Source of the DNA: Escherichia phage vB_EcoM_3HA14
Length of the DNA: 64,000 nt
Sequence record: MN342151.1
Reading direction: 5' to 3' (one strand)
Below the pieces are notes generated by a model, which saw only the letters and a list, made by a program, of their open reading frames with translations, was not told the DNA's origin and did no database searches. A program made the translations under genes and the position numbers. Positions 1-64,000 of the stretch are shown here, one piece after another. The stretch's first letter is position 1. Each line of letters opens with the position of its first letter.

Positions 1-2
1 AT

Positions 3-2192
3 ATTAAGATTAACGCCAAAACTAAACGTGCTCTTGATAATGAGTACCTCAAGCTTAAGAAGTGTGGTGTTGACACTTATGAAACCTACATGCGAGCTAA
101 AGAAACATCCTTCTGGATGAGTCAGCAAGCTATCAACGGTTGGAAAGCTGATGTAGAACTTATGCAGTTCCACGTTAAAGAACTTGACAAGTTAACTAAC
201 GAGTTGGCTGCTGAGGTTGAACCACACCTTCCACCAACTATTAAGACAAAAGGTAAAGTCACAGGTGAAGAATTTGCCAAGTCTTGGAACGAGTATGTAG
301 ATACATTTGGTCACGTTGATGGTTTGAAAAGGATTACCAAGTACCCTAAGACAAAGTATCGTGAACAGATGCGTGAAGGTGAGTTGAAGCAGTACCCTAT
401 CAAGCCGTATGGTAAGCCAACTACAAAGATTTTTAATGTTGAGAAGCGCAACTGCTACACTCCAACTAACACGGTCACAAAAGAAGAGTACCCTGAAGGT
501 TTTGTAGCAATGAAAGATGCTCGTGCAGTTTGTAATGAACTGAATGAGAAGATTGGCAAGAAGTGTAAAGATTGGAAGCCAGTTAAGACTGTGAAAACTG
601 TGAAGTACTACAACGTTCACGTTGTTAATCACTTTGAGTTAGAGTCTAGTCGCTACACTGGTTTGATTGATGCACCATTCACACCAATTGAGTTTGAAGT
701 TTCACGAATGACTCAGGTAGCTGTGGTGAAGGATTACTTAAAATCCGTTGGCTGGATTCCTGATGATTGGAACTATAAAAAAGATTCTGACGGTCGTCCT
801 ATCAAGGTTTGCAGGTTCAAAGACAACAAAAAGATGATTCGCAAACATCCTAAGTGGGATGAGATGGTTGAACGTTGTGGGTTGAACTATATTGAGCATG
901 AAGGTGTCTACTACATCGAGCATAACTGGTCTGTTAAGAAGTACACAGATGTGCTTGAGCCTTGCTTGATTAGGACTTCACCAAAGCTTACAGAATCTTC
1001 TTATGATACAATCGAAGGTGAGCTTGGACAGAAGATTGCGAAGTACTATACTTTGATGCACCGACGCAGGACTATCGAGAACTCAAAGGATGATGAGAAA
1101 GGTTGGCTGAACCAGATTCGTCCAGATGGTCGTTTGAGTGCAGGTGCAATGGTGTTTGGTACTTCTACTGGACGTATGACTCAGTATGGTATTGTGAACG
1201 TACCTTCTGGTGCTGCTGTGTACGGTGAGCCAATGAGGGCAGTGTGGATTTGTGAAGAGGGAACCAACGTAGTATCTGTTGATATGAACTCTGCACAGCT
1301 TGTACTACTCTGTAACTTCATGGGTGATAAAGACTTCACCAAAGCGGTAACAGAGGGTAAAGAAGAGATTGAGTTTGTCCGTCAAGAGGATGGAAGATAC
1401 TACTGTAAACACTTTGACCAGTATCTGAATCCAGAGATTGACAAGTATCTGCGTTACGACTCTGAAAACGATTTGTACGTAGTTTACTCAGGGACTGATG
1501 CTCACACTCTGAACAGTATCTACTTCAGCCTTAATGATGAGCAAGATATCTTGACTTGTCGTGCTACTCAGGATGAGAATCTTCTTCATGAGATTAGCAA
1601 GGGACGTAAGAAAGCTAAGAATGGTATCTATGCTTTGTTGTTCGGTGCAGGTGATGAGAAGTTTGCTAAAACAATTAAAGCAGCAACTACTCAGGAAGGT
1701 GCATTGACTAAGCAGACTTACTTTGTGCGTTTACCGAAGATTAAGAAACTGTTAGACAACTTGGAAGCTGATTTCAAAGCAACTAAGAAAGCACTTGAAG
1801 AGGTGTTTGGTAAAACTGCTGCAATCTCTAAAGGTGGTTTTGTGAAGGTTGCTGGGGCTTGGCTGTGGTGTAAGTCTCCACACAAACTCTTGAACTATTT
1901 GCTGATGGGTTCAGAAGCACAAGTTCAGAATGAAGCAATCAACCTTGCATGTCGTCGTATGATTGACGAAGGTTTGATGAAGTTGAATGGTCGTAAACCA
2001 GCTATTGGTGCTCGCTTACTCTGTGCTTACCACGATGAAACAAGCTGGGAATGTCCAGAGAGCATGACAGCAGATGTGAAAGCAGTAACTGACTGGTATT
2101 ATGGTCAAGCATCTAAGAACCTTGGGCTAAGAAAAGAGACATTGGTCACAGGTGCAGGGAAAGTTGGTAAATCGTGGCTTGAAGTCCACTAA
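3..2192 (+). CDS. DNA polymerase, family A (5'-truncated; gene continues upstream of window)
   Basis: Reading frame is open from window position 3 with no upstream stop. Pol A-like motifs seen: VSVDMNSAQL (motif A-like), RKKAKNGIYALLFGAG (motif B-like), LLCAYHDE (motif C-like). Confidence 0.85.
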   Translation: MKINAKTKRALDNEYLKLKKCGVDTYETYMRAKETSFWMSQQAINGWKADVELMQFHVKELDKLTNELAAEVEPHLPPTIKTKGKVTGEEFAKSWNEYVDTFGHVDGLKRITKYPKTKYREQMREGELKQYPIKPYGKPTTKIFNVEKRNCYTPTNTVTKEEYPEGFVAMKDARAVCNELNEKIGKKCKDWKPVKTVKTVKYYNVHVVNHFELESSRYTGLIDAPFTPIEFEVSRMTQVAVVKDYLKSVGWIPDDWNYKKDSDGRPIKVCRFKDNKKMIRKHPKWDEMVERCGLNYIEHEGVYYIEHNWSVKKYTDVLEPCLIRTSPKLTESSYDTIEGELGQKIAKYYTLMHRRRTIENSKDDEKGWLNQIRPDGRLSAGAMVFGTSTGRMTQYGIVNVPSGAAVYGEPMRAVWICEEGTNVVSVDMNSAQLVLLCNFMGDKDFTKAVTEGKEEIEFVRQEDGRYYCKHFDQYLNPEIDKYLRYDSENDLYVVYSGTDAHTLNSIYFSLNDEQDILTCRATQDENLLHEISKGRKKAKNGIYALLFGAGDEKFAKTIKAATTQEGALTKQTYFVRLPKIKKLLDNLEADFKATKKALEEVFGKTAAISKGGFVKVAGAWLWCKSPHKLLNYLLMGSEAQVQNEAINLACRRMIDEGLMKLNGRKPAIGARLLCAYHDETSWECPESMTADVKAVTDWYYGQASKNLGLRKETLVTGAGKVGKSWLEVH

Positions 2193-2197
2193 TAGTA

Positions 2198-2232
2198 TTG
2201 ACAAGGTGCTCATGGAAGAGTACCTTATACTA
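2198..2232 (+). promoter_or_regulatory. Possible sigma70-type promoter upstream of first small early gene
   Basis: TTGACA at 2198-2203; -10 candidates TACCTT/TATACT downstream with imperfect spacing; followed by AGGAG RBS and ATG at 2254. Confidence 0.25.
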
Positions 2233-2253
2233 TATATTGTATAGGAGACTTGT

Positions 2254-2454
2254 ATGACTATTTCAGAAATTGAAGTTCAACTGCAATGTGCTGGATATTC
2301 TCAAAGTGAGATTGAGGCTATGTGCATCATCATTTGCAGTAGCCATAAGCACCTCAAGCTTTCTAATGAAAATCTTCGCAAGGTTGATATTTTTATTGCT
2401 GGAGGTAAGATTATCAAGGATAAGACAGGCTACCTTAAAGGTGAACGTCTATGA
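2254..2454 (+). CDS. hypothetical protein (66 aa)
   Basis: ORF with AGGAG RBS 7 nt upstream; first gene after polymerase. Confidence 0.35.
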   Translation: MTISEIEVQLQCAGYSQSEIEAMCIIICSSHKHLKLSNENLRKVDIFIAGGKIIKDKTGYLKGERL

Positions 2455-2660
2455 GCCATCGTGGAAGAACTCATCTCGCCATGATGCAAGGTGCTTCAAA
2501 AGAGACTATCAAGAATCGGAAGAAAACTCTTTTTGACAGAATGAATAGACTCATCGATAATGCAAGCCTACCTAACTCTGAAAAGGTTTTCTTGAAAGGG
2601 AATCTGAAGAGTATTGCACAGGAACTTATTGACATTGAATTTTGGAGACACCAAAAATGA
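2451..2660 (+). CDS. hypothetical protein (69 aa)
   Basis: Start overlaps preceding stop (ATGA), suggesting translational coupling. Confidence 0.35.
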   Translation: MSHRGRTHLAMMQGASKETIKNRKKTLFDRMNRLIDNASLPNSEKVFLKGNLKSIAQELIDIEFWRHQK

Positions 2661-2848
2661 CATACGAAGAAGCTCTCGAAGCTATGAAACAGGGCAAGAA
2701 AGTTCGAAATGAAAATTTCACATCTGATGAGTTCTTTGAAATAAAAGACGGAAAGGTTGTATGTGAAATGGGTTACCCAATGGCTGCATGGTACAAGGGG
2801 GAACCTTGGCAGAAAACTGGATGGAGTATCTTTAATGAAACTTTATAG
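2657..2848 (+). CDS. small protein with DUF2829-like N-terminal motif (candidate Tad2-like)
   Basis: Chose internal ATG 2657 with GGAG RBS. N-terminus MTYEEALEAMKQGKKVRNENF resembles the conserved start recalled for DUF2829 phage proteins; assignment from memory only. Confidence 0.4.
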   Translation: MTYEEALEAMKQGKKVRNENFTSDEFFEIKDGKVVCEMGYPMAAWYKGEPWQKTGWSIFNETL

Positions 2849-2967
2849 CATTTGGGGAAGAGTTGGTGAAGGTTATGACTGGACTCTTCTTAAAACAAAT
2901 GTTAAAAGTAACGAGATAGCTTACTACAAAATCTATTACCATAAAACTTTTAGAGAGGTAGAGTATC

Positions 2968-3219
2968 GTGAGCAATAAAGAGCAAGAAGCTTTAGCAATC
3001 TTCAAGAGCGAAGACAAATCAATAGCTTTTGTCTCAGAGGCTTGGTGCAGGGATTTGGGGTATGATTGGTATCTCTTCTTATGCGCTAAGAAAGATGTTA
3101 AACCAGTTGATGAAACCCGATTCAAAGAACTGTATAATATCTGCCAAGAGGGTTATGAAGAACATTACGAAGGTTCTTTGAATCCTGTAAATTCAAAAGC
3201 TTCAGATTTATTTTATTGA
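2968..3219 (+). CDS. hypothetical protein (83 aa)
   Basis: ORF in co-directional early gene block. Confidence 0.35.
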   Translation: MSNKEQEALAIFKSEDKSIAFVSEAWCRDLGYDWYLFLCAKKDVKPVDETRFKELYNICQEGYEEHYEGSLNPVNSKASDLFY

Positions 3220-3229
3220 GAGGTTTGAA

Positions 3230-3475
3230 ATGTTAAAATTATTGATACCAGCTTTAGTAGTCCTACTGGTTGGATGTAACCCTTCTTATGAGAATAAGGA
3301 TGCTTCTTACAGACTTCCTCCAGAAATGCAAGACTGCAAGATTTATAAACTTAATGGTGATGCCATTAGCAGGGATGTTATTGTAGTTCGCTGCCCAAAT
3401 TCTCAGACGACAACTTCTTACAAGTATGGGAAGAATAGTCAGTCACACACCACAGTTTTTGATGGGGGATATTAA
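3230..3475 (+). CDS. putative lipoprotein (81 aa)
   Basis: N-terminus MLKLLIPALVVLLVGCN has a signal sequence plus lipobox (LVGC); GAGG RBS upstream. Confidence 0.5.
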   Translation: MLKLLIPALVVLLVGCNPSYENKDASYRLPPEMQDCKIYKLNGDAISRDVIVVRCPNSQTTTSYKYGKNSQSHTTVFDGGY

Positions 3476-3476
3476 T

Positions 3477-3683
3477 ATGCAGGTTCTGGTAAACTTTATC
3501 TATAAGTATGAAAACATCTTCAGCACTATGACTGTAGCTCAACGCAATCCAGTTATTCCACGAGAAGGGGAGACTGTTGAGATTAATGATTGGAACTACA
3601 GAGTTGAAGAGGTCAAGCATAAACTTAAAGATGGTTATGACCACCAAGTTGTAAATGTGTATTTAAAAGGTAAGTGGCAATGA
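3477..3683 (+). CDS. hypothetical protein (68 aa)
   Basis: ORF-track start at 3426 overlaps the lipoprotein gene; internal ATG 3477 has a GGGGGA RBS and abuts the upstream stop. Confidence 0.35.
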   Translation: MQVLVNFIYKYENIFSTMTVAQRNPVIPREGETVEINDWNYRVEEVKHKLKDGYDHQVVNVYLKGKWQ

Positions 3684-4213
3684 GTGAAAAAAGGTTATTC
3701 AAAGAGTCCTACAGTAATCTGAAGATGGGTTATCAAGGCTACTCAATACCTTGGTATGAAGATAAGAAAAAACAGTATTCAAACCCTTTTATATATCAAC
3801 CTGTAAAACTCTCTGTACTGGAGTTTTGGCATGAAACTGGAGCTACGCCATACCAATTTGACAACATGGAATATGCGCGTATTTGTAAAAGTCTTGGTGC
3901 AAGACAAGTTGATAATATCATTGAACATTTGAAGGATTTGTATAAAGATTTTGCTGGATACTTATACGAGAAACAGTTTGGGGAGTGCTTAAAATACCCA
4001 GATGGGTCACTTGTTCTGCTCTCATACATGTCTAATGGTAACATAAAAATTGCATACAAAGACCTGTGTGATAACTACTATGATTTTTATACTAGATTGA
4101 GACTACCATACCCAGATAGCTCCTTTTCCTTATCTAGCAATGCAATGACGCACTCTGGGAATATTGTTTCTGTTGAAAAATTAAAAAAGACGTGGGAGAA
4201 GAAAAATAAATGA
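3674..4213 (+). CDS. hypothetical protein (179 aa)
   Basis: Long ORF; start overlaps the previous stop. Confidence 0.45.
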   Translation: MAMSEKRLFKESYSNLKMGYQGYSIPWYEDKKKQYSNPFIYQPVKLSVLEFWHETGATPYQFDNMEYARICKSLGARQVDNIIEHLKDLYKDFAGYLYEKQFGECLKYPDGSLVLLSYMSNGNIKIAYKDLCDNYYDFYTRLRLPYPDSSFSLSSNAMTHSGNIVSVEKLKKTWEKKNK

Positions 4214-5310
4214 CAATTCTGTACAAACAAAATAAAGATGGTTCTTTCAACGTCTGGTCATGTGTTGCTGTAGGTGATAAAGTCGTCACAACTTATGGTA
4301 AAGAAAATGGCAAGATGATGTTTGAAGAGTACACAGCAGAGCCAAAGAACATCGGTAAGAAGAATGAGCGTAATGCTGAACAGCAAGCTCTTTTTGAAGT
4401 TGCTGCTAAGTACAAGAAGCAGGTTGACCGTAAAGGGTATGCTTACACAAAATCTGAAGCAGAGAATGTTGAAAAGGTTGGTGTACAGCTTGCTCAGGAT
4501 GCTTCCAAGATAAGTCACAAGAAGTATCTGGTATTTCCTGCCGATGCTCAACCTAAACTTGATGGGGTTCGTTGCAGGATTTCAAGAGATGCTGACTCAG
4601 AAAGTTTTACGGCATATTCTCGTGAGAACACGGTATACAACATTCCTGTAGAGTTGATTCCTGATGTTCTTCTTATGCTGAAACTGCACAAAGATGTTGA
4701 AGATTTCGATGGTGAGATTTATGCTCATGGTTGGGACTTGGAAGATATTGTATCTATGATTAAGAATGCTGACAATCCAGACCGTCACCTTCTTAAATTC
4801 TACTGGTATGATATCTGTGACAAGACTAAATCTTGGCCTGAGCGTCGTGAAGTTATTGATAATTCACCAATCGTTGAACTCGGTGATGCTTGCAGGGTTG
4901 TACCTGTTCAGACAATCCGTGTTAACTCTTGGGAAGAATTTGATAATGCTCATGACAACTGGGTTAAACTCAAGTTTGAAGGGGCAATGTATCGGTCAAT
5001 CTCACCAGATTCGTTCTATGAGTGTGGTCATCGCTCTTACTTCCTGATTAAGCACAAGAAGATGCACACACAGGAATTTAAAGTAACGGGTGTAAAGACT
5101 GATAAACGTGGTCATGGTAAGTTCGTTGTAGAGACTCTTCCTAACGTCTTTGTAGATGTTTCATGGAAAACTACACACGAGAAGAAAAAGTATCTTGCTG
5201 AACATCCTGAAGAGTTTATCGGGAAGCCTTTAACGGTTCAGTTCCAGAAGATGACTCGTAAGGGTTCTTTACAGTTCCCTGTTGGGCTAGTAATTCGAGA
5301 CTATGAATAG
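4210..5310 (+). CDS. ATP-dependent DNA ligase
   Basis: Adenylation motif I KxDG present as PKLDGVRC; size (366 aa) fits compact phage ligases. Confidence 0.8.
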   Translation: MTILYKQNKDGSFNVWSCVAVGDKVVTTYGKENGKMMFEEYTAEPKNIGKKNERNAEQQALFEVAAKYKKQVDRKGYAYTKSEAENVEKVGVQLAQDASKISHKKYLVFPADAQPKLDGVRCRISRDADSESFTAYSRENTVYNIPVELIPDVLLMLKLHKDVEDFDGEIYAHGWDLEDIVSMIKNADNPDRHLLKFYWYDICDKTKSWPERREVIDNSPIVELGDACRVVPVQTIRVNSWEEFDNAHDNWVKLKFEGAMYRSISPDSFYECGHRSYFLIKHKKMHTQEFKVTGVKTDKRGHGKFVVETLPNVFVDVSWKTTHEKKKYLAEHPEEFIGKPLTVQFQKMTRKGSLQFPVGLVIRDYE

Positions 5311-5318
5311 AGGTTAGT

Positions 5319-5468
5319 ATGTTTAGCACAATTATCCTGTTTGTTTTTGTTGTTTTATCATTATCTTACTTCATAAGTAAACTTTTAAGCATAACATACA
5401 AAGCAGCCTTAGCCCTTACTCTGTTGTCATTTGCAGTAAATGCAGCAGTTAGAATGTATTTAGTATAA
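5319..5468 (+). CDS. small hydrophobic protein (49 aa)
   Basis: Not in ORF track (under 60 aa). ATG 5319; product MFSTIILFVFVVLSLSYFISKLL... is largely hydrophobic. Confidence 0.3.
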   Translation: MFSTIILFVFVVLSLSYFISKLLSITYKAALALTLLSFAVNAAVRMYLV

Positions 5469-5473
5469 AATTG

Positions 5474-5501
5474 TTGACATGAGTAACCTGACGGGTATAC
5501 T
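5474..5501 (+). promoter_or_regulatory. sigma70-like promoter inside a palindrome
   Basis: TTGACA (5474-5479), 16-nt spacer, TATACT (5496-5501). Flanked by inverted repeat CTGACGGG...CCCGTCAG with inner CTATATAG palindromes; GGAGG RBS before ATG 5546. Confidence 0.5.
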
Positions 5502-5545
5502 ACCTATATAGAAAATTATATAGGAACCCGTCAGAAACCTCGGAG

Positions 5546-5932
5546 GTGTTTATGAAAAAGTTACTTGTTGGTGTCATTGCTATTGGTATGAGTTTTAGTG
5601 CAGCAGCTATGAAGATGCCTGAAGCAAACTTTAATGGTGTCGCTTTAGAATCTTGTAAGATTGTACAGAAAATCGCTTCAAATGCTGGAGAGTTGACTAA
5701 ACCGTTGTCTGCTCAGACTGTTCAAGAAATGACTGATAAGATGGTTGACTACAACTACCATTTTATGGGAGATTACTATGACAGATTAGCAGATGAGATG
5801 GTTACTCAGAACGTTGACCTTCTTGATAGCAAAGGTATTGAGACTGTAGAAGATGTGAAAGACAATTTTATGCGTGAGTCTTTCAAAGGTGTTCAATACT
5901 TTATTGAAAATCGTCACTGCATGGGTTTATAA
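5546..5932 (+). CDS. secreted or periplasmic protein (128 aa)
   Basis: N-terminal signal-peptide-like segment MFMKKLLVGVIAIGMSFSAAA; own promoter and strong RBS. Confidence 0.5.
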   Translation: MFMKKLLVGVIAIGMSFSAAAMKMPEANFNGVALESCKIVQKIASNAGELTKPLSAQTVQEMTDKMVDYNYHFMGDYYDRLADEMVTQNVDLLDSKGIETVEDVKDNFMRESFKGVQYFIENRHCMGL

Positions 5933-5934
5933 TC

Positions 5935-6138
5935 ATGAAGAAGAACATCTGTAGAGCAGACTACGGTGAAGTAGTCGATGATGACGGAGTAGTTATTTAC
6001 AGAGTTTGGGCAAGTGATTATTCAACCGTTGTAGAGTCTTTAGATAACTACATCAATGGGACTCGTGAAAACGTCAGAGCAACTAATCTTGATTCGTTAA
6101 TAGACACTTCTCGAAAACGGAGAAAGAAAGATGAATGA
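5935..6138 (+). CDS. hypothetical protein (67 aa)
   Basis: ORF in early block. Confidence 0.35.
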   Translation: MKKNICRADYGEVVDDDGVVIYRVWASDYSTVVESLDNYINGTRENVRATNLDSLIDTSRKRRKKDE

Positions 6139-6430
6139 AGTCTTTGACCCATATGCACCTCAAGATTCTTGGGAGGCTGATAGAGAGGCTGAAATGGAGA
6201 ATTATGTCTGTCCAATGGATATAGAAGAGATGAAAGACTTTGTATCTTTCAGATTCTCTAAAGAGATTGAGAAGCTAAAACTTTCTCAGGCTCAAGTAGC
6301 AACTGTTTGTGAAATCTCACAGAGTCGTGTATCAAATATCATTAACGACCCTCAAAAGATTTCTTTAGAGTACATGCTTAATGCTTGTACAAAACTTGGT
6401 GTAAATTTTAACTTAAGGCTGGCAGATTAA
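6131..6430 (+). CDS. putative HTH DNA-binding protein (99 aa)
   Basis: C-terminal segment LSQAQVATVCEISQSRVSNIIN resembles an XRE-type helix-turn-helix. Confidence 0.45.
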   Translation: MNEVFDPYAPQDSWEADREAEMENYVCPMDIEEMKDFVSFRFSKEIEKLKLSQAQVATVCEISQSRVSNIINDPQKISLEYMLNACTKLGVNFNLRLAD

Positions 6431-6431
6431 T

Positions 6432-6791
6432 ATGAAACGTGAAAATGCAATCTTTAACGATAACTTTGCAATTGGCTTCTATGGTAAACCAACTCCAGCA
6501 GAGAAGCTTTATGGTAATGCAATTCTGGAGACCTTGAAAGAGGTTTACACAACTGGTGGTATGAAGCATACTGAAGCAAACCGTGTAAGAGGTTATATGG
6601 CAATTGGCTCTGCAATCTCTAACATCAAACTTGAAACTACAAGTGCTAAAAAGGTACGAGACCACTTCATCAAAGAGTTGTCAGAGAACCTAGATGGTGT
6701 TGAAGTCAAGGCTGTCTGGTTAGATGTTGATGGTCACAACTATACAACTTTTGTGTTTAAAAATGAGGATATCAAATGTCTCTTCCCTTAA
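6432..6791 (+). CDS. hypothetical protein (119 aa)
   Basis: ORF in early block. Confidence 0.4.
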   Translation: MKRENAIFNDNFAIGFYGKPTPAEKLYGNAILETLKEVYTTGGMKHTEANRVRGYMAIGSAISNIKLETTSAKKVRDHFIKELSENLDGVEVKAVWLDVDGHNYTTFVFKNEDIKCLFP

Positions 6792-7279
6792 AACTCGATT
6801 TATACTTTGGGTACAGTGTATTGCAAGGCAGCATACTATCACTACCAAAGTCAGATTATCGTTGTGATTTAGGTTCTGTGAAACGTGCATCACACTTTAA
6901 CAACAATATCTTAGGCTTGCAGACACTTCACAGGTGGCTTGAGGAAGATGGACGGTTAAATGAATATCTTCACCAACTAGAACTAGCCAAAGAAGAGGGG
7001 CATATGGGTTGGAATTTACTACCCCATCTGTACAAACCTGCAAGTCCTATGGAGATACGCTATAACGAACAATCTGTTGATAGTTATAACAAATATAATA
7101 TAACTATTGGCTCAAGACCTTGGAAGGAGTATGGAAAGCTCCGTGAAATCATTATACAGACTATTGGAAAGCGTGTAGCAAAAGGTATTGCTTATGATGA
7201 AAAGGTTGACTGGAATACACAAAAGTGTATAAAATTCTTCAAGTACGATAATGACAAAGATACTTTTGTAGAGGTTTAA
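6776..7279 (+). CDS. hypothetical protein (167 aa)
   Basis: ORF in early block. Confidence 0.4.
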   Translation: MSLPLKLDLYFGYSVLQGSILSLPKSDYRCDLGSVKRASHFNNNILGLQTLHRWLEEDGRLNEYLHQLELAKEEGHMGWNLLPHLYKPASPMEIRYNEQSVDSYNKYNITIGSRPWKEYGKLREIIIQTIGKRVAKGIAYDEKVDWNTQKCIKFFKYDNDKDTFVEV

Positions 7280-7280
7280 C

Positions 7281-7796
7281 ATGAAAATTGGAATTACCCT
7301 TTGCCAGCCTGAAGCAGAGTTCTTGAAATCAATGTTGTCTGAGCATATGAAGTCCACAAATCACACTGAGAAGACATTCTTGATTGACACTAACTATGAT
7401 GCAGGAACTATTGAGTTCATTGATGAAGACACTGCTGATTCTCTGTGTGTTCTTCCTGCTCACTTATTTACTCCAGAGCTACGTGAAAGTCGTTCTATTG
7501 AAGTTAATCTGGAGCCAAGTATTGAACTGTACTCAGATACACAGTATCCAAGAAGCTTTAAAGCATTGCTAAACATCTTCGTAGCTGATATTGTAGAGAT
7601 TGTTAAACAGACTGAAGGTGGTCATGTAGTAACTGCTGAGTATGAACAAGGCACTATCAAACTGACAGGTGACTTTGGTTCTATGAGTTTCTTAGACTTT
7701 GTTCCAAAACACTTTGAAGACTTTCTATCAAGTGAAGTTGATGACCTCGATTTCATACTAAAATTTGAACGCACTTTTAAGGTAAACAAAAAATGA
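7281..7796 (+). CDS. hypothetical acidic protein (171 aa)
   Basis: ORF; product rich in D/E. Confidence 0.4.
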   Translation: MKIGITLCQPEAEFLKSMLSEHMKSTNHTEKTFLIDTNYDAGTIEFIDEDTADSLCVLPAHLFTPELRESRSIEVNLEPSIELYSDTQYPRSFKALLNIFVADIVEIVKQTEGGHVVTAEYEQGTIKLTGDFGSMSFLDFVPKHFEDFLSSEVDDLDFILKFERTFKVNKK

Positions 7797-8065
7797 AAAT
7801 CTTAAGCGGAGTATCACAGTGTTACATGAATGATGGTGAGCCAGTTAAATGCTGCCATTGTGGAGGTGAGAACTTCCAAGGTGAAGTTTCAGAGATTGTC
7901 TCTGGCAATATCGCTGAAGAGTACACCCGTTGCTGTGGATGTGGAAAGATTTTATCTTTTTGGGCTTATGGAAGTTATGAACCACAACCTCACCTTATTT
8001 ACCATCCAAACAGGATTGTGAAGCGTGTTCTGAACTGGTTCATTATCAAAGGATTTACAAAATGA
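7793..8065 (+). CDS. Cys-rich zinc-ribbon-like protein (90 aa)
   Basis: Paired CxxC-like motifs (CCHCGG ... CCGCG). Confidence 0.4.
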   Translation: MKILSGVSQCYMNDGEPVKCCHCGGENFQGEVSEIVSGNIAEEYTRCCGCGKILSFWAYGSYEPQPHLIYHPNRIVKRVLNWFIIKGFTK

Positions 8066-8607
8066 TTAAGTTAATTTTTGCAAGTGGTATTAACGGGGAG
8101 TTTGGCACAGCTACTGGAATGCCTTGGCCTCGTAATAAACAAGATATGGCAGAGTTTAAGAAGCAGACTGTTAACCAGTTAGTCTTGATGGGTAGCGAAA
8201 CTTGGAAGACTCTTGGGAGCAAGCCTTTGCCAAACCGTGAGAATATTGTCTTGACAAACTCTCTTGACTTTTACGGTCTGGACTTTAAAGATGACTCTCA
8301 TTGTAAAGCAAGAGTTAAGCCTGAAGCTTTTGGGGCTTTCCTGAAGTATATTGATAGCTCTATTGATGAAGATGTTTTAGTAATCGGTGGAGCCAATATC
8401 TTAATCTCAGCTTTGCCGTATGCTGACGTAGTTTTCCACAGTGTTATTAAGGAAGTTACTGAAGAGGCTACTGTCAAGCTACCTTATGAGGGTTTCTTCC
8501 AGTACTTGTATGACACAGAGTTATTTGCTAAAGTACAGTCCAAACCTTCAGAAGATAAGTCTGTTGTGTTTGATACCTATGTTCCACAAGTAAGAGGACG
8601 TTTCTAA
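8062..8607 (+). CDS. folA: dihydrofolate reductase
   Basis: N-terminus MIKLIFASGINGEFG..MPW...LVLMGSETW..LG..PLPNRENIVLT matches the DHFR family pattern; sits next to thymidylate synthase. Confidence 0.8.
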   Translation: MIKLIFASGINGEFGTATGMPWPRNKQDMAEFKKQTVNQLVLMGSETWKTLGSKPLPNRENIVLTNSLDFYGLDFKDDSHCKARVKPEAFGAFLKYIDSSIDEDVLVIGGANILISALPYADVVFHSVIKEVTEEATVKLPYEGFFQYLYDTELFAKVQSKPSEDKSVVFDTYVPQVRGRF

Positions 8608-8608
8608 T

Positions 8609-9508
8609 ATGTCACAAGCAGATGTAAGCTACAAAGCTATTTTAAACCATGTTTTATCAGTTGGTGAGTTGCGTAAAACCCGAACTGGCTCAGTGATTTC
8701 AACCTTTGCTCCACCTGAGTTCCGTTTTGATATGCGTAGTGGATTTCCATTAATCACCTCAAAACAAACATTCATGCGTCAAGTCCTCGGTGAAGCATTA
8801 TGGTTTATGAACGGTGAAAACCAACTAGGCCATTTGCGTTACAGAACTTGGGGAGAGAACGACGGAGAGCGTTGGACTATCTGGACAGATGATTTTAAAC
8901 GTTGGTTGAAAACAACCTATGCTACAGAGAATGATTGGCTGGAGGATGCTGGAGGAAGAATCTATGGAGTCCAATGGAGAGCCTACGAAGGTCATGGTGG
9001 CGTTGTTGTAGACCAGTTGAGTAATCTTGTAGAGAAGATGAGAAAGTCTCCTACAGACCGTTACATGCTCGTTAACGCATGGAATGCAGCAGATATCTCA
9101 AGTAACTCTATGGCATTAGCACCTTGCCATGTACTTTTTCAGATTTATATCTCGAACACTAATGAGGTGGATTTGAAATGGTATCAGCGTTCTTGTGATA
9201 CGTTCTTAGGGTTACCATTTAACATTGCTTCCTATGCCTTTATCTTGGAAGTGTTGTGTAAACTGACGGGATATACACCGCGATATCTGGTAGGGACTTA
9301 TGGTGATACTCAAATCTATCAGAACCATATGTCACAGGTTTTTCAGCTTCTTGGCAATGAAGAGTTCCCAGCACCTAAGTTTGAAATTCATCAAGATTTG
9401 AAGTCTCTTGAAGACTTGAGACATATGACAGCAGATGACTTCCTAGGTGGGTTGAAAGGGTATAAACATGCTGGTAAGATTGAAGCACCTTTATCAGTAG
9501 GTAAGTAG
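8609..9508 (+). CDS. thyA: thymidylate synthase
   Basis: Catalytic-site region ALAPCHVLFQ and QRSCDTFLGLPFNIASYA closely match ThyA conserved blocks. Confidence 0.9.
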   Translation: MSQADVSYKAILNHVLSVGELRKTRTGSVISTFAPPEFRFDMRSGFPLITSKQTFMRQVLGEALWFMNGENQLGHLRYRTWGENDGERWTIWTDDFKRWLKTTYATENDWLEDAGGRIYGVQWRAYEGHGGVVVDQLSNLVEKMRKSPTDRYMLVNAWNAADISSNSMALAPCHVLFQIYISNTNEVDLKWYQRSCDTFLGLPFNIASYAFILEVLCKLTGYTPRYLVGTYGDTQIYQNHMSQVFQLLGNEEFPAPKFEIHQDLKSLEDLRHMTADDFLGGLKGYKHAGKIEAPLSVGK

Positions 9509-9512
9509 AAAC

Positions 9513-9545
9513 AAAAAAGGCTCCCGTAAAAAGGAGCCTTAGAAT
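9513..9545. terminator. probable bidirectional rho-independent terminator between convergent genes
   Basis: Stem GGCTCC/GGAGCC with short loop; A-run upstream and T-rich downstream gives a T-tract on both strands. Confidence 0.5.
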
Positions 9546-9919
9546 TATTTCTTTTTAGTGCTTTGGGTATTTTGTTCTGTAATTGCTTGCAAAGCTGATA
9601 CAGATTGTGCTAAGTTGTTAACACTGTCAGAGAACTTATCAAGGGTCTTAGTCAACTTAGCGTTTTCTCCCTTAACATTCTCTAGCTGAACTTTCTGGTT
9701 CTCCATCCCTAATTGTAGGAGCTTCATATCAGATTGTAAGTCACGAATAGCTGAATAGTTACCTTTTGAGTAACCATCCAACTGCTGTAACTTATTTGTG
9801 ATAGACACTTCCTGTTTACCATCAGAGACCTGCATTGTAGTGTACATACCAATTACACTGAAAATACCTACAACGATTGCACCAATATTATTCTTAAAAG
9901 CATCTTCAAGCCACTTCAT
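9545..9919 (-). CDS. membrane-anchored coiled-coil protein (124 aa)
   Basis: N-terminal hydrophobic segment IGAIVVGIFSVIGMY followed by heptad-like Q/L/K-rich region. Confidence 0.45.
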   Translation of the reverse strand: MKWLEDAFKNNIGAIVVGIFSVIGMYTTMQVSDGKQEVSITNKLQQLDGYSKGNYSAIRDLQSDMKLLQLGMENQKVQLENVKGENAKLTKTLDKFSDSVNNLAQSVSALQAITEQNTQSTKKK

Positions 9920-10113
9920 TATTTCTCACCTTTAAAAGCCTTTTCCAAGGTATCTACAAATTCATCATCAATAGGTGTATCTGTTTTGCTCGCAAGGTAT
10001 CTTGCAAGCTTAAAGAACACTTTTTCAATCATGTATTCACTGAGAAGAGAAAAAAGAAGCTTCCAAAAGAATGCCCCAAGGTTTTTCATGAGGATTGCTA
10101 GAATGGTTGGCAT
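9919..10113 (-). CDS. small membrane protein (64 aa), holin-like candidate
   Basis: Hydrophobic N-terminal half, charged C-terminus; start overlaps downstream gene. Confidence 0.35.
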   Translation of the reverse strand: MPTILAILMKNLGAFFWKLLFSLLSEYMIEKVFFKLARYLASKTDTPIDDEFVDTLEKAFKGEK

Positions 10114-10199
10114 TTAATCACCTTACTTCTTGAGCCAAGATGGTGAGAATACCTACTAAGAAATATTAACACCATCTTGACAGTTAGTCAACAAGGTAA

Positions 10200-12578
10200 T
10201 TATGCAGTTCTTACCCAAGCCATTAATTTAATGTAAGTGTTCTGAACACTGAATGCTGCACCAGAACCAGTTGCACCAGTGTTACCACTAAATGTGTGGT
10301 TGTGAGCACCAATACCTACACCGTGACCGTGAGCACCTACCCAACTTGTTCTCCCTGTCCAAGTTCTTGATGCGTAGAAGTTGACAGGTGTACCATAAGT
10401 GAATTGTGAACCAGTATAACCTCTAGAGGCTTGTGAACCTGAGATAGCGAATGCCCCACTTGCTGTATAGAAGCTGTTTGCATCACTTCTGAAGAAACCA
10501 AAGTCACCAGAGATTTCCATGTTACCTCTGTCATGGTCGTGAGCACCTTGAGCGTCTGTGTACTTAGTACCATAATCAAATGTACTTGTTGTTCCAGAGA
10601 AGCTATGAGTGTGCGCAGGAATATGACCAACACTTAGAGCCACCGTATCAGAACCACCAAGACCTTTCACATCGGAACCATTTGCAGAACCAATCCTAAT
10701 AGTTCTGTTTGCACCTTCTGTCAAGTAAGTCCAAGTAGTGCCTGGGAAAGCTGTATTTGGGTTGACATTAGAAGCAAAGAACGTCACAATACCAACTGGA
10801 TACACTTTCTTAAGGTCTGTAGAATCAGTTACCGCAGAGGCAATACGTTGGTCTACTTCAGCCTTGGTGTAAGCACCAAGTTCAGAGGGTGTAGGTTTGT
10901 CTTGGTCTGTGTAGATTTTAGCCCAAACCTCTTCAAAACCAAATCCATCCCTTGCTGTTCTATAATAGATTCCAGTATTCTTGTAGTTAAATTTAAACTG
11001 TGCAGTCGGTGTAGATGTACCAACTCCAAGGTGCATTTGGTAAACTAAGTGAGTAGACCCACCAGTTGAATTTGTAACACTGTACAAACCTGTTTTTGAA
11101 TTCCAAGCAATACCTGTTGCATCACCTACTTCTGTTCCCGTTCCAGATACACCAGACAACATATATCTTGAGTTTGCAGCAGATTGTGTGTAGTATCTTG
11201 AGTCAAAGTTTGACCAATCTGTAGGCTGAACCTGACCAGTTACTGATACGCTTCTGTTGAACATGAAAGTGTCAGCAATTTCTAACTGTACACCACCACT
11301 TGAATAGTTGTACAGGAACAGAGAATTTGGCCTACTGCCTTCACCGTTACCAATATACCAACGTCTGTTGCCGTCTGCATTAGCGCCAACAATATACAGT
11401 GATGAATTAGCTGTCCCACTTTGCAATGTGAAAGCCGCATCTGTAGTAACAATAGTTTGTGGGTTAGTAAAAACGTTTGCAGCATTAGTTCTTGCAAGCA
11501 CGTTCGTTAAAGAGCTTGGAACATATCTTGTATCAAAGTTTGCGAAGTCACTTGGTTTTACCTGACCAGATACATTAATAGCTTTGTTAAATGAAAACTC
11601 TGTAGCAATTTTCAAGTTAACATTTGTCATCTGGTTTGCTAAAACAATCTCAGACTGCGTACCATCTGGTTGACCCACATACCAAGCACCTGTCCCAGCA
11701 CTGTTGTAACCACGCATAAATAATGCAGCATTCTCTGAAGCCGCTCTTAAGTTAAGTGCATTACTATCTGCAATAACATAAGTCTTCCCGTTGAAGTTGT
11801 TAACCCCAACAAAGTTATTACTTGCATTAAGTCTTGCAAATCTCTGGTCAGCAGCAGTCTGTGTAAAGAATCTTGCATCAAGGTTGTTCCAGTTATTAGG
11901 CTGAACCTGACCATTGATTTCAAAGTTCTTGTCAACACTAACAGAGTTTGTACCAAGAGTCAACGTAGCACCTTTGCTGTTAACTAATGTAACATCAGTC
12001 CCAGAAGTCAAGTTACCAACTGTGAATCTCAAAGCATTATTTGAGTCTCTTGCTTCAATATATGCTCCACCATCTGGTAAGATACTTTTAAGTGTCAAAC
12101 CAACACCGTTGATATTAATGATTTGTCTTGCCAAGAAAGTATTTTCAGTTTCCTTCATAGCATATCTTGCATCATTTTCAGTGTTAGTTCTCATACCTAA
12201 TTCATTAGGAGATGGTTTATTAAGTGTGTGATAAACTGTTGCAGACCTTGTGGCATCATTTACAGTTAATCTTAAAGCACTTGCATTAATTCTAAAGGTC
12301 TTGGCAGTGTCACCGAGAATAACTTCAGAAGAACCTGTTGGGTCTAATAAGTCTTTTCCACCGTATCTTAATTTAACGATGCCAAGATTTCCTGTCATAT
12401 CCCCACCAGTTAGTTGTAAGAATCTTTCTAGTTTGAAAGAGGCAAGGAAATTTGCATAGGTCATTTTACGGTCTTCATCACCTAGCATATCAGACCTTTT
12501 GATAATTCTTAGGTGAAGTAAATCTTCTGAGCGAACTGTATCAATACTGTTTAGCTCACTTAGCTTATATTCAGCCAT
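10200..12578 (-). CDS. tail fiber protein (792 aa)
   Basis: Large S/T/N/G-rich protein with repetitive N-rich segments and C-terminal His-x-His boxes (HIPAHTHSF, HDHD, HGHGVGIGAHNHTF); first gene of the tail module. Confidence 0.7.
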   Translation of the reverse strand: MAEYKLSELNSIDTVRSEDLLHLRIIKRSDMLGDEDRKMTYANFLASFKLERFLQLTGGDMTGNLGIVKLRYGGKDLLDPTGSSEVILGDTAKTFRINASALRLTVNDATRSATVYHTLNKPSPNELGMRTNTENDARYAMKETENTFLARQIININGVGLTLKSILPDGGAYIEARDSNNALRFTVGNLTSGTDVTLVNSKGATLTLGTNSVSVDKNFEINGQVQPNNWNNLDARFFTQTAADQRFARLNASNNFVGVNNFNGKTYVIADSNALNLRAASENAALFMRGYNSAGTGAWYVGQPDGTQSEIVLANQMTNVNLKIATEFSFNKAINVSGQVKPSDFANFDTRYVPSSLTNVLARTNAANVFTNPQTIVTTDAAFTLQSGTANSSLYIVGANADGNRRWYIGNGEGSRPNSLFLYNYSSGGVQLEIADTFMFNRSVSVTGQVQPTDWSNFDSRYYTQSAANSRYMLSGVSGTGTEVGDATGIAWNSKTGLYSVTNSTGGSTHLVYQMHLGVGTSTPTAQFKFNYKNTGIYYRTARDGFGFEEVWAKIYTDQDKPTPSELGAYTKAEVDQRIASAVTDSTDLKKVYPVGIVTFFASNVNPNTAFPGTTWTYLTEGANRTIRIGSANGSDVKGLGGSDTVALSVGHIPAHTHSFSGTTSTFDYGTKYTDAQGAHDHDRGNMEISGDFGFFRSDANSFYTASGAFAISGSQASRGYTGSQFTYGTPVNFYASRTWTGRTSWVGAHGHGVGIGAHNHTFSGNTGATGSGAAFSVQNTYIKLMAWVRTA

Positions 12579-12623
12579 TTATAAATCCTCTTTCTAGGGG
12601 CTGTGTAGCCCCTTATAAAATAA

Positions 12624-13799
12624 TTACGCAGTTCTCTTCCAAACATATACAACATAAGAAGGTTGCTCAATATTAAATGCTTGTCCAGCACCAAATGCAC
12701 CAGTTGTACCTGAGTGAGTGTGCTCAGAAGATTGAACTGTCACAGTACCTGAGTGTCCATGTGAACCAATTGCAACACTGTGTCCATGTGCTCCGATATA
12801 CACACTGTGAGAGTGGTTACCACCAACTGAAGAATTAACGTTGAAGGTATGTGTGTGAACCCCATCAAAGTCTGTATATGACGCATTACCAACACCTGCA
12901 TCAGCCGTTGCCGTAATAGCATTCACACCACCCCTGTCAGAACCCCTCAATGGAATCCTGTGGCTGTGACTACCAGCACTGCTTACAGAACCATTAACGT
13001 TATGAGCGTGGCTTCCAGAGTCGTTTGTGGCCTTAGAACCATAATCAAAACTTGATGTGCTCTTAGTCCCATAGTCAAAGTTAGAAATTACTACTGTTGC
13101 ATTGTGGGAGTGTCCACCACCAGTTAGTAATACAGAGTGTGTGTGACTTGGAATGTTATTTTGTGTAAGTGTTACAGTAGCAGAACCAAATACTGATTCT
13201 ACAGGTCTTGTATCTGTGTCATAACCGACAAGAGACCTTCCTTTAGAAACTAACTCCCAAGTACCACCACAAAGTAAATATGTAGATGGGTTTGCAGGGT
13301 TAACTGACAAATGAATAGTACCGATTGGATAGCTATTCTGGATAGCTCTATATAAAGCATTCACAGCTTTTGCAGTAGCATACTTATCAGCGTCTTCAGA
13401 GTAAGAGTTTGAATATGTCCAGTTTTGAATATTAGACAAACCTACTTGAATCTTGTTAGTGTTGTGAGGGTTATTCTTGTCATTAATGTGATTCTGAATA
13501 AGGGCATTAACTTCATCACTTGATAGAATATTAAGGTTCTGTCTAGCCTCTTCAACACTAACCACGTCTGACAAGTTATTAGCAGCCACTAATTGGAGCG
13601 CGTTAATAACATTACCAAGTTCTACGTGAACCTTTGTAACACCGTGTGGGTTATTTCTCAAAGATGCGTGTGGAGCAAGTAATTGCTCAAGTGTGCATCG
13701 TTTATCCTCAATACCTTGCTTAAGGTGAAAGATATCACTTAAATCAATAGGCAACGAGGCTTGAGGCAATGCACTAATTTGAATTTCACCTACTGGCAT
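12624..13799 (-). CDS. tail fiber protein 2 (391 aa)
   Basis: C-terminal third is dominated by repeated HxH boxes (HTHSV, HSHNA, HAHNV, HSHR, HTHTF, HSHSV, HGHSV, HGHSG, HTHSG); adjacent to the long fiber gene. Confidence 0.7.
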   Translation of the reverse strand: MPVGEIQISALPQASLPIDLSDIFHLKQGIEDKRCTLEQLLAPHASLRNNPHGVTKVHVELGNVINALQLVAANNLSDVVSVEEARQNLNILSSDEVNALIQNHINDKNNPHNTNKIQVGLSNIQNWTYSNSYSEDADKYATAKAVNALYRAIQNSYPIGTIHLSVNPANPSTYLLCGGTWELVSKGRSLVGYDTDTRPVESVFGSATVTLTQNNIPSHTHSVLLTGGGHSHNATVVISNFDYGTKSTSSFDYGSKATNDSGSHAHNVNGSVSSAGSHSHRIPLRGSDRGGVNAITATADAGVGNASYTDFDGVHTHTFNVNSSVGGNHSHSVYIGAHGHSVAIGSHGHSGTVTVQSSEHTHSGTTGAFGAGQAFNIEQPSYVVYVWKRTA

Positions 13800-13801
13800 T
13801 A

Positions 13802-14101
13802 TTAGCTCCCTTTATATTCGTATGTGTAAAGGTTAGTCGTGCTAGTGGGTGCAGTTCCTGTTACTGTGTCAATTAATTCCCAACCATTGGAAACTAAATC
13901 AGGTTGCTCCGTAGCAAATGAACGAACCTCTCCAACCGTACCATTTACTTTGTTAAGCAAATAGTTGATAATATAGTTAAACCACTGACGACCCATAGGT
14001 TCACCCCTTAATAGGCCAGTGGCTTGAATTTCTGGAGGTGGTAAAACTTTAAGCTGGTTACCATCAGCATCAACTGTATCTGTAGACCATGAAAGAGACA
14101 T
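13802..14101 (-). CDS. hypothetical tail protein (99 aa)
   Basis: Small ORF between baseplate and fiber genes. Confidence 0.4.
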
Positions 14102-14997
14102 TATGAACTTCCTTCTTGTTGAGATTTATCTTTTCTGCCTTTGACGATTTGGGCGACTTCTGCCATAATCCCATAATCACCACCTGCTACTGTTTCTTTA
14201 CCAGCAATGAAATAGTCGTTGCTATTGTTTGTTTTGCTGACTTTCAAATAATCTTTACTGGTACTTCCACCAGTTTTATCCACTCTTACATAACCATCTC
14301 TTACACCTGCATCTGCAAAACTACCTAATTTATTTGCTTCTAGAGAGCCACCTGTGTTGTTCGTAATAAGACCCTTGTTAGTGTTTGTTACAAACCAGTT
14401 ATTGTTCTCATCAGTAATTGCCAGAGATGAATCAGCAACCTCTACAGGAGTCCAAGCAGTACCATTTAAGGTAACATCTCTAAGGATAACTGCTGAACCA
14501 ATAGTTGTTGCAGCAATCTTAGAAAGTGTGTATGCTGTATCTAACACGTTATTACGAGTGTTTACACGGATAACAATTCCACCAGTCATTGGCGTAATGT
14601 GCTCAAAAATCTGGCTGAATGATGCGTTGTAAAGAGTCATAACAGCTCTTTGTAAGAAGCTTGGTGTGGTGTCAGAACGTCTTAAGAAAATTTGAATGTA
14701 GAGGATAGCTCTGTAAGTGTCATCATCAGCACCAATAGGTCTAGGGACTTTAATCAAAGCCCCGATGTTATCAAGTTGTGTGCCAACACCTACACGAATA
14801 TTTCTTTCAGTATATAACTGATTACTGATATCCTCTAATAATTGTAACTCATCTGTGATAGATTTCAATAGACTTGTGTAAATAAACTTATCTTTGAATT
14901 GAGTTACAGTTCTTTCGTCCAATGTTTTCTCATAAAAGTTTTCAATCTTTTTAAACATTGTTACTCCTTGGTAATTGTATACTGTGAGCTTTCCCAA
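14101..14997 (-). CDS. putative baseplate protein (298 aa)
   Basis: Position in baseplate block next to fiber genes. Confidence 0.4.
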
Positions 14998-16430
14998 ACA
15001 GTGTACTGGTCACCATCAATAGTGATTCTTGAAGTTGTGTACTGCCCCTCAGCAGGTGGAATTGCTTGGTTATTTGAAAGTGCAACCTTAATCTCATTAA
15101 TCTCGATACCTTGAATCACATCATAGATATGTCCATAGATTCTGTTAGGGATTACATCGTTACCAACTTTCAAAGTTCTACCGTAGGCATTAATACCTTG
15201 AACAATTCTGTCATGAATATCCTGTTCAGGGATGTTAAGAGTTTCTTCATCGTAAAGAGAGTAAGTAACCTTGACAAAAACGTATTTAGGCATTGGTCTA
15301 CTAAAGTAAACGTCGTGAGGGAGAGAACCTAAGTCATATGCAGTCCCAAAGATTGAACCATATGGGCGAATACCAGCAGGTTTCGTGTCCCAGATTGCCT
15401 GTGCAATATTATCATTCTGACCACCAACTACAACAATCTTAAAAGACTTCGGAGGAAGACCATCAGAGTTTGTTGTCTCAGTATCATTTTCTACACCAGA
15501 AGCATCAGACACACCTTGAACTCTCTTGACAGCAGCTACAATAGCATCTAGAGTACCTACACCAGTAACAGCCAAAGATTCTAAGTAACGCTGTCTCAGT
15601 TCTGTGTCAGTTTCCTCATCACGACCTGTTGTCAAGTCATATCTGTTGAAAACACTATCGAGACCATCTACAGTTGTTTCAATCTCAATCAAGGTTCCTG
15701 CCAGAGTCTGGATGGCTCCAGTTTCATCTGCTACAACGTCACTAATTGAAGTAATCTTTGTAAATGTTAAGAATGTCGTTGCGGTAACAACCATAGGGTT
15801 AGTTCTGGCAATGATATCTCCAGTGTCTTTATAGATTCTCAGAACTGAACCATCATTAGTAACTTCAGCCTTTGCAATAATACCACCATTAATAGCATCT
15901 GCAAGTTTCTGTAGCAATGTTGTAATGGTATCAGAACTAGTCGGCTGATATGAATACTCAATGTTGTCAATGATAATAACATAGTTTGCATCTGTTCGTA
16001 AAGAGTTAACTTCTAAGTTTGCCTCTACACAGTAAGATGGAGTCAGTGTGAAAGTTGACACAGGGTAAAAGATATTACCTGCTGTGCTTCTTAATCTTGT
16101 AGTGGCTGGTACAGGAGCACCAGAATTACCAGTGAACTCAGCTTGGCCTCTTGTAGCCTGTGCCACATATCTGTATACAGCATTCAAAGCTGTTACATCA
16201 TCTAAACTGAATCCTTCAGCTTTGTCAATAGTACCACCATCATAGATTTCTGACAAGATTTCATGAACGTCTGCAAGACCTCGGCAAACAGAAGCTAAGA
16301 ATAACCCAAGTTCGCTATCTTCAGAAACATCAAGGTTTGGTGAGATATCTCTATACAGACTTGCTTTAACATCATCCAAGATTTCTTGATATCTTTTTGT
16401 TTGTAAACCTGTAGTTGTTAATCCAGCCAT
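14961..16430 (-). CDS. putative baseplate wedge protein (J/gp6-like, 489 aa)
   Basis: Size and position downstream of a gp25/W-sized gene, as in P2/T4-type baseplate modules; inferred from synteny. Confidence 0.45.
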
Positions 16431-16845
16431 TAAATGTTTACCTCTGTATTAATTTCAACATCGTCAGCAGTTGTCGTTGCATTAAATCTTACTGACACTT
16501 TTCTCATTGCATTATCCATTGTTGAAGAGTAGTTGTAGATGTTTGTTACATCTCTCGTTTCAACAAGGTAACCTTTCATATAATTATCAAAAATAGAGGT
16601 CTTCTGCTTGAACTTAGCAAGCTGTAAATAAGGGAATCCAGCAGATGTATTAAAGAATACCTCTCCAGCCCTTAGAAGACACCTAATATGTAATCTTTGA
16701 GCTACCTGAGTAGCTTTATCGTCTTCTGGGATAATTCTAATCTGATTACCCGTAATTTTTAAATCTCCGTGAGCAACGTATACAGAATCATTTCCTAATT
16801 TAGCTACGTAGTCACCACCAAGATTGATTGCAAAATCTGTTTTCA

Positions 16846-16846
<1 letters not shown>
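16430..16846 (-). CDS. putative baseplate wedge protein (W/gp25-like, 138 aa)
   Basis: Size and synteny between spike-like and J-like genes. Confidence 0.45.
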
Positions 16847-19607
<2,761 letters not shown>

Positions 19608-19608
<1 letters not shown>

Positions 19609-21845
19609 TATTCATCCTCTGGGTAGCTAGAGTTTAACAGAATATCTTCCTGACTCTTATCAGTGATATCCACCATCTTAGTAGCAATCTGCTTACCATC
19701 CAGATTAAAGGAAACGTTAAGCGTCTGCTTAGTTTGCAATGGTAGTCCAGAAGGAGTCATCATCATAGGTGTCTGGTTAAACTTGTTTGCAAAGTTATTT
19801 AGAGACTCAGACAGGTTGTTCATGATAATATCCCAATTTGACAAACCATTATCAACTCTCTGAATATTTCCAGAAGTGTCTGTGGTATATTGTGCAAACT
19901 GAAGTTGTCCATTCTGGTCAAAGAACATTGGACGTTTTGGATTAGTGATTCCTGAGATAGCTTCATTGAAAGGATTAGGTGTGTTAACCTCGTTAAATCT
20001 CTTTCCAGCATTCTTGTCAACTGAACCAGATAACATTAATGCAGAACCACCTACACCAAGAGCCATTCTGGTTGCTGATACACCAGCCGTTGTAGCTGCT
20101 GTTTCTGCTGCTGTAGTTAATCCAAACTTCTGTGCAATCTTAGCTAAGATACCTTCTTCAAAGATACTCTTGACAAATGCTACAGTACCACCAAAGATTT
20201 TAGCGACTTTTGTAATAGCTGCAATTGAGACACCAATAGCGGTGAACGTAGCAACTAACTCAGCAGAATCCTTGATTAGTTTCTGTTGACTAGCATCTAA
20301 TTCCTTGAAATAGCCCATTGAGGTATAGTACAATGAAGAAATGCGGTACATGATATCTGTCACGAAGTCTAGAAGGTTACTAGCACCTTTTAAAAGGTAA
20401 CCAATACCTGTACCAAGTGCTTCAGATGTACCAAGGGAACCTTGCAAGAACATTGCAACTGAGTTAGAGAGTTGTGAAATACCTTCGCTAGAGTTGTTAA
20501 ACAAAGCTACAAGGGTGTTATCCCACATTGCCTTTGCTTGACCCATAGAGGTAGCTGTCTGCTTAGAAACTGCATTCATACCACCTGCTGCTTCAACAAG
20601 CTCTCTCATTTTTTCTGAGACTTTTGGTAGAACGTCTTTTGCAAGAAGCTGACCATCTTTCATCATCTTGTCAAGTTCTTGTGGAGTTTTACCAATAGCA
20701 TCAGAGAATAACTGAACAGCACCTGCCAAACGGTCACCTAACTGTCCACGAAGTTCTTCAGCCTGAATCTTACCTTTAGATGCCATTTGCTGGAAAGCAA
20801 CCATGATACCTTTCAAGTCTTCATCAGAAGCACCACGGATACGTGAGAACATAGCAGCATTCTTATAGAACTCTTGAGTCCCTTTAAAACCTAACTCTGG
20901 TTGAGCACCAGCAGCGAAGTTTGAGTACTGCTTCATAGTGTCTGTGTAGTTCTGACCAATCTGGTGAGAGAACGTAGCAGCGAACATTCTAGCTTGCTGT
21001 GTATCCCCTCCAAAGATAGCTGTTGAGGCTAACTGTGCAGACTGTCTCTTTACACCTGCATCAATAGTCTTCTGAGCTAATTCCAACATAGCATACGCTG
21101 AAACAAAACCACCTACAAGCTGTCTTAGTGAAGAGTTTGCTCTGTCTTGTAACCAAGCTGACTCTCTGACTGCCTTAAGTCTAGCATTTTCTGCAATAAC
21201 CCAACGTTTGGTAGTGTCAATGAGTTTCTTAACTTCCATTTCATACTCACCGACTTTACCACTACCTTTGTACTTATTATAGATTCCTTGTAAGCTTCCT
21301 CTGAAGGAAGTAGCCATTTGGTTACCTTGTCCACCAATTGTTTCAAGACGACGAGTCAAACCAGAATAGAAGTTGTTATTAAACATTCTTTCCATTTGTC
21401 TTTGAGCAATATCAGGTCTAACTCTAGGTGAACCACCACCCCCAACCGGAGGGATAGTGTTACCACGGCCTCTACCAACTCCACCACGAACATTGACTTT
21501 ACCTTCAACATTCATAGCTTGTCTTAGAGCCTTATTAATTTCTTTGGCTGTTTTCTTACCCTGTGTTTCTAATCTACGAAGTGATTTTACACCTTGTGAA
21601 TCTAAATTCATAGCATTGTTTAGGGATTTATTGATTCTGCCTGAAGCAGTCTGAGCGTTTTTTACAAGTCTGTTTAGAGCGTCTTGTGAACTTCTATTAG
21701 GCTTCACATCAAAGGCTTTATTGATATTGCGTTCGATACGTTGAGCAGACTGCATAGCCATTTTCTCAACTCTTTGCAAACCCTTAACAACCTTTTCACT
21801 GAATCCAAGTTCAACAATAAAACTATCAACTGTATATTGTGCCAT
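19608..21845 (-). CDS. tail tape measure protein (745 aa)
   Basis: Long helical A/Q/K-rich protein with Gly-rich segment, directly after the chaperone pair. Confidence 0.7.
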
Positions 21846-22072
21846 TAAATTTTACCTGCTTTTCTGAGTTCGTTGTAAGCCATTTCTTCTTTATATGACT
21901 TCTGGATTTCTAAATACTGACGTAGAGATAATAAATCAACGAAGGTCATATCAAAAAGTTGGTTGAGTGTTTCTTTACACCCATCCATACCATAAATAGC
22001 AAGCACAAATTTCATCTCATCTGCTTCATCATAAGTTGCCTTTACAGCCCCGTCAGTCAGCGGGGTCTGCAT
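21845..22072 (-). CDS. tail assembly chaperone, frameshift-extension (T) segment
   Basis: Lies in the -1 frame relative to the upstream 133-aa ORF; that frame stays open back to a TTTTTTC heptamer inside the upstream ORF. Confidence 0.5.
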   Translation of the reverse strand: MQTPLTDGAVKATYDEADEMKFVLAIYGMDGCKETLNQLFDMTFVDLLSLRQYLEIQKSYKEEMAYNELRKAGKI

Positions 22073-22080
22073 AGAATAAC

Positions 22081-22482
22081 TTAAGCTTCCTGCTGAGAAG
22101 TTAGGCTTTTGAAAATGCTTGCCTCGAAAAAACTTCCGAAGTTTGCCTCCAAAGCAAAAGCTAAGAAGTCAATAAATTCACCGTAGTTCGCTTGGAAGTA
22201 ACTATCAATTTTCAGTGGGAAGTCATTAACTGTTGCCCCCTGAAATAGTGTCTCTGCCATTGCATCAATATCTAGTTCATCAACCTTTTCAAAGCAAGCT
22301 TCAACGAGTTCTTTAAATGGGATTTTAGCTTCCCCATCTTTAGAGGTTAAACCAGAGAACATCTGTGCAAATGCTGGTACAACTGCTTTACCAAGTTTCA
22401 TAGAGATACGAATACCATCTCTTGCTCCAAGAAGAATAATAGTTACCTTCTTGCCGTTAATCATTTTAGTTTCAGTCTTCAT
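22081..22482 (-). CDS. tail assembly chaperone (G-like, 133 aa)
   Basis: Sits between tube and tape measure; contains slippery TTTTTTC heptamer 45 nt before its stop. Confidence 0.55.
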   Translation of the reverse strand: MKTETKMINGKKVTIILLGARDGIRISMKLGKAVVPAFAQMFSGLTSKDGEAKIPFKELVEACFEKVDELDIDAMAETLFQGATVNDFPLKIDSYFQANYGEFIDFLAFALEANFGSFFEASIFKSLTSQQEA

Positions 22483-22512
22483 TGTGATTCCTTAAAAGTT
22501 ATGCTATAAAAA

Positions 22513-22547
22513 CACAAAAGGGGAAGACCTTTTACAGTCTCCCCCTT
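22513..22547 (-). terminator. rho-independent terminator (attenuator candidate) after tail tube gene
   Basis: On - strand: GGGGAGAC ... GTCTTCCCC stem followed by TTTTGTGTT. Confidence 0.5.
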
Positions 22548-22558
22548 ATTAGGATTTG

Positions 22559-23005
22559 TTAAACGCTTGACGCAGGGATTGTTGAAGTGTAGTCTAACTT
22601 CTCACAACCGAAAATCCAAGTTTTCGAGTTCTGGTCACGACCTAATTCAATCTGTGGAAGCTCTTGCAACCAAGCATTAATACCTGTTGCCAGAACTGAA
22701 CCAGATGGGTCGTAAATTACAAAGTTAGATGAGATATCTTCTTCAAGTTCCATGTCATCTTGTTTAGCTTGAATTGCAGAAAGCATCTGGTTTGATAGAG
22801 AAGTCTGCATTAGCTCAATCTCAATCGTACCTGTCTTGTCTGCATTTCTTGTCAGAGCTACTTGACCACCTGCACCTACAACTGGCGTAACAAGTGGAGA
22901 AGTTCTCTGAAGACGCAAGAATGAGTCTGGTGCAAAACCTTCAATGGCAATGCCATTCCAGCTACAAACTACATCTTTAGGGGAATATTGCTGATACATA
23001 GCCAT
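22559..23005 (-). CDS. tail tube protein (148 aa)
   Basis: Small ORF immediately downstream of sheath-sized gene, followed by a terminator and the chaperone pair. Confidence 0.55.
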   Translation of the reverse strand: MAMYQQYSPKDVVCSWNGIAIEGFAPDSFLRLQRTSPLVTPVVGAGGQVALTRNADKTGTIEIELMQTSLSNQMLSAIQAKQDDMELEEDISSNFVIYDPSGSVLATGINAWLQELPQIELGRDQNSKTWIFGCEKLDYTSTIPASSV

Positions 23006-23019
23006 TCCTAATTACTCCT

Positions 23020-24372
23020 TTATTCGTAAGCCACTGTGCCTTTCAAGTCAACATCCAAGATAGCCCCTGCAAGAATACCGTGGAAGGTAACGTCTTTCAG
23101 GATACGTGCTTTCTTATCTGCCAATGCAACTTGTGAGGCTTTAGGAACAGTAACGGTGTAAGTTGACAAAAAGTTTCTGTTAACTGCTCGCTGAAGAGAT
23201 GTTTCAATGACCTGACGAATACGGGTAATACCAGTATCATCATAAGTAATCTTACCACCCTTCTGATTAATTAGCAAGTCTCTCAGAGATGTTTTCAAAT
23301 CAGATTCAAGCCAATCAACACCACGTACAATATCAATCCATTCACCACCAGAAGTGATACCTCTACGCACTACAGGAACCCCACCATCGAGGTCAATGAA
23401 GTTACAGCTACGGGTATCCAAAGCTGACTTCTGAATGCTTGTCAGTGGTCTCTGGTTAGCAGGTTGTAGAGATGCTGCAACACCAGTTAATTGAGCGTTA
23501 CCCCAAGCAATTGAACCTGCATCATATGGAGCACCATATGCGATGTAAGCCATTTCTGGGTAGTCATACTCGGCTGTGTGATGCCACAAGCAAACTGTAC
23601 GAGTGTACTTGCTCTTAGCTAACTGTGCCGGAACATCTGTTGCAGAGGTCAAATCAGTGCCTTGCAGAGCCTTAACGTCAGCATTAGCTGTGAAGAAAAT
23701 CTTCTTACGAGCCTGAATCTCTGAAGCCATTGCCAAGACAAACTGTTGAGTTCTGTCTTCTGCTGAGATGAAGTACCAATCTGTTGAATATGTCTCAATG
23801 GATGCCAGAGCAGCGGAAGCCGTGTCAGCAGTTGTTGCTGCAATAGACGTTGTAGGTGTAATAGATGTTACTTTTACGAAGTCATTATCACCAGCTTTAG
23901 TAATAATCATCGTCGCAGAAGCACCAGTACCTGTTACACTAGCATTAACACCATCTTTAATTGTTGGGCTTGCTTCAATCTGTGATTTAAACTCATTCAA
24001 GACAATAAGTGCTGTGTCGTTTTCTTTTGCAGTGTACTGGAATGGCTGAGAAACACCACCACCGATAGCAACTGTCAATGAATATTCACTTCCTTCAGCC
24101 ACTGTGTCAGGAATAGAAACAGTATATTGCATAGTTCTTCTACCAATATACAGTTGAGTTACTTTTGGAGTTTGGCTCCATAGCTGTTTTGCAGCTTTAT
24201 ACGCAGCAGTACTTTCATCAAAGTCTTCAGCTACTTCTGTTAATGAAGTATAACCACGGATTCTTTCTTCAAAGTTATCTGTTGAAGCAAGGAATAATGG
24301 TAAACCAAAACCTTCTCTTGTAGTTCCTGCTGTGTTCAATGTAATATCTACATTAACAATTGGATTCCACAT
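23020..24372 (-). CDS. tail sheath protein (450 aa)
   Basis: Size and position upstream of tube, chaperones and tape measure indicate a contractile tail. Confidence 0.6.
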   Translation of the reverse strand: MWNPIVNVDITLNTAGTTREGFGLPLFLASTDNFEERIRGYTSLTEVAEDFDESTAAYKAAKQLWSQTPKVTQLYIGRRTMQYTVSIPDTVAEGSEYSLTVAIGGGVSQPFQYTAKENDTALIVLNEFKSQIEASPTIKDGVNASVTGTGASATMIITKAGDNDFVKVTSITPTTSIAATTADTASAALASIETYSTDWYFISAEDRTQQFVLAMASEIQARKKIFFTANADVKALQGTDLTSATDVPAQLAKSKYTRTVCLWHHTAEYDYPEMAYIAYGAPYDAGSIAWGNAQLTGVAASLQPANQRPLTSIQKSALDTRSCNFIDLDGGVPVVRRGITSGGEWIDIVRGVDWLESDLKTSLRDLLINQKGGKITYDDTGITRIRQVIETSLQRAVNRNFLSTYTVTVPKASQVALADKKARILKDVTFHGILAGAILDVDLKGTVAYE

Positions 24373-24972
24373 TTATTTTACCCCTTTGGAGTCTACATCT
24401 AGATGGATAGTATATTCTGGTGGCTCCTGTCCTTCCTCGTAAACCAATTCACCATCCACAATGACACGTTCAATAATACTTCCACGTTCATCTTTTAATA
24501 CTGAATTTTTTACAAGGGTTACAACAAGAGGTGCAGAATTTTCAAAATCTGTGTTGAGATAAGTATAATCATTCGGGATAGCCCCTGTATCAAGTACTGA
24601 AGCACCTGTCATGTCAGCTAGATAATCTCTTGTAGTACTCATCTCTAATCTTTGTTTTAGCTCAAGCATAATACTGTGAGCACCTTTACCATTTACAGTA
24701 ATCAGTACAGGAATCTGGAAAGCAATTCTGTAACAAACTACATCATCTTCCACGAACTTATCAAGGACCCAACCATAAGGTGTGGTAGCATCTTGACAGT
24801 ATACTGTAATAAAAGGTTGGTCTGGTTTCAGACCTTTATCATTGGAATTATCTGAAGGGTAAGCCCTAATAACGTTTGGTCTGTTATTCTTGTCTCTCGC
24901 TAAACGGTGACCAATAACATCAACCAAAACTCGGACAATACCTTTCTCAAGTTCTGCTGTTTCTAACTGCAT
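24373..24972 (-). CDS. putative tail completion protein (199 aa)
   Basis: Synteny between head and sheath genes. Confidence 0.4.
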   Translation of the reverse strand: MQLETAELEKGIVRVLVDVIGHRLARDKNNRPNVIRAYPSDNSNDKGLKPDQPFITVYCQDATTPYGWVLDKFVEDDVVCYRIAFQIPVLITVNGKGAHSIMLELKQRLEMSTTRDYLADMTGASVLDTGAIPNDYTYLNTDFENSAPLVVTLVKNSVLKDERGSIIERVIVDGELVYEEGQEPPEYTIHLDVDSKGVK

Positions 24973-25348
24973 TCATCTTATCCCTTCTAATAATGATATA
25001 CTCATAATGGGATGTGTGAGCTAATTGTTCAGACCAATCCATTGTCATAAAGACTTCGTATTCGTGTCCCTTAATCATGACAATATCAGCTTCAGTCCAA
25101 TCAACATCATCAGATGTTCTTAACTCAGCTACAGTGAAAAGGATTCTTGTATCTGTCAGTCTGATACCTTCAGGTAAAACAATCTGTGTACCATTCTTTA
25201 CAGAACCCTTAATATAAGGTTGAATATTACCTTTGCAGTTAATTGATACAACATCCTGTGAAGCTACCCAATCACCATCTTCATTGTAATGACCATCTTC
25301 AGATACCTTTCTTTTAACTACAAAGCTGTGTCTATTTAAGAGTCTCAT
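24947..25348 (-). CDS. putative head-tail joining protein (133 aa)
   Basis: Synteny. Confidence 0.4.
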   Translation of the reverse strand: MRLLNRHSFVVKRKVSEDGHYNEDGDWVASQDVVSINCKGNIQPYIKGSVKNGTQIVLPEGIRLTDTRILFTVAELRTSDDVDWTEADIVMIKGHEYEVFMTMDWSEQLAHTSHYEYIIIRRDKMNAVRNSRT

Positions 25349-25827
25349 TTTTTAATACCTTTCTTAGTAGAGATTTTATAAGCAAGGTTATCTCGTAAAT
25401 CTCCAGTTTCTACAAGAGGGGCATTGAAGCCTTTCTTTTTAACTGTAGATGGAGCGTTAGGAGGCAATATAGCCGTATTACCAAAACCTCTTTTAATTGC
25501 TTTCTGAGCACTCTTTGCAAATGCTTCTAAAGTATCTGAGGGGTCAGTATTAAGACTGTTTAATTGCTTATAGAGATTCTTCTTAGTCTGCTCTAACAAG
25601 GTCTGTCTGTGTAACATCATAGTAATTTCAAACAACCTACGATATACTTTACCTGAAGCTGCTGGTACACCAATAACTTCATGCAAGTACATTAAAGCAG
25701 AGTAAGAAAAACCAGAGCTATGTTGACCTTGTTCCTGAAAATACCCAACTTGAGCATTAGCCGTATGCAAGTTCTTCATAGCCCCGACTAATTTAGCTCT
25801 AGCGGGGTGAATAACCCTTTTAACCAT
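25345..25827 (-). CDS. putative head-tail connector protein (160 aa)
   Basis: Synteny. Confidence 0.4.
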   Translation of the reverse strand: MVKRVIHPARAKLVGAMKNLHTANAQVGYFQEQGQHSSGFSYSALMYLHEVIGVPAASGKVYRRLFEITMMLHRQTLLEQTKKNLYKQLNSLNTDPSDTLEAFAKSAQKAIKRGFGNTAILPPNAPSTVKKKGFNAPLVETGDLRDNLAYKISTKKGIKK

Positions 25828-26276
25828 TATTCATCTCGCTCGATAATAAATACACCATTGACACGTTCACAGTAATCTCTACCGTAGTATCTAACAGCAT
25901 CGCCATATTCAGTATATTTCTTGACAGAGCAAGGATTTTGACGACGCATGTCAATATCACACTGGTTAATACCACCCGCATAAGGGAGGCCACTAACAGA
26001 GCTTTTAACTAGGTCGTCATAGACAGCTTTCAGAGATTTGAATCTGGAAGAGTTTCGTAAATAAACACCACCAACTTTCTCATCTCCCATCTTGGCTACT
26101 TGAAAGAGTAAATATTTAAGAGCTTTGATGGCTGCTTTCTTTTCATCCTTTCCAGATTCTTGGTAGAACCACTCTAGCACCGATTGGTCAATGAGGATTT
26201 CATTGTTGTCAGTATCGGTGCAGAGGATTCGAACTCTATCAAGAGGGTTATTAGCGGGGTCGCCTGTATAACACAT
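25827..26276 (-). CDS. putative head completion protein (149 aa)
   Basis: Synteny; directly downstream of capsid gene. Confidence 0.4.
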   Translation of the reverse strand: MCYTGDPANNPLDRVRILCTDTDNNEILIDQSVLEWFYQESGKDEKKAAIKALKYLLFQVAKMGDEKVGGVYLRNSSRFKSLKAVYDDLVKSSVSGLPYAGGINQCDIDMRRQNPCSVKKYTEYGDAVRYYGRDYCERVNGVFIIERDE

Positions 26277-26298
26277 TTATAACCCTCCTTTCAAGTTA

Positions 26299-27402
26299 TT
26301 ACTCAGCGTCTGAACGAACGTCAACAAGCAGTTGAGGACGTGTGCAGTATGGCAGCATGTAAGAGTGGGCTTCGAAGTCAATACCTTCGTCACGGTCTTT
26401 CTCATATTCGAACACATACAGTTCCTGACCCAGAGTGTTTGCATACCCCATCTTAGGACATGGAGCGTAAGCAACTTCGAAGATGTTGTTAGCTTCACCC
26501 AACATTGCTACGTTAGGGAATGCGTGACCTACACCAATATTAGTGTCAGATACACCATCAATGCTAACCAGAGTATGAGTCTTACCACGCTTGTCTTTGA
26601 ACTTACCGTTGTACTGTACGAATACAACACCACCGTAGTAGAAGCGGTTCATGTGAGCCTGAACACCATCAGTACCACCAGTTCTCAGAGAACCAGTAAT
26701 CTGTTGCCAAGCCAGCGGAGTCTGCTGTGCAAGGTATGCGTCACGAATCTTAGGATGCTTGATAAGCTTGCTGAAGAAAGTTCTGTCAACAACGATGTGA
26801 ATTTCTTCACCGTTGATTACAGTACCTGTCTTAGCTTCATCTTCCATGTGCATACGCAGGTCTTCAATGTGCGCATCGATATCAGAGTTCGGGTTGTCCA
26901 AGTCGAAGTAGATAGTCTTCTTAGTTACATCGAACTGCTTGTACAGGTCTGCGTACAGAACACCGTTAGCGTCGATAACTTTACCCTTCAGGGCTTGCAT
27001 AAACAAGAACTCACGAGTAATATCAAACTTGGTACGAATCTTCATCAGCTTCTTAGCACGTACAACTGCTTCAGTAGTCAGTTCATTTGCAGTGCCTGGC
27101 TGACGAACACCCTGAATCTCATCAGGAGTGATGCTCTCAACTTCCTTGAAGTACATCATCGGGAAGCTAATCTGACGAACACGCTCAGGAGCGCTAGTCT
27201 CAGCTTTACGGCTGGTACGGTCTACCGCATCCAGTAAGCTGATATCCCAATCAGTCAAGTCCATCAGGAAAGTAGTCTGTGTTTGTGGAGCAGAACGGAA
27301 CAGTCCCAGACCAGAGATATATCCGTAAGTATTTGGAATAGACTGGACTTCACCAGTTAAGTCAGCAAGGAAAAATCTGCTTTTTTCAGAATTAGTCAAC
27401 AT
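26299..27402 (-). CDS. major capsid protein (367 aa)
   Basis: Position after protease/scaffold and decoration-like gene; the segment is visibly more GC-rich than its neighbours, consistent with a highly expressed gene. Confidence 0.65.
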   Translation of the reverse strand: MLTNSEKSRFFLADLTGEVQSIPNTYGYISGLGLFRSAPQTQTTFLMDLTDWDISLLDAVDRTSRKAETSAPERVRQISFPMMYFKEVESITPDEIQGVRQPGTANELTTEAVVRAKKLMKIRTKFDITREFLFMQALKGKVIDANGVLYADLYKQFDVTKKTIYFDLDNPNSDIDAHIEDLRMHMEDEAKTGTVINGEEIHIVVDRTFFSKLIKHPKIRDAYLAQQTPLAWQQITGSLRTGGTDGVQAHMNRFYYGGVVFVQYNGKFKDKRGKTHTLVSIDGVSDTNIGVGHAFPNVAMLGEANNIFEVAYAPCPKMGYANTLGQELYVFEYEKDRDEGIDFEAHSYMLPYCTRPQLLVDVRSDAE

Positions 27403-27433
27403 TGTAAAATTCTCCAGAATGTCTTATTATTAA

Positions 27434-27811
27434 TTACAGGCCAGTTGGGACGAAATCAATACCTTTCGCCTTAAGAGCAGACTTGACAGCAGCAGCATCA
27501 ACACTATCTGCCAGAGTTAGCATGTCTTTCAGTTCAGCGTCACGGTAAATACCAACAACTTTTAACTGACCGTGGTAAGACAGTTGTAGGTCTGCGTAGA
27601 AGTTAACGATACATACAGAATCTGCCTGAGCTTCTTCACCTGCTGCAACTTTAGTACCATCAGCTTTCAGAACTTCACCTACACGATACTCAGTGCTGGC
27701 TACTGGAGCGTACTCTTTACGCGAGTGACCAGTTGGTGTAATCTGTTCCCAAAGGATGATATCGTTCAGAGGTTCTCTGTTACCTAATTTAGTAAAACCT
27801 TGATATGCCAT
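27434..27811 (-). CDS. putative head decoration or accessory protein (125 aa)
   Basis: Small gene between protease/scaffold and capsid genes. Confidence 0.4.
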   Translation of the reverse strand: MAYQGFTKLGNREPLNDIILWEQITPTGHSRKEYAPVASTEYRVGEVLKADGTKVAAGEEAQADSVCIVNFYADLQLSYHGQLKVVGIYRDAELKDMLTLADSVDAAAVKSALKAKGIDFVPTGL

Positions 27812-27823
27812 TATTTGTGTTCC

Positions 27824-29170
27824 TTATTTGATAAGAGTTTTCAAAGCATTCTGGAGAGCCAGTTTGCGTTGGTCAGCGTTAGCATTAGCATTTGCTTCTG
27901 GAGCGGTGTCTTTACCGTCATCCACTTCTGCTTCGCCGTCATTGCCAAGTTCTTCCATAGCGTTTGAGTGTTCCAGAACAGCACCAGCAGTTTCTTTCAG
28001 CTTAGTGATTTCAGAATCCTTCTCAGACATGGCAGAAGCATGGGACGCGATAGTTTCATTAAGTTTCTGGTTAGCACCTTCCATAGCATTCATAAACAGA
28101 ACACTCAGAGGGTTGTCAAGACCAGCACCTAAAATAGCTGTTGCAGCTTCTTTTGCATCAAACCCAAAAGCTTCAGCAGATGCAGAAATCTTACCAGTTA
28201 AATCTGTAAGAACTGCTTCCTGTTCCTTAGCTTTCATTTGAGCAACCTGAAGACGCAGAGCTTCTAGTTCTTGCTTTTCTTGTTCAGTCATTTCTTCACC
28301 TGAATTGTTTGTGTTTAAACTTACAGGAGCTTCTTCAGAACCTTGTAAGTAATTTAAGAAATCATCTTGAGACATGATAGAGTTAATTAAACCAAGTTCA
28401 AGAGCTTCCTGAGCAGAATAAACATTCGCCTCAGTATTCTTTACAGCTTCTTCAGAGATATTACGCGAGTCTGCAACAAAACTAGTAAAAGTCTTGTAAG
28501 TGTCATCAATTCTCTTTTGAAGTCTATTCTTGCTTTCTTCTGATAATGCTTGGAATGGGGAACCCATACCTTTAAATTCACCAGCTTTAATAACGTTAAT
28601 AGTTACGCCATTCTTTTCAAATGCTTTAGTTAATTCTTGGTGAACCATAATCACACCAATTGAACCAACATCTGCATCTGGTGATGCAATAATTTCTTCA
28701 GCGGAAGATGCAAGAGCGTATGCAGCAGAGCAAGCAAACTCATCTACATAAGCAATAATTTTCTTTTGGCCTCTTGAAGCCATGATGTGACGTGCCAACT
28801 CAAAACAACCTGACGCTTCACCACCACCTGAATCAACGTGCAGCACGATAGTCTTAATAGACTCATCTGCTAGGGCTTCGTCAAAGCCTCTGCGTAAACC
28901 TTCATAAGAACTTAGTCCACCAGTACACATTGCATCCATGAAGGTCATACGATGTGTTAGGCCACCCATAATAGGGATGATAGCAATGTCTTCTTTAACT
29001 TTTAAAAGACTTCTTGCTTCACCTTTTGGCTTATCGAAGTTTACTGCTGCTTGTACCTCACCTAACAAGCGGTTATTAACATAAGTCGCTGCTGAGTGGG
29101 CTAATGATTCTGTAGCTAGTAAAGGTTGGTTGAATAATCTGTCAGCAAGTCTGAAGATATTCGAACTCAT
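27824..29170 (-). CDS. prohead protease (ClpP/S49-like) fused to scaffold-like C-terminus
   Basis: N-terminal region (IVLHVDSGGGEASG...IAYVDEFACSAAYALASSAEE...VGSIGV) resembles SppA/ClpP-type peptidases; C-terminal A/E/K/Q-rich coiled coil typical of scaffolds. Confidence 0.65.
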   Translation of the reverse strand: MSSNIFRLADRLFNQPLLATESLAHSAATYVNNRLLGEVQAAVNFDKPKGEARSLLKVKEDIAIIPIMGGLTHRMTFMDAMCTGGLSSYEGLRRGFDEALADESIKTIVLHVDSGGGEASGCFELARHIMASRGQKKIIAYVDEFACSAAYALASSAEEIIASPDADVGSIGVIMVHQELTKAFEKNGVTINVIKAGEFKGMGSPFQALSEESKNRLQKRIDDTYKTFTSFVADSRNISEEAVKNTEANVYSAQEALELGLINSIMSQDDFLNYLQGSEEAPVSLNTNNSGEEMTEQEKQELEALRLQVAQMKAKEQEAVLTDLTGKISASAEAFGFDAKEAATAILGAGLDNPLSVLFMNAMEGANQKLNETIASHASAMSEKDSEITKLKETAGAVLEHSNAMEELGNDGEAEVDDGKDTAPEANANANADQRKLALQNALKTLIK

Positions 29171-29181
29171 TTTTACTCACC

Positions 29182-29514
29182 CTATTTATTTAAGTCAATG
29201 GATACTGAAGAGATAACATAAATTCCTTCTTCAGCAAAGAACTGAGGGCTACTTAGAGCACCTGTTGCCACGCACTTAGAGTTGTCATCCCATAAGCTAA
29301 AATGAGAAACTGTAGCAGAAGCCGGAACAGTAATATTAACTGTGTCTTCTGAAGCAATTAATCCATTATTAGGTTCTGAGAAGAAGATAGCCACTGGCTG
29401 AGTAACCTTGTTTGCTGTAGGGTCTGCCGTTGGGTCTACATTGTGTAATACAATAGTTGTCGGGGTTAGTGTGGCTAGGATTTTATTCTTACCATCAATC
29501 GTTAATGTTCCCAT
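29182..29514 (-). CDS. hypothetical head protein (110 aa)
   Basis: ORF between portal and protease. Confidence 0.4.
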   Translation of the reverse strand: MGTLTIDGKNKILATLTPTTIVLHNVDPTADPTANKVTQPVAIFFSEPNNGLIASEDTVNITVPASATVSHFSLWDDNSKCVATGALSSPQFFAEEGIYVISSVSIDLNK

Positions 29515-30014
29515 TAATTAAACCTTACTTTTTGTTTAAGGATTGTTGAATGGTTACCAGATTCATCTACCACATTTACAATCATATCATAAACTTTACC
29601 TTTGACAAGTACTTTGTAATCATTTTGTGAAAAAATGTACTCAAGTCTGTTAGACTCTTTATTTACTGTCATTGGAGATTGGAATGCTGTATCAATGGTA
29701 ATGAATGCAGCTTCAACACTATTAACGTTAACACGTTTATTCTCACAGTTATATAACTTTACACCCAAAAGGCATGAACTGTCAAATGGAATTTTAACAA
29801 TTTCGTTACAATTGTTTGAAATAAACTGTTTTCCGCTCATTGGAGCATCAAGTAACCTGCAAATAGTGAAAACGTCAGAGGTTCCACCATCACTAATATA
29901 CCCTGAAAGGCTGACCCTTGAGCCAGCCTCTACAGTTAATTCATCAGTGATAATTAAGACACCTCTATAAGAATGCACTCGCGTAGCATTGGAAATAGAG
30001 ATAACTTCTGCCAT
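29514..30014 (-). CDS. hypothetical head protein (166 aa)
   Basis: Start overlaps portal stop. Confidence 0.4.
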   Translation of the reverse strand: MAEVISISNATRVHSYRGVLIITDELTVEAGSRVSLSGYISDGGTSDVFTICRLLDAPMSGKQFISNNCNEIVKIPFDSSCLLGVKLYNCENKRVNVNSVEAAFITIDTAFQSPMTVNKESNRLEYIFSQNDYKVLVKGKVYDMIVNVVDESGNHSTILKQKVRFN

Positions 30015-31480
30015 TATTTGTTTGCCTTATTAGCTGTGCTTGGGTCTCTAGCTGAAGGAGTATTAGCAGTCCCTTCTCCAGCAGTTTGATAACCATCACC
30101 AGAACGACTTTGAGTGTTTGGAGATAGTTTCTCAGATACTGGTTTAGACTCATCAGCAGGTTCAAGGTCAAGATATTCTCTAAGCTTGTCAGACAATGGC
30201 TTGTCAACTTCCAGAGCACCAACTGCAACTGTTTTCTGAATGAATGATGCAATAGCTTCAAGGTCTGGTGTCTCAATATCATCATACACAATTTCTACGT
30301 GTTCTTCATCATCCCACATATTTAGTGCATAAGTCTGAGCAACCAAATCACGGTTAATTACATTCTTCACTTGCTTCAGAAGAATATCAACTGACATTGC
30401 CAGTAAGCTTGTCTTAGAATCTGCCAGAGAGAATGAGCCATACTTTGACTGTCCCATAGCAAGAACATCAGACATAAACGCCATCATAATTTGCTTAGAG
30501 TATCTATCAATGATAGAACCTGTATCATAAGCTTTAGCACCCTGTCGAGAAACTAATGAGAACTCAAAGATATCTTCTTTAGTTTCTGGGTCGATAAATC
30601 TAGGCCAAATTAAACCTGCTCTGTCATTAGCAATTAAATCATTTACTACTTCTTGGCAGTATTTAACAAAAGCTTTCTTTTCAGGTTCTGCATCTTCACC
30701 TAAGTAATCAGGTGGAAGACCAATCTTTGGCATACCTACTAAGTCTCTGGAAACACCAACTGCTTCAAACTCTTCAATTTGAACTTTGTATTTCCAAGGA
30801 ACATAAGCATTAAGCAATGGTGAACGTCCCTCTGGGTTACCATATTCATCGTCATACTTGAACAATAAGAATTTACTTCTGGGAAGCTTTCTTGTCAATG
30901 GTTGTTCACCAAGATTAATTGCTCCTGCAATATGGGAGACATTACGCAGGTTCTGTCTAACACCAATGACTTTTCTATAGTCAGAGTCAAAGTACCATTT
31001 ATCTAATGTAGTCTGATTACGGATTGGTAATTTAGCCCAACCAATTAAACCATCATTATATTTTGAAGGGTACTTACCTTTCTTACCTTGACGTTTCTTA
31101 TAAACTTTCTCGTTTACACAGAAACCGTAAGTACAGAATGACATTACAGAGTTAATAAAGTCAGCCCAATCGTGCTCCATGTCATTCATTAGTGAGTTAA
31201 AGAAATTAGCCCTTTCAATCATCTTGGCATCTTTCTCTTTTCCCTTCGGTGGTACGAATCTCCAGTTAACCTTTCTGACAAACATCTTAATAATATTTAC
31301 AGAGGCTGCTACTGAAGGGTCTCTCATCATAAGTTGGAAAGTCTTAATACTTTCTGGGAATCTTAAAGCCTGTCTAGGTTCTTCATAGATTCTTCCTGAG
31401 CGAACTTTAAGGCCAAGACTCCCAACCTCACCCATTCTGAATGGAGGAAGGCTTTCTTGTGTTTCTGTGATATCTGCCAT
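30014..31480 (-). CDS. portal protein (488 aa)
   Basis: Immediately downstream of large terminase; size typical; acidic C-terminus. Confidence 0.65.
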   Translation of the reverse strand: MADITETQESLPPFRMGEVGSLGLKVRSGRIYEEPRQALRFPESIKTFQLMMRDPSVAASVNIIKMFVRKVNWRFVPPKGKEKDAKMIERANFFNSLMNDMEHDWADFINSVMSFCTYGFCVNEKVYKKRQGKKGKYPSKYNDGLIGWAKLPIRNQTTLDKWYFDSDYRKVIGVRQNLRNVSHIAGAINLGEQPLTRKLPRSKFLLFKYDDEYGNPEGRSPLLNAYVPWKYKVQIEEFEAVGVSRDLVGMPKIGLPPDYLGEDAEPEKKAFVKYCQEVVNDLIANDRAGLIWPRFIDPETKEDIFEFSLVSRQGAKAYDTGSIIDRYSKQIMMAFMSDVLAMGQSKYGSFSLADSKTSLLAMSVDILLKQVKNVINRDLVAQTYALNMWDDEEHVEIVYDDIETPDLEAIASFIQKTVAVGALEVDKPLSDKLREYLDLEPADESKPVSEKLSPNTQSRSGDGYQTAGEGTANTPSARDPSTANKANK

Positions 31481-31492
31481 TCTTTCTACCTA

Positions 31493-33109
31493 TTATCGTC
31501 TTAGCCCCTGATATGGATTACTCTTCATAATATCTGTATGAGCACCCATTGAAGGTGGCTTGAATAGTTTAACTTCGTTTAGACTGTTGAAAGCATCACT
31601 GGTAGCATCCACTTGGTCATCCTTAGTACGACCGTCACCACAAAAACCTTCTAGTTCTTGGAAATATGCTTCATTCCAAGAGCCTCTAACAATTTTGACA
31701 AGTCCTGCCTCAGAAGCAGCAGAGAAACCCGCAAAACGGGTGACTTTATCTTTATTTGTTGGTTTAGCTCTTGCTCGGAAACCTTTCTCAGCAAGTTTTC
31801 TAATAAGGGAGGTTGCGTAGGATTTACCAGCAGCGCCGGGGTCTTGAGGGATAAAAATACCTGTGCGCTTACCATCACCTTCAGCAGTTTGGTTAATTTG
31901 TGTTTCAACTCCAGAAGGTCTATCTCTAAATCTTACTACGTTAATCACATAATAGCAACCATCTTTTTTAGATTTACCCATTTTAACACCTGCTGTCCAG
32001 TCAGGGTTAGGGTTAACCTCAGAAGGTAATGTTGCTGCTAAGTCCCATGCTCTTACGTCAAATACGTCTGCTGGAACACTATCAACAATTTCACACCATT
32101 GTCTTTGCCAGTAGTTTGAACCTTCAGCACGAGCTTTCCAGTTACCAAAACGTAAACGTGCAACGTTAACTGGTGTGTTGTTTTCTAATTTACCACGATA
32201 CTTAGGTTCAAGGAAATCTAGAATAGGGTTGTCATCAATTGTACCGGAAATAAAGGTATATGTTTGAGGAATCTCAAGAGGGAACATTTCAAGAATTTTA
32301 TCTCTATCCCAATCAGAAACCATGACACCATCATTCATAACATACCAACGAATCCTGCCGCACTTCTCTGGGTCTGGATATCCAGCATCATCTAGGAAAG
32401 GTTCTACCCAATCATAAATAAAGTGGTCTCTATCTGGGTTCATTGAGATTTTCATATATGAGTCACCTTCAGCGCCAGAACGTAAACGTGTCTGAAGATA
32501 TGAAATCTGTGAAGCCGAGAAGTGTGTACCTTCGTCGAAATAAATAGCTGAGTATTCGATACCTTGGTGACCTTCTGAGTGTTTCTCAAGTTCCAAATAA
32601 GTAAACTTGATAGTTGCTCCAGAAGGGAAAGTGATAGTCATTTTCTGTTCATGTGGAACTCCACCAAACTTACCAAATAACTTTTTAGCCGCAGGCCACA
32701 GACCACCTTGTAACTGTGTTGTATTTCGACGGAAATAAACAGCGTTATAGTTTGGGTCTTCAATAAACCTTAATGAGTCCATTAAAAGGGCAGCAGTCTT
32801 ACCAGCACCAGCAGCACCACCATATAGTACCAAGTCAGCATTAGTGTTCAAGAATACCTCTTGAGAGCCAGGCTGTGGAGCTACATAGTTCTTGTCAGTC
32901 ATCAATTTAAAGATGAGTCTTACTTGGTCTGGGGTGTATCTTAATAAAGTCAGAATTTGAGTTGGAAGGAATTTAGAGGGGTCTTTACCAAAGGATTTGA
33001 TAATATCTTTTACTTCTTCAGAAAGCCCCAACTCACCTGCTAGGACTTTCCTTACATCTTCCACTCGCTTCTGCTTAATAACATTTAAGTCCATTAAGCA
33101 CCTCTGCAA
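31493..33109 (-). CDS. terminase large subunit (538 aa)
   Basis: Walker A motif LYGGAAGAGKTAALL near N-terminus; C-terminal nuclease-sized domain; followed by portal. Confidence 0.85.
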   Translation of the reverse strand: MQRCLMDLNVIKQKRVEDVRKVLAGELGLSEEVKDIIKSFGKDPSKFLPTQILTLLRYTPDQVRLIFKLMTDKNYVAPQPGSQEVFLNTNADLVLYGGAAGAGKTAALLMDSLRFIEDPNYNAVYFRRNTTQLQGGLWPAAKKLFGKFGGVPHEQKMTITFPSGATIKFTYLELEKHSEGHQGIEYSAIYFDEGTHFSASQISYLQTRLRSGAEGDSYMKISMNPDRDHFIYDWVEPFLDDAGYPDPEKCGRIRWYVMNDGVMVSDWDRDKILEMFPLEIPQTYTFISGTIDDNPILDFLEPKYRGKLENNTPVNVARLRFGNWKARAEGSNYWQRQWCEIVDSVPADVFDVRAWDLAATLPSEVNPNPDWTAGVKMGKSKKDGCYYVINVVRFRDRPSGVETQINQTAEGDGKRTGIFIPQDPGAAGKSYATSLIRKLAEKGFRARAKPTNKDKVTRFAGFSAASEAGLVKIVRGSWNEAYFQELEGFCGDGRTKDDQVDATSDAFNSLNEVKLFKPPSMGAHTDIMKSNPYQGLRR

Positions 33110-33115
33110 ATAGAA

Positions 33116-33322
33116 TTATTCAGAAACTTCTTCAGATTCCTGTTTAGGTTCTACACCAAACTTTTCATCTACTAAATTAAGAAGTTTATCCATCGTTGCT
33201 TCTTGTGGGTTAATACCAGTTGCAACAATTAAACGTTCAGCCACAGCCATTACAGTTGCCTGAAGCATCTGAGCCTGTTTCTGAGTCTCATATAGTTCTT
33301 TGTAAACATTAGTCTCGTTCAT
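33116..33322 (-). CDS. hypothetical protein (68 aa), possible terminase partner
   Basis: Small ORF directly upstream of large terminase; too small to assign. Confidence 0.35.
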   Translation of the reverse strand: MNETNVYKELYETQKQAQMLQATVMAVAERLIVATGINPQEATMDKLLNLVDEKFGVEPKQESEEVSE

Positions 33323-33541
33323 TGTATTTCTCCAAAATTAAAGTTATAGTGATTCCCCTGAAAAAAGACGGTGCAGAGACCGTCAAGGAGAAACCACAAT
33401 GTATGCCAGAGACATACTGTATAGGTCTTCCCATAAAGTATAACTCTATAAAAAAGCCCTGTCTAAAAATACTCTCCGGTAGCGAAAGGGAGAATACTCA
33501 TAGCAGGGCATAATAACTTTGAGAGAGATATTAATATAAAT

Positions 33542-33617
33542 TGGAGTATCGGAAGGGACTCGAACCCTCATAAACCTGTTTTGCAGACAGGCACATAACC
33601 ATTTCTGACACCGACAC
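33542..33617 (-). tRNA. tRNA-Cys (GCA)
   Basis: Manual fold: acceptor GTGTCGG/CCGATAC, anticodon arm CCTGT-CTGCAAA-ACAGG, T-arm GAGGG-TTCGAGT-CCCTT, CCA encoded. Confidence 0.75.
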
Positions 33618-33623
33618 ATAATT

Positions 33624-33716
33624 TGGAGGAAGATACCAGACTTGAACTGGTACGCCGATTTCTCGGTTACTGGCAGTTTAGCAAACTGCTCCCTTACCTT
33701 TTAGGGTTAATCTTCC
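33624..33716 (-). tRNA. tRNA-Ser (GCT), long variable arm
   Basis: 93 nt; acceptor GGAAGAT/ATCTTCC perfect; anticodon loop TTGCTAA; long variable arm; T-loop TTCAAGT. Confidence 0.75.
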
Positions 33717-33717
33717 A

Positions 33718-34452
33718 TTATTTGTTCAGAGCTTCTTTCATCTCTGGAGTTGCGATAGTATCAATCACACCAGTTTTACATGAATCATCAAACCAGCTTG
33801 GTAGAACATTCGCAAGGAAACCATTAATATTTGTTTTCAGATATTCTGCAATCAGTGCTGCTTCATCTGCAATCATCTGAGTTACTTCGTTAGCATATGC
33901 AGTAATCTTTGCAATACCCTCATTAATCGCTGTAACGGCCTGTGTAGCGAGTTCAGAGATTGTATCTAGTCCTTGGTCGATTGCATCTTGCAAATCGCTT
34001 AGAACGCCATTTACAGCGTCTATGGAGGTATTAATCAAATCCATCGCTTTATTACCGTACTCGGTAGCTACGCCCATGATACCGCTAAACGGTGTACATC
34101 CAACCTGTTCACCTGCTGCTCCCATAACGTTAGAGTAACCTTTAGCTACTTGCATACGTTGTGAAAACTCATCTACAGACTTTTGTCCATACTCAGTAAG
34201 TGTACTTGTCGTTGAAGTTGTACTTCCAAGGCTTGTTGTGAAGCTTCCTAATAAGGCTGTTGTCAGTCCAGCAGCAACTAAAATCTGTTGTGTAGCTGGG
34301 TCTGTTACAGAACTAATTGAGTTAACTAATGATTGAGAGGCAGCTATAGTACCACCAAGAACTGCTGCACCAGTAATAAGAGGGTTTGAAAAACCATTAC
34401 CAGTTTTAAGGAGATTAAAAATCTCTTTACTTTGTTCTGTCATCTCTTTCAT
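33718..34452 (-). CDS. hypothetical Ala/Thr/Ser-rich protein (244 aa) within tRNA cluster
   Basis: ORF-track start (GTG at 34515) would run through a tRNA-Phe; ATG at 34452 has a GGTG RBS and avoids the tRNA. Confidence 0.5.
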   Translation of the reverse strand: MKEMTEQSKEIFNLLKTGNGFSNPLITGAAVLGGTIAASQSLVNSISSVTDPATQQILVAAGLTTALLGSFTTSLGSTTSTTSTLTEYGQKSVDEFSQRMQVAKGYSNVMGAAGEQVGCTPFSGIMGVATEYGNKAMDLINTSIDAVNGVLSDLQDAIDQGLDTISELATQAVTAINEGIAKITAYANEVTQMIADEAALIAEYLKTNINGFLANVLPSWFDDSCKTGVIDTIATPEMKEALNK

Positions 34453-34468
34453 TATGCACCTATAAAGT

Positions 34469-34545
34469 TGGTAGCCCATCGGGATTTGAACCCTGTTCTC
34501 ATGTTTTTCAGACACGCGCTTTAACCATATAAGCTAATTGAGCTA
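34469..34545 (-). tRNA. tRNA-Phe (GAA), atypical acceptor/D spacing
   Basis: Anticodon arm CGTGT-CTGAAAA-ACATG; D-arm GCTT-ATATGGTTA-AAGC; T-loop TTCAAAT; acceptor pairs only with a 1-2 nt offset and T-stem is weak. Confidence 0.55.
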
Positions 34546-34551
34546 TTAAAT

Positions 34552-34628
34552 TGGGGTGACCTACGGGAATCGAACCCGTATAGACCATGTTCACAGCATG
34601 GGTCATTATCCATTTATGATAAGGCCAC
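34552..34628 (-). tRNA. tRNA-His (GTG)
   Basis: Anticodon arm CCATG-CTGTGAA-CATGG; D-arm TCAT/ATGA; acceptor GTGGCCT/AGGTCAC; CCA encoded. Confidence 0.75.
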
Positions 34629-34659
34629 ATTTAAGGACTCTCGTAAGAATCCTTAGAAG

Positions 34660-34735
34660 TGGCAGCAGTATAAGGATTTGAACCTTAATCTTTCAGCTTC
34701 AGAGGCTGGAGCATTGCCAGTTATGCTATACTGCT
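34660..34735 (-). tRNA. tRNA-Gln (CTG)
   Basis: 76 nt; anticodon loop CTCTGAA; D-arm GCAT/ATGC; acceptor AGCAGTA/TACTGCT perfect. Confidence 0.7.
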
Positions 34736-34741
34736 AATATT

Positions 34742-34820
34742 TGGTACTCCATATCGGATTCGAACCGATACATAACACAGATTTTAAATCTGGCCTCTCT
34801 GCCAATTGGAGTAATGGAGC
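34742..34820 (-). tRNA. tRNA with Leu anticodon (TAA) but short variable arm
   Basis: Anticodon loop TTTAAAA; D-loop AATTGGCAGAG (Leu-like); variable region about 7 nt; discriminator A; T-arm ATCGG-TTCGAAT-CCGAT. Confidence 0.6.
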
Positions 34821-34822
34821 AT

Positions 34823-34898
34823 TGGCGGGGGATGATGGAATTGAACCATCTTCTTCGATTTCAAAGACCGAGGTTTTAACCTTGTAAACTAATCCCCT
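34823..34898 (-). tRNA. tRNA-Gln (TTG)
   Basis: Anticodon arm TCGGT-CTTTGAA-ATCGA; D-arm GTTT/AAAC; position 1:72 mismatched. Confidence 0.65.
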
Positions 34899-35124
34899 AA
34901 CGAACTCTTGAAAGAATATATGCGTTATTGCAAGTATCCTTATTTTCAGGTAGTGATGTTTCGAAGATAACTTGCTTAAGTTCTAATCCAGCAAAGTTAT
35001 AAACAACCTTTCTAACTTCTAACGGGTCACATTGCCAACCAACCGCTATAAAGAAAGTATCTCCAAATCTACCTGTTTCAATCTTGTGGTCATCTTTATG
35101 TTTTTCAACTATGAGTTTATACAT
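34897..35124 (-). CDS. hypothetical protein (75 aa) between tRNA genes
   Basis: ORF fills the gap between two tRNAs. Confidence 0.35.
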   Translation of the reverse strand: MYKLIVEKHKDDHKIETGRFGDTFFIAVGWQCDPLEVRKVVYNFAGLELKQVIFETSLPENKDTCNNAYILSRVR

Positions 35125-35142
35125 AATGTTACCTATTAAATT

Positions 35143-35219
35143 TGGTGCAGAATAGAGGATTCGAACCCCTAACTAACAACTTCGTAGGTTGCTGCTCTGT
35201 CCATTTGAACTAATTCTGC
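35143..35219 (-). tRNA. tRNA-Arg (ACG)
   Basis: Acceptor GCAGAAT/ATTCTGC perfect; anticodon arm GCAAC-CTACGAA-GTTGT. Confidence 0.75.
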
Positions 35220-35381
35220 AATATCCTTTTGAGATTCCTGTCTAGCTCTCTTCTTATCTCTTCTGAGAAAGCGTTTACGATGGTCTGTACGCCATTTGTA
35301 ATAATCTTCTTCACCATCATGCGCTGCACAGCAGCCACAACTTGCAATTTCAACTTTACCATGTCTACCATAAGGCTTCAT
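35169..35381 (-). CDS. hypothetical Cys-rich basic protein (70 aa)
   Basis: ORF whose 3' 51 nt overlap tRNA-Arg; CxC plus basic KRxRR-like segment. May be real or chance. Confidence 0.3.
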   Translation of the reverse strand: MKPYGRHGKVEIASCGCCAAHDGEEDYYKWRTDHRKRFLRRDKKRARQESQKDIAELVQMDRAATYEVVS

Positions 35382-35397
35382 AGGAATCTCCTAAAAT

Positions 35398-35475
35398 TGG
35401 TGTTCCAAGACGGATTCGAACCGTCACTAATACAAGGTTTGAGCTTGCATCCTCTGCCAATTGGGATACTGGAAC
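35398..35475 (-). tRNA. tRNA with Leu anticodon (CAA) but short variable arm
   Basis: Anticodon arm GCAAG-CTCAAAC-CTTGT; D-loop AATTGGCAGAG; variable region about 6 nt; discriminator A. Confidence 0.6.
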
Positions 35476-35476
35476 T

Positions 35477-35551
35477 TGGTACTCGCTGAAGGACTTGAAC
35501 CTTCTTCACCAACTTGTAAGGATGGGGCTTTACCATATAAACTAAGCGAGC
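35477..35551 (-). tRNA. tRNA-Val (TAC)
   Basis: Anticodon loop CTTACAA; T-arm GAAGG-TTCAAGT-CCTTC; separated by 1 nt from the neighbouring tRNA. Confidence 0.7.
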
Positions 35552-35646
35552 TTTGAAGAGGTCTGAAGCTGTGCCGCTAACTCAACTCCGTGGAATTTGT
35601 TACGGTCTTCAGTTGACTCAAGCGGTCTTTCACTTGACCTCAAAAT

Positions 35647-35723
35647 TGGTGCTGCTCACAGGACTCGAACCTGCATCTCCATCCTTACAAGGGATGTGCA
35701 ATAGCCAATTATACGAAAGCAGC
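35647..35723 (-). tRNA. tRNA-Thr (TGT)
   Basis: Anticodon arm CATCC-CTTGTAA-GGATG perfect; T-loop TTCGAGT. Confidence 0.75.
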
Positions 35724-35729
35724 ATTATT

Positions 35730-35804
35730 TGGAGCATCCAGAGGGAATCGAACCCTCAACCTCAGTTTGGAAGACTGTAATTTTCCCATTTAAACTATGG
35801 ATGC
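35730..35804 (-). tRNA. tRNA-Gly (TCC)
   Basis: Acceptor GCATCCA/TGGATGC perfect; anticodon loop CTTCCAA. Confidence 0.75.
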
Positions 35805-35810
35805 ACTAAT

Positions 35811-35886
35811 TGGTGGAGAAGCAGGGAATTGAACCCTGTACTTAAGTTTGCAAAACTTATGTTTTAACCATGTAAACTACATCCCC
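35811..35886 (-). tRNA. tRNA-Ala (TGC)
   Basis: Anticodon arm TAAGT-TTTGCAA-ACTTA perfect; D-arm GTTT/AAAC; G3:U70 wobble (Ala identity element) present. Confidence 0.8.
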
Positions 35887-35892
35887 ATTGTT

Positions 35893-35968
35893 TGGTACAG
35901 GTGGAGGGAATTGAACCCATCGTCTTACTGATTAAGAGTCAGCCGCATAACCATTTTGCTACACCTGC
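35893..35968 (-). tRNA. tRNA-Lys (CTT)
   Basis: Anticodon arm GCTGA-CTCTTAA-TCAGT; T-stem only 3 bp (GGG/CCC). Confidence 0.6.
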
Positions 35969-35975
35969 ATTAATT

Positions 35976-36052
35976 TGGTACACCTAGAGAGATTCGAACT
36001 CACACTGAGCAGATTCTAAGTCTGCTGCCTCTTCCAATTGGGCTATAGGTGC
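35976..36052 (-). tRNA. tRNA with Leu anticodon (TAG) but short variable arm
   Basis: 77 nt; anticodon arm GCAGA-CTTAGAA-TCTGC perfect; D-loop AATTGGAAGAG; 5-nt variable loop; discriminator A. Confidence 0.65.
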
Positions 36053-36305
36053 ATTAAATCTTTGTAGAGAACTGCTAAGACGCCAAAGCAACAATGGTAT
36101 CAAATGCCTTAACAATTCTCTAAAAAGACCTATTGGCCTCTGCATAGTCTTGCTTAATCCGGTGACTAGAACCTTTGGAGAGCTTGATACTATCTCTTCT
36201 CCGTGACACCTACTAGGTGCTTTACCAGTGCCGTGTACGCCAATACACGAAGAGGAAACCTGAAACACTTGCTCGAACAAATAGTCTCAGCTTTAAATCT
36301 TATTA

Positions 36306-36395
36306 GGCGGTAGATAAAGGAGTCGAACCCTCACCGTATCTCTACAATGGCAACTGTTTTCAAGACAGTTTGGCTTCCATTAGCCGCTACCTACC
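36306..36395 (-). tRNA. tRNA-Ser (TGA), long variable arm
   Basis: About 90 nt; anticodon arm ACTGT-CTTGAAA-ACAGT; long variable arm; 3' CC encoded but not the terminal A. Confidence 0.7.
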
Positions 36396-36408
36396 CCTAA
36401 TAAGACTT

Positions 36409-36491
36409 TGGCATGGGACGGAGGATTCGAACCCCTTTGAGTAAGTTTTGGAGGCTTACGCACATGCCTTAGTGTCTTAACATCGTCCCAT
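36409..36491 (-). tRNA. atypical tRNA-like gene, possibly tRNA-Trp (CCA)
   Basis: Perfect 7-bp acceptor ATGGGAC/GTCCCAT and T-arm. Anticodon stem GTAAG/CTTAC encloses a 9-nt loop CCTCCAAAA (CCA anticodon if the closing pair is unpaired); D region about 8 nt longer than canonical. Confidence 0.5.
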
Positions 36492-36656
36492 ACTATATTT
36501 CGAAGCTTACCCTGTTATCTCAACACTGTCAAGCTTCTTCTCAGATTATTTACATGTTCTGGAAAACATGAGATACAGACCACCTCCTTATGAGATTGAC
36601 TCTTTCAAGTCAATGCGGAGACCCATAAAGGTCGTCATAGTAATCTGCTAACTAAT

Positions 36657-36724
36657 TGGCAGTCAAGGTAGGAGTCGAACCTACTTACTATTAAAGGGAG
36701 CTACCCTTCAGCAACTATCCGACT
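36657..36724 (-). tRNA. tRNA-like element (truncated or non-canonical)
   Basis: Canonical T-arm GTAGG-TTCGACT-CCTAC and CCA end, but only about 68 nt to the best acceptor match; no convincing anticodon arm. Confidence 0.35.
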
Positions 36725-36785
36725 TTCGTTTATCTCTTAACGCGTATCCAAGATAACTTACTCGTGTTGTCTTGACCATTAAAAT

Positions 36786-36862
36786 TGGCACACCCTACAG
36801 GATTCGAACCTGTAACTGACGGTTTAGAAGACCGTTGCTCTATCCGTTTGAACTAAGGGTGC
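36786..36862 (-). tRNA. tRNA-Arg (TCT)
   Basis: Anticodon arm ACGGT-CTTCTAA-ACCGT perfect; T-arm ACAGG-TTCGAAT-CCTGT. Confidence 0.75.
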
Positions 36863-37066
36863 ATTATCTTTAAAGGCTCTCTTAGAAAACCCTTAAAGAT
36901 GCCCACTTTATTAATCATACCGTGGGCTAGTACGCCAAATTCTTTAACAGGGAGTTGGAATACCCTGCTGGTGTTTAGCCTATTAAGCTACTGCCAGAAA
37001 AACATTATCGTTTGCATTTATTTTTAAGTTTTTAAAATAGACGCTACGCTAACGAAAACTAAGGTT

Positions 37067-37095
37067 ATCTTAAAGTGGTCACATCTAAATGTCAA
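37067..37095 (-). promoter_or_regulatory. possible internal sigma70-like promoter in tRNA cluster spacer
   Basis: On - strand: TTGACA (37090-37095), 17-nt spacer, TAAGAT (37067-37072). Confidence 0.3.
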
Positions 37096-37109
37096 CAACT
37101 TTATGAAAT

Positions 37110-37187
37110 TGGTTGTAGGTGAGGGTATCGAACCCTCTTCTAACGGTTATCAGCCGTTTGCATTACCATTTATGCTAACCCACAATT
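37110..37187 (-). tRNA. tRNA-Ile (GAT)
   Basis: Anticodon arm AACGG-CTGATAA-CCGTT perfect; D-arm GCAT/ATGC. Confidence 0.75.
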
Positions 37188-37189
37188 GG

Positions 37190-37266
37190 AGGTTCAGGTG
37201 GGAATCGAACCCACATTCATAGGGCTTATGAAACCCTTGCATTACCTTATCTGCGACTGAACCATT
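37190..37266 (-). tRNA. tRNA-Met (CAT), elongator-like
   Basis: Acceptor GGTTCAG/CTGAACC perfect; anticodon arm AGGGT-TTCATAA-GCCCT; 1:72 paired, so not initiator-like. Confidence 0.7.
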
Positions 37267-37344
37267 ATAAGTTGCCCCTTTGTAGAGAACTGATTGAGTG
37301 GGTGTTTCCAGCCGCGCATGTGTTCTTCAGTTAAGGGGCGAATT

Positions 37345-37421
37345 TGGTAGAAGTGGAGGGATTCGAACCCGTCGCCTGTCAGATTAAAAGTCTGCCGCAT
37401 CACCATTCTGCTACACTTCCA
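37345..37421 (-). tRNA. tRNA-Lys (TTT)
   Basis: Anticodon region GCAGA-CTTTTAA-TCTGA; weak T-stem like the CTT isoacceptor. Confidence 0.65.
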
Positions 37422-37606
37422 TTAAATCATCTTTGCAGTAACCTACGCAAACCTTGCTAAAGGGTTTGTAGAGTCATCTCTTATAAGCTAATCTAGAATC
37501 ATGCTCAAGAGACTCTTCGGCACTCATGGGACGACTGGTTAGCTCCATAAGTCACTGCAAAGAGGATTACCAGACCGTATTTATCTTAAGTGCTTCCATT
37601 ACACCA

Positions 37607-37643
37607 ACACGCCGTAACGTGTGAAGGAATCGAACCTTCGCCT
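37607..37643 (-). ncRNA. orphan T-arm-like hairpin with adjacent stem-loop (tRNA-like module without acceptor or anticodon)
   Basis: Sense strand GAAGG-TTCGATT-CCTTC followed by ACACG-TTACGG-CGTGT; no pairing acceptor found within 100 nt. Confidence 0.3.
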
Positions 37644-37844
37644 TTTCTTTACCAGAGAAATAGATTGTTTATTGTTTGCTGTAAACGGTCTTCTGTAAAA
37701 TTGTTGGAACCAGACCAAGTTTTAAATTTTTCAAATTAAATTGGCTTGAAATATTAAAATTGCTTGCTGTATTTGGTCTTCTGCTCCTTTAAAGAATACT
37801 CGTAAGAACTCTTTAAGGGAGGGGCTAAAAAGCCCTCTCAAATT

Positions 37845-37921
37845 TGGCGGTTACGAAGGGATTCGAACCCTCATCATCCTCCGTGACAGGGAGGTATTTT
37901 GACCAGTTAAACTACATAACC
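37845..37921 (-). tRNA. tRNA-Asp (GTC)
   Basis: Anticodon arm CCTCC-CTGTCAC-GGAGG perfect; T-arm GAGGG-TTCGAAT-CCCTT. Confidence 0.75.
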
Positions 37922-37927
37922 TTTATT

Positions 37928-38015
37928 TGGTGCGCCGTGAAGGAGTCGAACCTCCCGAGTCATAATGACAAGTGATTTACAGTCACCACCGCTTCCATCT
38001 ACGGGATAACGACGC
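37928..38015 (-). tRNA. tRNA-Tyr (GTA), long variable arm
   Basis: 88 nt; anticodon arm GGTGA-CTGTAAA-TCACT; variable-arm hairpin TGTCA..TGACT. Confidence 0.7.
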
Positions 38016-38083
38016 ATTTTATTCTATTCAGGCTAAGGACTTGCACCTTACAAATCGGTGAGCAATCGCTTCTCTCCCAAATC

Positions 38084-38161
38084 TTGGCGGTTAGTCAGGG
38101 ATTCGAACCCTGTACCATTCGGTTAACAGCCGACCGCACATGCCTTATGTGCTTCCTAACC
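38084..38161 (-). tRNA. tRNA-Asn (GTT)
   Basis: Anticodon loop CTGTTAA; D-arm GCAC/GTGC; T-arm CAGGG-TTCGAAT-CCCTG. Confidence 0.7.
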
Positions 38162-38245
38162 ATGTTAGTATTACCAGACCGTATCTTTTCATTTTTTGCC
38201 TATAAAAAATTTTAAGTGTTTGCTGTAAACGGCCTTCTGTAAATT

Positions 38246-38322
38246 TGGAGGCGGGTGTAGGAGTCGAACCTACCGATAACATGCTAATGAGACATGTGAG
38301 ACACCCTTTCTCTATACCCGCA
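38246..38322 (-). tRNA. tRNA with CAT anticodon (Met or Ile2), 1:72 mismatch
   Basis: Anticodon arm CATGT-CTCATTA-GCATG; first acceptor pair unpaired (T:C). Confidence 0.6.
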
Positions 38323-38409
38323 ATTCTTAATGACCAGACCAAATCTTTTTTGGATTTCTATGCGCGAAATTGAAAAGTTTGTTTGCTGTAATTGGTCTTC
38401 TGTCAAAAC

Positions 38410-38487
38410 TGGCATTCCCGAAGGGACTTGAACCCTCAAACCACACCTTGAAAGGGTGTTGACTTTACCTAATTTGTCTACGGGAAT
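38410..38487 (-). tRNA. tRNA-Glu (TTC)
   Basis: Acceptor ATTCCCG/CGGGAAT perfect; anticodon arm ACACC-CTTTCAA-GGTGT perfect. Confidence 0.75.
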
Positions 38488-38493
38488 ATAATT

Positions 38494-38573
38494 TGGTCTC
38501 CGTTGAAGGATTTGAACCTTCGACCCCTTGCTCCCAAAGCAAGTGCTGCTAAACCAAACTGAGCTAAACGGAG
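38494..38573 (-). tRNA. tRNA-Pro (TGG)
   Basis: Acceptor CTCCGTT/AACGGAG perfect; anticodon arm CTTGC-TTTGGGA-GCAAG perfect. Confidence 0.75.
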
Positions 38574-38610
38574 ATAATCTTTTTAACAACCTATGTAACA
38601 ACTATAACAC

Positions 38611-38640
38611 TATTTTTTAGTGTCTGTCAAGAGGTTTTTT
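38611..38640 (-). promoter_or_regulatory. candidate sigma70-like promoter for the tRNA cluster
   Basis: On - strand: TTGACA (38635-38640), 18-nt spacer, TATAGT (38611-38616), about 40 nt upstream of tRNA-Pro. Confidence 0.4.
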
Positions 38641-38738
38641 AAAATAATTTGATTTATTTCAGAAAACTTCTTTTTCGTTTCTATGTAGAACATATTAAAG
38701 GGTATTAAACACTTTGTCAATACCCTTTTTAAAACTTT

Positions 38739-40154
38739 TTACCAATCGTAGCGTTCAACCATTACTGCTTTGAGCATTACGCTGATAGGGTCAAACTTCT
38801 CACCACCAAGCAAAGCTTTTAAAGTGGCTGGAGAGAAACCAGATACCATTGCTACACCGTTATCCTTTACAGACACTTCGCAAGTACCGTTACGGTTTGC
38901 TAAGTACCAGAATACCAGTTGTGGCATCTCATATCCAGCTTTCTTGTACTTTTCTTGAATTGCTTCAAAGTTAGTACGACCATCTGCTCCATCAACCTGA
39001 TTAAACTGCATATCAGAGAAGATGATAAGCTTACTAGGCATCTCTTTCTGAGTCAAGTTGTTTTTAACACCAATCTCAAGGATTCTTGCAAAAGCAGCTT
39101 GTAGGTCAGTTGAACCATACTCTACATGACTCTTCACTTGACGTAAGCGAGTCTGTAAATCACCACTCAATGTGATGAAGTGAGGTCTGCTAGAGTAAAC
39201 CATCAATTCATCTTTAAAGCAACCTGTATTACGTTCTGAAACGTACAGGGCTAAAGATACACCAATGTCTAGCGCTGTAACAGAACCATGTCGCTCCCAA
39301 GTCATAGATGAAGATACATCTGCCATGCACAGAATGTTCTCACCCTCTTTCATCCAGTTTGGTAAAGCTTTCCACTGCTCATTTGCAACGGTTGCATTAC
39401 CATAACCGACTGACTTTGTAATGTCATAAGGGTAGACTGCACCAGCATTAATCTTTGTCTCACCTTTAGTCAGTGCTGCAATGTATGCTGCATAACGCTC
39501 ACCATCTTTACGACTGAAGAGTTTTTGATAACGTGCAGCAGCCAGTGAAGGAAGCTTGCTGTAATCAATCTCTCCGAACTCATTTGCTGAAATCTTTTGT
39601 TCAACAGTATCAGACAGTGCTGACAGAAGAACTCGATACTGCTTCTCTGAAAGATTTGCAAACTTACAGAAACGACGAACAAAACGCATGTGTCGTGATT
39701 TTACTCGTGGTAACCATTTTGCTGCCAGAGCCGATGTTGCAGGGTCTAACAGTGCAGCTTCTAAATGCTTGAAAGCATCTGTTTCGTAACGTGTACCAAC
39801 AAAGATTTTAAAGTCGTCATAACGACCTAAATCAGAAATCTTGTCCATGATACGTAACACTTGGAACTCATCAAGAATCCCGTCAGAGATTGCTTTAGTA
39901 AGAGTATAACGGAACGCTTTACGCTCACCCATACCTTCTCGTGCATCTCGCATATGTAACAGGATTCGAACTGCTACATCAATATCTTCTCGCATTGCCT
40001 TGTAAAACAAGTTTGGAAGAACTTCTACATTTGTTCTGCTTGAACCAGCAGCTTTGTAGAAATCTACCAGTGCAGACATTGAAGAGGTGTGGTTAACAGC
40101 ACCGTTTTCAGTTAAACCTGCATGTAAATGCGAGTGCTTAAATAATTCGCTCAT
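38739..40154 (-). CDS. vWA-domain protein (471 aa), possibly TROVE/Ro60-like
   Basis: C-terminal half has vWA hallmarks: hydrophobic strand then DVSSSM (MIDAS DxSxS) and LIIFSDMQFN; N-terminal about 270 aa helical. Directly upstream of and co-oriented with the tRNA cluster. Confidence 0.55.
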   Translation of the reverse strand: MSELFKHSHLHAGLTENGAVNHTSSMSALVDFYKAAGSSRTNVEVLPNLFYKAMREDIDVAVRILLHMRDAREGMGERKAFRYTLTKAISDGILDEFQVLRIMDKISDLGRYDDFKIFVGTRYETDAFKHLEAALLDPATSALAAKWLPRVKSRHMRFVRRFCKFANLSEKQYRVLLSALSDTVEQKISANEFGEIDYSKLPSLAAARYQKLFSRKDGERYAAYIAALTKGETKINAGAVYPYDITKSVGYGNATVANEQWKALPNWMKEGENILCMADVSSSMTWERHGSVTALDIGVSLALYVSERNTGCFKDELMVYSSRPHFITLSGDLQTRLRQVKSHVEYGSTDLQAAFARILEIGVKNNLTQKEMPSKLIIFSDMQFNQVDGADGRTNFEAIQEKYKKAGYEMPQLVFWYLANRNGTCEVSVKDNGVAMVSGFSPATLKALLGGEKFDPISVMLKAVMVERYDW

Positions 40155-40230
40155 ATTAATTCTCTCTCGTTAGAATGTTTTGGTGAGACAGACTCTAACG
40201 TTTGATTTAGAACCTGTCAACACCTTTTTA

Positions 40231-40599
40231 TTATTTTTTCAGAGTTGCTACAGCAGAGAACGTTGGTTTGTTCTCCTGTGCTCCCTGATTCCCATTATCT
40301 GTAGTCTTTTTGTCTACAGCGATGGCTTTCATCTCACCTGCTGAGTGAGTCATGATAACTTTACCAGCTTCCATCATTGATTTGACTTGGATATCTTTTT
40401 GAGTCAAACCAAACTCAGCAAGCTTTACAGGGTCTCTTGTAACAATGGCCTCAAACAGTTTTGCAGCATACTCTGCTGAGTTATCAATAGTCAACTGTGC
40501 CTTGACCAGTGAACTCTTGTTACGTGAGCCTTTGGGTCTACCTGATGGGTTACCAGATTGACCTTTCTTGAATTGGCCTTTGTTTGTTCGTTTCGTCAT
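40231..40599 (-). CDS. basic DNA-binding-like protein with GNPxGRPKG motif (122 aa)
   Basis: N-terminus KKGQSGNPSGRPKGSRNK; GAGGTG RBS upstream. Confidence 0.45.
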   Translation of the reverse strand: MTKRTNKGQFKKGQSGNPSGRPKGSRNKSSLVKAQLTIDNSAEYAAKLFEAIVTRDPVKLAEFGLTQKDIQVKSMMEAGKVIMTHSAGEMKAIAVDKKTTDNGNQGAQENKPTFSAVATLKK

Positions 40600-40989
40600 T
40601 CTTCACCTCTTTTAAGAACTCTTAAAAGGCTTTTAAGATAAGAGATAGATATCCAGAAAGATATCTGTTTAAATAGCCTTTTTAGAAGAGTCTTTTAAGT
40701 AATCTTCTAAGTATTTATTAGGCTACACGTTGTCAAGAGGAATGTCAAGTAAATTTTTTAGTTGCAATACTTCTTGACTTGTTGTATGGATTACTGTACC
40801 ATCTTACTAAAGCTGTAGGTCTGCCTTTATCTACAAAGGAGACTTAATGAGAAACAATTCAAAATTGAAGACAGGTAATAATACCAATCACTGTAAGGAA
40901 TCAAAGCGGGTAGAATTACTCTATTACAAATCCTCTGAAATTGGTTTGTACCTATACTTTCAAAATTATAGACGACAAGAGGATTATTT

Positions 40990-41223
40990 ATGTGTAGCTC
41001 CCAACTAGAAATCACAGATATTATTGATTTATACCAAACTGCAAAGAGTCATGGGTATATCACTTCAATTGGAAAGAATAAGCACTATGATGCACTAACT
41101 GGTATGTATTTCAGAGCAATAGCTCAATCTAGTGAACAGGTTCTAATGGTTTCTTCCAGTGAATTTGCTTCATTTCTCTATTGCAGCAAGATTATCAATC
41201 GTAGGAGAACTGATAAATGTTAA
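40990..41223 (+). CDS. hypothetical protein (77 aa)
   Basis: First ORF of + strand block; AGAGGA RBS. An alternative 55-aa ORF from ATG 40847 (RBS AAAGGAGA) overlaps in another frame. Confidence 0.3.
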   Translation: MCSSQLEITDIIDLYQTAKSHGYITSIGKNKHYDALTGMYFRAIAQSSEQVLMVSSSEFASFLYCSKIINRRRTDKC

Positions 41224-41807
41224 ACGTGAGTTTTAATTATAATGGTGATGGGTCTGTATCAATCACTTCACCATATTCTGATGACCTTCTTAAAGAGTTG
41301 GTTAATCAATGTGAAAGAGGTATGCACTATGTACCTAATTCATTTAAACAGAAAACAATTGCAAATAACTTGATGCGTGTTACTGTTCAGTCCATGAACC
41401 CAGATTATAGCATTGATGGTGAAAGTCCATATTCACTCATGGCTCTAGGTGCTAATAGTGAATTTAAACTGGTATGTCATGATTCAGAAACATTCTTCAA
41501 AGTATTCTCAAATCTTATCCACAATGCTAAATACAGTTATGTGGCTGGTTCAACATCGTTCTCTCCAGCAAACTACACATGTGTTGTGATTGATAACCTC
41601 AGAGAGTCTGAAGAGGCATCCACAGAGATTTCTTTCGATGTGAACACCTCTCCAGAGTCCACTCCAAGTAATGACTTTGACATGAACTATGCGTTATCTC
41701 TGAGTAAGAAATCTGATTTCATTGAATACGTCAATGGATTTGGATTTAAGTTGGATGAGACAATGAATCTCAAAAAACTTAAAAACATGCTTAAGACTAT
41801 GGCTTAA
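41217..41807 (+). CDS. hypothetical protein (196 aa)
   Basis: ORF followed by a clear terminator. Confidence 0.45.
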   Translation: MLNVSFNYNGDGSVSITSPYSDDLLKELVNQCERGMHYVPNSFKQKTIANNLMRVTVQSMNPDYSIDGESPYSLMALGANSEFKLVCHDSETFFKVFSNLIHNAKYSYVAGSTSFSPANYTCVVIDNLRESEEASTEISFDVNTSPESTPSNDFDMNYALSLSKKSDFIEYVNGFGFKLDETMNLKKLKNMLKTMA

Positions 41808-41814
41808 GTTTTAT

Positions 41815-41836
41815 GGGGCGAAAGCCCCTTTTATTT
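41815..41836 (+). terminator. rho-independent terminator
   Basis: GGGGC-GAAA-GCCCC followed by TTTTATTT. Confidence 0.6.
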
Positions 41837-41850
41837 GTTAAGGATAGATA

Positions 41851-42219
41851 ATGAAGGCAAAGAGTGGAAAAGACTTTTATTGCTTCCTACAATCTTATGT
41901 CCAAAGTGTTCAAGAAGGTGACAGGTATAATCTTGATGATGTACTTCCGACACCCTTAACATGGCGTGATAGCAAATGGCCTGAGAAGGATATCAACCCT
42001 ACCGAAACATATTCCGAATACACACCTAAAATTCCTCTACCAGATACTGAAGAACTTCTTTACCCAATGTTTCATATCGTTGGTCTTGGTACATTTTTGA
42101 TGGATATTCAATATGTGATGGGTAAAGGCTATAAGATTGACGGAGTTGTTGTAGGTGATGTTTCACCGCAGCACAAAGGTTATTTTAGACTAAATGCAAG
42201 ATTAGAGGCTAAGAAATGA
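41851..42219 (+). CDS. hypothetical protein (122 aa), paralog of the N-domain of the next gene
   Basis: Shares order and motifs with residues 1-125 of the downstream protein (KxYxDFKEFV, LPxxYxxxWPExDI, YTP, EELLY, FMDLQY). Confidence 0.5.
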   Translation: MKAKSGKDFYCFLQSYVQSVQEGDRYNLDDVLPTPLTWRDSKWPEKDINPTETYSEYTPKIPLPDTEELLYPMFHIVGLGTFLMDIQYVMGKGYKIDGVVVGDVSPQHKGYFRLNARLEAKK

Positions 42220-43100
42220 TTAAAGCAAAGACATATCCAGATTTTAAAGAGTTCGTTAAGGATTTTGTAGCGAATGTTAAAGCTGGCAAAAGATACGACT
42301 TCAGAAAGTATCAGGAGGCTGTTCTGCCTCTGACATATAGCTCACCGTGGCCTGAGTCTGATATTCCAGAAGTTACTGACTTCAATTACACGCCAGACTA
42401 CACAGTTCCATTTAGTGAAGAACTCTTATATTCAGTTGGTGCTCAGATGAGGACTGCTGACTTCTTCATGGACTTGCAGTATGCAATCATCAATGGGAAA
42501 GATGTTGATACAGTTTATTGTGAATGGTTGGCAAGGGTTAAACCTTTCTCCATGCTTAATGCAAAGTTGAAGGATGCAATCACACCTCCAGTTATTACAC
42601 AGCAGCCAACTGACCAAACTGTTAACGAGGGTGGAACACTTACACTTTCAGTTGTTGCTACTGGTGCAACTGGTTATCAGTGGAAGAAAGGTGCATCAAA
42701 CATCTCTGGAGCAACCTCTGCAACATATACTAAGAATGGCGTAGTCCCTACTGATGCTGGCGCATACACCTGTGTAGTTTCTGGTGAAGGTGGCTCAAGT
42801 GTTAATTCCAACGCTGCCACAGTAACTGTGAATGCACTGCCTGTGATTACACAGCAACCTACTAACCAAGAGATTACAGAGGGAGATACACTCACCCTTA
42901 GCATCGTAGCCACTGGTGCAACTGGTTATCAGTGGAAGAAAGATGATGTAGATATCCCTTCAGCAACATCTGCAACATATGAAAAGACACCGACTTCTAA
43001 AGCTGATGATGAAGGTACTTACTCTTGTGTTGTAACTGGTGTAGGTGGCTCAATCACATCCCAATCTGCCAAGGTGGTTATTAACGCAGTAGGAGGTTGA
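42216..43100 (+). CDS. protein with two tandem Ig-like domains (294 aa)
   Basis: C-terminal half is two about 82-aa repeats (PVITQQPT.Q...TLTLS.VATGATGYQWKK...SATSATY...Y.CVV.G.GGS) with alternating beta-strand pattern; N-domain paralogous to the upstream gene. Confidence 0.6.
   Translation: MIKAKTYPDFKEFVKDFVANVKAGKRYDFRKYQEAVLPLTYSSPWPESDIPEVTDFNYTPDYTVPFSEELLYSVGAQMRTADFFMDLQYAIINGKDVDTVYCEWLARVKPFSMLNAKLKDAITPPVITQQPTDQTVNEGGTLTLSVVATGATGYQWKKGASNISGATSATYTKNGVVPTDAGAYTCVVSGEGGSSVNSNAATVTVNALPVITQQPTNQEITEGDTLTLSIVATGATGYQWKKDDVDIPSATSATYEKTPTSKADDEGTYSCVVTGVGGSITSQSAKVVINAVGG
42583..43080 (+). repeat. tandem direct duplication (about 2 x 246 bp) encoding the two Ig-like domains
   Basis: Nucleotide-level repeat with an identical core ACTGGTGCAACTGGTTATCAGTGGAAGAAAG in both copies. 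Confidence 0.7.
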
Positions 43101-43567
43101 TAATGCAACTCTCAAGTAAAGGCTTAGAAGCCATTAAGTTCTTTGAAGGGCTTCGCTTAGAAGCTTATAAAGACTCTGCTGGAATCCCCACAATCGGCTA
43201 TGGAACAATCCGTATCAACGGAAGACCTGTTACGATGGGTATGAAAATTACTGCCGAGCAAGCTGAACAATATCTCCTTGCAGATGTTGAGAACTATGTA
43301 GGTGCAGTAAACAAAGCAATCAAGGTTCCAACTACTCAGAATGAGTTTGATGCACTTGTTGTAGAGACTTACAACATTGGTATCGATGCTATGCAGGATT
43401 CAACTTTTATCAAGCGTCACAATGCTGGTAATAAAGCTGGGTGTGCAGAAGCTATGCAGTGGTGGAACAAGATTACAGTGAATGGTCAAAAAGTAACTTC
43501 CAAGGGTCTACAAAATAGACGTAGTTTGGAAGCCAAGATTTACCTTGACGCTGTTTATCCAAAATAG
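43097..43567 (+). CDS. endolysin, T4-lysozyme-like (glycoside hydrolase family 24)
   Basis: N-terminal catalytic region EGLRLEAYKDSAGIPTIGYGT matches the T4 lysozyme pattern (catalytic Glu, Asp, Thr spacing). Confidence 0.85.
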   Translation: MIMQLSSKGLEAIKFFEGLRLEAYKDSAGIPTIGYGTIRINGRPVTMGMKITAEQAEQYLLADVENYVGAVNKAIKVPTTQNEFDALVVETYNIGIDAMQDSTFIKRHNAGNKAGCAEAMQWWNKITVNGQKVTSKGLQNRRSLEAKIYLDAVYPK

Positions 43568-43575
43568 TAGATTAA

Positions 43576-43600
43576 GAGGCTCCTTCGGGAGCCTTTTTTA
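43576..43600 (+). terminator. rho-independent terminator after endolysin
   Basis: AGGCTCC-TTCG-GGAGCCT followed by TTTTTTATTTC. Confidence 0.6.
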
Positions 43601-43617
43601 TTTCTATGGAGAAAACT

Positions 43618-44016
43618 ATGAAGCTTTGGGCGAATGATAATGGTACTTTCAAGTACACAAGAAGTGGTATGAAGGTTCGTATTGCAGGAACCAAGTTGAT
43701 TACTATGGGTGACAAGGTGTTCACAAAGTTTGTTGTTGAGGTCATTGAACGCTCACCTATCACAATGGCTAACAAAGGCTTCTTTGCTGGTGAACTGTAC
43801 AACGTGGATGACAATGGTATGTTCTCACCTTTAGGTGAAAGTTCTCTTGATATTATTTCAGAACACCCCTTGACAAGAGAGCAGTTATCAGGTTACTATA
43901 AATTTCTACTTGAGCAGAAGAAGAAGTTACACCAGAGTGAGGCTACATACCATAACAATGAGTGTATCAAACTTCTGGATAAAATTGAGAAAGCTGAGAG
44001 AGGTTATTATGGATAA
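43618..44016 (+). CDS. hypothetical protein (132 aa)
   Basis: ATG 43618 chosen because GGAG RBS lies 6 nt upstream. Confidence 0.45.
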   Translation: MKLWANDNGTFKYTRSGMKVRIAGTKLITMGDKVFTKFVVEVIERSPITMANKGFFAGELYNVDDNGMFSPLGESSLDIISEHPLTREQLSGYYKFLLEQKKKLHQSEATYHNNECIKLLDKIEKAERGYYG

Positions 44017-44389
44017 GATTGATGTATTGGTTGACACATCCGGTCACGATTTAGATGAGTCTGGTGATTTTGCAAAAGCAATTATTTTCCAAGACAATGG
44101 AAGACTGAAATTGCAGTTTGAGTCAGGTAGCATACTATCATACCGTGGTGATGATGCAGATGGTTGTCCAATTTTTGGATGGTTTGACCTGAATTTTCAC
44201 AAATATGCTTACCACTACCCAGATGGTCAGGAAGATTGGACTACACAGGCTATCTTTGATGAACTGAATGGTGTACCTTTGGAAGATGAGGTTACAGAAC
44301 CAACTCTTCTAACTTTCACCTTCATCAAAGAAGAAAAAGTCGGTGATATCTCCGTAACAGAAGCATTGCAAGTTACACAGGTAGTTTGA
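44009..44389 (+). CDS. hypothetical protein (126 aa)
   Basis: Internal ATG with GAGAGG RBS overlapping the previous stop; the longer ORF-track start would overlap the upstream gene by about 100 nt. Confidence 0.4.
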   Translation: MDKIDVLVDTSGHDLDESGDFAKAIIFQDNGRLKLQFESGSILSYRGDDADGCPIFGWFDLNFHKYAYHYPDGQEDWTTQAIFDELNGVPLEDEVTEPTLLTFTFIKEEKVGDISVTEALQVTQVV

Positions 44390-44390
44390 T

Positions 44391-44684
44391 ATGAGTAAAG
44401 TACAGGTTATCTTTCCAATTAATGACTTCAGCTATGAAGCTGAGTTTGACCTGTACGAAGAACTCACTGATGATGTTATCTGGAGTGTGGTATCAAAGGC
44501 CATTAAGAAACTTTATGGTGGCCTTTTAAACCCTAATAACCCAAAAGTGTCAACAAAGCAAGTTTCCGAGCCATACACTAGCTATGATGCTGAAAAGAGT
44601 AAGTTCGAGATTACTTGCTATGACCTTCTGGTATCTGATAACAAAATCAACTACTTCTTCGTCAGAGAATACGCAGATGCTTAA
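44391..44684 (+). CDS. hypothetical protein (97 aa)
   Basis: ORF. Confidence 0.4.
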   Translation: MSKVQVIFPINDFSYEAEFDLYEELTDDVIWSVVSKAIKKLYGGLLNPNNPKVSTKQVSEPYTSYDAEKSKFEITCYDLLVSDNKINYFFVREYADA

Positions 44685-45021
44685 GCTCCACATCGTTGTT
44701 TATAAGAATTTTGCAGATATACAAGAAGCCCTGTCAACAAGGCTGGACAAATGTCAGCAAAGACTATTTCTGATGTTTGATATGCTTGACTATAAACAAC
44801 CTGATAAGCTTGTGTATAAAGATGGTACAGTAATCTTTAAAAGTGAAGAGTCAGTGACCATCTTTGTTAAGCATGATATGCCAGCTAAAAATATAGGGAT
44901 GCTTGAGTTCTACATCTACCAATCCACAGGTATGCGTGGTGAGAGCATCAAAATAGATTCTATTGAGGTCTTTGAAAAACCGAAGACACCACTTAAAAAG
45001 TATTTAGTGAGGAAGTTATAG
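44677..45021 (+). CDS. hypothetical protein (114 aa)
   Basis: Start moved to internal ATG that overlaps the previous stop. Confidence 0.4.
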   Translation: MLKLHIVVYKNFADIQEALSTRLDKCQQRLFLMFDMLDYKQPDKLVYKDGTVIFKSEESVTIFVKHDMPAKNIGMLEFYIYQSTGMRGESIKIDSIEVFEKPKTPLKKYLVRKL

Positions 45022-45022
45022 T

Positions 45023-45616
45023 ATGAGTGTACACATTAAAGAAAATGGTGGAGTTGATTCTCCACAAGTTGCATTAGTCCAACACTACGGCAATGTTCAG
45101 GGTGTGCTTGCTGCGTTCCAGCCAAACATTAACTCACCAGCAAAAGTTGTCAAATTGACTATGGATGTGAACAACATCTCTGCATGTATCATTGAAGATG
45201 TGCAGTACTTTAAGTTCTCATCTAAAGAAGTTGATGAAGCACTCCTGAAGTACCGTTTAGACCTTGAAAAAGACATTAACCACCAAGAGGTTGTGAAACT
45301 GTTTGGTGACCTACATGATATGCTTGATAAAGTCCACAAGCGTACATATTACATGAATGGTGGTTCAGTTATCACCACGTACACCTCCCCATTCACTAAA
45401 GAGGTCATCTTAACCGATGATGAGCAGTTCTTTGTTATGACTGCCTCAAGCTCAGATTGGTGGATGAAGAACACAGGTATGAAGACGATTATTGAAGCTA
45501 TTCGTCAACATATCCCAAACTTCAGCCCTTGGAAGGGTGCTTCTGATGACTTCATAGCTATCCTTGAAGATGTTCGAAGCAGAAAAAGTAAGTTACTGCC
45601 TAGAAAATATACTTGA
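45023..45616 (+). CDS. hypothetical protein (197 aa)
   Basis: ORF. Confidence 0.45.
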   Translation: MSVHIKENGGVDSPQVALVQHYGNVQGVLAAFQPNINSPAKVVKLTMDVNNISACIIEDVQYFKFSSKEVDEALLKYRLDLEKDINHQEVVKLFGDLHDMLDKVHKRTYYMNGGSVITTYTSPFTKEVILTDDEQFFVMTASSSDWWMKNTGMKTIIEAIRQHIPNFSPWKGASDDFIAILEDVRSRKSKLLPRKYT

Positions 45617-45686
45617 CAGTGATATCTAGAATTTTGTATGATGGGAGCTATCGAAAGGTGGTTCCCTTTTTTATTGGAGAGATAAA

Positions 45687-46427
45687 ATGGTTAAAGTTAA
45701 AGAGACAGACACAATTTACATCTATGTAAAAGCTTCACCAGCCCAAAGAACTAAGGCATTTGTTACGTATGTGTCTGATAGCGGGGTTGTGTACTTCCGA
45801 CCTATGAAGACATTACATTTCAAGATTTATCCAGCAACATCACTTGGTCCAGAAGCACACTTATGGGCTGGTAAAGTCTATTCGACCACTGATATTGAAA
45901 ACTTAACCTTCACAGGAAGCTTCAGAAAGATTCTGGGTATTTCTTTACAAGATACTGTGGTAGGGGATGAAGAAGAGTCTGAAAAGGCAACTTTTGAGGC
46001 AACTCCGACTATGAAGAAAGAGGCAACTCCAAAGGTTAGAACGGCTGATGTTACTATAGAGGCTCCTACACACAGACTTGATGATTTACCTGAGCAAGAA
46101 TCTCGATACCAAACTAAAGAAGACGGTCATCAAACTCTAGTTGTAGATAACGTCAGAGATTACTTCAAGTATTTCTGTGATGCGAATCCACATAGTCATG
46201 CTTGGACTACACCACAAAAGAAATTTGACTCTGTGTTGACCAGCACTTGTGAAGATGCTAAAAAGAATGTGGAAGAGTTAAAAGAAGCAATCAGTGTCAC
46301 AGACCATGTGGTTAATAAGAATGGCATTGAGTACACAGTCAGGATGATGTTAAAAGCTGGTTTCACACCTTATCAGATTGCTGAAGAGATTCAAAGGCAA
46401 TTCTACAACGCAATGGTGAAAGAATGA
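45687..46427 (+). CDS. hypothetical protein (246 aa)
   Basis: ORF with GGAGAGA RBS. Confidence 0.45.
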   Translation: MVKVKETDTIYIYVKASPAQRTKAFVTYVSDSGVVYFRPMKTLHFKIYPATSLGPEAHLWAGKVYSTTDIENLTFTGSFRKILGISLQDTVVGDEEESEKATFEATPTMKKEATPKVRTADVTIEAPTHRLDDLPEQESRYQTKEDGHQTLVVDNVRDYFKYFCDANPHSHAWTTPQKKFDSVLTSTCEDAKKNVEELKEAISVTDHVVNKNGIEYTVRMMLKAGFTPYQIAEEIQRQFYNAMVKE

Positions 46428-46642
46428 AAAAGTTTACAACTCTAGGTGAATACTGGAAGCTCTCTGTTTCTGAGCAGTACAGACGAGCTAAGAAGACTAA
46501 ACAGTGTTATGGCAAATTTGCCAGAGGTGATATCTTAGTATGTACTGAAGAATCACTTAAGAATGTTACTCCAAGGGGTAAGACATTCCAGAGAATGATT
46601 GACAGAGAGTGGAATGCACGATTAAAGAGGATTGAACAATGA
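46424..46642 (+). CDS. hypothetical protein (72 aa)
   Basis: Coupled start/stop overlaps. Confidence 0.4.
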   Translation: MKKFTTLGEYWKLSVSEQYRRAKKTKQCYGKFARGDILVCTEESLKNVTPRGKTFQRMIDREWNARLKRIEQ

Positions 46643-47145
46643 TTTACGAAGATTCAAGAGACCAGATTTCTTATGAGCAATCTAAGCACCATGTATCTTT
46701 CAAGATTGTGAAAGCAAACGGTGAAGAAGGTACTATTTCACACTTCGGAGGTGAAAATTGGTTTGGTACAGGATGCTTTGAAGGTTACAGCAGAGAGTAC
46801 TTGAAAGCTTTCTACAGAGACTTCTCAGCAGACTACAACGAACTTATCAATCTTGAAAATAAGCGTAGAAATGCTGAACATAATACCAGAGGGTGGGCAG
46901 GAATAGCAATCATGTTATCTGTATTCCTTGCTATGATTTGTGTAATCTCCTTCGGTGGCATGTACATGCAGGATTTAACGTTTAACCAAGCTGAGAAGAA
47001 AATTTCTGAGATTTGGTTCTTGTATGTGATTCCAATAGTTGGTATCATCCTCTCATGTTTGAGAATGACAACTTACAAGAAGAAGATTGTAGAGTTTGAG
47101 AGTAAGTTTGAAGAGGTAAGTAAAGAATGCAACCTAAAATTTTAG
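46639..47145 (+). CDS. membrane protein (168 aa)
   Basis: Two hydrophobic segments in C-terminal half (WAGIAIMLSVFLAMICVISFGG; IWFLYVIPIVGIILSCL). Confidence 0.45.
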   Translation: MIYEDSRDQISYEQSKHHVSFKIVKANGEEGTISHFGGENWFGTGCFEGYSREYLKAFYRDFSADYNELINLENKRRNAEHNTRGWAGIAIMLSVFLAMICVISFGGMYMQDLTFNQAEKKISEIWFLYVIPIVGIILSCLRMTTYKKKIVEFESKFEEVSKECNLKF

Positions 47146-47215
47146 TAGTTTGTATCCGCTATGCTATTGCGGAAATGATTAACCAGAAAATCTTAAAAGA
47201 TATCTCGGAGGGTAA

Positions 47216-47425
47216 ATGATTAGAACACCTGTCAAGCCTTTTGGCTTTAACACTCTGGAAGAGTTCAAAGAGTACCTTGAGAAAGGTTTCTACAACGAAC
47301 AACCAGTAACAGTGATTAAATCTGACTTAGCACAGCTTGTTGACATTGCTATTGCAGCAACTGAGACTAAGAAGAAAGATAAAAAGACTTCTTCAAAGAA
47401 AGATAAAGAATCTGCTGAAGAGTAA
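47216..47425 (+). CDS. hypothetical Lys-rich protein (69 aa)
   Basis: ORF with GGAGGG RBS. Confidence 0.35.
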   Translation: MIRTPVKPFGFNTLEEFKEYLEKGFYNEQPVTVIKSDLAQLVDIAIAATETKKKDKKTSSKKDKESAEE

Positions 47426-47467
47426 TCTGTCAAGGGGTGTAAAAGCCCCTGTTTAGAGGTAGCGAAA

Positions 47468-47911
47468 ATGGAACTTAAGAAGTATGAAGTAGTAGAGCTT
47501 GTAAACTATGCAACGAGAGAGCATGTAGCATTTGGTACAGTCAGAAACATTGAACAAGGCCGTTATCCATTCTCAGTAGAACTCACTAATGATTTCATCA
47601 TTGGTGAAGGTGATAAAGGAATGACATTTAAGTGCGGGGAGATTATCACGTTTGATAAAAACTTCTTGTACAGAGGTATAGCACATGCTGACCACAAAGT
47701 TTTTGATATCCAGATTGCAATGTTTGATGAGAAAGATGTAAGTGGGGTTTGCACATACAGTATCCTTCAAGAAGATATTGCAAAAGAAATCTTAGAAATG
47801 TCTGTTAAGATTGATAATGCACTAGAACCATTGCTTCCATACTTAAAATCTGGTAAGTTATCTAGACAAGCACTTTTGAATATCATTGATATAAAAATTT
47901 CTAAAGGTTGA
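47468..47911 (+). CDS. hypothetical protein (147 aa)
   Basis: ORF. Confidence 0.45.
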   Translation: MELKKYEVVELVNYATREHVAFGTVRNIEQGRYPFSVELTNDFIIGEGDKGMTFKCGEIITFDKNFLYRGIAHADHKVFDIQIAMFDEKDVSGVCTYSILQEDIAKEILEMSVKIDNALEPLLPYLKSGKLSRQALLNIIDIKISKG

Positions 47912-48210
47912 CTATGACTCCACAATCCAGAGGTGTTAAAGGTATCCACCCTCCAAAGGGTGGTTGGAAAGATAACACTTTCTACATCGTTGAAGTTGCT
48001 TACAAGCCACTTAACATGATTCATAAAGCGATGTTCTACACAGGGTTCTGTGATGATAACGGTGTACCTGCTGGTTACAACTGGCTTATGAATGGTGGTT
48101 ATGAAGAACTTTGCAGTATTCAAGAAGCTTATTACTTGAAAGCTATTGCAGAGTTACCTGATGAGTTTCAAATTGAGAGAGATGAGGATTGGAAAGATGA
48201 AGAATGTTAA
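47908..48210 (+). CDS. hypothetical protein (100 aa)
   Basis: ORF. Confidence 0.4.
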   Translation: MTMTPQSRGVKGIHPPKGGWKDNTFYIVEVAYKPLNMIHKAMFYTGFCDDNGVPAGYNWLMNGGYEELCSIQEAYYLKAIAELPDEFQIERDEDWKDEEC

Positions 48211-48661
48211 AGAGACAGTACGCAAAGCTTTGCTTAACAACGGGACTAAAGATGATATGTACAAAGATATCGTTGCAGAATTTGGTTGTTCAAGACATGC
48301 TGCAAAGGTTCTTCTTCATAGCTTTATCTGGGAGTGCTCAGAAGCTTACATGGTTCATGCAGCTTTTTCAGAATCTCACTTACAAGCCGATAAAGACTTG
48401 TTAGCACCATATGACTTACGTGAACAAGAGCATGAAAGTGACATTAAAACAAACACTGTGTACATGATTAGAGACACTCATACAGATTTGGTAGTAGCAA
48501 CTATCAAGATTGAGAGGGAAGTTCCTGATTGTGGTTTTGAAGGTGATATTAATAGTGCAGATTTAGACACGGTATTCAGTCGTGGTGGAAGATGGTTGGT
48601 AGGTTATGATGGTTATATCACAGTTGATTATCAACGTTCAAAGTATCAGATTAAAGTGTGA
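48197..48661 (+). CDS. hypothetical protein (154 aa)
   Basis: Start moved to internal ATG (MKNVKET...) overlapping the previous stop. Confidence 0.4.
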   Translation: MKNVKETVRKALLNNGTKDDMYKDIVAEFGCSRHAAKVLLHSFIWECSEAYMVHAAFSESHLQADKDLLAPYDLREQEHESDIKTNTVYMIRDTHTDLVVATIKIEREVPDCGFEGDINSADLDTVFSRGGRWLVGYDGYITVDYQRSKYQIKV

Positions 48662-49329
48662 TTATGGGACACCTACTGAAGAAGAGTTGGAAGAACTTAA
48701 CAGATATGGTTCCCCATCTGAAGAGGAAGAGAAAGAACTCCGAAGAATGGGAAGCAATTACTAAGAAATGCTTTAAGGATTTGATAGAGATGAAAAAGTT
48801 TAAACTTGACAGGAAGTATCTGGTACTGAGTGTGAATGATATTAACACTTATCTGTCAGAGGGTGAGCAAGAGTATCTTAATAACATTGTTGAAATACTC
48901 TACAATGCACGTATAGAGGATTGTAAAGACCAACTTGAAGGTATCTTTATCAAGAAGTCTTATCCGTTCTATGAAGATACTTTGAAGAAACTTGAGATGT
49001 ATGTTAAGCAGCAGAACCGTAAAGAGTTCTCTATGATTTCTCTTGGTGGACAACAAATGCTGGTTATGGAAGATATAAACCCTAAAAGAACCAACAAAGG
49101 TGTTTGTATCAAGGTCACAGGTAAAGAAGAATTTGTTGAATATGACATACTCAGACACATTATAGATGGTTTGGGTGCTGTACTGAACATGAATGAATAC
49201 CATATTAGTTCACACCCGATTAAGGGTGACCAGATAATGATTCAGGTAAGAGAACGTCATAATGGGTTCACACACTTCTTCCAGACTTCTAAAACTTCAT
49301 TGCAAACTATGCTTAGTGAAGTGATGTAA
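48658..49329 (+). CDS. hypothetical protein (223 aa)
   Basis: Last gene of + block; followed by terminator. Confidence 0.45.
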   Translation: MIMGHLLKKSWKNLTDMVPHLKRKRKNSEEWEAITKKCFKDLIEMKKFKLDRKYLVLSVNDINTYLSEGEQEYLNNIVEILYNARIEDCKDQLEGIFIKKSYPFYEDTLKKLEMYVKQQNRKEFSMISLGGQQMLVMEDINPKRTNKGVCIKVTGKEEFVEYDILRHIIDGLGAVLNMNEYHISSHPIKGDQIMIQVRERHNGFTHFFQTSKTSLQTMLSEVM

Positions 49330-49337
49330 AACTATAC

Positions 49338-49361
49338 AGCCCCTTAATTGGGGCTTTTATT
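49338..49361 (+). terminator. rho-independent terminator closing the + strand block
   Basis: AGCCCC-TTAATT-GGGGCT followed by TTTATTT. Confidence 0.6.
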
Positions 49362-49364
49362 TAG

Positions 49365-50870
49365 TAAAATTTACGAAATTTATAATTTTTATAAAATTTG
49401 GGATTCACTCCGTTCATCTTGGGTCACCATGATATGTGATAAAATATCTATACCCCTTCTAAACACCCTTTCTAAGCATCATCTCTATATAGTATTATAT
49501 AGTATCTATATAGCCTCTTAGTCCCTAAATAGTGCTCTCTATATAGCCCTCTATAAAGCCTTCTAAGCCTCCCATTAATCAACCCTATACAATCACCTTC
49601 CTAACCTCTTCATAGCCCCTTAGAAGCCCCTATACTCATCTTAATCTCTAGGTAAACGATAGTACCCTATATAGCAGAATCACTAGGTATTACTAAGCCT
49701 CTATATAGACTGTTATATAGCACTAAACAGGTATTCCCTGTAAATGCTTATCCTACAAGGTCTAACACGGTACTAACAAGGTCTCTTATAAGCCTGTTAA
49801 TTCCTGTTTTATATAAGATAGTGTATAGATAGTTATTCAGAATTATAAAATTTTTATAAAATAGACTAGGTAGGTTACTTTTTAGGTTCTTTGGAGAATC
49901 TGAAAAATATCTACAGAGTGTGTATATCTGCTTGGTAGCCCTTAACAGCCCTGTAACATCCCCTTTGCAAAATCTTAAAATATCATTAACAATCTCTTAA
50001 CAACTCTCCCAAGCTCTTAACATCTCTTCAAAGTTCTTAACAGTCTCTTAACAGAACTAACAAGAGCTTAACCATTCTGTAACATTACTAACAAGAGTCT
50101 AACAAGTTGCTTATAAGTTGCTAAATAGTTAAATCTTAAGAGTTATTTTGTTAAGATAATTAACAAGATGCTAACAAGTTCTAAACCTTTTTAACAGTCT
50201 CTTAACATGGTCACTATCTCTTGGTCTATAGTTCCCTTCCTCTTCTTAGTGATTCTCTATAAAGCCCTCTTAAAAGCTCTCTGTAGCTCTGTATAGCCTC
50301 TTCTAAGCTTCTCCCTAGTAACTACACCCCAACTACCTGTATAGCTCTTTATAGGGCTTTCTAGGGGCTTATACAGGGACTTCAAAGAGTCTAACAAGCT
50401 TTTAACATACCACTAACAAGGATTTAACAAGGGGCTAACAAGTCTCTAATAAGCATAACTATGTAGCATTTGTTAAGATTTTGTTAAGAGAATGTAAAGG
50501 GGGCTAACTTTTACGTTACTTTTAAGGTTCTTTTACGTTACTTTGAAGACTCCATAACATACTTTAAAGCTATTATCAAGCCCCTTTGTAACCATTCACA
50601 AGATACTAACGAGATAATAAAGCTTATACCCTTATAAGATTCTTTTAAGGCTCTAGAAAGCTCTATAAAGGGCTTTTAAGAGTAGGTTAATATGATTGCT
50701 TAAGATGAGATGATAAGCCCGTATAGAGCGTTATAGAGCGTTTTAGGGATTGCCCTTCCCTTTCGGGTTATGGGCTTATATTTAAGGGAATTTATAGTTG
50801 ATTTGATAAGAGGATATAGAGTAAGCTATAGAGTTATTGTTCTAAATGTCTGGTAAGATTCTAGGAAGAC
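49365..50870. other. about 1.5 kb ORF-free, repeat-dense non-coding region
   Basis: No ORF of 60 aa or more on either strand. Dense in short reiterated words: CTATATAG palindromes, TAACAAG, CTCTTAACA (about 7 copies in 49980-50060), CTATAAAGCCCTCT; AATTATAAAATTTTTATAAAAT near-palindrome at about 49376 and 49840. Flanked by convergent terminators. Confidence 0.6.
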
Positions 50871-50872
50871 GT

Positions 50873-50897
50873 AAAAAAGCCCCATCTAAGGGGCTGT
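50873..50897 (-). terminator. rho-independent terminator closing the - strand small-gene block
   Basis: On - strand: AGCCCC-TTAGATG-GGGCT followed by TTTTTT. Confidence 0.6.
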
Positions 50898-50936
50898 AAA
50901 GGTGTCTGGGGCTATTTGCCCCGTTGCGGCGACTTG

Positions 50937-51188
50937 TTAGTTATTGAAGCCGTCAACTTCATAGTAAAGCGTGATAAGAGAATCACCCCAATAGTAAGAG
51001 GATTTGCCATCCTTTAAGACTTCTTGTTTTACTTCTTTCCAGAACCACTCAGATTGATTGTAGTCCTGAATAGTTGCTTTTAGACACATATCAACCATGC
51101 CAAAAACATCGCCAGTTCCAACCATATCAAATTTAACATCTAATACATGGAAGCCAAAATTGTTAACAGTTGCGTGGATAGTAGCCAT
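50937..51188 (-). CDS. hypothetical small protein (83 aa)
   Basis: ORF immediately after a conserved leader cassette. Confidence 0.5.
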   Translation of the reverse strand: MATIHATVNNFGFHVLDVKFDMVGTGDVFGMVDMCLKATIQDYNQSEWFWKEVKQEVLKDGKSSYYWGDSLITLYYEVDGFNN

Positions 51189-51253
51189 TTTCAGATTCTC
51201 CAGTTTAGGAATTTAGGTTAGTGGGGAAGTCTCCCTCCCCGTTGAAAGTAATA

Positions 51254-51517
51254 TTAATTCATTGCTGCATAAGTTGCAAGTCTTTTTTCATTGTATTTTG
51301 TAAGAATCTCACAAGATAAAACGTCATACTTTGCAACGGCTTCAGATTTAGTTAAACCAAAATGGCTTACAATTTCACCATTCATGAATCCGACTACTTC
51401 ATAAGATTCTGCGATGATTTCACCGTTGAACCAATCACTTTCAATACGTTTGCAAAGTTGGATATCTTCTTTGTCAGTACCGATTTGTAACAGGATAGTG
51501 ATTTCTTGATTATTCAT
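51254..51517 (-). CDS. hypothetical small protein (87 aa)
   Basis: ORF directly after leader cassette. Confidence 0.5.
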   Translation of the reverse strand: MNNQEITILLQIGTDKEDIQLCKRIESDWFNGEIIAESYEVVGFMNGEIVSHFGLTKSEAVAKYDVLSCEILTKYNEKRLATYAAMN

Positions 51518-51577
51518 TTTCTAGTCTCCAGTTTAGGATTGTTGGGGAAGGTCATTCCCTCCCCGTTGATAAGTACT

Positions 51578-52105
51578 TTATAGATTTGTGATGATTTCGT
51601 CAAGGGAATTTTCTAAGTTTTTTAAAGATTGTTCGTAAAGCCTAATTCCCCTATTTAATGCTTCCCCTAACGTAATTTTAAAATTAGTTGTTGGGTAGTC
51701 ACTTGTAAAGATGTTTTCCACTTCATAGAGTGGGTATTGTTGGTTACCCGTTCCCATAGCATACATCCCTGTATAATGGATTGCAATAAAAAGATTATGG
51801 GACTTAATAGAGCGCTCATAAGCCATTTTAAAGCGGTTTAACTCGTTTTTAGTTGCCTTAATAGCCATTTCGTGAATTTCTGCGACTATAGCCATATAAT
51901 CATTCAGAATGAGAGAAATAGCCCCCATAAAGTTGTTAGCTGTTACCGCTTTTACATTTGGTCGGTGTACATAAAACTTCTTATCTTCCCCTTTTGTGAT
52001 AACTGCAAAAACTTTGCTCTTTAAGGTAAATTCCCAAGTATCTTTACAAGGCTTGCTCATCACTTCACGGCTACGGATTGCATTAACAGCATTAAACTTA
52101 TTCAT
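51578..52105 (-). CDS. hypothetical protein (175 aa)
   Basis: ORF directly after leader cassette. Confidence 0.5.
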   Translation of the reverse strand: MNKFNAVNAIRSREVMSKPCKDTWEFTLKSKVFAVITKGEDKKFYVHRPNVKAVTANNFMGAISLILNDYMAIVAEIHEMAIKATKNELNRFKMAYERSIKSHNLFIAIHYTGMYAMGTGNQQYPLYEVENIFTSDYPTTNFKITLGEALNRGIRLYEQSLKNLENSLDEIITNL

Positions 52106-52169
52106 TCTAGATTCTCCAGTTTAGGAATTTTGTTTAGTGGGGAAGTTTCCCTCCCCGTTGATGAATACT

Positions 52170-52310
52170 TTACTTGTTTTGATTCTGCATTGCAAGTAGT
52201 TTTTTATCAAAAACTTTATCTGAGATTTCACCAATGATGAGCATTGCTAATGGCAACACAACAGAAACAATCATACCGCAAAGGATAGGGTTTTTAATGA
52301 TATCTAGCAT
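52170..52310 (-). CDS. small membrane protein (46 aa)
   Basis: Not in ORF track. Hydrophobic product MLDIIKNPILCGMIVSVVLPLAMLIIGE...; C-terminus ...LAMQNQNK identical to the end of gene 55622..55969; preceded by a truncated cassette. Confidence 0.35.
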   Translation of the reverse strand: MLDIIKNPILCGMIVSVVLPLAMLIIGEISDKVFDKKLLAMQNQNK

Positions 52311-52506
52311 TTTGTGATTCTCCAGTTTAGGAAGTTGCCTTTTGAAGATACTATATAGATATGATTAGACCTTTGCAAGTACTTTTTACGCTTATCTATA
52401 AAGAATCTATTAAGTTAATCCCTTTTAGATAAACCCCCTCGAACAAAGTTACACTTGTCAAGGGGCATTGTCAATAGTTTTTCAAAAGATTTTTATAAGT
52501 TGTTGA

Positions 52507-52848
52507 TTAGCTTATAAAGATTTTTTCTGGCTTAACATAGGTTAATGACTGTTTTTTAAGCAAATCAGACCAAATGAGCGCGGCAATGTGACTATATCCC
52601 TTTTCTCTTAACTCCTGCATAGCTGATTTGCGAGTTTCGAAACGTGTAGCATAGTATTCAGTGTTAAGGGTAGTTTTATTCCCTTCATTGTCAACATGTA
52701 CAATCTGCATCACTTGAAACGGGCTTACATCTTCTCCCCTGTTCCATTGCTCAAAGTACTTGAGACACTGCATAGGTTTCATTTTGTCGTTAACTTGGGT
52801 AGACCATGACGAATTTTCTTTATCGGTGATAATTGTTACATAGGCCAT
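52507..52848 (-). CDS. hypothetical protein (113 aa)
   Basis: ORF after long-type cassette. Confidence 0.5.
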   Translation of the reverse strand: MAYVTIITDKENSSWSTQVNDKMKPMQCLKYFEQWNRGEDVSPFQVMQIVHVDNEGNKTTLNTEYYATRFETRKSAMQELREKGYSHIAALIWSDLLKKQSLTYVKPEKIFIS

Positions 52849-52933
52849 TTTCAGATTCTCCAGTTTAGGATTGTTGGTAAAGCTCTTTCTCTGGGGCTTA
52901 AGATACTAGCTTTTAAACCCCATGTAAAGCACT

Positions 52934-53131
52934 TTAATAAATTCTATCCATCAAATTATTCACGGCCATAATTGCATTATCTTTGAAGTGTGGATGACTG
53001 CTATTCTGTGAGAATAGTATTTCTCCATTGTATACTATTTTTAGGTCTATCTTTGAACCTTCCATGTTAAGGTTACACTCTACACCTTTTAAACACCACA
53101 AGGTAGAAAGTTTTTGCATCAGTGATAACAT
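52934..53131 (-). CDS. hypothetical small protein (65 aa)
   Basis: ORF after long-type cassette. Confidence 0.45.
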   Translation of the reverse strand: MLSLMQKLSTLWCLKGVECNLNMEGSKIDLKIVYNGEILFSQNSSHPHFKDNAIMAVNNLMDRIY

Positions 53132-53222
53132 TTTAGATTCTCCAGTTTAGGATTGTTGGTAAAGCTCTTTATCTGGGGCTTATCTTATCTAACTATAAAC
53201 CCCATGTAAAGCACTTTATTAG

Positions 53223-53444
53223 TTATTTGTAGTAATAGTATGTAAAATCATTTATCAGGCTTCCAGCCTCATCATTATACTGCTTATGACTAGCCAGATA
53301 ACCGCCATTAGCTAGAATTTCATCAATCAACTTTTTAGCGTCATCGTTGGGAATTCTAACAGGGTTATTAAACGGCTGTAAATAGGTACGACGAACATTT
53401 GAGAATTTAAAATCAATGGTTTTTACGTTAAGAACTTGCAACAT
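53223..53444 (-). CDS. hypothetical small protein (73 aa)
   Basis: ORF-track start at 53522 reads through the cassette in frame; true start taken as the ATG at 53442-53444 that abuts the cassette, as in all other copies. Confidence 0.45.
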   Translation of the reverse strand: MLQVLNVKTIDFKFSNVRRTYLQPFNNPVRIPNDDAKKLIDEILANGGYLASHKQYNDEAGSLINDFTYYYYK

Positions 53445-53522
53445 TTTTTGAATCTCCAGTTTAGGATTGTTGGGATGTTTCCCGTTGATGAATACTTTAC
53501 TTTCTTGCGTTTTCAGTGTCAA

Positions 53523-53753
53523 CTACTTTTCTATAAGAATCTCATATTCACCATTCACACTATCAAAGTAAATACCTTCATCATCTTCTGACTTATAGTA
53601 ACATTGGATATCATCCGATGTTGGGTAGTCTTGCCTTGCTATCTGACAGGCAACAATAGCATTATTTTCGCTACCTGTAAACTCTTCTAAACCTTTAAAG
53701 TCACATTGTGAACCATTGCAGATAGATAAGATAAGATAGATTGTTGTAAGCAT
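53523..53753 (-). CDS. hypothetical small protein (76 aa)
   Basis: ORF without its own cassette; N-terminus MLTTIYLILSICNGSQC is hydrophobic and Cys-containing. Confidence 0.4.
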   Translation of the reverse strand: MLTTIYLILSICNGSQCDFKGLEEFTGSENNAIVACQIARQDYPTSDDIQCYYKSEDDEGIYFDSVNGEYEILIEK

Positions 53754-53770
53754 CTTTTAAGCCTCTTGTA

Positions 53771-53793
53771 AGCCCCTGTGCGGGGCTTTTCTA
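53771..53793 (+). terminator. terminator-like hairpin oriented for the + strand, inside the - strand gene island
   Basis: AGCCCC-TGTGC-GGGGCT followed by TTTTCT on the + strand; no T-tract on the - strand. Confidence 0.35.
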
Positions 53794-53816
53794 GTGAACT
53801 GGCATGATTCTATGGT

Positions 53817-54374
53817 TTATGCTGTTAATTCGTTTATAGCCGTTTCTGCTACGTTACATTGCATTGTGTCAAAGATATCACAATATACATTGCTCATCTC
53901 ATCACTACGTTGGACTATTGCCGCAATGTTGCGTAATTCATCCGGTATATAACCCAAGTTCCTATTATTCAGGTTAGGGACAAAGAAAGGCGCATACATA
54001 GCATTAAATTCAGTTGTGTAAACCTTTTTAATCCATTCTTTATCGAAATATTCTGTAAAGCTTGCTACGTCGCTCATGTTCTCACAGCTCCAGTCATCTT
54101 GTAAATCATCTTCTGGAATATCCAGTTCCAAGATAACAAGCTTTTGTGACTTCATTTGATAGGCTGCTGTAATGCTTGCGCTATCAAGCGCGTTTCTAAT
54201 ACCTTCATCTATGATTTGTTCGTCATCCAGATTTTCTACATCATAGAACTTACTAACAGGGTAGACATAAAAACATCCATCCATATCAGAGCAATTCCAG
54301 ACTCCTGATGGTTTATCACCGCCATTAATAAGGTTTACAAAGTTTTCTTGTGTAGTACCATGAAAGCATTTCAT
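53817..54374 (-). CDS. hypothetical protein (185 aa) with N-terminal H-G-T and G-x-F-Y motifs
   Basis: MKCFHGTT...GCFYVYP pattern is reminiscent of ADP-ribosyltransferase or Tpt1-like folds; speculative. Preceded by long-type cassette. Confidence 0.45.
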   Translation of the reverse strand: MKCFHGTTQENFVNLINGGDKPSGVWNCSDMDGCFYVYPVSKFYDVENLDDEQIIDEGIRNALDSASITAAYQMKSQKLVILELDIPEDDLQDDWSCENMSDVASFTEYFDKEWIKKVYTTEFNAMYAPFFVPNLNNRNLGYIPDELRNIAAIVQRSDEMSNVYCDIFDTMQCNVAETAINELTA

Positions 54375-54458
54375 TTTTGATTCTCCAGTTTAGGATTGTT
54401 GGTAAAGCTCTTTATCTGGGGCTTATCTTAGCTAACTATAAACCCCATGTAAAGGACT

Positions 54459-54707
54459 TTATTTAGTTTTCTTTGTAAAGATTAGTTTAACGGCAACAGT
54501 TGGTAACTCTTCAATACTTGTGAACAAAGTCACTTTTTGAGTCTTGACATTATAGCCATACTTTGAACCATAAGCCGTAAAACGGTTTACAATGTAACTG
54601 TAAGTTTTTGCAGTGTTATCTGGCATATGATATAAAAACGGCTTGCCAAGGTTATCAAGTTGTGTTAAGAGTCGGCAAGTGTCAGGGATATTCAACATAT
54701 TAAACAT
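54459..54707 (-). CDS. hypothetical small protein (82 aa)
   Basis: ORF after short-type cassette. Confidence 0.5.
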   Translation of the reverse strand: MFNMLNIPDTCRLLTQLDNLGKPFLYHMPDNTAKTYSYIVNRFTAYGSKYGYNVKTQKVTLFTSIEELPTVAVKLIFTKKTK

Positions 54708-54792
54708 TTTCAGATTCTCCAGTTTAGGATTGTTGGGGCTTATAACTTGCCCCGTTGATGAGTACTCTACTACTATGCTTTTGCAATGTCAA

Positions 54793-55200
54793 TCAAATCT
54801 CTGAATAAATTGCATCGCAGATTTCACGGAAAACTTCCACCGGTAAGTTACGCTGTAACCATGTTGCAAAGAAATCAGCAATTGCAAAGTTTGCATCAAA
54901 ATCAACACATAGCCACACTTTAACAGCAAATCTAAACATTTTCAAGTCAAGTTCTTTATTCATTACTTTTGACTTTGACAGCATTTCCTTCATCTCATAT
55001 TGAGCACCGTCAATTATAGCTCCTGCTGCTACATCTTGCAAGGATTCTTTAAGCTGTTTTGTGTCTACTACTGCGCCCTGAATTTTACCGATGATATTAT
55101 GTAGTGTTTCGTCTGGTGCTGCTGATGTTACAATGTTGATGCGGTTAATGGTCAAACGTGCTTTCAAAATTGCAACTTCTTTGTGATTAACATTAGTCAT
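54793..55200 (-). CDS. hypothetical protein (135 aa)
   Basis: ORF after long-type cassette. Confidence 0.5.
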   Translation of the reverse strand: MTNVNHKEVAILKARLTINRINIVTSAAPDETLHNIIGKIQGAVVDTKQLKESLQDVAAGAIIDGAQYEMKEMLSKSKVMNKELDLKMFRFAVKVWLCVDFDANFAIADFFATWLQRNLPVEVFREICDAIYSEI

Positions 55201-55289
55201 TTTCTAGTCTCCAGTTTAGGTTAGTTTTAGATAAATCTCTTTATCTGGGGCTATCTTAGCAACTTGATAACCCCATGTAAAGCAATTTA

Positions 55290-55562
55290 TTAGACTAAAT
55301 ACAATTTTTTACCGCTAACAATAATATAACTTACACCACTATTACTATAAACATCTTGATAAATTCTGCGTAACTTTCCAAGGTATCGAACTTTCCAAGA
55401 TGTAGGAATTTTCTTTCCATATCCTGTAGCGGTTTTTTGTAAACCTGCTACTTGCCAATCTAATAGGTGCTGTTCTGCTCTTAACTCTTCAAAGTTTAAT
55501 ACACCGTCTACATAGTGTTTTAAAGTTACGTTCAAAGTGCGACCGTCATTAGTAGTATACAT
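55290..55562 (-). CDS. hypothetical small protein (90 aa)
   Basis: ORF after short-type cassette. Confidence 0.5.
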   Translation of the reverse strand: MYTTNDGRTLNVTLKHYVDGVLNFEELRAEQHLLDWQVAGLQKTATGYGKKIPTSWKVRYLGKLRRIYQDVYSNSGVSYIIVSGKKLYLV

Positions 55563-55621
55563 TTTCAGATTCTCCAGTTTAGGATTGTTGGGGCTTCTAT
55601 CTTGCCCCGTTGATGAATACT

Positions 55622-55969
55622 TTACTTGTTTTGATTCTGCATTGCAAGCTCTTTTTTATTAATTTCTTGTGCTATCACGATATAATAATCTTTTAGGTTT
55701 ATGTCTTGAATTGACTCTAGAAGTATGTCATAATCACTGATTAATTTAAAATCACCGTCTAGAATGTTATCAATCCGGTATGTCTCTGCTTTAAATCGAA
55801 AGCTCATCTCTAAACGTTTCAATTGTTCTAAGCTCAAACGCTCTAAAAAGCCCCGTACAAGATTTATTTTTAAATCCCTTGTAAGTGCCTTATTAGCTAT
55901 ACTGTGCGCTTGCAAAGCTTTATAGAGCGCCACAATAGAGATAAAAATAGCAGTGTATGTGATTAACAT
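55622..55969 (-). CDS. membrane-anchored protein (115 aa)
   Basis: N-terminal TM-like MLITYTAIFISIVALY; C-terminal ...ELAMQNQNK shared with the 46-aa gene at 52170..52310. Confidence 0.45.
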   Translation of the reverse strand: MLITYTAIFISIVALYKALQAHSIANKALTRDLKINLVRGFLERLSLEQLKRLEMSFRFKAETYRIDNILDGDFKLISDYDILLESIQDINLKDYYIVIAQEINKKELAMQNQNK

Positions 55970-56259
55970 TTGTTTTTACCTTTGTGGAATAGTTTACCAG
56001 TGTGACTAATTTCATATGAATCAACCATATCTCTAGTAGTCTTAATAGATGACTTATTAGTGTTATCATATATATCAACCTGAAGCAATGGTTTTTTGTA
56101 TTCTTTGCAAAAGTTCCATACACAAATTATTACTTCTTTTTTGTTAATCTTTCCATGATACCACTCTACGGCTTCAGAAGTACGGCGCATGGATTCAATG
56201 AATTGGATATTGCTTAATAGCTGGCTTAATTTAGTTCTAACGTTTGCGGCAATAAACAT
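55963..56259 (-). CDS. hypothetical protein (98 aa)
   Basis: ORF after long-type cassette. Confidence 0.5.
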   Translation of the reverse strand: MFIAANVRTKLSQLLSNIQFIESMRRTSEAVEWYHGKINKKEVIICVWNFCKEYKKPLLQVDIYDNTNKSSIKTTRDMVDSYEISHTGKLFHKGKNKC

Positions 56260-56343
56260 TTTAGGTTCTCCAGTTTAGGATTGTTTGTAAAGCTCTTTAT
56301 CTGGGGCTATCTTATCAACTTGATAACCCCATGTAAAGCACTT

Positions 56344-56856
56344 TTAGATATTAAAGATATTCATAACAGAATCTTTCAAGGCTTCTAAACGTTCCATTAC
56401 TTCAGATTCTCCATCGGAGTTCGACACTTCCTCTTCTAATCGTGATTCTAAATCTTCCCCGTCAAGATAGCACCAATCGAAGCCATAAGCAAGAGAAAAG
56501 CTATTTAATACTGTATTACCTTCTTTATCTTCTACCTTTGCAAATAGCACGTAGCTGTTAGCCTCTAAATCTCTTTGTAATTCATCTTGTAAGCTCTTGT
56601 AAGCCTCTATAGATGGATTTTCGCGGCCTTGTTTAGCATAATCACTCATCAATTGTGAAAGGCTGTAATGCTGTGGAATTGCATATTTGTACCCGTTACG
56701 CTCTGGATTTTTAAGTTTGATTGTAACCCCGCCTTTGTGCTCATCGGTAAACTTCCAATTCTCCACACAATGGGATGCTTCACAAATATTAACAGCTTCA
56801 TAGATGATAGTGAATTTTTCTTTTTGGACTTCAAAGGTAGCTTCAACAAAATTCAT
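56344..56856 (-). CDS. hypothetical acidic protein (170 aa)
   Basis: ORF after long-type cassette. Confidence 0.5.
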   Translation of the reverse strand: MNFVEATFEVQKEKFTIIYEAVNICEASHCVENWKFTDEHKGGVTIKLKNPERNGYKYAIPQHYSLSQLMSDYAKQGRENPSIEAYKSLQDELQRDLEANSYVLFAKVEDKEGNTVLNSFSLAYGFDWCYLDGEDLESRLEEEVSNSDGESEVMERLEALKDSVMNIFNI

Positions 56857-56947
56857 TTTAGATTCTCCAGTTTAGGACTATTGGTTAGTAAAGCTCTTTA
56901 TCTGGGGCTTATATTATCTAACTATAAACCCCATGTAAAGCACTTTA

Positions 56948-57205
56948 TCAGATTAAATTGTCAGTTAATGATAAGTGCATTTTATAACCTTTCTTCGTGT
57001 AGACGTTAGTTCTACCGATTGCTTTTACACCTTTGAAAAGGTCATAGGAACTACGTTTTAAAGTAATTTCCTTATCACATTTTACGCCCCATCTTACAGC
57101 AGATTCTTTTCCGTTGTCAACCACTTTACCATTTAGTTTTTTAGCAGTTGCGCGAGCGTCATCACGAGATTTTGCAGATACAATGATGTTTTTGATAGTA
57201 GCCAT
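56948..57205 (-). CDS. hypothetical small basic protein (85 aa)
   Basis: ORF after long-type cassette. Confidence 0.5.
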   Translation of the reverse strand: MATIKNIIVSAKSRDDARATAKKLNGKVVDNGKESAVRWGVKCDKEITLKRSSYDLFKGVKAIGRTNVYTKKGYKMHLSLTDNLI

Positions 57206-57296
57206 TTTTGATACTCCAGTTTAGGTTATTGTTTGGTAAAGCTCTTTATCTGGGGCTTATCTTATCTAACTATAAACCCCATGTAAAGGACTTTAT

Positions 57297-57677
57297 TTAG
57301 TTAATTTTGAAAACTGTAACGTAGCCGTCACTACCAATAGTTTGAGATACTCCAGCTTTCTCTACATCATACCCCATTTTATCAAGATGGTACATTGCAT
57401 CTTCATACCCATATTTACCGCCTTGATAGCGTCTTTTTTCACAGCGTATCACAGTTTTACCACGTCCTGCAATAGCATTTATTATAGCTTTTTCACCGGA
57501 TAGTGTACCGTCAAGCATAGTAGCTTTGTAGTGGTTAATACGGTTACCATTAACATCATACTTAAAATTGTAAGCGTGAACAACAATTATTTTTCCTTTG
57601 AAGTTTTCTTTCATAGTTTCCTCTAAGATACTACGAAAGTTTTCTTTGTTGATAAATTTAGGCGCACGATATTTCAT
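57297..57677 (-). CDS. hypothetical protein (126 aa)
   Basis: ORF after long-type cassette. Confidence 0.5.
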   Translation of the reverse strand: MKYRAPKFINKENFRSILEETMKENFKGKIIVVHAYNFKYDVNGNRINHYKATMLDGTLSGEKAIINAIAGRGKTVIRCEKRRYQGGKYGYEDAMYHLDKMGYDVEKAGVSQTIGSDGYVTVFKIN

Positions 57678-57761
57678 TTTAGATTCTCCAGTTTAGGATT
57701 GTTGGTAAAGCTCTTTATCTGGGGCTTAAGATACCAGCTTTTAAACCCCATGTAAAGTACT

Positions 57762-57923
57762 TTATGCAATAATTTTTATAAAATCTTTCATGGTTATTTT
57801 GTCGCTATTTGTAAGGGCTATACAGTCATTACCCATAGCAGACTTATAGAGATAGAAGACTTTACCAATTTTTGGGTATCCGTCTAAATCTTTGTATTGT
57901 ATTAAATCGTTTTCTTTAATCAT
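57762..57923 (-). CDS. hypothetical small protein (53 aa)
   Basis: Not in ORF track. ATG at 57921-57923; product MIKENDLIQYKDLDGYPKIGKVFYLYK...; no cassette of its own. Confidence 0.3.
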   Translation of the reverse strand: MIKENDLIQYKDLDGYPKIGKVFYLYKSAMGNDCIALTNSDKITMKDFIKIIA

Positions 57924-57935
57924 TGTCAAGCCTTT

Positions 57936-58142
57936 TTAAACGTTGTAATAATAAATTGCTGTATGCCTTGTGTAATGCCTTGTGTGAGTTGTCAAATAAC
58001 AATCAGACCTGATTGACGTATCAACATATTCATCAAAATCCTTTTCTGAGATACGTTGCCAAACATCACAAATTAGCATATAGAAACGACGTTTATTTGT
58101 TTTGTTGTTGTCAACAATCATTAACTCACGTTGATATAACAT
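57936..58142 (-). CDS. hypothetical small protein (68 aa)
   Basis: First gene of the island; preceded by short-type cassette at 58143-58200. Confidence 0.45.
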   Translation of the reverse strand: MLYQRELMIVDNNKTNKRRFYMLICDVWQRISEKDFDEYVDTSIRSDCYLTTHTRHYTRHTAIYYYNV

Positions 58143-58393
58143 TTTTAGATTCTCCAGTTTAGGATTGTTGGGATGTTTCCCGTTGATGCAAATACTATAA
58201 GACTGGATTTATGAAGTCAACAAAAATTTTTAAAATATTTTTGATGTTTCGTGAATAGAACGCACGTATGCGGGTACACTAAAACAGAAACCTAGTCAAG
58301 AATTATTTTTGAGTTCTCTACAAATTTCTCTCTTGACTTTTGGGAGGAAGGGGAGTAAGAGGGGATGGTGGGGCTGGTTTCCTACAGCTACCT

Positions 58394-58600
58394 ACCTGCA
58401 CAATTTGAAAATGAATTTTCCCTTTGGAGTCCAACTGCATCTGCACAGATTGAAAATGAAAAAGCTCTTTGGAGTCTAAACCTGCACAAATTTGAAATGA
58501 ATTTTCCCTTTGGAGTTCAGCTAAAGAAATCTGTCCAGAGTTCTATGCAACTATACCTGCACAAATTTAAAATGAAAAAGCCCTCCTTACCTGAGATTTT
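58394..58600. repeat. four direct repeats of about 40-45 bp in intergenic region
   Basis: CCTGCACA(A/G)ATTTGAAAATGAA-(TTTTCCC or AAAAGCTC)-TTTGGAGT at about 58394, 58440, 58481, 58555; two alternating subtypes. ORF 58365..58643 across them is probably not coding. Confidence 0.65.
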
Positions 58601-58623
58601 TAAACTCAAACTTTGGAGGGCTT
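58573..58623 (-). terminator. possible terminator after macro-domain gene (large loop)
   Basis: On - strand: AAGCCCTCC ... GGAGGGCTT 9-bp stem with about 28-nt loop, followed by TTTTTCATTTT. Confidence 0.3.
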
Positions 58624-58647
58624 GTCTATGTCTAGCTAGGTGACTTA

Positions 58648-59499
58648 TTAGTTACGTGCTTCAACATAGCTTACGTTTTCATGTGTGATATAATCTTCTG
58701 CAAACTCTTCTGTAGTCGCATTGATATATACACTTGCATCATCACTAAACGTTACCGCTCTGTGGTGGTGGCCTTGTAACGGGTGGGTAACTTGAGCGTT
58801 ACTTCGATTGTACTTCTCAACCGGAGGGTAACTGGTGTGTACCTTGCCATTACGCTTCACCTTGAGGGTAACTTTATCCTTGCCTACCACAGCAACACCA
58901 TCAAAGTATTGAGGCTCACTGAAGTTCTCCCAACCAGTAACAGGATTAGTCAACTGACTGTACATCTTATCTTCATAGACATACATATAAACGTCAACAT
59001 CCTTCATAGTCTGGTTGATAATGGACAGTACAGCCATGCTATCAAGACCACCAATCCCTGCACCAACCATTGGAAGCCCAACTTTCTTAAGTTGGTTAAC
59101 TTTACAGTAGTTATTAAGACGCTGTAAAGCTGCTTCTAAGGCGTTGTATCGTGCATCTTTGCCAGTGATAACCTGAGTGTAAAGGTTAGCAATTCGACCC
59201 TGCTTAAAACGTGCTACAGAGATGTTACCAAGCATTAGATGCTTAGGGTTATGATTTTCACCACCTACTGTAGCATAAACTTCAGCGTCAGTTTCATAAG
59301 CTTTTGGGTAGCGTTTAGCAATTGTTGCTGCGATACCTGCACCCATCAAGTTCATGCAGTTACAGCCGTGACCAATGATATCAAACTTCTTACCATCAAA
59401 GTCTTTAAAGATATCACCTTTAATAATTTTTACGATACCCATATTAGTAATGCTCCCAACGTTCGTTATCTTCAGATGGTTTAACTCGGTTACCTTCAT
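58648..59499 (-). CDS. macro-domain protein (TARG1/DarG-like ADP-ribose-binding or hydrolase fold) with C-terminal extension
   Basis: GDIF...DIIGHGCNCMNLMGAGIAATIAKRYP and VGLPMVGAGIGGLD match the Gly-rich ADP-ribose-binding loops of macro domains; about 110 aa extra C-terminal region with a His-rich patch. Confidence 0.6.
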   Translation of the reverse strand: MKVTELNHLKITNVGSITNMGIVKIIKGDIFKDFDGKKFDIIGHGCNCMNLMGAGIAATIAKRYPKAYETDAEVYATVGGENHNPKHLMLGNISVARFKQGRIANLYTQVITGKDARYNALEAALQRLNNYCKVNQLKKVGLPMVGAGIGGLDSMAVLSIINQTMKDVDVYMYVYEDKMYSQLTNPVTGWENFSEPQYFDGVAVVGKDKVTLKVKRNGKVHTSYPPVEKYNRSNAQVTHPLQGHHHRAVTFSDDASVYINATTEEFAEDYITHENVSYVEARN

Positions 59500-59644
59500 G
59501 GTCTACCCATAAAGCACCACAACCTTCACAGATTACTGGCATTGCTGAACCAGCTTCAAACTCTGCTTTTGTAAAGAGACCTTTTAAGTCTCCTGTATCT
59601 CTGCCAAACATATCAATAGAACACTTAGTGCAGAAGTCAGCCAT
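59444..59644 (-). CDS. zinc-ribbon-like small protein (66 aa)
   Basis: CxxC ... CxxC pairs (CTKCS, CEGCG). Confidence 0.35.
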   Translation of the reverse strand: MADFCTKCSIDMFGRDTGDLKGLFTKAEFEAGSAMPVICEGCGALWVDHEGNRVKPSEDNERWEHY

Positions 59645-59861
59645 TTAAGATTACCTCTTGAATAATAGTACGATTACTCTTAAAAGTCTTCTTGAAATCT
59701 TCAACATTTGAGCGGCAAAATTCACTATTCAAGTAATTTGTATAGCTCTTGTTTTCATGTGAGAAGATTTCAGTAAATGGTACTACTTCATTGCGACCTA
59801 CATAAACGCCAGTTGCAATAATCTGACGAGTCTTTTTATTTCTGATTAACAGAATTTTCAT
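59637..59861 (-). CDS. hypothetical small protein (74 aa)
   Basis: ORF. Confidence 0.4.
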   Translation of the reverse strand: MKILLIRNKKTRQIIATGVYVGRNEVVPFTEIFSHENKSYTNYLNSEFCRSNVEDFKKTFKSNRTIIQEVILNG

Positions 59862-60165
59862 ACATCACCTTTTCAGTTATCTCAAACAGGTCAACATGTT
59901 CGATGCTTTCAATATGGATACCAACTTTTGCATAGCGTTCTTTAACATTCTCTGCATTAAGCCATATCAGACACCAATGATTCTCTATGGATTCTTCAAG
60001 CTTGTCAACACAATCTTTAAAAGATTTCATATCTCCACGAGTGCCAATGAATGCAACAACCCCATAGAGAAATTCTTTACCACTGTGACAGACTTGTGCT
60101 GTACCAATTTCCTTTTCACCGTCTGAGAAGACGGCTACATAATTCTTACCATCTAGTTGCATCAC
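59836..60165 (-). CDS. hypothetical protein (109 aa)
   Basis: ORF. Confidence 0.4.
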   Translation of the reverse strand: MMQLDGKNYVAVFSDGEKEIGTAQVCHSGKEFLYGVVAFIGTRGDMKSFKDCVDKLEESIENHWCLIWLNAENVKERYAKVGIHIESIEHVDLFEITEKVMYENSVNQK

Positions 60166-60171
60166 TAACCC

Positions 60172-60441
60172 TCACTTCCTCGTTTTAAGGACTGCATAGA
60201 TTTCTTTAGAATCTTCCCCGAACCATGTGTAGTGATTCTCGTTGATTTCAGGATGGTTGTCAACACGTATTTTGCAATCTCTTCCAACATGTTTAAGTTG
60301 TGCAGAAACACCCTGCATAAAGATGTGACAAGTTACATCATCCATAACCGTTGGCATAATGTCAAATCTCATGTAAGTGTTACTTGGTCTTGGTAACAGA
60401 AGATAACCTTCCACAAAAAATGTTTCATTCTTCTCTGTCAT
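60172..60441 (-). CDS. hypothetical protein (89 aa)
   Basis: ORF. Confidence 0.4.
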   Translation of the reverse strand: MTEKNETFFVEGYLLLPRPSNTYMRFDIMPTVMDDVTCHIFMQGVSAQLKHVGRDCKIRVDNHPEINENHYTWFGEDSKEIYAVLKTRK

Positions 60442-60707
60442 TACTGCTTATTCCCTAACAAAATCATATCAATTAAATTGTTTGCCTTAATAGTACATTC
60501 ATAGTAACCATCACGATAAAACTCAAGAGCACTTGCAAGGTCTTCACCTTTAGTACCTTTAACCTCATACCGTGCTTCTTCTTGAGTGTACTTGTCACTC
60601 TCACTTACTTGGGAGTTTTTGAAGGTACTGTTCACTTTGTTCGTTGAACACCCTGACATAAGGCTCAGTAGCACAATCATTAATAAAGACTGTCTTAGTT
60701 TTTTCAT
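60441..60707 (-). CDS. lipoprotein (88 aa), o-spanin-like candidate
   Basis: Signal sequence with lipobox LMSGC; its start lies inside the 3' end of the upstream membrane-protein gene in another frame. Confidence 0.4.
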   Translation of the reverse strand: MKKLRQSLLMIVLLSLMSGCSTNKVNSTFKNSQVSESDKYTQEEARYEVKGTKGEDLASALEFYRDGYYECTIKANNLIDMILLGNKQ

Positions 60708-60948
60708 AGTTCAATACCTCTTTGGTGTGTTTGTTTTTAGCAAGCACATCTTTCAAATCATTTTTGTAATTGGAGCTAAGATTTGATAAACCCTCTTGAT
60801 AAGCATCTTTAGCAACACTCACAAGTCTCTGGTTAGTTAACTCCTTTTCATTAACTTGGCTGGTCTTGTAAGTGTAACCTCCCCAAGCACCAACACCTGT
60901 TAAGAAAATGATTACAAAAGCTGCTTGACAAAATTCTTTAAACGTCAT
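60601..60948 (-). CDS. N-terminally anchored membrane protein (115 aa), i-spanin-like candidate
   Basis: N-terminal TM-like FVIIFLTGVGAWGG followed by charged coiled-coil-like region; overlaps the lipoprotein gene by about 107 nt. Confidence 0.4.
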   Translation of the reverse strand: MTFKEFCQAAFVIIFLTGVGAWGGYTYKTSQVNEKELTNQRLVSVAKDAYQEGLSNLSSNYKNDLKDVLAKNKHTKEVLNYEKTKTVFINDCATEPYVRVFNEQSEQYLQKLPSK

Positions 60949-60964
60949 TTAACTTCTCCTAGAA

Positions 60965-60990
60965 ATGAAAAAGGCTCCCGAAGGAGCCTC
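60965..60990 (-). terminator. rho-independent terminator
   Basis: On - strand: GAGGCTCC-TTCG-GGAGCC followed by TTTTTCATTT. Confidence 0.55.
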
Positions 60991-61000
60991 TATAATAACT

Positions 61001-61465
61001 TTAACCAAGAACTTTCGCAAGGACATTTGCTGCCATTGTTGAGGCTTTTGAAGCAGCAGCTACGCCAGCCTTAATGGTATTGTCCTTAATCGCAGAAACC
61101 GTTGCAGTATCTGTGAAGAGGTAAGTGGTAGTCTGAGAACCACTTGTAAAGGAAAGCATAAGAGCAGTTTCCAGATTGAAAGAACGGTAAGGAGCACCGG
61201 ATTGTACAATCCCTTTTGCACCTAACTCTGAAGCCATACCCATATCATAGATAGTCATCAGATTTTCTTTATGAGCAGTAGTTGAACCAACACCCTTAAC
61301 GTGTTTTGTGACATTCAACATTGCACGATACTCACGAATGTTACCATCAGCTTTCACGTTTACTGCACGAAAGATTTTACCATCGAAATTACTTTTGATA
61401 ATCTCACGAACTACCTGTGATTTGTTACCGGAAGCATCGATAGCTACTGTAATAATGTTTTGCAT
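61001..61465 (-). CDS. hypothetical protein (154 aa)
   Basis: ORF followed by terminator. Confidence 0.45.
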   Translation of the reverse strand: MQNIITVAIDASGNKSQVVREIIKSNFDGKIFRAVNVKADGNIREYRAMLNVTKHVKGVGSTTAHKENLMTIYDMGMASELGAKGIVQSGAPYRSFNLETALMLSFTSGSQTTTYLFTDTATVSAIKDNTIKAGVAAASKASTMAANVLAKVLG

Positions 61466-61476
61466 GGTTTACTCTC

Positions 61477-62172
61477 TCAGTTTTTAACAAGCATTGTTTT
61501 GATGTGTGGTAAGATTCTTTCAACCTTCTCCACGTTCTTCACTGTATCTTCTATAAAGCATACTACATCATAGTAAGGTAGAATGCAAGACTGAAGCATA
61601 CGAACTTTCAAACTTTCTGCACTAATCTCATTGTCACCAAATCCACGCATAAACAGTAGGAAATCACTGTCTACATTCTCATTCAGGAAAAGATGTGTGA
61701 CAACTCTTTGTGATTCACCACGAGCGGTTAAGAATCCTATATCAGCATTTCTTGATATACCACACAGAATGTTAAAAACATATGTTGGTTTAGCTCTGCA
61801 AGATTCTACCAAATCAGTATACTGTGAGTAAGTACCATCAGTTAGCAGAGTTGCATTAAGCTCCTTATTAAAGCTTGTAAGAACACCGTCAATGTCTGCT
61901 AAGACCATTTTACGTTTTTCTTCCAAGTTCTTTGCAACCAAGATAAGGCTGTTACGACCAACATATACAGTTTTACCTGTTAGCAAATCCTGACAAGGAA
62001 TCTGTGTCTTTGTTGAGTGGAAGTCTTCAAAGCTACACACAACATATCTTGCTGTATCTGCAAAGTCAGCTTTAGCAATATCTGACCAACTTGCAGAACT
62101 GATATCTAAATCAAGTGGCTTAATATCATAAGCATGACACAGAACCATATCAAATTGTTTTGATTCGCTCAT
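61477..62172 (-). CDS. HAD-family phosphatase-like protein (231 aa), possible 5'-nucleotidase
   Basis: Motif I-like VLADIDGVL (hhhDxDGxL) at residue about 100; later FIEDT resembles motif IV. Confidence 0.4.
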   Translation of the reverse strand: MSESKQFDMVLCHAYDIKPLDLDISSASWSDIAKADFADTARYVVCSFEDFHSTKTQIPCQDLLTGKTVYVGRNSLILVAKNLEEKRKMVLADIDGVLTSFNKELNATLLTDGTYSQYTDLVESCRAKPTYVFNILCGISRNADIGFLTARGESQRVVTHLFLNENVDSDFLLFMRGFGDNEISAESLKVRMLQSCILPYYDVVCFIEDTVKNVEKVERILPHIKTMLVKN

Positions 62173-62722
62173 ATTTTACCTTTTTAATGTTTGTTGCAAA
62201 CTCACATTGAGCCAGCAGTTTCATGTTATTGTACACATCTTGAGAGTATTGTCTAGCCTTTGGAATCTTGTATTTGTAACCAGCATTATAAGAAGCTAGG
62301 ACACGCTTCATAGGGTACTTTCCATCTGGGTTACCATGAACCTTAGTCCAGAATAATAGCTCCTTATGAGCCTCTTTCGCTGAGTAATGGAAGTCACTTA
62401 CTAGCTTCTTCTTAGCAACCTTTGGAGATACCTTGTTACGCTTTACAACAGTCTTCAAGTGATTCTGGAAAACACCATAATCATGAGTCTTTTTATTTTC
62501 TAACATGACACCTAATTGTGACTCTTGTAAGGCTATAGCTGCTAAAGGGATTCCCCAACCTTTTCCCATCTGCCCTTCGCCATAGTTATATGCTTTTAAC
62601 ATATTAACTTTCTGGCTGATTGTAAGCTCTGGACAGTCAGATGCTGTAGCTAAATGTGCTGTAAAGAATAAGCACAAACCTAAAACAAATTTCTTCATTT
62701 GCACTCCTATTTTGTTAAACAT
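62150..62722 (-). CDS. secreted lytic transglycosylase-like protein (190 aa)
   Basis: N-terminal signal peptide (MKKFVLGLCLFFTAHLATA); AIALQESQLG resembles the SLT-domain catalytic Glu-Ser motif. Confidence 0.5.
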   Translation of the reverse strand: MFNKIGVQMKKFVLGLCLFFTAHLATASDCPELTISQKVNMLKAYNYGEGQMGKGWGIPLAAIALQESQLGVMLENKKTHDYGVFQNHLKTVVKRNKVSPKVAKKKLVSDFHYSAKEAHKELLFWTKVHGNPDGKYPMKRVLASYNAGYKYKIPKARQYSQDVYNNMKLLAQCEFATNIKKVKYERIKTI

Positions 62723-62754
62723 GCAGACAATTATACACTAACCTGCACATTTTT

Positions 62755-62785
62755 CAAATAAAAAAGGCTGCCGAAGCAGCCCCTT
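62755..62785 (-). terminator. rho-independent terminator
   Basis: On - strand: GGGGCTGC-TTCG-GCAGCC followed by TTTTTTATTT. Confidence 0.55.
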
Positions 62786-62799
62786 TAGGAATTTACTTA

Positions 62800-63921
62800 T
62801 TAAACTTCACGTTTACGCTGAGAAATCAGTTCACCAGCAGTACCTACAACTACGTGGAGTGCTTCTGAACCATCCCACTCTTTGATGACTTCGCGACGAC
62901 TATTTACAATCGCTGCAACTTCATAGCGGGAAGCTCGCATTTTCATGTCGTTGTAGTCAGTTGGTACTGAAACAACATCACGAGGATGAACACGAACTTT
63001 CAGGATAGTGTCACCAGAGAAGCTAGTTACATAATCCCAAGCACCAACGTGCAGACCCTGAGAGCAGGTTACATGACGATTATTATCAACCATCCAACGT
63101 GGCATCTCTACAATGTTACCCAAATCATTTGGAACTTTGCAGGTACGAGAGTCAAACAGTTTACCACTACGAGTTGTGACTTTCTTCCAGCCGATGATAT
63201 AACCTTCTTCATCAATTTCAACATCAAGGTGTGATACGAAGCCCCAAAGTTGTTCTACAGAGTCTTTTGATGGGTTTTCCATCAGTTTTTCGAAGAATGC
63301 AATCAGTCGAACAAAACCATTATCACCTTTCTTCATCATATCCAGAATACGGTCTACCAGAGTTGAGCGCATCTGAACAGCACCGTAATACAGGTTGTCA
63401 CCTTTGATGGTTACAGCACCTTGAGTGAAGTTCTCAATAGACTTGCGAATGTTCATCAGTTCAAAAGCTTTCTTGTACTCACCTGAAACAACAGCCATTA
63501 CAATATCAGTGTAGTTAGGATGAGTTGACTCAACAATCTCAGACTCTGCACCGAAAGTCATGATAACAGAATCACCAGTAATCATGTATTCAATCTGGCT
63601 GTTATTCTGCATTGCTTCATGCAGAGCATTCACAGGTTCTGCTTTGACTGCTTCTTTAACAGCTTTTGCAACAGGTTTCTGCTTAGATACTTTCTTGGTT
63701 GCTTTAGCTTTCTTAGCACTCTTTGCAATATCTTTCAGAGTCTTTGCAGGTTTTGCTTTGGTTTTCCCTGACAGCAGCGTTGCTTCATGACGCTCTACAG
63801 CACGACCTACCGAACGGGTTGAAGTGTTATACTTCAGAGCAATTGCAGTTTTGGTAAGTTTACCTTCTTTAACCAGTGCATAGATTTCTGCGTCGATTTG
63901 TGCTTTAGTCTTAGTAGTCAT
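62800..63921 (-). CDS. DNA-binding-like protein: N-terminal HTH-like segment, Lys/Ala-rich linker, about 270-aa C-terminal domain (373 aa)
   Basis: TKTAIALKYNTSTRSVGRAVER looks HTH-like; KAKPAKTLKDIAKSAKKAKATKKVSKQKPVAKAVKEAVKAEP is histone-H1-like low complexity; C-domain unassigned. Confidence 0.5.
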   Translation of the reverse strand: MTTKTKAQIDAEIYALVKEGKLTKTAIALKYNTSTRSVGRAVERHEATLLSGKTKAKPAKTLKDIAKSAKKAKATKKVSKQKPVAKAVKEAVKAEPVNALHEAMQNNSQIEYMITGDSVIMTFGAESEIVESTHPNYTDIVMAVVSGEYKKAFELMNIRKSIENFTQGAVTIKGDNLYYGAVQMRSTLVDRILDMMKKGDNGFVRLIAFFEKLMENPSKDSVEQLWGFVSHLDVEIDEEGYIIGWKKVTTRSGKLFDSRTCKVPNDLGNIVEMPRWMVDNNRHVTCSQGLHVGAWDYVTSFSGDTILKVRVHPRDVVSVPTDYNDMKMRASRYEVAAIVNSRREVIKEWDGSEALHVVVGTAGELISQRKREV

Positions 63922-64000
63922 TTCAATATCTCTCTTTGTTGTTTAAAATTACTTATTGGTTCGTATTCTAAGGGGCTTTTCAGCCCCTGTCAAACTATTT

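What the first reader, a model, noticed from the sequence alone, without database searches (positions are those of the whole stretch)
58648..59499. TARG1/DarG-like macro-domain protein as a candidate counter-defence factor
The N-terminal 170 aa carry macro-domain ADP-ribose-binding loops (GHGCNCMNLMGAGIA; VGLPMVGAGIGGLD) of the TARG1/DarG type rather than the VNAAN...GGGV type. Such domains remove ADP-ribose from proteins or nucleic acids. A virulent phage encoding one is a plausible countermeasure to ADP-ribosylating defence toxins such as DarT-type systems, or a regulator of its own ADP-ribosyltransferases. The about 110-aa C-terminal extension is unassigned.
Basis: partly seen in the sequence, partly recalled or inferred. 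Interest (0 to 1): 0.7.

Follow-up and report, generated by a model that had tools for sequence, protein, structure and literature searches.

The report
Phage anti-DarT macrodomain with orphan tail
This phage gene encodes an enzyme domain of the type that strips ADP-ribose tags off DNA, clearly related to a phage T4 protein recently shown to defeat a bacterial DNA-tagging defence, and it is fused to a small extra domain found nowhere else, so the call is sound but no longer surprising.

Summary
The ORF is real (minus strand). Its true start is almost certainly the ATG at 59442 (264 aa), not 59499.

- **Macro domain:** Residues 1-156 score above the Pfam threshold. The AlphaFold2 model matches TARG1, Poa1p and DarG at TM 0.74-0.85. 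A family profile hits DarG and TARG1 at about 1e-19.
- **Known relatives:** The domain is 39% identical to T4 Tk.4. A 2025 preprint named Tk.4 AdfM because deleting it sensitises T4 to DarTG2. PhiKZ AdfM (2026) removes DarT2 ADP-ribose from DNA in vitro.
- **Refinement:** An invariant Gln replaces the DarG/TARG1 catalytic lysine (H-x-x-N...Q). That is the signature of SCO6735/BT1257, of which SCO6735 is a proven thymidine-ADP-ribose DNA hydrolase. T4 AdfM shares it; PhiKZ AdfM does not.
- **Rejected alternative:** No ART, DarT or Tpt1 gene was found, so "regulator of its own ARTs" is unsupported.
- **C-terminal module:** The 108-aa module is under purifying selection, folds confidently and evolves faster than the macro domain. 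It has no relative outside Ounavirinae-type phages, and its role is unknown.

This protein itself has never been tested.

The parts
58648..59442 (-). Coding sequence of the macro-domain protein (264 aa plus stop), with the corrected start
   Evidence: ORF. Start-site reasoning. The 264-aa annotation in Sf18 gp70, HP1_119 and Moogle116 agrees. PHROG 335 gives E 7e-106.
59443..59499 (-).
   Evidence: This stretch overlaps the 3' end of the upstream gene in another frame. No homologue carries the extension.
58975..59442 (-). Macro domain (residues 1-156), ALC1-like/TARG1-DarG class
   Evidence: Pfam PF01661 above threshold. NCBIfam and PADLOC DarG models match only this part. AF2 gives pLDDT 80 and pTM 0.78. 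Foldseek matches TARG1 (TM on target 0.80-0.85), DarG (0.75-0.81) and Poa1p (0.74-0.75).
59359..59370 (-). H25-G26-C27-N28 motif. N28 is equivalent to Taq DarG N22, SCO6735 N27 and PhiKZ AdfM N23. H25 is equivalent to SCO6735 His24.
   Evidence: Invariant H25 and N28 in A2. Alignment A5. Mutational data come from PMC5179494, PMC9411070 and PMC13309987.
59329..59346 (-). First glycine-rich ADP-ribose/phosphate-binding loop, M33-G-A-G-I-A38
   Evidence: G34, G36 and A38 are invariant. The loop aligns with the MGAGIA/MGKGIA loops of TARG1 and DarG.
59173..59175 (-). Gln90 codon, at the position of the catalytic Lys80 of DarG and Lys84 of TARG1; equivalent to Gln85 of SCO6735
   Evidence: Invariant in 18/18 family members and in T4 Tk.4. 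It aligns with the K of 'PTK'/'ITK' and with the Q of BT1257 'MIGQ'. SCO6735 Q85A is inactive.
59041..59064 (-). Second glycine-rich loop, G127-A-G-I-G-G-L-D134 (diphosphate-binding loop)
   Evidence: P124, G127 and G129 are invariant. The loop aligns with DarG GVGNGGLD.
58651..58974 (-). C-terminal orphan module (residues 157-264): one short helix, a linker, then six beta-strands and two or three short helices
59453..59457 (-). Shine-Dalgarno-like GGGAG, 10 nt before the ATG at 59442
   Evidence: Sequence read directly.
59444..59644 (-). Upstream, translationally coupled 66-aa CxxC...CxxC protein (phrog_2210); a syntenic neighbour with no shown functional link
   Evidence: It is adjacent in Moogle, Felixounavirus SP3 and the P0009 contig, but not in the P0011 contig.
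58569..58623 (-). Terminator-like hairpin (AAGCCCUCC...GGAGGGCUU) plus a U-run, 27 nt after the stop codon
   Evidence: RNA fold gives -21.7 kcal/mol, z -3.1. Coordinates checked.

Best explanation
The gene encodes an orphan, antitoxin-like ADP-ribosyl-glycohydrolase of the AdfM type (anti-DarT factor, macrodomain). After infection the macro domain would bind ADP-ribose attached to thymidine in single-stranded phage DNA by DarT2-type defence toxins and hydrolyse the base-ribose bond. That would restore replicable DNA and let the phage escape DarTG2-type abortive defence. The active site is the Gln type: His25-x-x-Asn28 plus Gln90, as in SCO6735/BT1257 and T4 AdfM. Catalysis would then be water-mediated, with Gln90 held by Asn28 to position the distal ribose, rather than going through the lysine of DarG/TARG1. 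Shown here: the macro fold, the class, the homology to T4 AdfM and the active-site signature. Inferred: the substrate (dT-ADPr on ssDNA), the catalytic mechanism and the biological role. The 108-aa C-terminal module is a lineage-specific accessory domain of unknown role. My preferred guess is that it binds a partner, either the toxin or the phage replisome/ssDNA.
For: Macro fold and class. Homology to T4 Tk.4/AdfM: 39% identity over 136 aa, pairwise E 2e-19. Both share HGCN...NLYTQ. T4 Tk.4 was the single HIDEN-SEQ hit on a DarTG2 host, and its clean deletion sensitises T4 to DarTG2. PhiKZ AdfM removes DarT2-made ADP-ribose from a TNTC oligonucleotide and rescues DarT2 toxicity; its catalytic Asn corresponds to N28 here. 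A Gln-type enzyme with this signature, SCO6735, efficiently cleaves dT-ADPr on ssDNA and protects against DarT. Its Q85A and N27S mutants lose activity. T4 Tk.4's nearest solved structure is BT1257, SCO6735's closest homologue. The gene is an orphan in a virulent Mooglevirus genome with no adjacent toxin. It is under strong purifying selection (macro dN/dS 0.03-0.07). About 240 phage records (Mooglevirus and Felixounavirus among those examined) carry the full-length form, and over 2,600 phage records carry the macro domain.
Against: No experiment exists on this protein or on any Ounavirinae homologue; a literature search for DarTG2 with Felixounavirus found nothing. The T4 evidence is genetic and from a preprint, and hydrolase activity of the T4-type (Gln) phage enzyme has not been shown in vitro. 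Identity to the characterised enzymes is modest: 39% to T4, 21-26% to BT1257, DarG, TARG1 and PhiKZ AdfM. The family lacks the longer basic 'mobile loop' that SCO6735/BT1257 are proposed to use for DNA binding. ALC1-class macrodomains can also act on protein, RNA-uracil and small-molecule ADP-ribose substrates, so sequence cannot establish substrate specificity. The extra C-terminal domain is absent from T4 and PhiKZ AdfM, so the function may have diverged.
Confidence: 0.6

Rival explanations
1. It is a broader or different macromolecular ADP-ribose eraser. It would remove ADP-ribose placed by other host defence ADP-ribosyltransferases on proteins or RNA (for example uracil-linked ADP-ribose on RNA, or Asp/Glu-linked protein ADP-ribose) rather than, or in addition to, DarT2 marks on DNA.
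For: TARG1, DarG and SCO6735 also hydrolyse uracil-linked ADP-ribose on RNA. SCO6735 and TARG1 also act on ADP-ribosylated proteins. The structural neighbours are equally TARG1 and DarG. The extra C-terminal domain could redirect specificity.
Against: The closest characterised phage homologue has a DarTG2-specific phenotype: it was the single significant hit in the T4 screen. No bacterial defence that makes reversible U-ADPr or protein ADPr sensitive to this class is cited in the papers read. CmdT adenine modification of mRNA is described as irreversible.
Confidence: 0.2
2. It processes a small ADP-ribose derivative. Candidates are Appr-1''-phosphate phosphatase activity (Poa1p-like, the origin of the 'phosphatase' label in RefSeq and PHROGs), O-acetyl-ADP-ribose deacetylase activity, or degradation of an ADP-ribose-based immune signal such as those of Thoeris.
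For: Poa1p is among the best sequence and fold matches and shares the HxCNC motif. T4 Tk.4 was historically annotated 'A1pp phosphatase motif'. Iyer et al. argue that many phage macro domains may act on soluble ADP-ribose derivatives. A HAD/PNKP-like gene lies 2 kb upstream, and NAD-salvage genes occur in relatives.
Against: No Tpt1/KptA, 2H-phosphoesterase or RNA ligase was detected among 20 unassigned ORFs or in the annotations of relatives, so nothing would generate Appr-1''-p. The position of Poa1p F152, one of the residues mutated in the deposited Poa1p structures, is Gly in this family. The T4 homologue's phenotype is explained by DNA repair of DarT2 damage.
Confidence: 0.12
3. It regulates the phage's own ADP-ribosyltransferases, as T4 might balance Alt/ModA/ModB.
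For: T4 carries both ARTs and Tk.4 (general knowledge; discusses phage ARTs).
Against: No ART-family Pfam domain appears in 20 unassigned ORFs of the window. None is annotated in the complete genomes of the relatives HP1 and Sf18. The family is widespread in phages irrespective of ARTs.
Confidence: 0.03
4. It is a non-catalytic ADP-ribose binder (reader or sponge) because it lacks the catalytic lysine.
For: The DarG/TARG1 catalytic Lys is replaced by Gln.
Against: SCO6735, with the same Gln and the His-x-x-Asn motif, is a highly active hydrolase, and its Gln is essential. The T4 homologue with the same Gln protects against DarTG2. H25, N28 and Q90 are invariant.
Confidence: 0.05

Closest known systems
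Phage T4 Tk.4 = AdfM (anti-DarT factor, macrodomain; bioRxiv 10.1101/2025.11.20.689424)
   Same: A phage-encoded orphan macro domain, 39% identical over 136 aa. It has the identical HGCN...NLYTQ active-site signature and glycine loops. It sits in the accessory-gene part of a virulent myovirus.
   Different: T4 AdfM is a 155-aa single domain, whereas this protein carries an extra 108-aa C-terminal module. The genomic neighbourhood differs. The anti-DarTG2 phenotype is shown only for T4.
PhiKZ gp104 = AdfM (DarG2-like, PMC13309987)
   Same: A phage orphan macrodomain of the same class. Its catalytic Asn23 aligns with N28. It is biochemically proven to remove DarT2 ADP-ribose from DNA.
   Different: Identity is only 23%. 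PhiKZ AdfM keeps the DarG-type 'FPTK' lysine and lacks the His (ITVN), so it belongs to a different, DarG-like lineage. It is imported into the phage nucleus and has no C-terminal module.
SCO6735 (Streptomyces coelicolor, PDB 5E3B) and BT1257 (PDB 2FG1)
   Same: ALC1-class macrodomains with His-x-x-Asn and with Gln in place of the catalytic Lys. SCO6735 cleaves thymidine-linked ADP-ribose on ssDNA and protects from DarT. BT1257 is the best PDB match of T4 Tk.4, and both match this family's profile at 1e-12 to 1e-14.
   Different: They are cellular stand-alone enzymes. Their 'mobile loop' after the Gln is about 5-6 residues longer and carries the DNA-binding lysines, whereas the phage family has the short loop. 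They have no C-terminal module.
DarG antitoxin of DarTG2 (Taq/Mtb DarG, PDB 5M31/5M3E/5M3I; NCBIfam NF048014)
   Same: It is the best profile match in the PDB (E 3.5e-19). It has an N-terminal macro domain followed by a second domain, and it reverses DarT2 thymidine ADP-ribosylation.
   Different: The score is far below the equivalog cut-off (53 against 250 bits), and only the macro half matches. Gln replaces the catalytic Lys80. The C-terminal module is unrelated to the acidic, ssDNA-mimicking DarT-binding domain. There is no adjacent darT gene.
Human TARG1/OARD1 (PDB 4J5S)
   Same: It is the top structural neighbour (TM 0.80-0.85 on the target). The His precedes the first loop, and the glycine loops are similar.
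   Different: TARG1 uses the Lys84/Asp125 dyad. Here those positions are Gln90 and Gly131. Identity is 22-26%.
Yeast Poa1p, ADP-ribose-1''-phosphate phosphatase (PDB 6LFQ)
   Same: It has the best single-sequence PDB match over the N-terminal 60 residues, shares the HxCNC motif and has a similar fold. It is the source of the 'phosphatase' annotation.
   Different: In Poa1p, Ser occupies the Gln90 position and Phe152 the G131 position. Poa1p acts in a tRNA-splicing by-product pathway for which no partner genes were found here.

Membership tests
Macro domain (Pfam PF01661) | Profile score at or above the curated gathering score | tested here: met
   30.2 bits against a cut-off of 22, covering profile positions 2-117 of 118.
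Macro domain (Pfam PF01661) | Three-layer alpha/beta/alpha macro fold | tested here: met
   The AF2 model has pLDDT 80. Foldseek probability is 1.00 to TARG1, Poa1p, DarG and viral macrodomains, with TM on the target up to 0.85.
Macro domain (Pfam PF01661) | Binds ADP-ribose | not testable with these tools
   Both glycine-rich loops and the conserved Asn are present. Binding itself needs ITC or a crystal soak.
ALC1-like class (TARG1/DarG/SCO6735/Poa1p) as opposed to MacroD type | Closest relatives by profile and by fold are members of this class | tested here: met
   PDB profile ranking: DarG, TARG1, BT1257, Poa1p and SCO6735 all fall between 1e-12 and 1e-19, while viral/MacroD-type domains score about 1e-3. 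The NCBIfam MacroD-type model scores only 13 bits.
DarG antitoxin (NCBIfam NF048014 equivalog) | Full-length score at or above 250 bits | tested here: not met
   53.3 bits, matching only positions 2-153 of 338. PADLOC DarG matches only 5-147 of 329.
DarG antitoxin (NCBIfam NF048014 equivalog) | Catalytic lysine (Taq DarG K80) | tested here: not met
   Gln90 occupies that column in all family members.
DarG antitoxin (NCBIfam NF048014 equivalog) | C-terminal DarT-binding, ssDNA-mimicking domain | tested here: not met
DarG antitoxin (NCBIfam NF048014 equivalog) | Encoded next to a darT toxin gene | tested here: not met
   The neighbours are a 66-aa CxxC protein upstream and a 500-bp intergenic region downstream. 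No ART/DarT Pfam hit occurs in nearby ORFs.
AdfM, T4 Tk.4 type (anti-DarT2 macrodomain) | Significant homology to T4 Tk.4 with the same active-site signature | tested here: met
   39% identity, E 2e-19. HGCN and NLYTQ are shared.
AdfM, T4 Tk.4 type (anti-DarT2 macrodomain) | Phage-encoded orphan with no cognate toxin | tested here: met
   The genome is a virulent Mooglevirus, and no toxin gene lies nearby.
AdfM, T4 Tk.4 type (anti-DarT2 macrodomain) | Protects the phage against DarTG2 | not testable with these tools
   Shown for T4 and PhiKZ only. No data exist for Ounavirinae.
AdfM, T4 Tk.4 type (anti-DarT2 macrodomain) | Single-domain architecture of about 155-160 aa | tested here: not met
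   This protein has an additional 108-aa C-terminal module that T4 Tk.4 and PhiKZ gp104 lack.
SCO6735/BT1257 Gln-type thymidine-ADP-ribose hydrolases | Gln at the catalytic-Lys position plus the His-x-x-Asn motif | tested here: met
   Direct alignment with BT1257 (HICN...MIGQ). The SCO6735 residues His24, Val25, Asn27 and Gln85 come from PMC9411070. Equivalence to SCO6735 itself is by transitivity through TARG1, DarG and BT1257.
SCO6735/BT1257 Gln-type thymidine-ADP-ribose hydrolases | Extended basic 'mobile loop' (about 5 residues longer, Lys89/Lys94) | tested here: not met
   The phage family and T4 Tk.4 have the short loop, while BT1257 has a 6-residue insertion in A5 (the paper's description is).
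Poa1p-type ADP-ribose-1''-phosphate phosphatase | Genomic presence of the pathway that makes the substrate (Tpt1/KptA plus a cyclic phosphodiesterase) | tested here: inconclusive
   None was found in 20 unassigned ORFs or in the annotations of relatives. However, many small ORFs and the part of the genome outside the window were not scanned.

The most novel reading that the evidence does not exclude
The fast-evolving orphan C-terminal module may be an independently evolved toxin-binding (or other defence-protein-binding) domain. In that case this protein would neutralise DarT-type toxins in two ways, like full-length DarG: enzymatic reversal by the Gln-type macro domain and stoichiometric inhibition by the C-terminal module. 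It would be a convergent, phage-built 'complete antitoxin' whose second domain tracks toxin diversity. Nothing here excludes this. The architecture parallels DarG, and the module is under purifying selection yet has 1.3- to 6-fold higher dN/dS than the macro domain. Its AF2 packing against the macro domain also looks defined (pTM 0.78).
Probability: 0.15. Interest if true: 0.6.

Novelty: new member of a known kind. Interest (0 to 1): 0.35.

Why it matters
If confirmed, the finding would extend the recently defined AdfM counter-defence from T-even and jumbo (nucleus-forming) phages to the Felix-O1/Moogle group (Ounavirinae), several of which are used or proposed for Salmonella, Shigella, Citrobacter and E. 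coli biocontrol. It would help predict which hosts carrying DarTG2 these phages can still infect.

The analysis also shows that the two proteins currently called AdfM have different active sites. T4 AdfM and this family have Gln with the SCO6735/BT1257 signature, while PhiKZ AdfM has the DarG lysine. This points to at least two independent captures of macrodomains by phages. It also makes the phage enzymes a natural test of the lysine-independent mechanism proposed for SCO6735.

The conserved orphan C-terminal domain is a defined, testable unknown.

Tried and rejected
- **Reading frame and start:** The plus-strand reading of the interval is full of stops. The first ATG (59499) was rejected as the start.
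- **Stand-alone C-terminal domain:** P0019 (114 aa) and P0020 (54 aa) looked like free copies. P0019, from a 1,455-bp contig, begins inside the last macro strand, and P0020, from a 931-bp contig, is just the last 54 residues of the family; both are best read as truncated gene calls.
- **Remote homologues of the C-terminal module:** Two giant proteins (P0021, P0022) matched weakly in the exhaustive HMMER search. They are Calx-beta and YDG/MBG adhesin repeats, and hhalign probability is 0.5%, so the matches are spurious. The Pfam hits DUF4767 and Hormone_1 are far below threshold.
- **DarG-like acidic ssDNA mimic:** Net charge among orthologues runs from -5.2 to +5.9, so neither a conserved acidic mimic nor a conserved basic DNA binder fits.
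- **Residue-level alignment to SCO6735 (5E3B):** I could not obtain one directly. A Paenarthrobacter plasmid homologue and T4 Tk.4 used as queries returned DarG and BT1257 alignments instead. I used BT1257 and the published residue numbers.
- **Functional link to the upstream 66-aa CxxC gene:** The pairing is conserved synteny within the lineage but absent next to the most divergent member, so it is not independent evidence.
- **Own ARTs or an RNA-repair pathway:** Nothing was found.
- **Literature:** Searching 'DarTG2' with 'Felixounavirus' gave zero papers. Searching 'AdfM' alone was swamped by journal abbreviations. The Thoeris and CmdTAC papers did not implicate phage macrodomains.
- **Rfam:** Nothing in the downstream intergenic region.
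Full report
**Observation**

The interval 58648..59499 holds an ORF on the minus strand (283 aa from the first ATG). The plus-strand frame is interrupted by stops.

The true start is almost certainly the ATG at 59442:
- It lies one base after the TAA stop of the upstream 66-aa gene, with GGGAG 10 nt upstream.
- Every homologue in the protein databases starts at this MGIVK.
- The GenBank annotations of Sf18 gp70, HP1_119 and Moogle116, and of the 261-aa Felixounavirus SP3_67, start at the equivalent MGIVK.

The protein is therefore 264 aa, and I use that numbering below.

**Source of the window**

The window comes from a virulent Mooglevirus (Ounavirinae, Felix-O1-like myoviruses). It is about 97% identical to Citrobacter phage BSwM KMM2 and to Shigella phages Sf13 to Sf19. 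In those records the gene is annotated variously as hypothetical, 'macro domain-containing protein' or 'phosphatase'.

**The N-terminal domain is a macro domain**

- Pfam PF01661 scores 30.2 bits against a gathering score of 22 and covers almost the whole model.
- PHROG 335 ('phosphatase') matches the full length at E 7e-106.
- The NCBIfam and PADLOC DarG models match the macro half only, at about 53 bits. That is far below the 250-bit equivalog cut-off.
- A profile of the family against PDB sequences ranks Mtb DarG (3.5e-19), TARG1 (1.6e-18), Taq DarG (2e-16), BT1257 (2e-14 to 3e-14), Poa1p (4e-14) and SCO6735 (2e-12). Viral and MacroD-type domains score about 1e-3.
- An AlphaFold2 model built on 18 sequences has mean pLDDT 80.3 and pTM 0.78.
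- Foldseek against the PDB returns TARG1 (TM on the target 0.80-0.85), Poa1p (0.74-0.75) and DarG (0.75-0.81). All alignments span about 160 columns.

**What is known about homologues**

tblastn finds the macro domain in 2,664 phage records. Among them is T4 Tk.4, historically annotated 'A1pp phosphatase motif', which explains the 'phosphatase' label. Direct comparison with T4 Tk.4 gives 39% identity over 136 residues, E 2e-19.

- **T4 Tk.4.** A 2025 preprint found tk.4 as the single significant transposon-sequencing hit on a DarTG2 host. A clean deletion sensitises T4 to DarTG2, and the authors named the protein AdfM.
- **PhiKZ gp104.** A 2026 Cell Reports paper independently named this protein AdfM. 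It removes ADP-ribose from a DarT2-modified oligonucleotide, rescues DarT2 toxicity and protects the phage. Mutating a conserved Asn reduces activity.
- **T4 AdfN.** An earlier paper on this NADAR enzyme had predicted an unidentified anti-DarTG2 factor in T4.

The finding belongs to a known kind.

**Refinement of the active site**

In the profile-to-PDB alignments, the family's invariant Gln90 ('NLYTQ') sits in the column of the lysine of DarG 'FPTK' and of TARG1 'ITK'. The Taq DarG chain printed has an offset of 10.

An explicit alignment (A5) shows two signatures:

| Type | Protein | First motif | Catalytic column |
|---|---|---|---|
| Gln type | this protein | HGCN | NLYTQ |
| Gln type | T4 Tk.4 | HGCN | NLYTQ |
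| Gln type | Paenarthrobacter plasmid macrodomain | HGVN | NLASQ |
| Gln type | BT1257 | HICN | NMIGQ |
| Lys type | TARG1 | HCIS | ITK |
| Lys type | Mtb/Taq DarG | NTVN | FPTK |
| Lys type | PhiKZ AdfM | ITVN | FPTK |

The SCO6735 paper reports His24-Val25-x-Asn27 and Gln85 in that enzyme, with Gln85 at the catalytic-lysine position:
- Q85A and Q85E are inactive, and N27S is nearly inactive.
- The authors propose a water-mediated mechanism in which Asn27 locks Gln85 to position the distal ribose.
- SCO6735 cleaves thymidine-linked ADP-ribose on ssDNA faster than DarG or TARG1 and protects cells from DarT.
- BT1257 is SCO6735's closest structural homologue.

BT1257 is also the best PDB match of T4 Tk.4 (E 1.3e-9).

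This protein and T4 AdfM therefore carry the SCO6735/BT1257-type active site, whereas PhiKZ AdfM carries the DarG type. One difference remains: the phage family has the short loop after the Gln, not the extended basic 'mobile loop' of SCO6735/BT1257. Equivalence to SCO6735 itself rests on the BT1257 alignment and the published numbering. I could not obtain a direct 5E3B alignment.

**The C-terminal extension (residues 157-264)**

- **No detectable relatives by sequence.** It has no Pfam match and does not match the C-terminal half of the DarG models. A profile search of 5.8 billion proteins and an exhaustive HMMER scan of 1.84 billion representatives recover only the same two-domain family. 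The other hits are truncated fragments and two spurious repeat-protein matches.
- **Under selection, but less constrained.** Within Mooglevirus, dN/dS is 0.07-0.25, against 0.03-0.07 for the macro domain. Against Felixounavirus it is 0.46-0.54, against 0.15-0.20. In the same protein pair, amino-acid identity falls to 65% where the macro domain keeps 90%.
- **Variable charge.** Net charge ranges from -5.2 to +5.9 among orthologues. That argues against a conserved DarG-like acidic ssDNA mimic (describes that mechanism) and equally against a conserved basic DNA binder.
- **Restricted distribution.** The two-domain form occurs in about 240 phage records that cover at least 80% of the query (Mooglevirus and Felixounavirus among those examined) and in a few metagenomic relatives down to 37% identity.

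Its function is unknown. The parallel with DarG's macro-plus-toxin-binding architecture is an analogy, not a finding.

**Genomic context**

- The gene is the last of a minus-strand run: rIIB, a lysozyme-like gene, a HAD/PNKP-like gene, spanins, several small genes and then the 66-aa CxxC protein.
- It ends at a strong terminator-like hairpin (-21.7 kcal/mol, z -3.1).
- A roughly 500-bp intergenic region follows, with four 43-nt direct repeats and promoter-like sites.
- The gene order is kept in Felixounavirus and in a metagenomic relative at 42% identity.
- No ART, DarT, Tpt1/KptA or other NAD-consuming domain was detected in 20 unassigned ORFs of the window, and none is annotated in the relatives HP1 and Sf18. 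This removes support for 'regulator of own ARTs' and weakens the Appr-1''-p phosphatase idea.

**Verdict**

- **Best explanation (confidence about 0.6):** an AdfM-type orphan de-ADP-ribosylase that repairs DarT2-modified phage ssDNA.
- **Main rivals:** a different macromolecular substrate (0.2) or a small-molecule substrate (0.12).
- **Classification:** a new member of a known kind, with an unexplained lineage-specific C-terminal domain.
- **Caveats:** the T4 evidence is genetic and from a preprint, and neither this protein nor any Ounavirinae homologue has been tested experimentally.

Noticed in passing
window 58394-58597 (within the intergenic region about 58150-58645): Four direct repeats of a 43-nt unit (ACCTGCACAAATTTGAAATGAA...CCCTTTGGAGT on the plus strand, 63-100% identity, spacing 41-75 nt) lie just downstream of the macro gene. 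The last copy overlaps the terminator hairpin. The motif occurs nowhere else in the 64-kb window (0 expected by chance). No Rfam family matches, and promoter-like TTGACT/TATAGT sites follow. The region is where megablast alignments to most relatives break (91% coverage in 2 pieces), and phage Mordin annotates a 'repeat_region' under the match to window 58000-60200. Function unknown.
   Followed up: partly
window 59444-59644 (minus strand): A 66-aa protein with two CxxC pairs (zinc-ribbon-like, phrog_2210, unknown function) is translationally coupled to the macro gene: its stop and the next ATG are one base apart. It is more conserved than its neighbour (73-76% identity where the macro protein is 42-64%). 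It is adjacent in Moogle, Felixounavirus and a metagenomic relative, but not next to the most divergent homologue (P0011).
   Followed up: partly
window 61477-62172 (minus strand): The gene annotated 'polynucleotide kinase' in relatives (phrog_3970) has no Pfam hit at E<=0.01, and its homologue shows only a faint HAD_PNKP match. The sequence has a DxDGV HAD-phosphatase motif but no obvious P-loop. It may be a phosphatase-only protein rather than a kinase-phosphatase.
   Followed up: partly
window 38739-40154 (minus strand): A 471-aa protein carries DUF2828 plus DUF7788 (E 6e-27 and 6e-44). It sits next to the tRNA cluster and is annotated only as hypothetical in relatives.
   Followed up: no
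window about 41000-64000 compared with L003/L004 (phage HP1): Judged by gene sizes and order, the window reads through the point where HP1's linear record begins and ends (570-bp terminal repeats). The right-arm accessory genes (window 51-64 kb, minus strand) are followed by the left-arm genes (window 41-49 kb, plus strand). The source assembly is therefore permuted relative to HP1, or the window spans a terminal repeat near 50 kb. This was not verified by alignment.
   Followed up: no
L004 24639-27382 (phage HP1; outside the window): Relatives encode ribose-phosphate pyrophosphokinase and a nicotinate/nicotinamide phosphoribosyltransferase about 8-11 kb upstream of the macro gene. This NAD-salvage pair would fit a wider NAD/ADP-ribose counter-defence repertoire in this lineage.
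   Followed up: no
L005 241-693 (Paenarthrobacter plasmid pYJN5-1) and other plasmid hits: Stand-alone bacterial plasmid macrodomains share the same Gln-type signature (HGVN...NLASQ) with the short loop. This form is therefore not phage-specific, and these plasmid genes could be the reservoir from which phages captured it.
   Followed up: no

What the first reader, a model, noticed from the sequence alone, without database searches (positions are those of the whole stretch)
60441..62722. Second lysis-like locus: overlapping membrane-protein/lipoprotein pair plus secreted transglycosylase-like protein, far from the endolysin
A gene for an N-terminally anchored coiled-coil protein overlaps, in another frame, a lipoprotein gene; this is the classic i-spanin/o-spanin arrangement. 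Two genes away is a signal-peptide protein with an SLT-like catalytic motif. The T4-lysozyme-like endolysin is about 17 kb away on the other strand, so lysis functions appear split across two loci. The lipoprotein is not Pro-rich, so the spanin call is tentative.
Basis: partly seen in the sequence, partly recalled or inferred. Interest (0 to 1): 0.45.

Follow-up and report, generated by a model that had tools for sequence, protein, structure and literature searches.

The report
Known phage spanin pair plus Vs.1-like transglycosylase
This stretch of a Felix O1-like (Mooglevirus) phage genome carries an already catalogued pair of overlapping "spanin" genes, which break the outer membrane at lysis, and nearby a secreted cell-wall-cutting enzyme related to the uncharacterised T4 protein Vs.1; it is real but ordinary.

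Summary
The window is a Mooglevirus (Ounavirinae) phage, 98-99% identical to Shigella phages Sf13-Sf19.

**Observation.** It holds. A 115-aa N-terminally anchored protein (60601-60948, minus strand) overlaps by 107 nt, in another frame, an 88-aa lipoprotein (60441-60707). Two genes upstream lies a signal-peptide protein with SLT motifs. A GH24 endolysin sits 16.9 kb away on the plus strand.

**Spanin call.** It is well supported.
- The pair is conserved throughout Ounavirinae.
- Both halves are homologous to the i-/o-spanin pair in the holin-endolysin-spanin cassette of phage Sergei.
- One periplasmic Cys is invariant in each protein.
- GenBank records and Kongari et al. 2018 (family "JH2") already list these spanins.
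- The missing prolines are a quirk of the Felix/Moogle branch; more distant relatives have 1-4.

**SLT-like protein.** It is a genuine GH23-type lytic-transglycosylase fold with a Sec signal peptide. It is a homolog of T4 Vs.1, an uncharacterised early ORF. It has its own promoter. A terminator and two unrelated genes separate it from the spanins. I found no evidence that it works in lysis.

**Verdict.** Already known; low interest. "Lysis genes are scattered" is right and resembles T4. "A second lysis locus that includes the transglycosylase" is not supported.

The parts
60601..60948 (-). i-spanin: 115 aa, N-terminal transmembrane anchor at about residues 6-24, and an 88-aa periplasmic domain. 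Its conserved C-terminal motif is EKTKxVFxNxCxxxxYxxxFN, containing the invariant Cys92.
   Evidence: ORF with an AGGAG ribosome-binding site 8 nt upstream. PHROG 1152 'Rz-like spanin', E=6.8e-38. Annotated as i-spanin in Sf13, Sf18, Moogle and Mushroom. An Ounavirinae profile scores 43.5 bits against the i-spanin of phage Sergei and 60.2 bits against that of KBNP1711; the best shuffled control scored 8.5 bits. Alignment A4.
60441..60707 (-). o-spanin: 88-aa prolipoprotein with signal peptide MKKLRQSLLMIVLLSLMSG, lipid-attachment Cys20 and Ser at +2. The mature protein is 69 aa: a Pro-free polar linker followed by a conserved C-terminal segment, LEFYRDGYYECTIKANNLIDMIL, containing the invariant Cys71.
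   Evidence: ORF with an AGAGG ribosome-binding site 9 nt upstream of ATG 60707. Lipobox and composition. Alignment A3. An Ounavirinae profile of the mature part scores 34.0 bits against the Sergei o-spanin and 30.9 bits against the overlapped KBNP1711 ORF; the best shuffled control scored 7.2 bits. AlphaFold2 gave a low-confidence model (pLDDT 53.5) with residues 19-53 disordered and a helix at 54-84.
60970..60991 (-). GC-rich hairpin followed by a T-run (terminator-like), directly upstream of the i-spanin ribosome-binding site. It separates the spanin genes from the upstream genes.
   Evidence: Terminator scan. Its position is conserved, with different but still complementary stems, in Mushroom, Hafnia Zyzzx and Erwinia FIfi106 (alignment A6).
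62150..62698 (-). Secreted Vs.1-like lytic transglycosylase (GH23/SLT fold), 182 aa. It has a Sec signal peptide (residues 1-19, cleavage after ATA), the catalytic motif E59-S60, and the motifs G75-x-F-Q-N, S136-Y-N-A-G and Y151. Cys22 and Cys165 are conserved.
   Evidence: Alignments A1 and A2. Pfam SLT matches 10 of 11 family members, although this sequence itself scores 16 bits against a cut-off of 21.3. AlphaFold2 pLDDT 77.8. The best Foldseek PDB matches are all GH23 enzymes: a Ralstonia chitinase, goose-type lysozyme, phiKZ gp144, MltD and MltF. BFVD viral SLT proteins match at TM about 0.7. Profile match to EtgA (8urn), E=1e-5. T4 Vs.1: BLASTP E=2e-14, hhalign probability 99.7%.
62730..62757 (-). 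Sigma-70-like promoter (TTGAAA, 16-nt spacer, TATAAT) in front of the Vs.1-like gene. It follows the rIIB stop codon and a GGCTGC-TTCG-GCAGCC hairpin with T-run at about 62760-62781.
   Evidence: Promoter scan, 11 of 12 matches. The hairpin is read directly from the sequence. The -10 box and the hairpin are conserved in Mushroom; the hairpin is also conserved in Hafnia Zyzzx.
61477..62172 (-). Intervening gene, not a lysis gene. It is annotated 'polynucleotide kinase' in relatives, but only a HAD phosphatase-like C-terminal part (about residues 85-220) is recognisable.
   Evidence: Pfam HAD_PNKP, weak (E=0.015). PHROG 3970 and 415. BLASTP against T4 PseT aligns only with the phosphatase half of PseT, residues 158-289.
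61001..61465 (-). Intervening gene, 154 aa, of unknown function, with no membrane segment. Listed for context only.
   Evidence: PHROG 2267, unknown function. No Pfam hit.
43097..43567 (+). Canonical cytoplasmic endolysin (GH24, T4-lysozyme-like, no signal sequence). It is the presumed muralytic partner of the spanins and lies 16.9 kb away.
   Evidence: ORF. PHROG 7 endolysin, E=3.7e-56. Annotated as a GH24 lysozyme in Sf13.

Best explanation
Genes 60601-60948 and 60441-60707 encode the two-component spanin of a Mooglevirus phage. Shown here: the anatomy, its conservation and its homology to known spanins.

Inferred mechanism, by analogy with lambda Rz/Rz1 and T4 PseT.3/PseT.2:
- The i-spanin sits in the inner membrane through its N-terminal anchor.
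- The o-spanin is lipidated on Cys20 and sorted to the outer membrane.
- Their conserved C-terminal segments, each carrying one invariant Cys, bind each other across the periplasm and are stabilised by disulfide bonds.
- The complex is held within the peptidoglycan mesh until the distant GH24 endolysin, released by a holin that remains unidentified, degrades the wall. The complexes then fuse the inner and outer membranes and complete lysis.

The upstream gene 62150-62698 is a separate, independently transcribed gene. It encodes a Sec-exported, EtgA-like GH23 lytic transglycosylase homologous to T4 Vs.1. It most likely cuts or remodels peptidoglycan locally in the periplasm from early in infection. 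It is not demonstrably part of the lysis pathway.

Scattering of lysis genes is the normal state in this phage group, as it is in T4.
For: **Identity of the phage and prior annotation**
- 98-99% nucleotide identity to Sf13-Sf19, whose records annotate i-spanin, o-spanin and 'putative lysin' at these positions.
- Kongari et al. 2018 list Felix01, Moogle and Mushroom in the overlapped 'JH2' i- and o-spanin families (PMC6139136).

**Spanin anatomy**
- Transmembrane anchor, lipobox with Ser at +2, and a 107-nt out-of-frame overlap.
- Each gene has its own ribosome-binding site.

**Conservation**
- 291 phage records match the i-spanin and 266 match the o-spanin.
- The overlap is kept in Hafnia and Erwinia Ounavirinae and in KBNP1711.

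**Homology of both halves to a pair inside a canonical cassette**
- Phage Sergei carries holin-endolysin-holin-i-spanin/o-spanin.
- Profile scores against the Sergei proteins are 43.5 bits (i-spanin) and 34.0 bits (o-spanin); shuffled controls reached at most about 8 bits.
- i-spanin C92 and o-spanin C71 are invariant.

**No competitor in the window**
- A lipobox scan found no other lipoprotein gene overlapping or abutting a membrane-anchor gene in these 64 kb.

**SLT-like protein**
- Conserved ES, GxFQN, SYNAG and Y motifs.
- Pfam SLT in 10 of 11 relatives.
- GH23 fold.
- Profile match to EtgA.
- T4 Vs.1 homology.
- Own promoter and terminator.
Against: - No member of this spanin family has been tested experimentally, as far as the searched literature shows.
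- The mature o-spanin has no proline, unlike lambda Rz1.
- Coiled-coil propensity of the i-spanin was not demonstrated.
- The AlphaFold2 model of the o-spanin has low confidence.
- The i-spanin is preceded by a terminator-like hairpin and no convincing promoter, so how and when it is expressed is unknown.
- Only 64 kb of a genome of about 88 kb was searched for competing spanin candidates.
- For the SLT-like protein, this sequence falls below Pfam's own threshold (16 vs 21.3 bits), PDB fold matches have only moderate TM-scores (about 0.5), and enzymatic activity is inferred only.
Confidence: 0.85

Rival explanations
1. One reading: the spanin pair and the exported transglycosylase form one functional 'second lysis module'. 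The Sec-exported enzyme degrades the wall without needing a holin, and the neighbouring spanins then break the outer membrane, acting as a back-up or accessory to the distant endolysin.
For: The protein has a Sec signal peptide and an intact catalytic Glu-Ser motif. It has the GH23 fold. It lies within 1.2-3.2 kb of the spanins in Mooglevirus, Felixounavirus, Hafnia and Erwinia Ounavirinae. No holin gene is annotated or recognisable in the window.
Against: - A conserved terminator hairpin and two to six unrelated genes separate it from the spanins.
- It has its own early-type sigma-70-like promoter.
- In more distant phages its conserved neighbours are rIIB and PNKP genes.
- Homologous spanin pairs in Sergei and KBNP1711 have no such neighbour.
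- Its T4 homolog vs.1 lies about 73 kb from pseT.2/pseT.3.
- From my own knowledge: T4 e (endolysin) mutants fail to lyse although they keep vs.1, so a Vs.1-type enzyme does not suffice for lysis there.
- Linkage within Ounavirinae may simply reflect colinear genomes.
Confidence: 0.12
2. The overlapping pair is not a spanin but another envelope function. For example, a superinfection-exclusion or receptor-masking lipoprotein (in the manner of T5 Llp or Cor) with a membrane partner, expressed early among host-takeover genes.
For: The pair sits in a block of small genes of unknown function next to rIIA/rIIB and a macro-domain gene, not next to the endolysin. The o-spanin's PHROG family (4180) is labelled 'unknown function'. 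The mature protein has no proline and probably a structured C-terminus. No experiment exists.
Against: Both proteins are homologous, outside their signal and anchor segments, to the pair embedded in the Sergei holin-endolysin cassette. The architecture, the outer-membrane sorting signal and one invariant Cys in each partner match the spanin definition. The i-spanin hits PHROG 1152 'Rz-like spanin' at E=7e-38. T4's proven spanins are likewise remote from e and t and sit among early genes (PMC6139136). No other spanin candidate was found in the window.
Confidence: 0.05
3. The SLT-like protein is catalytically weak or inactive and acts mainly as a periplasmic peptidoglycan-binding or regulatory protein. 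For example, it could modulate host lytic enzymes or lysis inhibition together with the rII proteins.
For: It is conserved next to rIIB in several lineages. This sequence falls below Pfam's SLT threshold. Constitutive export of a fully active muralytic enzyme from early in infection would risk premature lysis (inference).
Against: Among 42 divergent family members, the catalytic Glu and two Tyr residues (Y137 of the SYNAG motif and Y151) are invariant; the adjacent Ser and N138 and G140 of SYNAG are conserved in at least 90%. That pattern is expected for an active enzyme. The closest solved relative by sequence profile, EtgA, is an active specialised transglycosylase (plus my own knowledge).
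Confidence: 0.1

Closest known systems
'JH2' overlapped two-component spanin family of Kongari et al. 2018 (Felix O1, Moogle, Mushroom, EC6, WV8 and others); annotated i-/o-spanins of Shigella phages Sf13-Sf19
   Same: These are the same genes. The i-spanin is 100% identical at protein level to that of Sf13, and the region is 98-99% identical at DNA level. The overlapped architecture is the same.
   Different: Nothing substantive. The Sf13 GenBank record starts the o-spanin at an internal Met (65 aa, leaving only 10 residues before the lipobox Cys). ATG 60707, with its ribosome-binding site and a basic n-region, is the better start, as annotated in Mushroom.
Spanin pair of Salmonella phage Sergei (Sashavirus) and of phiEco32-like phage KBNP1711
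   Same: Both components are homologous. They share the i-spanin motif EKTxxVFxNxCxxxxYxxxxN and the o-spanin motif (E/D)x(Y/W)xDxYxxCxxxxNGL(I/V). The genes overlap in all of them, and the Cys residues are invariant.
   Different: In Sergei the pair lies in a classic holin-endolysin-holin-spanin cassette; here it is 17 kb from the endolysin. The outgroup o-spanins have 3-4 Pro and a second Cys in the linker; this one has 0 Pro and one Cys.
T4 PseT.3/PseT.2 spanins
   Same: They form a functional two-component spanin encoded far from the endolysin and holin, among early genes. The T4 o-spanin family has no proline-rich region and has a predicted C-terminal helix (PMC6139136). In both phages the pair lies one or two genes from a PNKP-type gene.
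   Different: There is no detectable sequence similarity. The T4 genes have what Kongari et al. call a 'separated' architecture (PMC6139136), sharing only a few bases at the junction in the T4 record, against a 107-nt overlap here. T4 has 0 Cys in the i-spanin and 2 in the o-spanin, against 1 and 1 here.
Lambda Rz/Rz1
   Same: The same class: a type II inner-membrane protein plus an outer-membrane lipoprotein encoded in different frames, with periplasmic Cys residues.
   Different: No sequence or Pfam relationship. Rz1 is wholly embedded in Rz and has 10 Pro in 40 residues (PMC6139136). Here the genes only overlap and the o-spanin has no Pro.
T4 Vs.1 (NP_049725), an uncharacterised conserved early ORF of T4-like phages
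   Same: Homolog of the SLT-like protein: 31% identity, E=2e-14, hhalign probability 99.7%. The two have the same length (181-182 aa), a signal peptide and the same ES, GxFQN and SYNxG motifs. Marginal SLT similarity of vs.1 was noted by Nolan et al. 2006 (PMC1524935).
   Different: The genomic neighbours differ: regB and vs in T4, rIIB and a HAD phosphatase here. The Cys22/Cys165 pair is absent from T4 Vs.1. Neither protein has a demonstrated function.
EtgA-type 'specialised' lytic transglycosylases of secretion systems (PDB 8urn) and other GH23 enzymes (goose-type lysozyme, MltD/MltF, phiKZ gp144)
   Same: The GH23 fold and the catalytic Glu-Ser, GxxQ and AYNxG motifs. Like EtgA, it is a small periplasmic single-domain protein of about 160-180 aa.
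   Different: The sequence relationship is distant (profile E=1e-5, 13-18% identity in fold matches). It is encoded by a phage, not by a secretion-system locus.

Membership tests
Two-component spanin (functional class; Kongari 'JH2' overlapped family) | i-spanin: a single N-terminal transmembrane anchor (N-in, C-out) with a largely helical periplasmic domain | tested here: met
   One hydrophobic segment at residues 6-24 (KD 1.62) and a short N-terminus. No Pro, and only one Gly, between residues 28 and 95. Topology and helicity are inferred. Coiled-coil propensity was not shown.
Two-component spanin (functional class; Kongari 'JH2' overlapped family) | o-spanin: signal peptidase II signal with a lipobox Cys and an outer-membrane sorting residue (not Asp) at +2 | tested here: met
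   MKKLRQSLLMIVLLSLMSG-C20-S21. The lipobox Cys is invariant in 10 of 10 aligned homologs.
Two-component spanin (functional class; Kongari 'JH2' overlapped family) | The o-spanin gene is embedded in, overlapping, or immediately after the i-spanin gene | tested here: met
   A 107-nt overlap in a different frame. Overlaps of 134-170 nt in Hafnia, Erwinia, KBNP1711 and Sergei.
Two-component spanin (functional class; Kongari 'JH2' overlapped family) | At least one periplasmic Cys available for intermolecular disulfide bonding | tested here: met
   i-spanin C92 and o-spanin C71 are invariant in alignments A4 and A3. Actual disulfide formation was not tested.
Two-component spanin (functional class; Kongari 'JH2' overlapped family) | Homology to spanins located in a recognised lysis cassette, or listed in the curated family | tested here: met
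   Profile scores against the Sergei cassette pair are 43.5 and 34.0 bits. PHROG 1152 at E=7e-38. Felix01, Moogle and Mushroom are listed in family JH2 (PMC6139136).
Two-component spanin (functional class; Kongari 'JH2' overlapped family) | Required for outer-membrane disruption; complements lambda Rz/Rz1 mutants | not testable with these tools
   No experimental report was found for this family.
Lambda Rz/Rz1 sequence families | Sequence membership in the lambda Rz and Rz1 families, and a proline-rich region in the o-spanin | tested here: not met
   No Pfam family matched the i-spanin. The only o-spanin match was a below-cut-off one to an unrelated family (tRNA_anti-like, E=0.037). The mature o-spanin has 0 Pro.
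T4 PseT.3/PseT.2 spanin family | Sequence similarity to PseT.3 and PseT.2, separated gene architecture, and two conserved Cys in the o-spanin | tested here: not met
   BLASTP E=3.1 for the i-spanins and no alignment for the o-spanins. A 107-nt overlap rather than the 'separated' architecture. One Cys in each partner.
SLT / GH23 family-1 lytic transglycosylase | Catalytic Glu-Ser motif plus the GxxQ, AYNxG and downstream Tyr motifs | tested here: met
   E59 and Y151 are invariant, and S60, G75, N138 and G140 are at least 90% conserved, in 42 divergent homologs. The aligned motifs match EtgA.
SLT / GH23 family-1 lytic transglycosylase | Pfam PF01464 match above the curated threshold | tested here: inconclusive
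   This sequence scores 16 bits against a cut-off of 21.3. Ten of 11 family members match at E<=0.01, the best at 2.6e-6.
SLT / GH23 family-1 lytic transglycosylase | Lysozyme-like GH23 fold | tested here: met
   AlphaFold2 pLDDT 77.8. The twelve best PDB matches are all GH23 enzymes, with probability 0.94-1.0 and TM 0.46-0.55. Viral SLT proteins match at TM 0.65-0.70, E down to 3.5e-8.
SLT / GH23 family-1 lytic transglycosylase | Cleaves the MurNAc-GlcNAc bond, forming 1,6-anhydroMurNAc | not testable with these tools
   Needs a biochemical assay.
T4 Vs.1 family | Full-length sequence homology to T4 Vs.1, with an N-terminal signal peptide | tested here: met
   BLASTP 31% identity over residues 1-155 of 182, E=2e-14. 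hhalign probability 99.7%, E=1e-26. Both proteins begin with a hydrophobic signal peptide.

The most novel reading that the evidence does not exclude
The Vs.1-family exported transglycosylase is conserved next to rIIB or PNKP genes in Felix O1-like phages and in two more distant phage contigs, and homologs occur in T4-like and other large myophages. It might be a holin-independent periplasmic wall-remodelling enzyme with a real role in the infection cycle. For example, it could pre-weaken or re-pattern peptidoglycan so that spanins and endolysin finish lysis quickly, or it could take part in lysis inhibition or superinfection control together with rII.

A second, smaller possibility: the single invariant Cys in each spanin partner forms a heterotypic i-o disulfide, rather than the homotypic links seen in lambda and T4.
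Probability: 0.15. Interest if true: 0.45.

Novelty: already known. Interest (0 to 1): 0.15.

Why it matters
It matters little beyond annotation quality. The spanin pair is already in public annotations and in the main spanin survey, and scattered lysis genes are well known from T4.

What this check adds:
- It fixes the o-spanin start codon.
- It shows that the o-spanin family, not only the i-spanin family, reaches phiEco32-like and Sasha-like phages.
- It shows that a proline-free o-spanin is compatible with family membership.
- It identifies the 'putative lysin' (mislabelled 'RegB-like endoribonuclease' in one record) as a T4 Vs.1 homolog with a GH23 fold.

The only open biological question is the role of Vs.1-type secreted transglycosylases, together with the still unidentified holin of Ounavirinae.

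Tried and rejected
- **PDB sequence searches with the SLT-like protein.** The single sequence and the 11-sequence profile gave only spurious hits (ankyrin design, PRP4 kinase). Only the 42-sequence profile reached EtgA and c-type lysozymes.
- **NCBIfam and PADLOC.** No hits for any gene in the locus, so there is no support for a defence or anti-defence reading.
- **Word-indexed protein searches for the two spanins.** They returned only close relatives, at least 61% identical. Diversity had to come from phage-record tblastn.
- **Direct comparison with T4 PseT.3/PseT.2.** No homology. The shared proximity to a PNKP-type gene is therefore recorded only as a curiosity.
- **Heptad (coiled-coil) test on the i-spanin.** My own crude test was not significant, so the 'coiled-coil' label is unverified rather than refuted.
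- **AlphaFold2 of the o-spanin.** Confidence was too low (pLDDT 53.5) to say more than 'disordered linker plus probable C-terminal helix'.
- **Promoter for the spanin genes.** I considered the 9-of-12 match at 61020-60992. It is poorly conserved even in Mushroom, so I rejected it.
- **Other spanin or holin candidates in the window.** One extra lipoprotein (3230-3475) has no membrane-protein partner. Several small membrane proteins have no annotated function.
- **Literature.** Searches for experimental work on Felix O1-group spanins, on Vs.1 and on Felixounavirus transcription timing found nothing usable.

Full report
**What the window is.** Bases 60000-63000 are 98-99% identical over their full length to Shigella phages Sf13-Sf19. 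They are about 97% identical to Citrobacter phage Michonne (Mooglevirus, Ounavirinae, the Felix O1 group). In all, 257 phage records match. In those records the genes under the finding are annotated, in transcription order on the minus strand, as:
- rIIB
- hypothetical protein, 'putative lysin' or 'lysozyme-domain protein'
- 'polynucleotide kinase'
- hypothetical protein
- i-spanin
- o-spanin
- several hypothetical proteins
- macro-domain protein

.

**Checking the observation.** ORF listing and direct reading confirm a 115-aa ORF at 60601-60948 and an 88-aa ORF at 60441-60707. Both are on the minus strand, share 107 nt and differ in frame.
- The 115-aa protein has one hydrophobic stretch at residues 6-24 and an 88-residue polar tail. 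The tail has no Pro, and only one Gly, up to residue 95.
- The 88-aa protein starts MKKLRQSLLMIVLLSLMSG-C-S. That is a basic n-region, a hydrophobic core, the lipobox LMSGC, and Ser at +2, which is compatible with outer-membrane sorting.
- Each gene has its own Shine-Dalgarno sequence: AGGAG before ATG 60948 and AGAGG before ATG 60707.
- The Sf13 GenBank record starts the o-spanin at a later Met, leaving only ten residues before the Cys. The longer form, used in the phage Mushroom record, is clearly better.
It does have one further Cys, C71.
- The GH24 endolysin is at 43097-43567 on the plus strand, 16.9 kb away, and has no signal sequence.

My crude heptad test did not support a coiled coil beyond chance (330 of 2000 shuffles). 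That adjective is therefore unverified.

**Is the pair a spanin?** Several independent lines say yes.
1. PHROG 1152 'Rz-like spanin' matches the 115-aa protein at E=7e-38.
2. The pair is conserved. tblastn finds the i-spanin in 291 phage records and the o-spanin in 266. In the distant Ounavirinae Hafnia phage Zyzzx and Erwinia phage FIfi106, the same two overlapping ORFs occur in the same synteny.
3. The family reaches beyond Ounavirinae.
   - The phiEco32-like phage KBNP1711 has a homologous i-spanin with an unannotated overlapping lipoprotein ORF.
   - Salmonella phage Sergei has a homologous pair inside a textbook holin-endolysin-holin-i-spanin/o-spanin cassette.
   - I built profiles from Ounavirinae sequences only, with the anchor and signal peptide removed. 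Against Sergei they score 43.5 bits (i-spanin) and 34.0 bits (o-spanin). Against KBNP1711 they score 60.2 and 30.9 bits. The best of 500 shuffles per comparison reached at most 8.5 bits.
4. The alignments (A3 and A4) show that conservation is concentrated in the two C-terminal segments, each with one invariant Cys.
   - i-spanin: EKTKxVFxNxC92xxxxYxxxFN.
   - o-spanin: LE(F/W)YxDxYxxC71xxxxNxLI(D/E).
   - This is what one expects if the C-termini form the i-o interface and disulfides stabilise the complex, as established for lambda and T4 (Kongari et al. 2018, PMC6139136).
5. Kongari et al. already list Felix01, Moogle, Mushroom and others in their overlapped 'JH2' i- and o-spanin families.
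6. A lipobox scan of the whole window found only one other lipoprotein candidate, at 3230-3475. It has no membrane-anchor partner.

**The proline issue.** Proline counts in the mature o-spanin:

| Group | Pro in mature o-spanin |
|---|---|
| Moogle and Felix-type sequences | 0 |
| One more divergent metagenomic homolog (P0187) | 1 |
| Hafnia and Erwinia phages | 2-3 |
| KBNP1711 and Sergei | 3-4 |

Proline sits only in the variable linker and has been lost in this branch. Kongari et al. note that the experimentally validated T4 o-spanin also lacks a proline-rich region and has a predicted C-terminal helix. An AlphaFold2 model of the o-spanin has low confidence (pLDDT 53.5). It suggests the same layout: residues 19-53 disordered and a helix at 54-84. 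Lack of proline therefore does not weaken the spanin call. There is no sequence relationship to lambda Rz/Rz1 or to T4 PseT.3/PseT.2. The pair is a spanin by class and by its own family, not a member of those families.

**The transglycosylase-like protein.**
- *Start and signal peptide.* The real start is most likely ATG 62698, which has an AGGAG site and is conserved in Mushroom. This gives 182 aa, as in GenBank. The ATG at 62722 lies 8 nt after the -10 box and is not conserved. The N-terminus MKKFVLGLCLFFTAHLATA|SD is a typical Sec signal peptide, not a lipobox.
- *Family size.* The single sequence falls below Pfam's SLT threshold (16 bits vs 21.3). Ten of 11 relatives match SLT. An exhaustive profile search finds 624 cluster representatives, most of the 150 listed being about 160-210 aa long.
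- *Conserved residues.* In 42 divergent members, E59, Y137 and Y151 are invariant. S60, G63, G75, N138 and G140 are at least 90% conserved. These are the ES, GxxQ, AYNxG and Tyr motifs of family-1 lytic transglycosylases.
- *Fold.* The AlphaFold2 model (pLDDT 77.8) matches GH23 enzymes first in the PDB: a Ralstonia GH23 chitinase, goose-type lysozyme, phiKZ gp144, MltD and MltF, at probability up to 1.0 and TM about 0.5. It matches small phage 'SLT domain' proteins in BFVD at TM about 0.7.
- *Closest solved relative.* The family profile hits the type III secretion transglycosylase EtgA (8urn) at E=1e-5 across the catalytic motifs.
- *T4 homolog.* Following a remark in Nolan et al. 2006 (PMC1524935), I compared it with T4 Vs.1. 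The two are 31% identical, E=2e-14, hhalign probability 99.7%.

The 'putative lysin' is therefore the Felix O1-group ortholog of T4 Vs.1, a conserved early ORF with no assigned function. This also explains the odd 'RegB-like endoribonuclease' label in phage Mushroom, because vs.1 is the neighbour of regB in T4.

**Do the two form one lysis locus?** The evidence is against it.
- The Vs.1-like gene follows a hairpin terminator after rIIB and a near-consensus sigma-70-like promoter (TTGAAA, 16-nt spacer, TATAAT, at 62757-62730). That suggests early, independent expression.
- Two unrelated genes lie between it and the spanins.
- A GC-rich hairpin with a T-run also lies between them (60991-60970). 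It is conserved in position, with different complementary stems, in four lineages.
- In more distant phages the conserved neighbours of the SLT-like gene are rIIB and PNKP-type genes.
- The homologous spanins of Sergei and KBNP1711 have no such neighbour.
- In T4, vs.1 and the spanins are about 73 kb apart. From established T4 genetics (my own knowledge), endolysin (e) mutants do not lyse despite having vs.1.

The scattering of lysis genes is real. It is also the known state of affairs in T4 (Kongari et al., Fig. 8 legend) and throughout Ounavirinae. No holin is annotated or recognisable in the window.

**Mechanism (best reading, confidence about 0.85 for the spanin part).**
- *Shown:* the anatomy, the conservation, the homology to cassette-borne spanins and the invariant Cys residues.
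- *Inferred:* inner-membrane anchoring of the 115-aa protein. Lipidation and outer-membrane sorting of the 69-aa mature lipoprotein. C-terminal i-o binding with disulfide stabilisation. Fusion of inner and outer membranes once the distant GH24 endolysin has removed the peptidoglycan.
- *Vs.1-like protein:* it is most likely an exported, active, local peptidoglycan-cleaving enzyme. Its place in the infection cycle is unknown.

**Novelty and score.** The spanins are already annotated and catalogued, and no experiment on this family was found. The transglycosylase belongs to a known but uncharacterised phage family. The finding is correct in its facts, ordinary in its meaning and over-reads the linkage. 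Interest is about 0.15.

Noticed in passing
window 61477-62172 (-): The gene annotated 'polynucleotide kinase' in relatives resembles only the HAD phosphatase half of T4 PseT (DxDG motif 'DIDGVL'; alignment to PseT residues 158-289). It has an unrelated 85-aa N-terminus and no recognisable kinase domain, so the product name is probably wrong. A distant relative of the SLT-like gene (L011) is followed by a full-length kinase-plus-phosphatase PNKP.
   Followed up: partly
window 60441-62172 vs L006 (T4 134002-135781): In T4 the spanin genes pseT.3 and pseT.2 lie directly upstream of pseT.1 and pseT (PNKP). Here the spanins lie one gene downstream of a PNKP-phosphatase-like gene. The spanins themselves share no detectable sequence similarity, so this may be coincidence or a very old linkage.
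   Followed up: partly
window 60970-60991 (-) and alignment A6: A terminator-like hairpin directly upstream of the i-spanin ribosome-binding site is conserved in position in Mooglevirus, Felixounavirus, Hafnia and Erwinia phages. The stems differ in sequence but remain complementary. No convincing promoter lies between it and the gene, so spanin expression may depend on read-through, or the hairpin may be a processing or stabilising element.
   Followed up: partly
window 3230-3475 (+): A second predicted lipoprotein (81 aa, MLKLLIPALVVLLVG-C-N..., PHROG 902, unknown function) lies between the DNA polymerase and a 366-aa ORF that I did not annotate (4210-5310). It has no overlapping or adjacent membrane-anchor gene and no C-terminal transmembrane segment, so it is not a spanin candidate. 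It may be a superinfection-exclusion type lipoprotein.
   Followed up: partly
window 5319-5468 (+), 46639-47145 (+), 52170-52310 (-), 55622-55969 (-): Small predicted membrane proteins of unknown function: 49 aa with 2 transmembrane segments, 168 aa with 2, 46 aa with 1, and 115 aa with an N-terminal one. No holin is annotated in this phage group, and these are the only holin or antiholin candidates I saw in the window.
   Followed up: partly
GenBank records of relatives (L001 Sf13; L008 Mushroom; L004 FIfi106; L007 KBNP1711): Annotation inconsistencies. The Sf13 o-spanin starts at an internal Met (65 aa). The Mushroom Vs.1-like gene is labelled 'endoribonuclease, T4 RegB-like'. FIfi106 and KBNP1711 do not annotate the overlapping o-spanin ORF at all. 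Two published Felixounavirus genome papers report 'only i-spanin' or 'only o-spanin' found (PMC8300805, PMC9951933), probably for the same reason.
   Followed up: yes
window 58648-59499 (-) and L014 (T4 tk.4, 60922-61389): A macro-domain protein (Pfam Macro, E=5e-7) lies downstream in the same gene block as the Vs.1-like gene. In T4, the macro-domain gene tk.4 lies two genes from vs.1. I did not test whether the two macro proteins are orthologous.
   Followed up: no
window 62150-62698 (-), residues C22 and C165: Two Cys residues, one just after the signal-peptide cleavage site and one near the C-terminus, are invariant in the 11 closest homologs but absent from T4 Vs.1. This suggests a subfamily-specific periplasmic disulfide.
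   Followed up: partly
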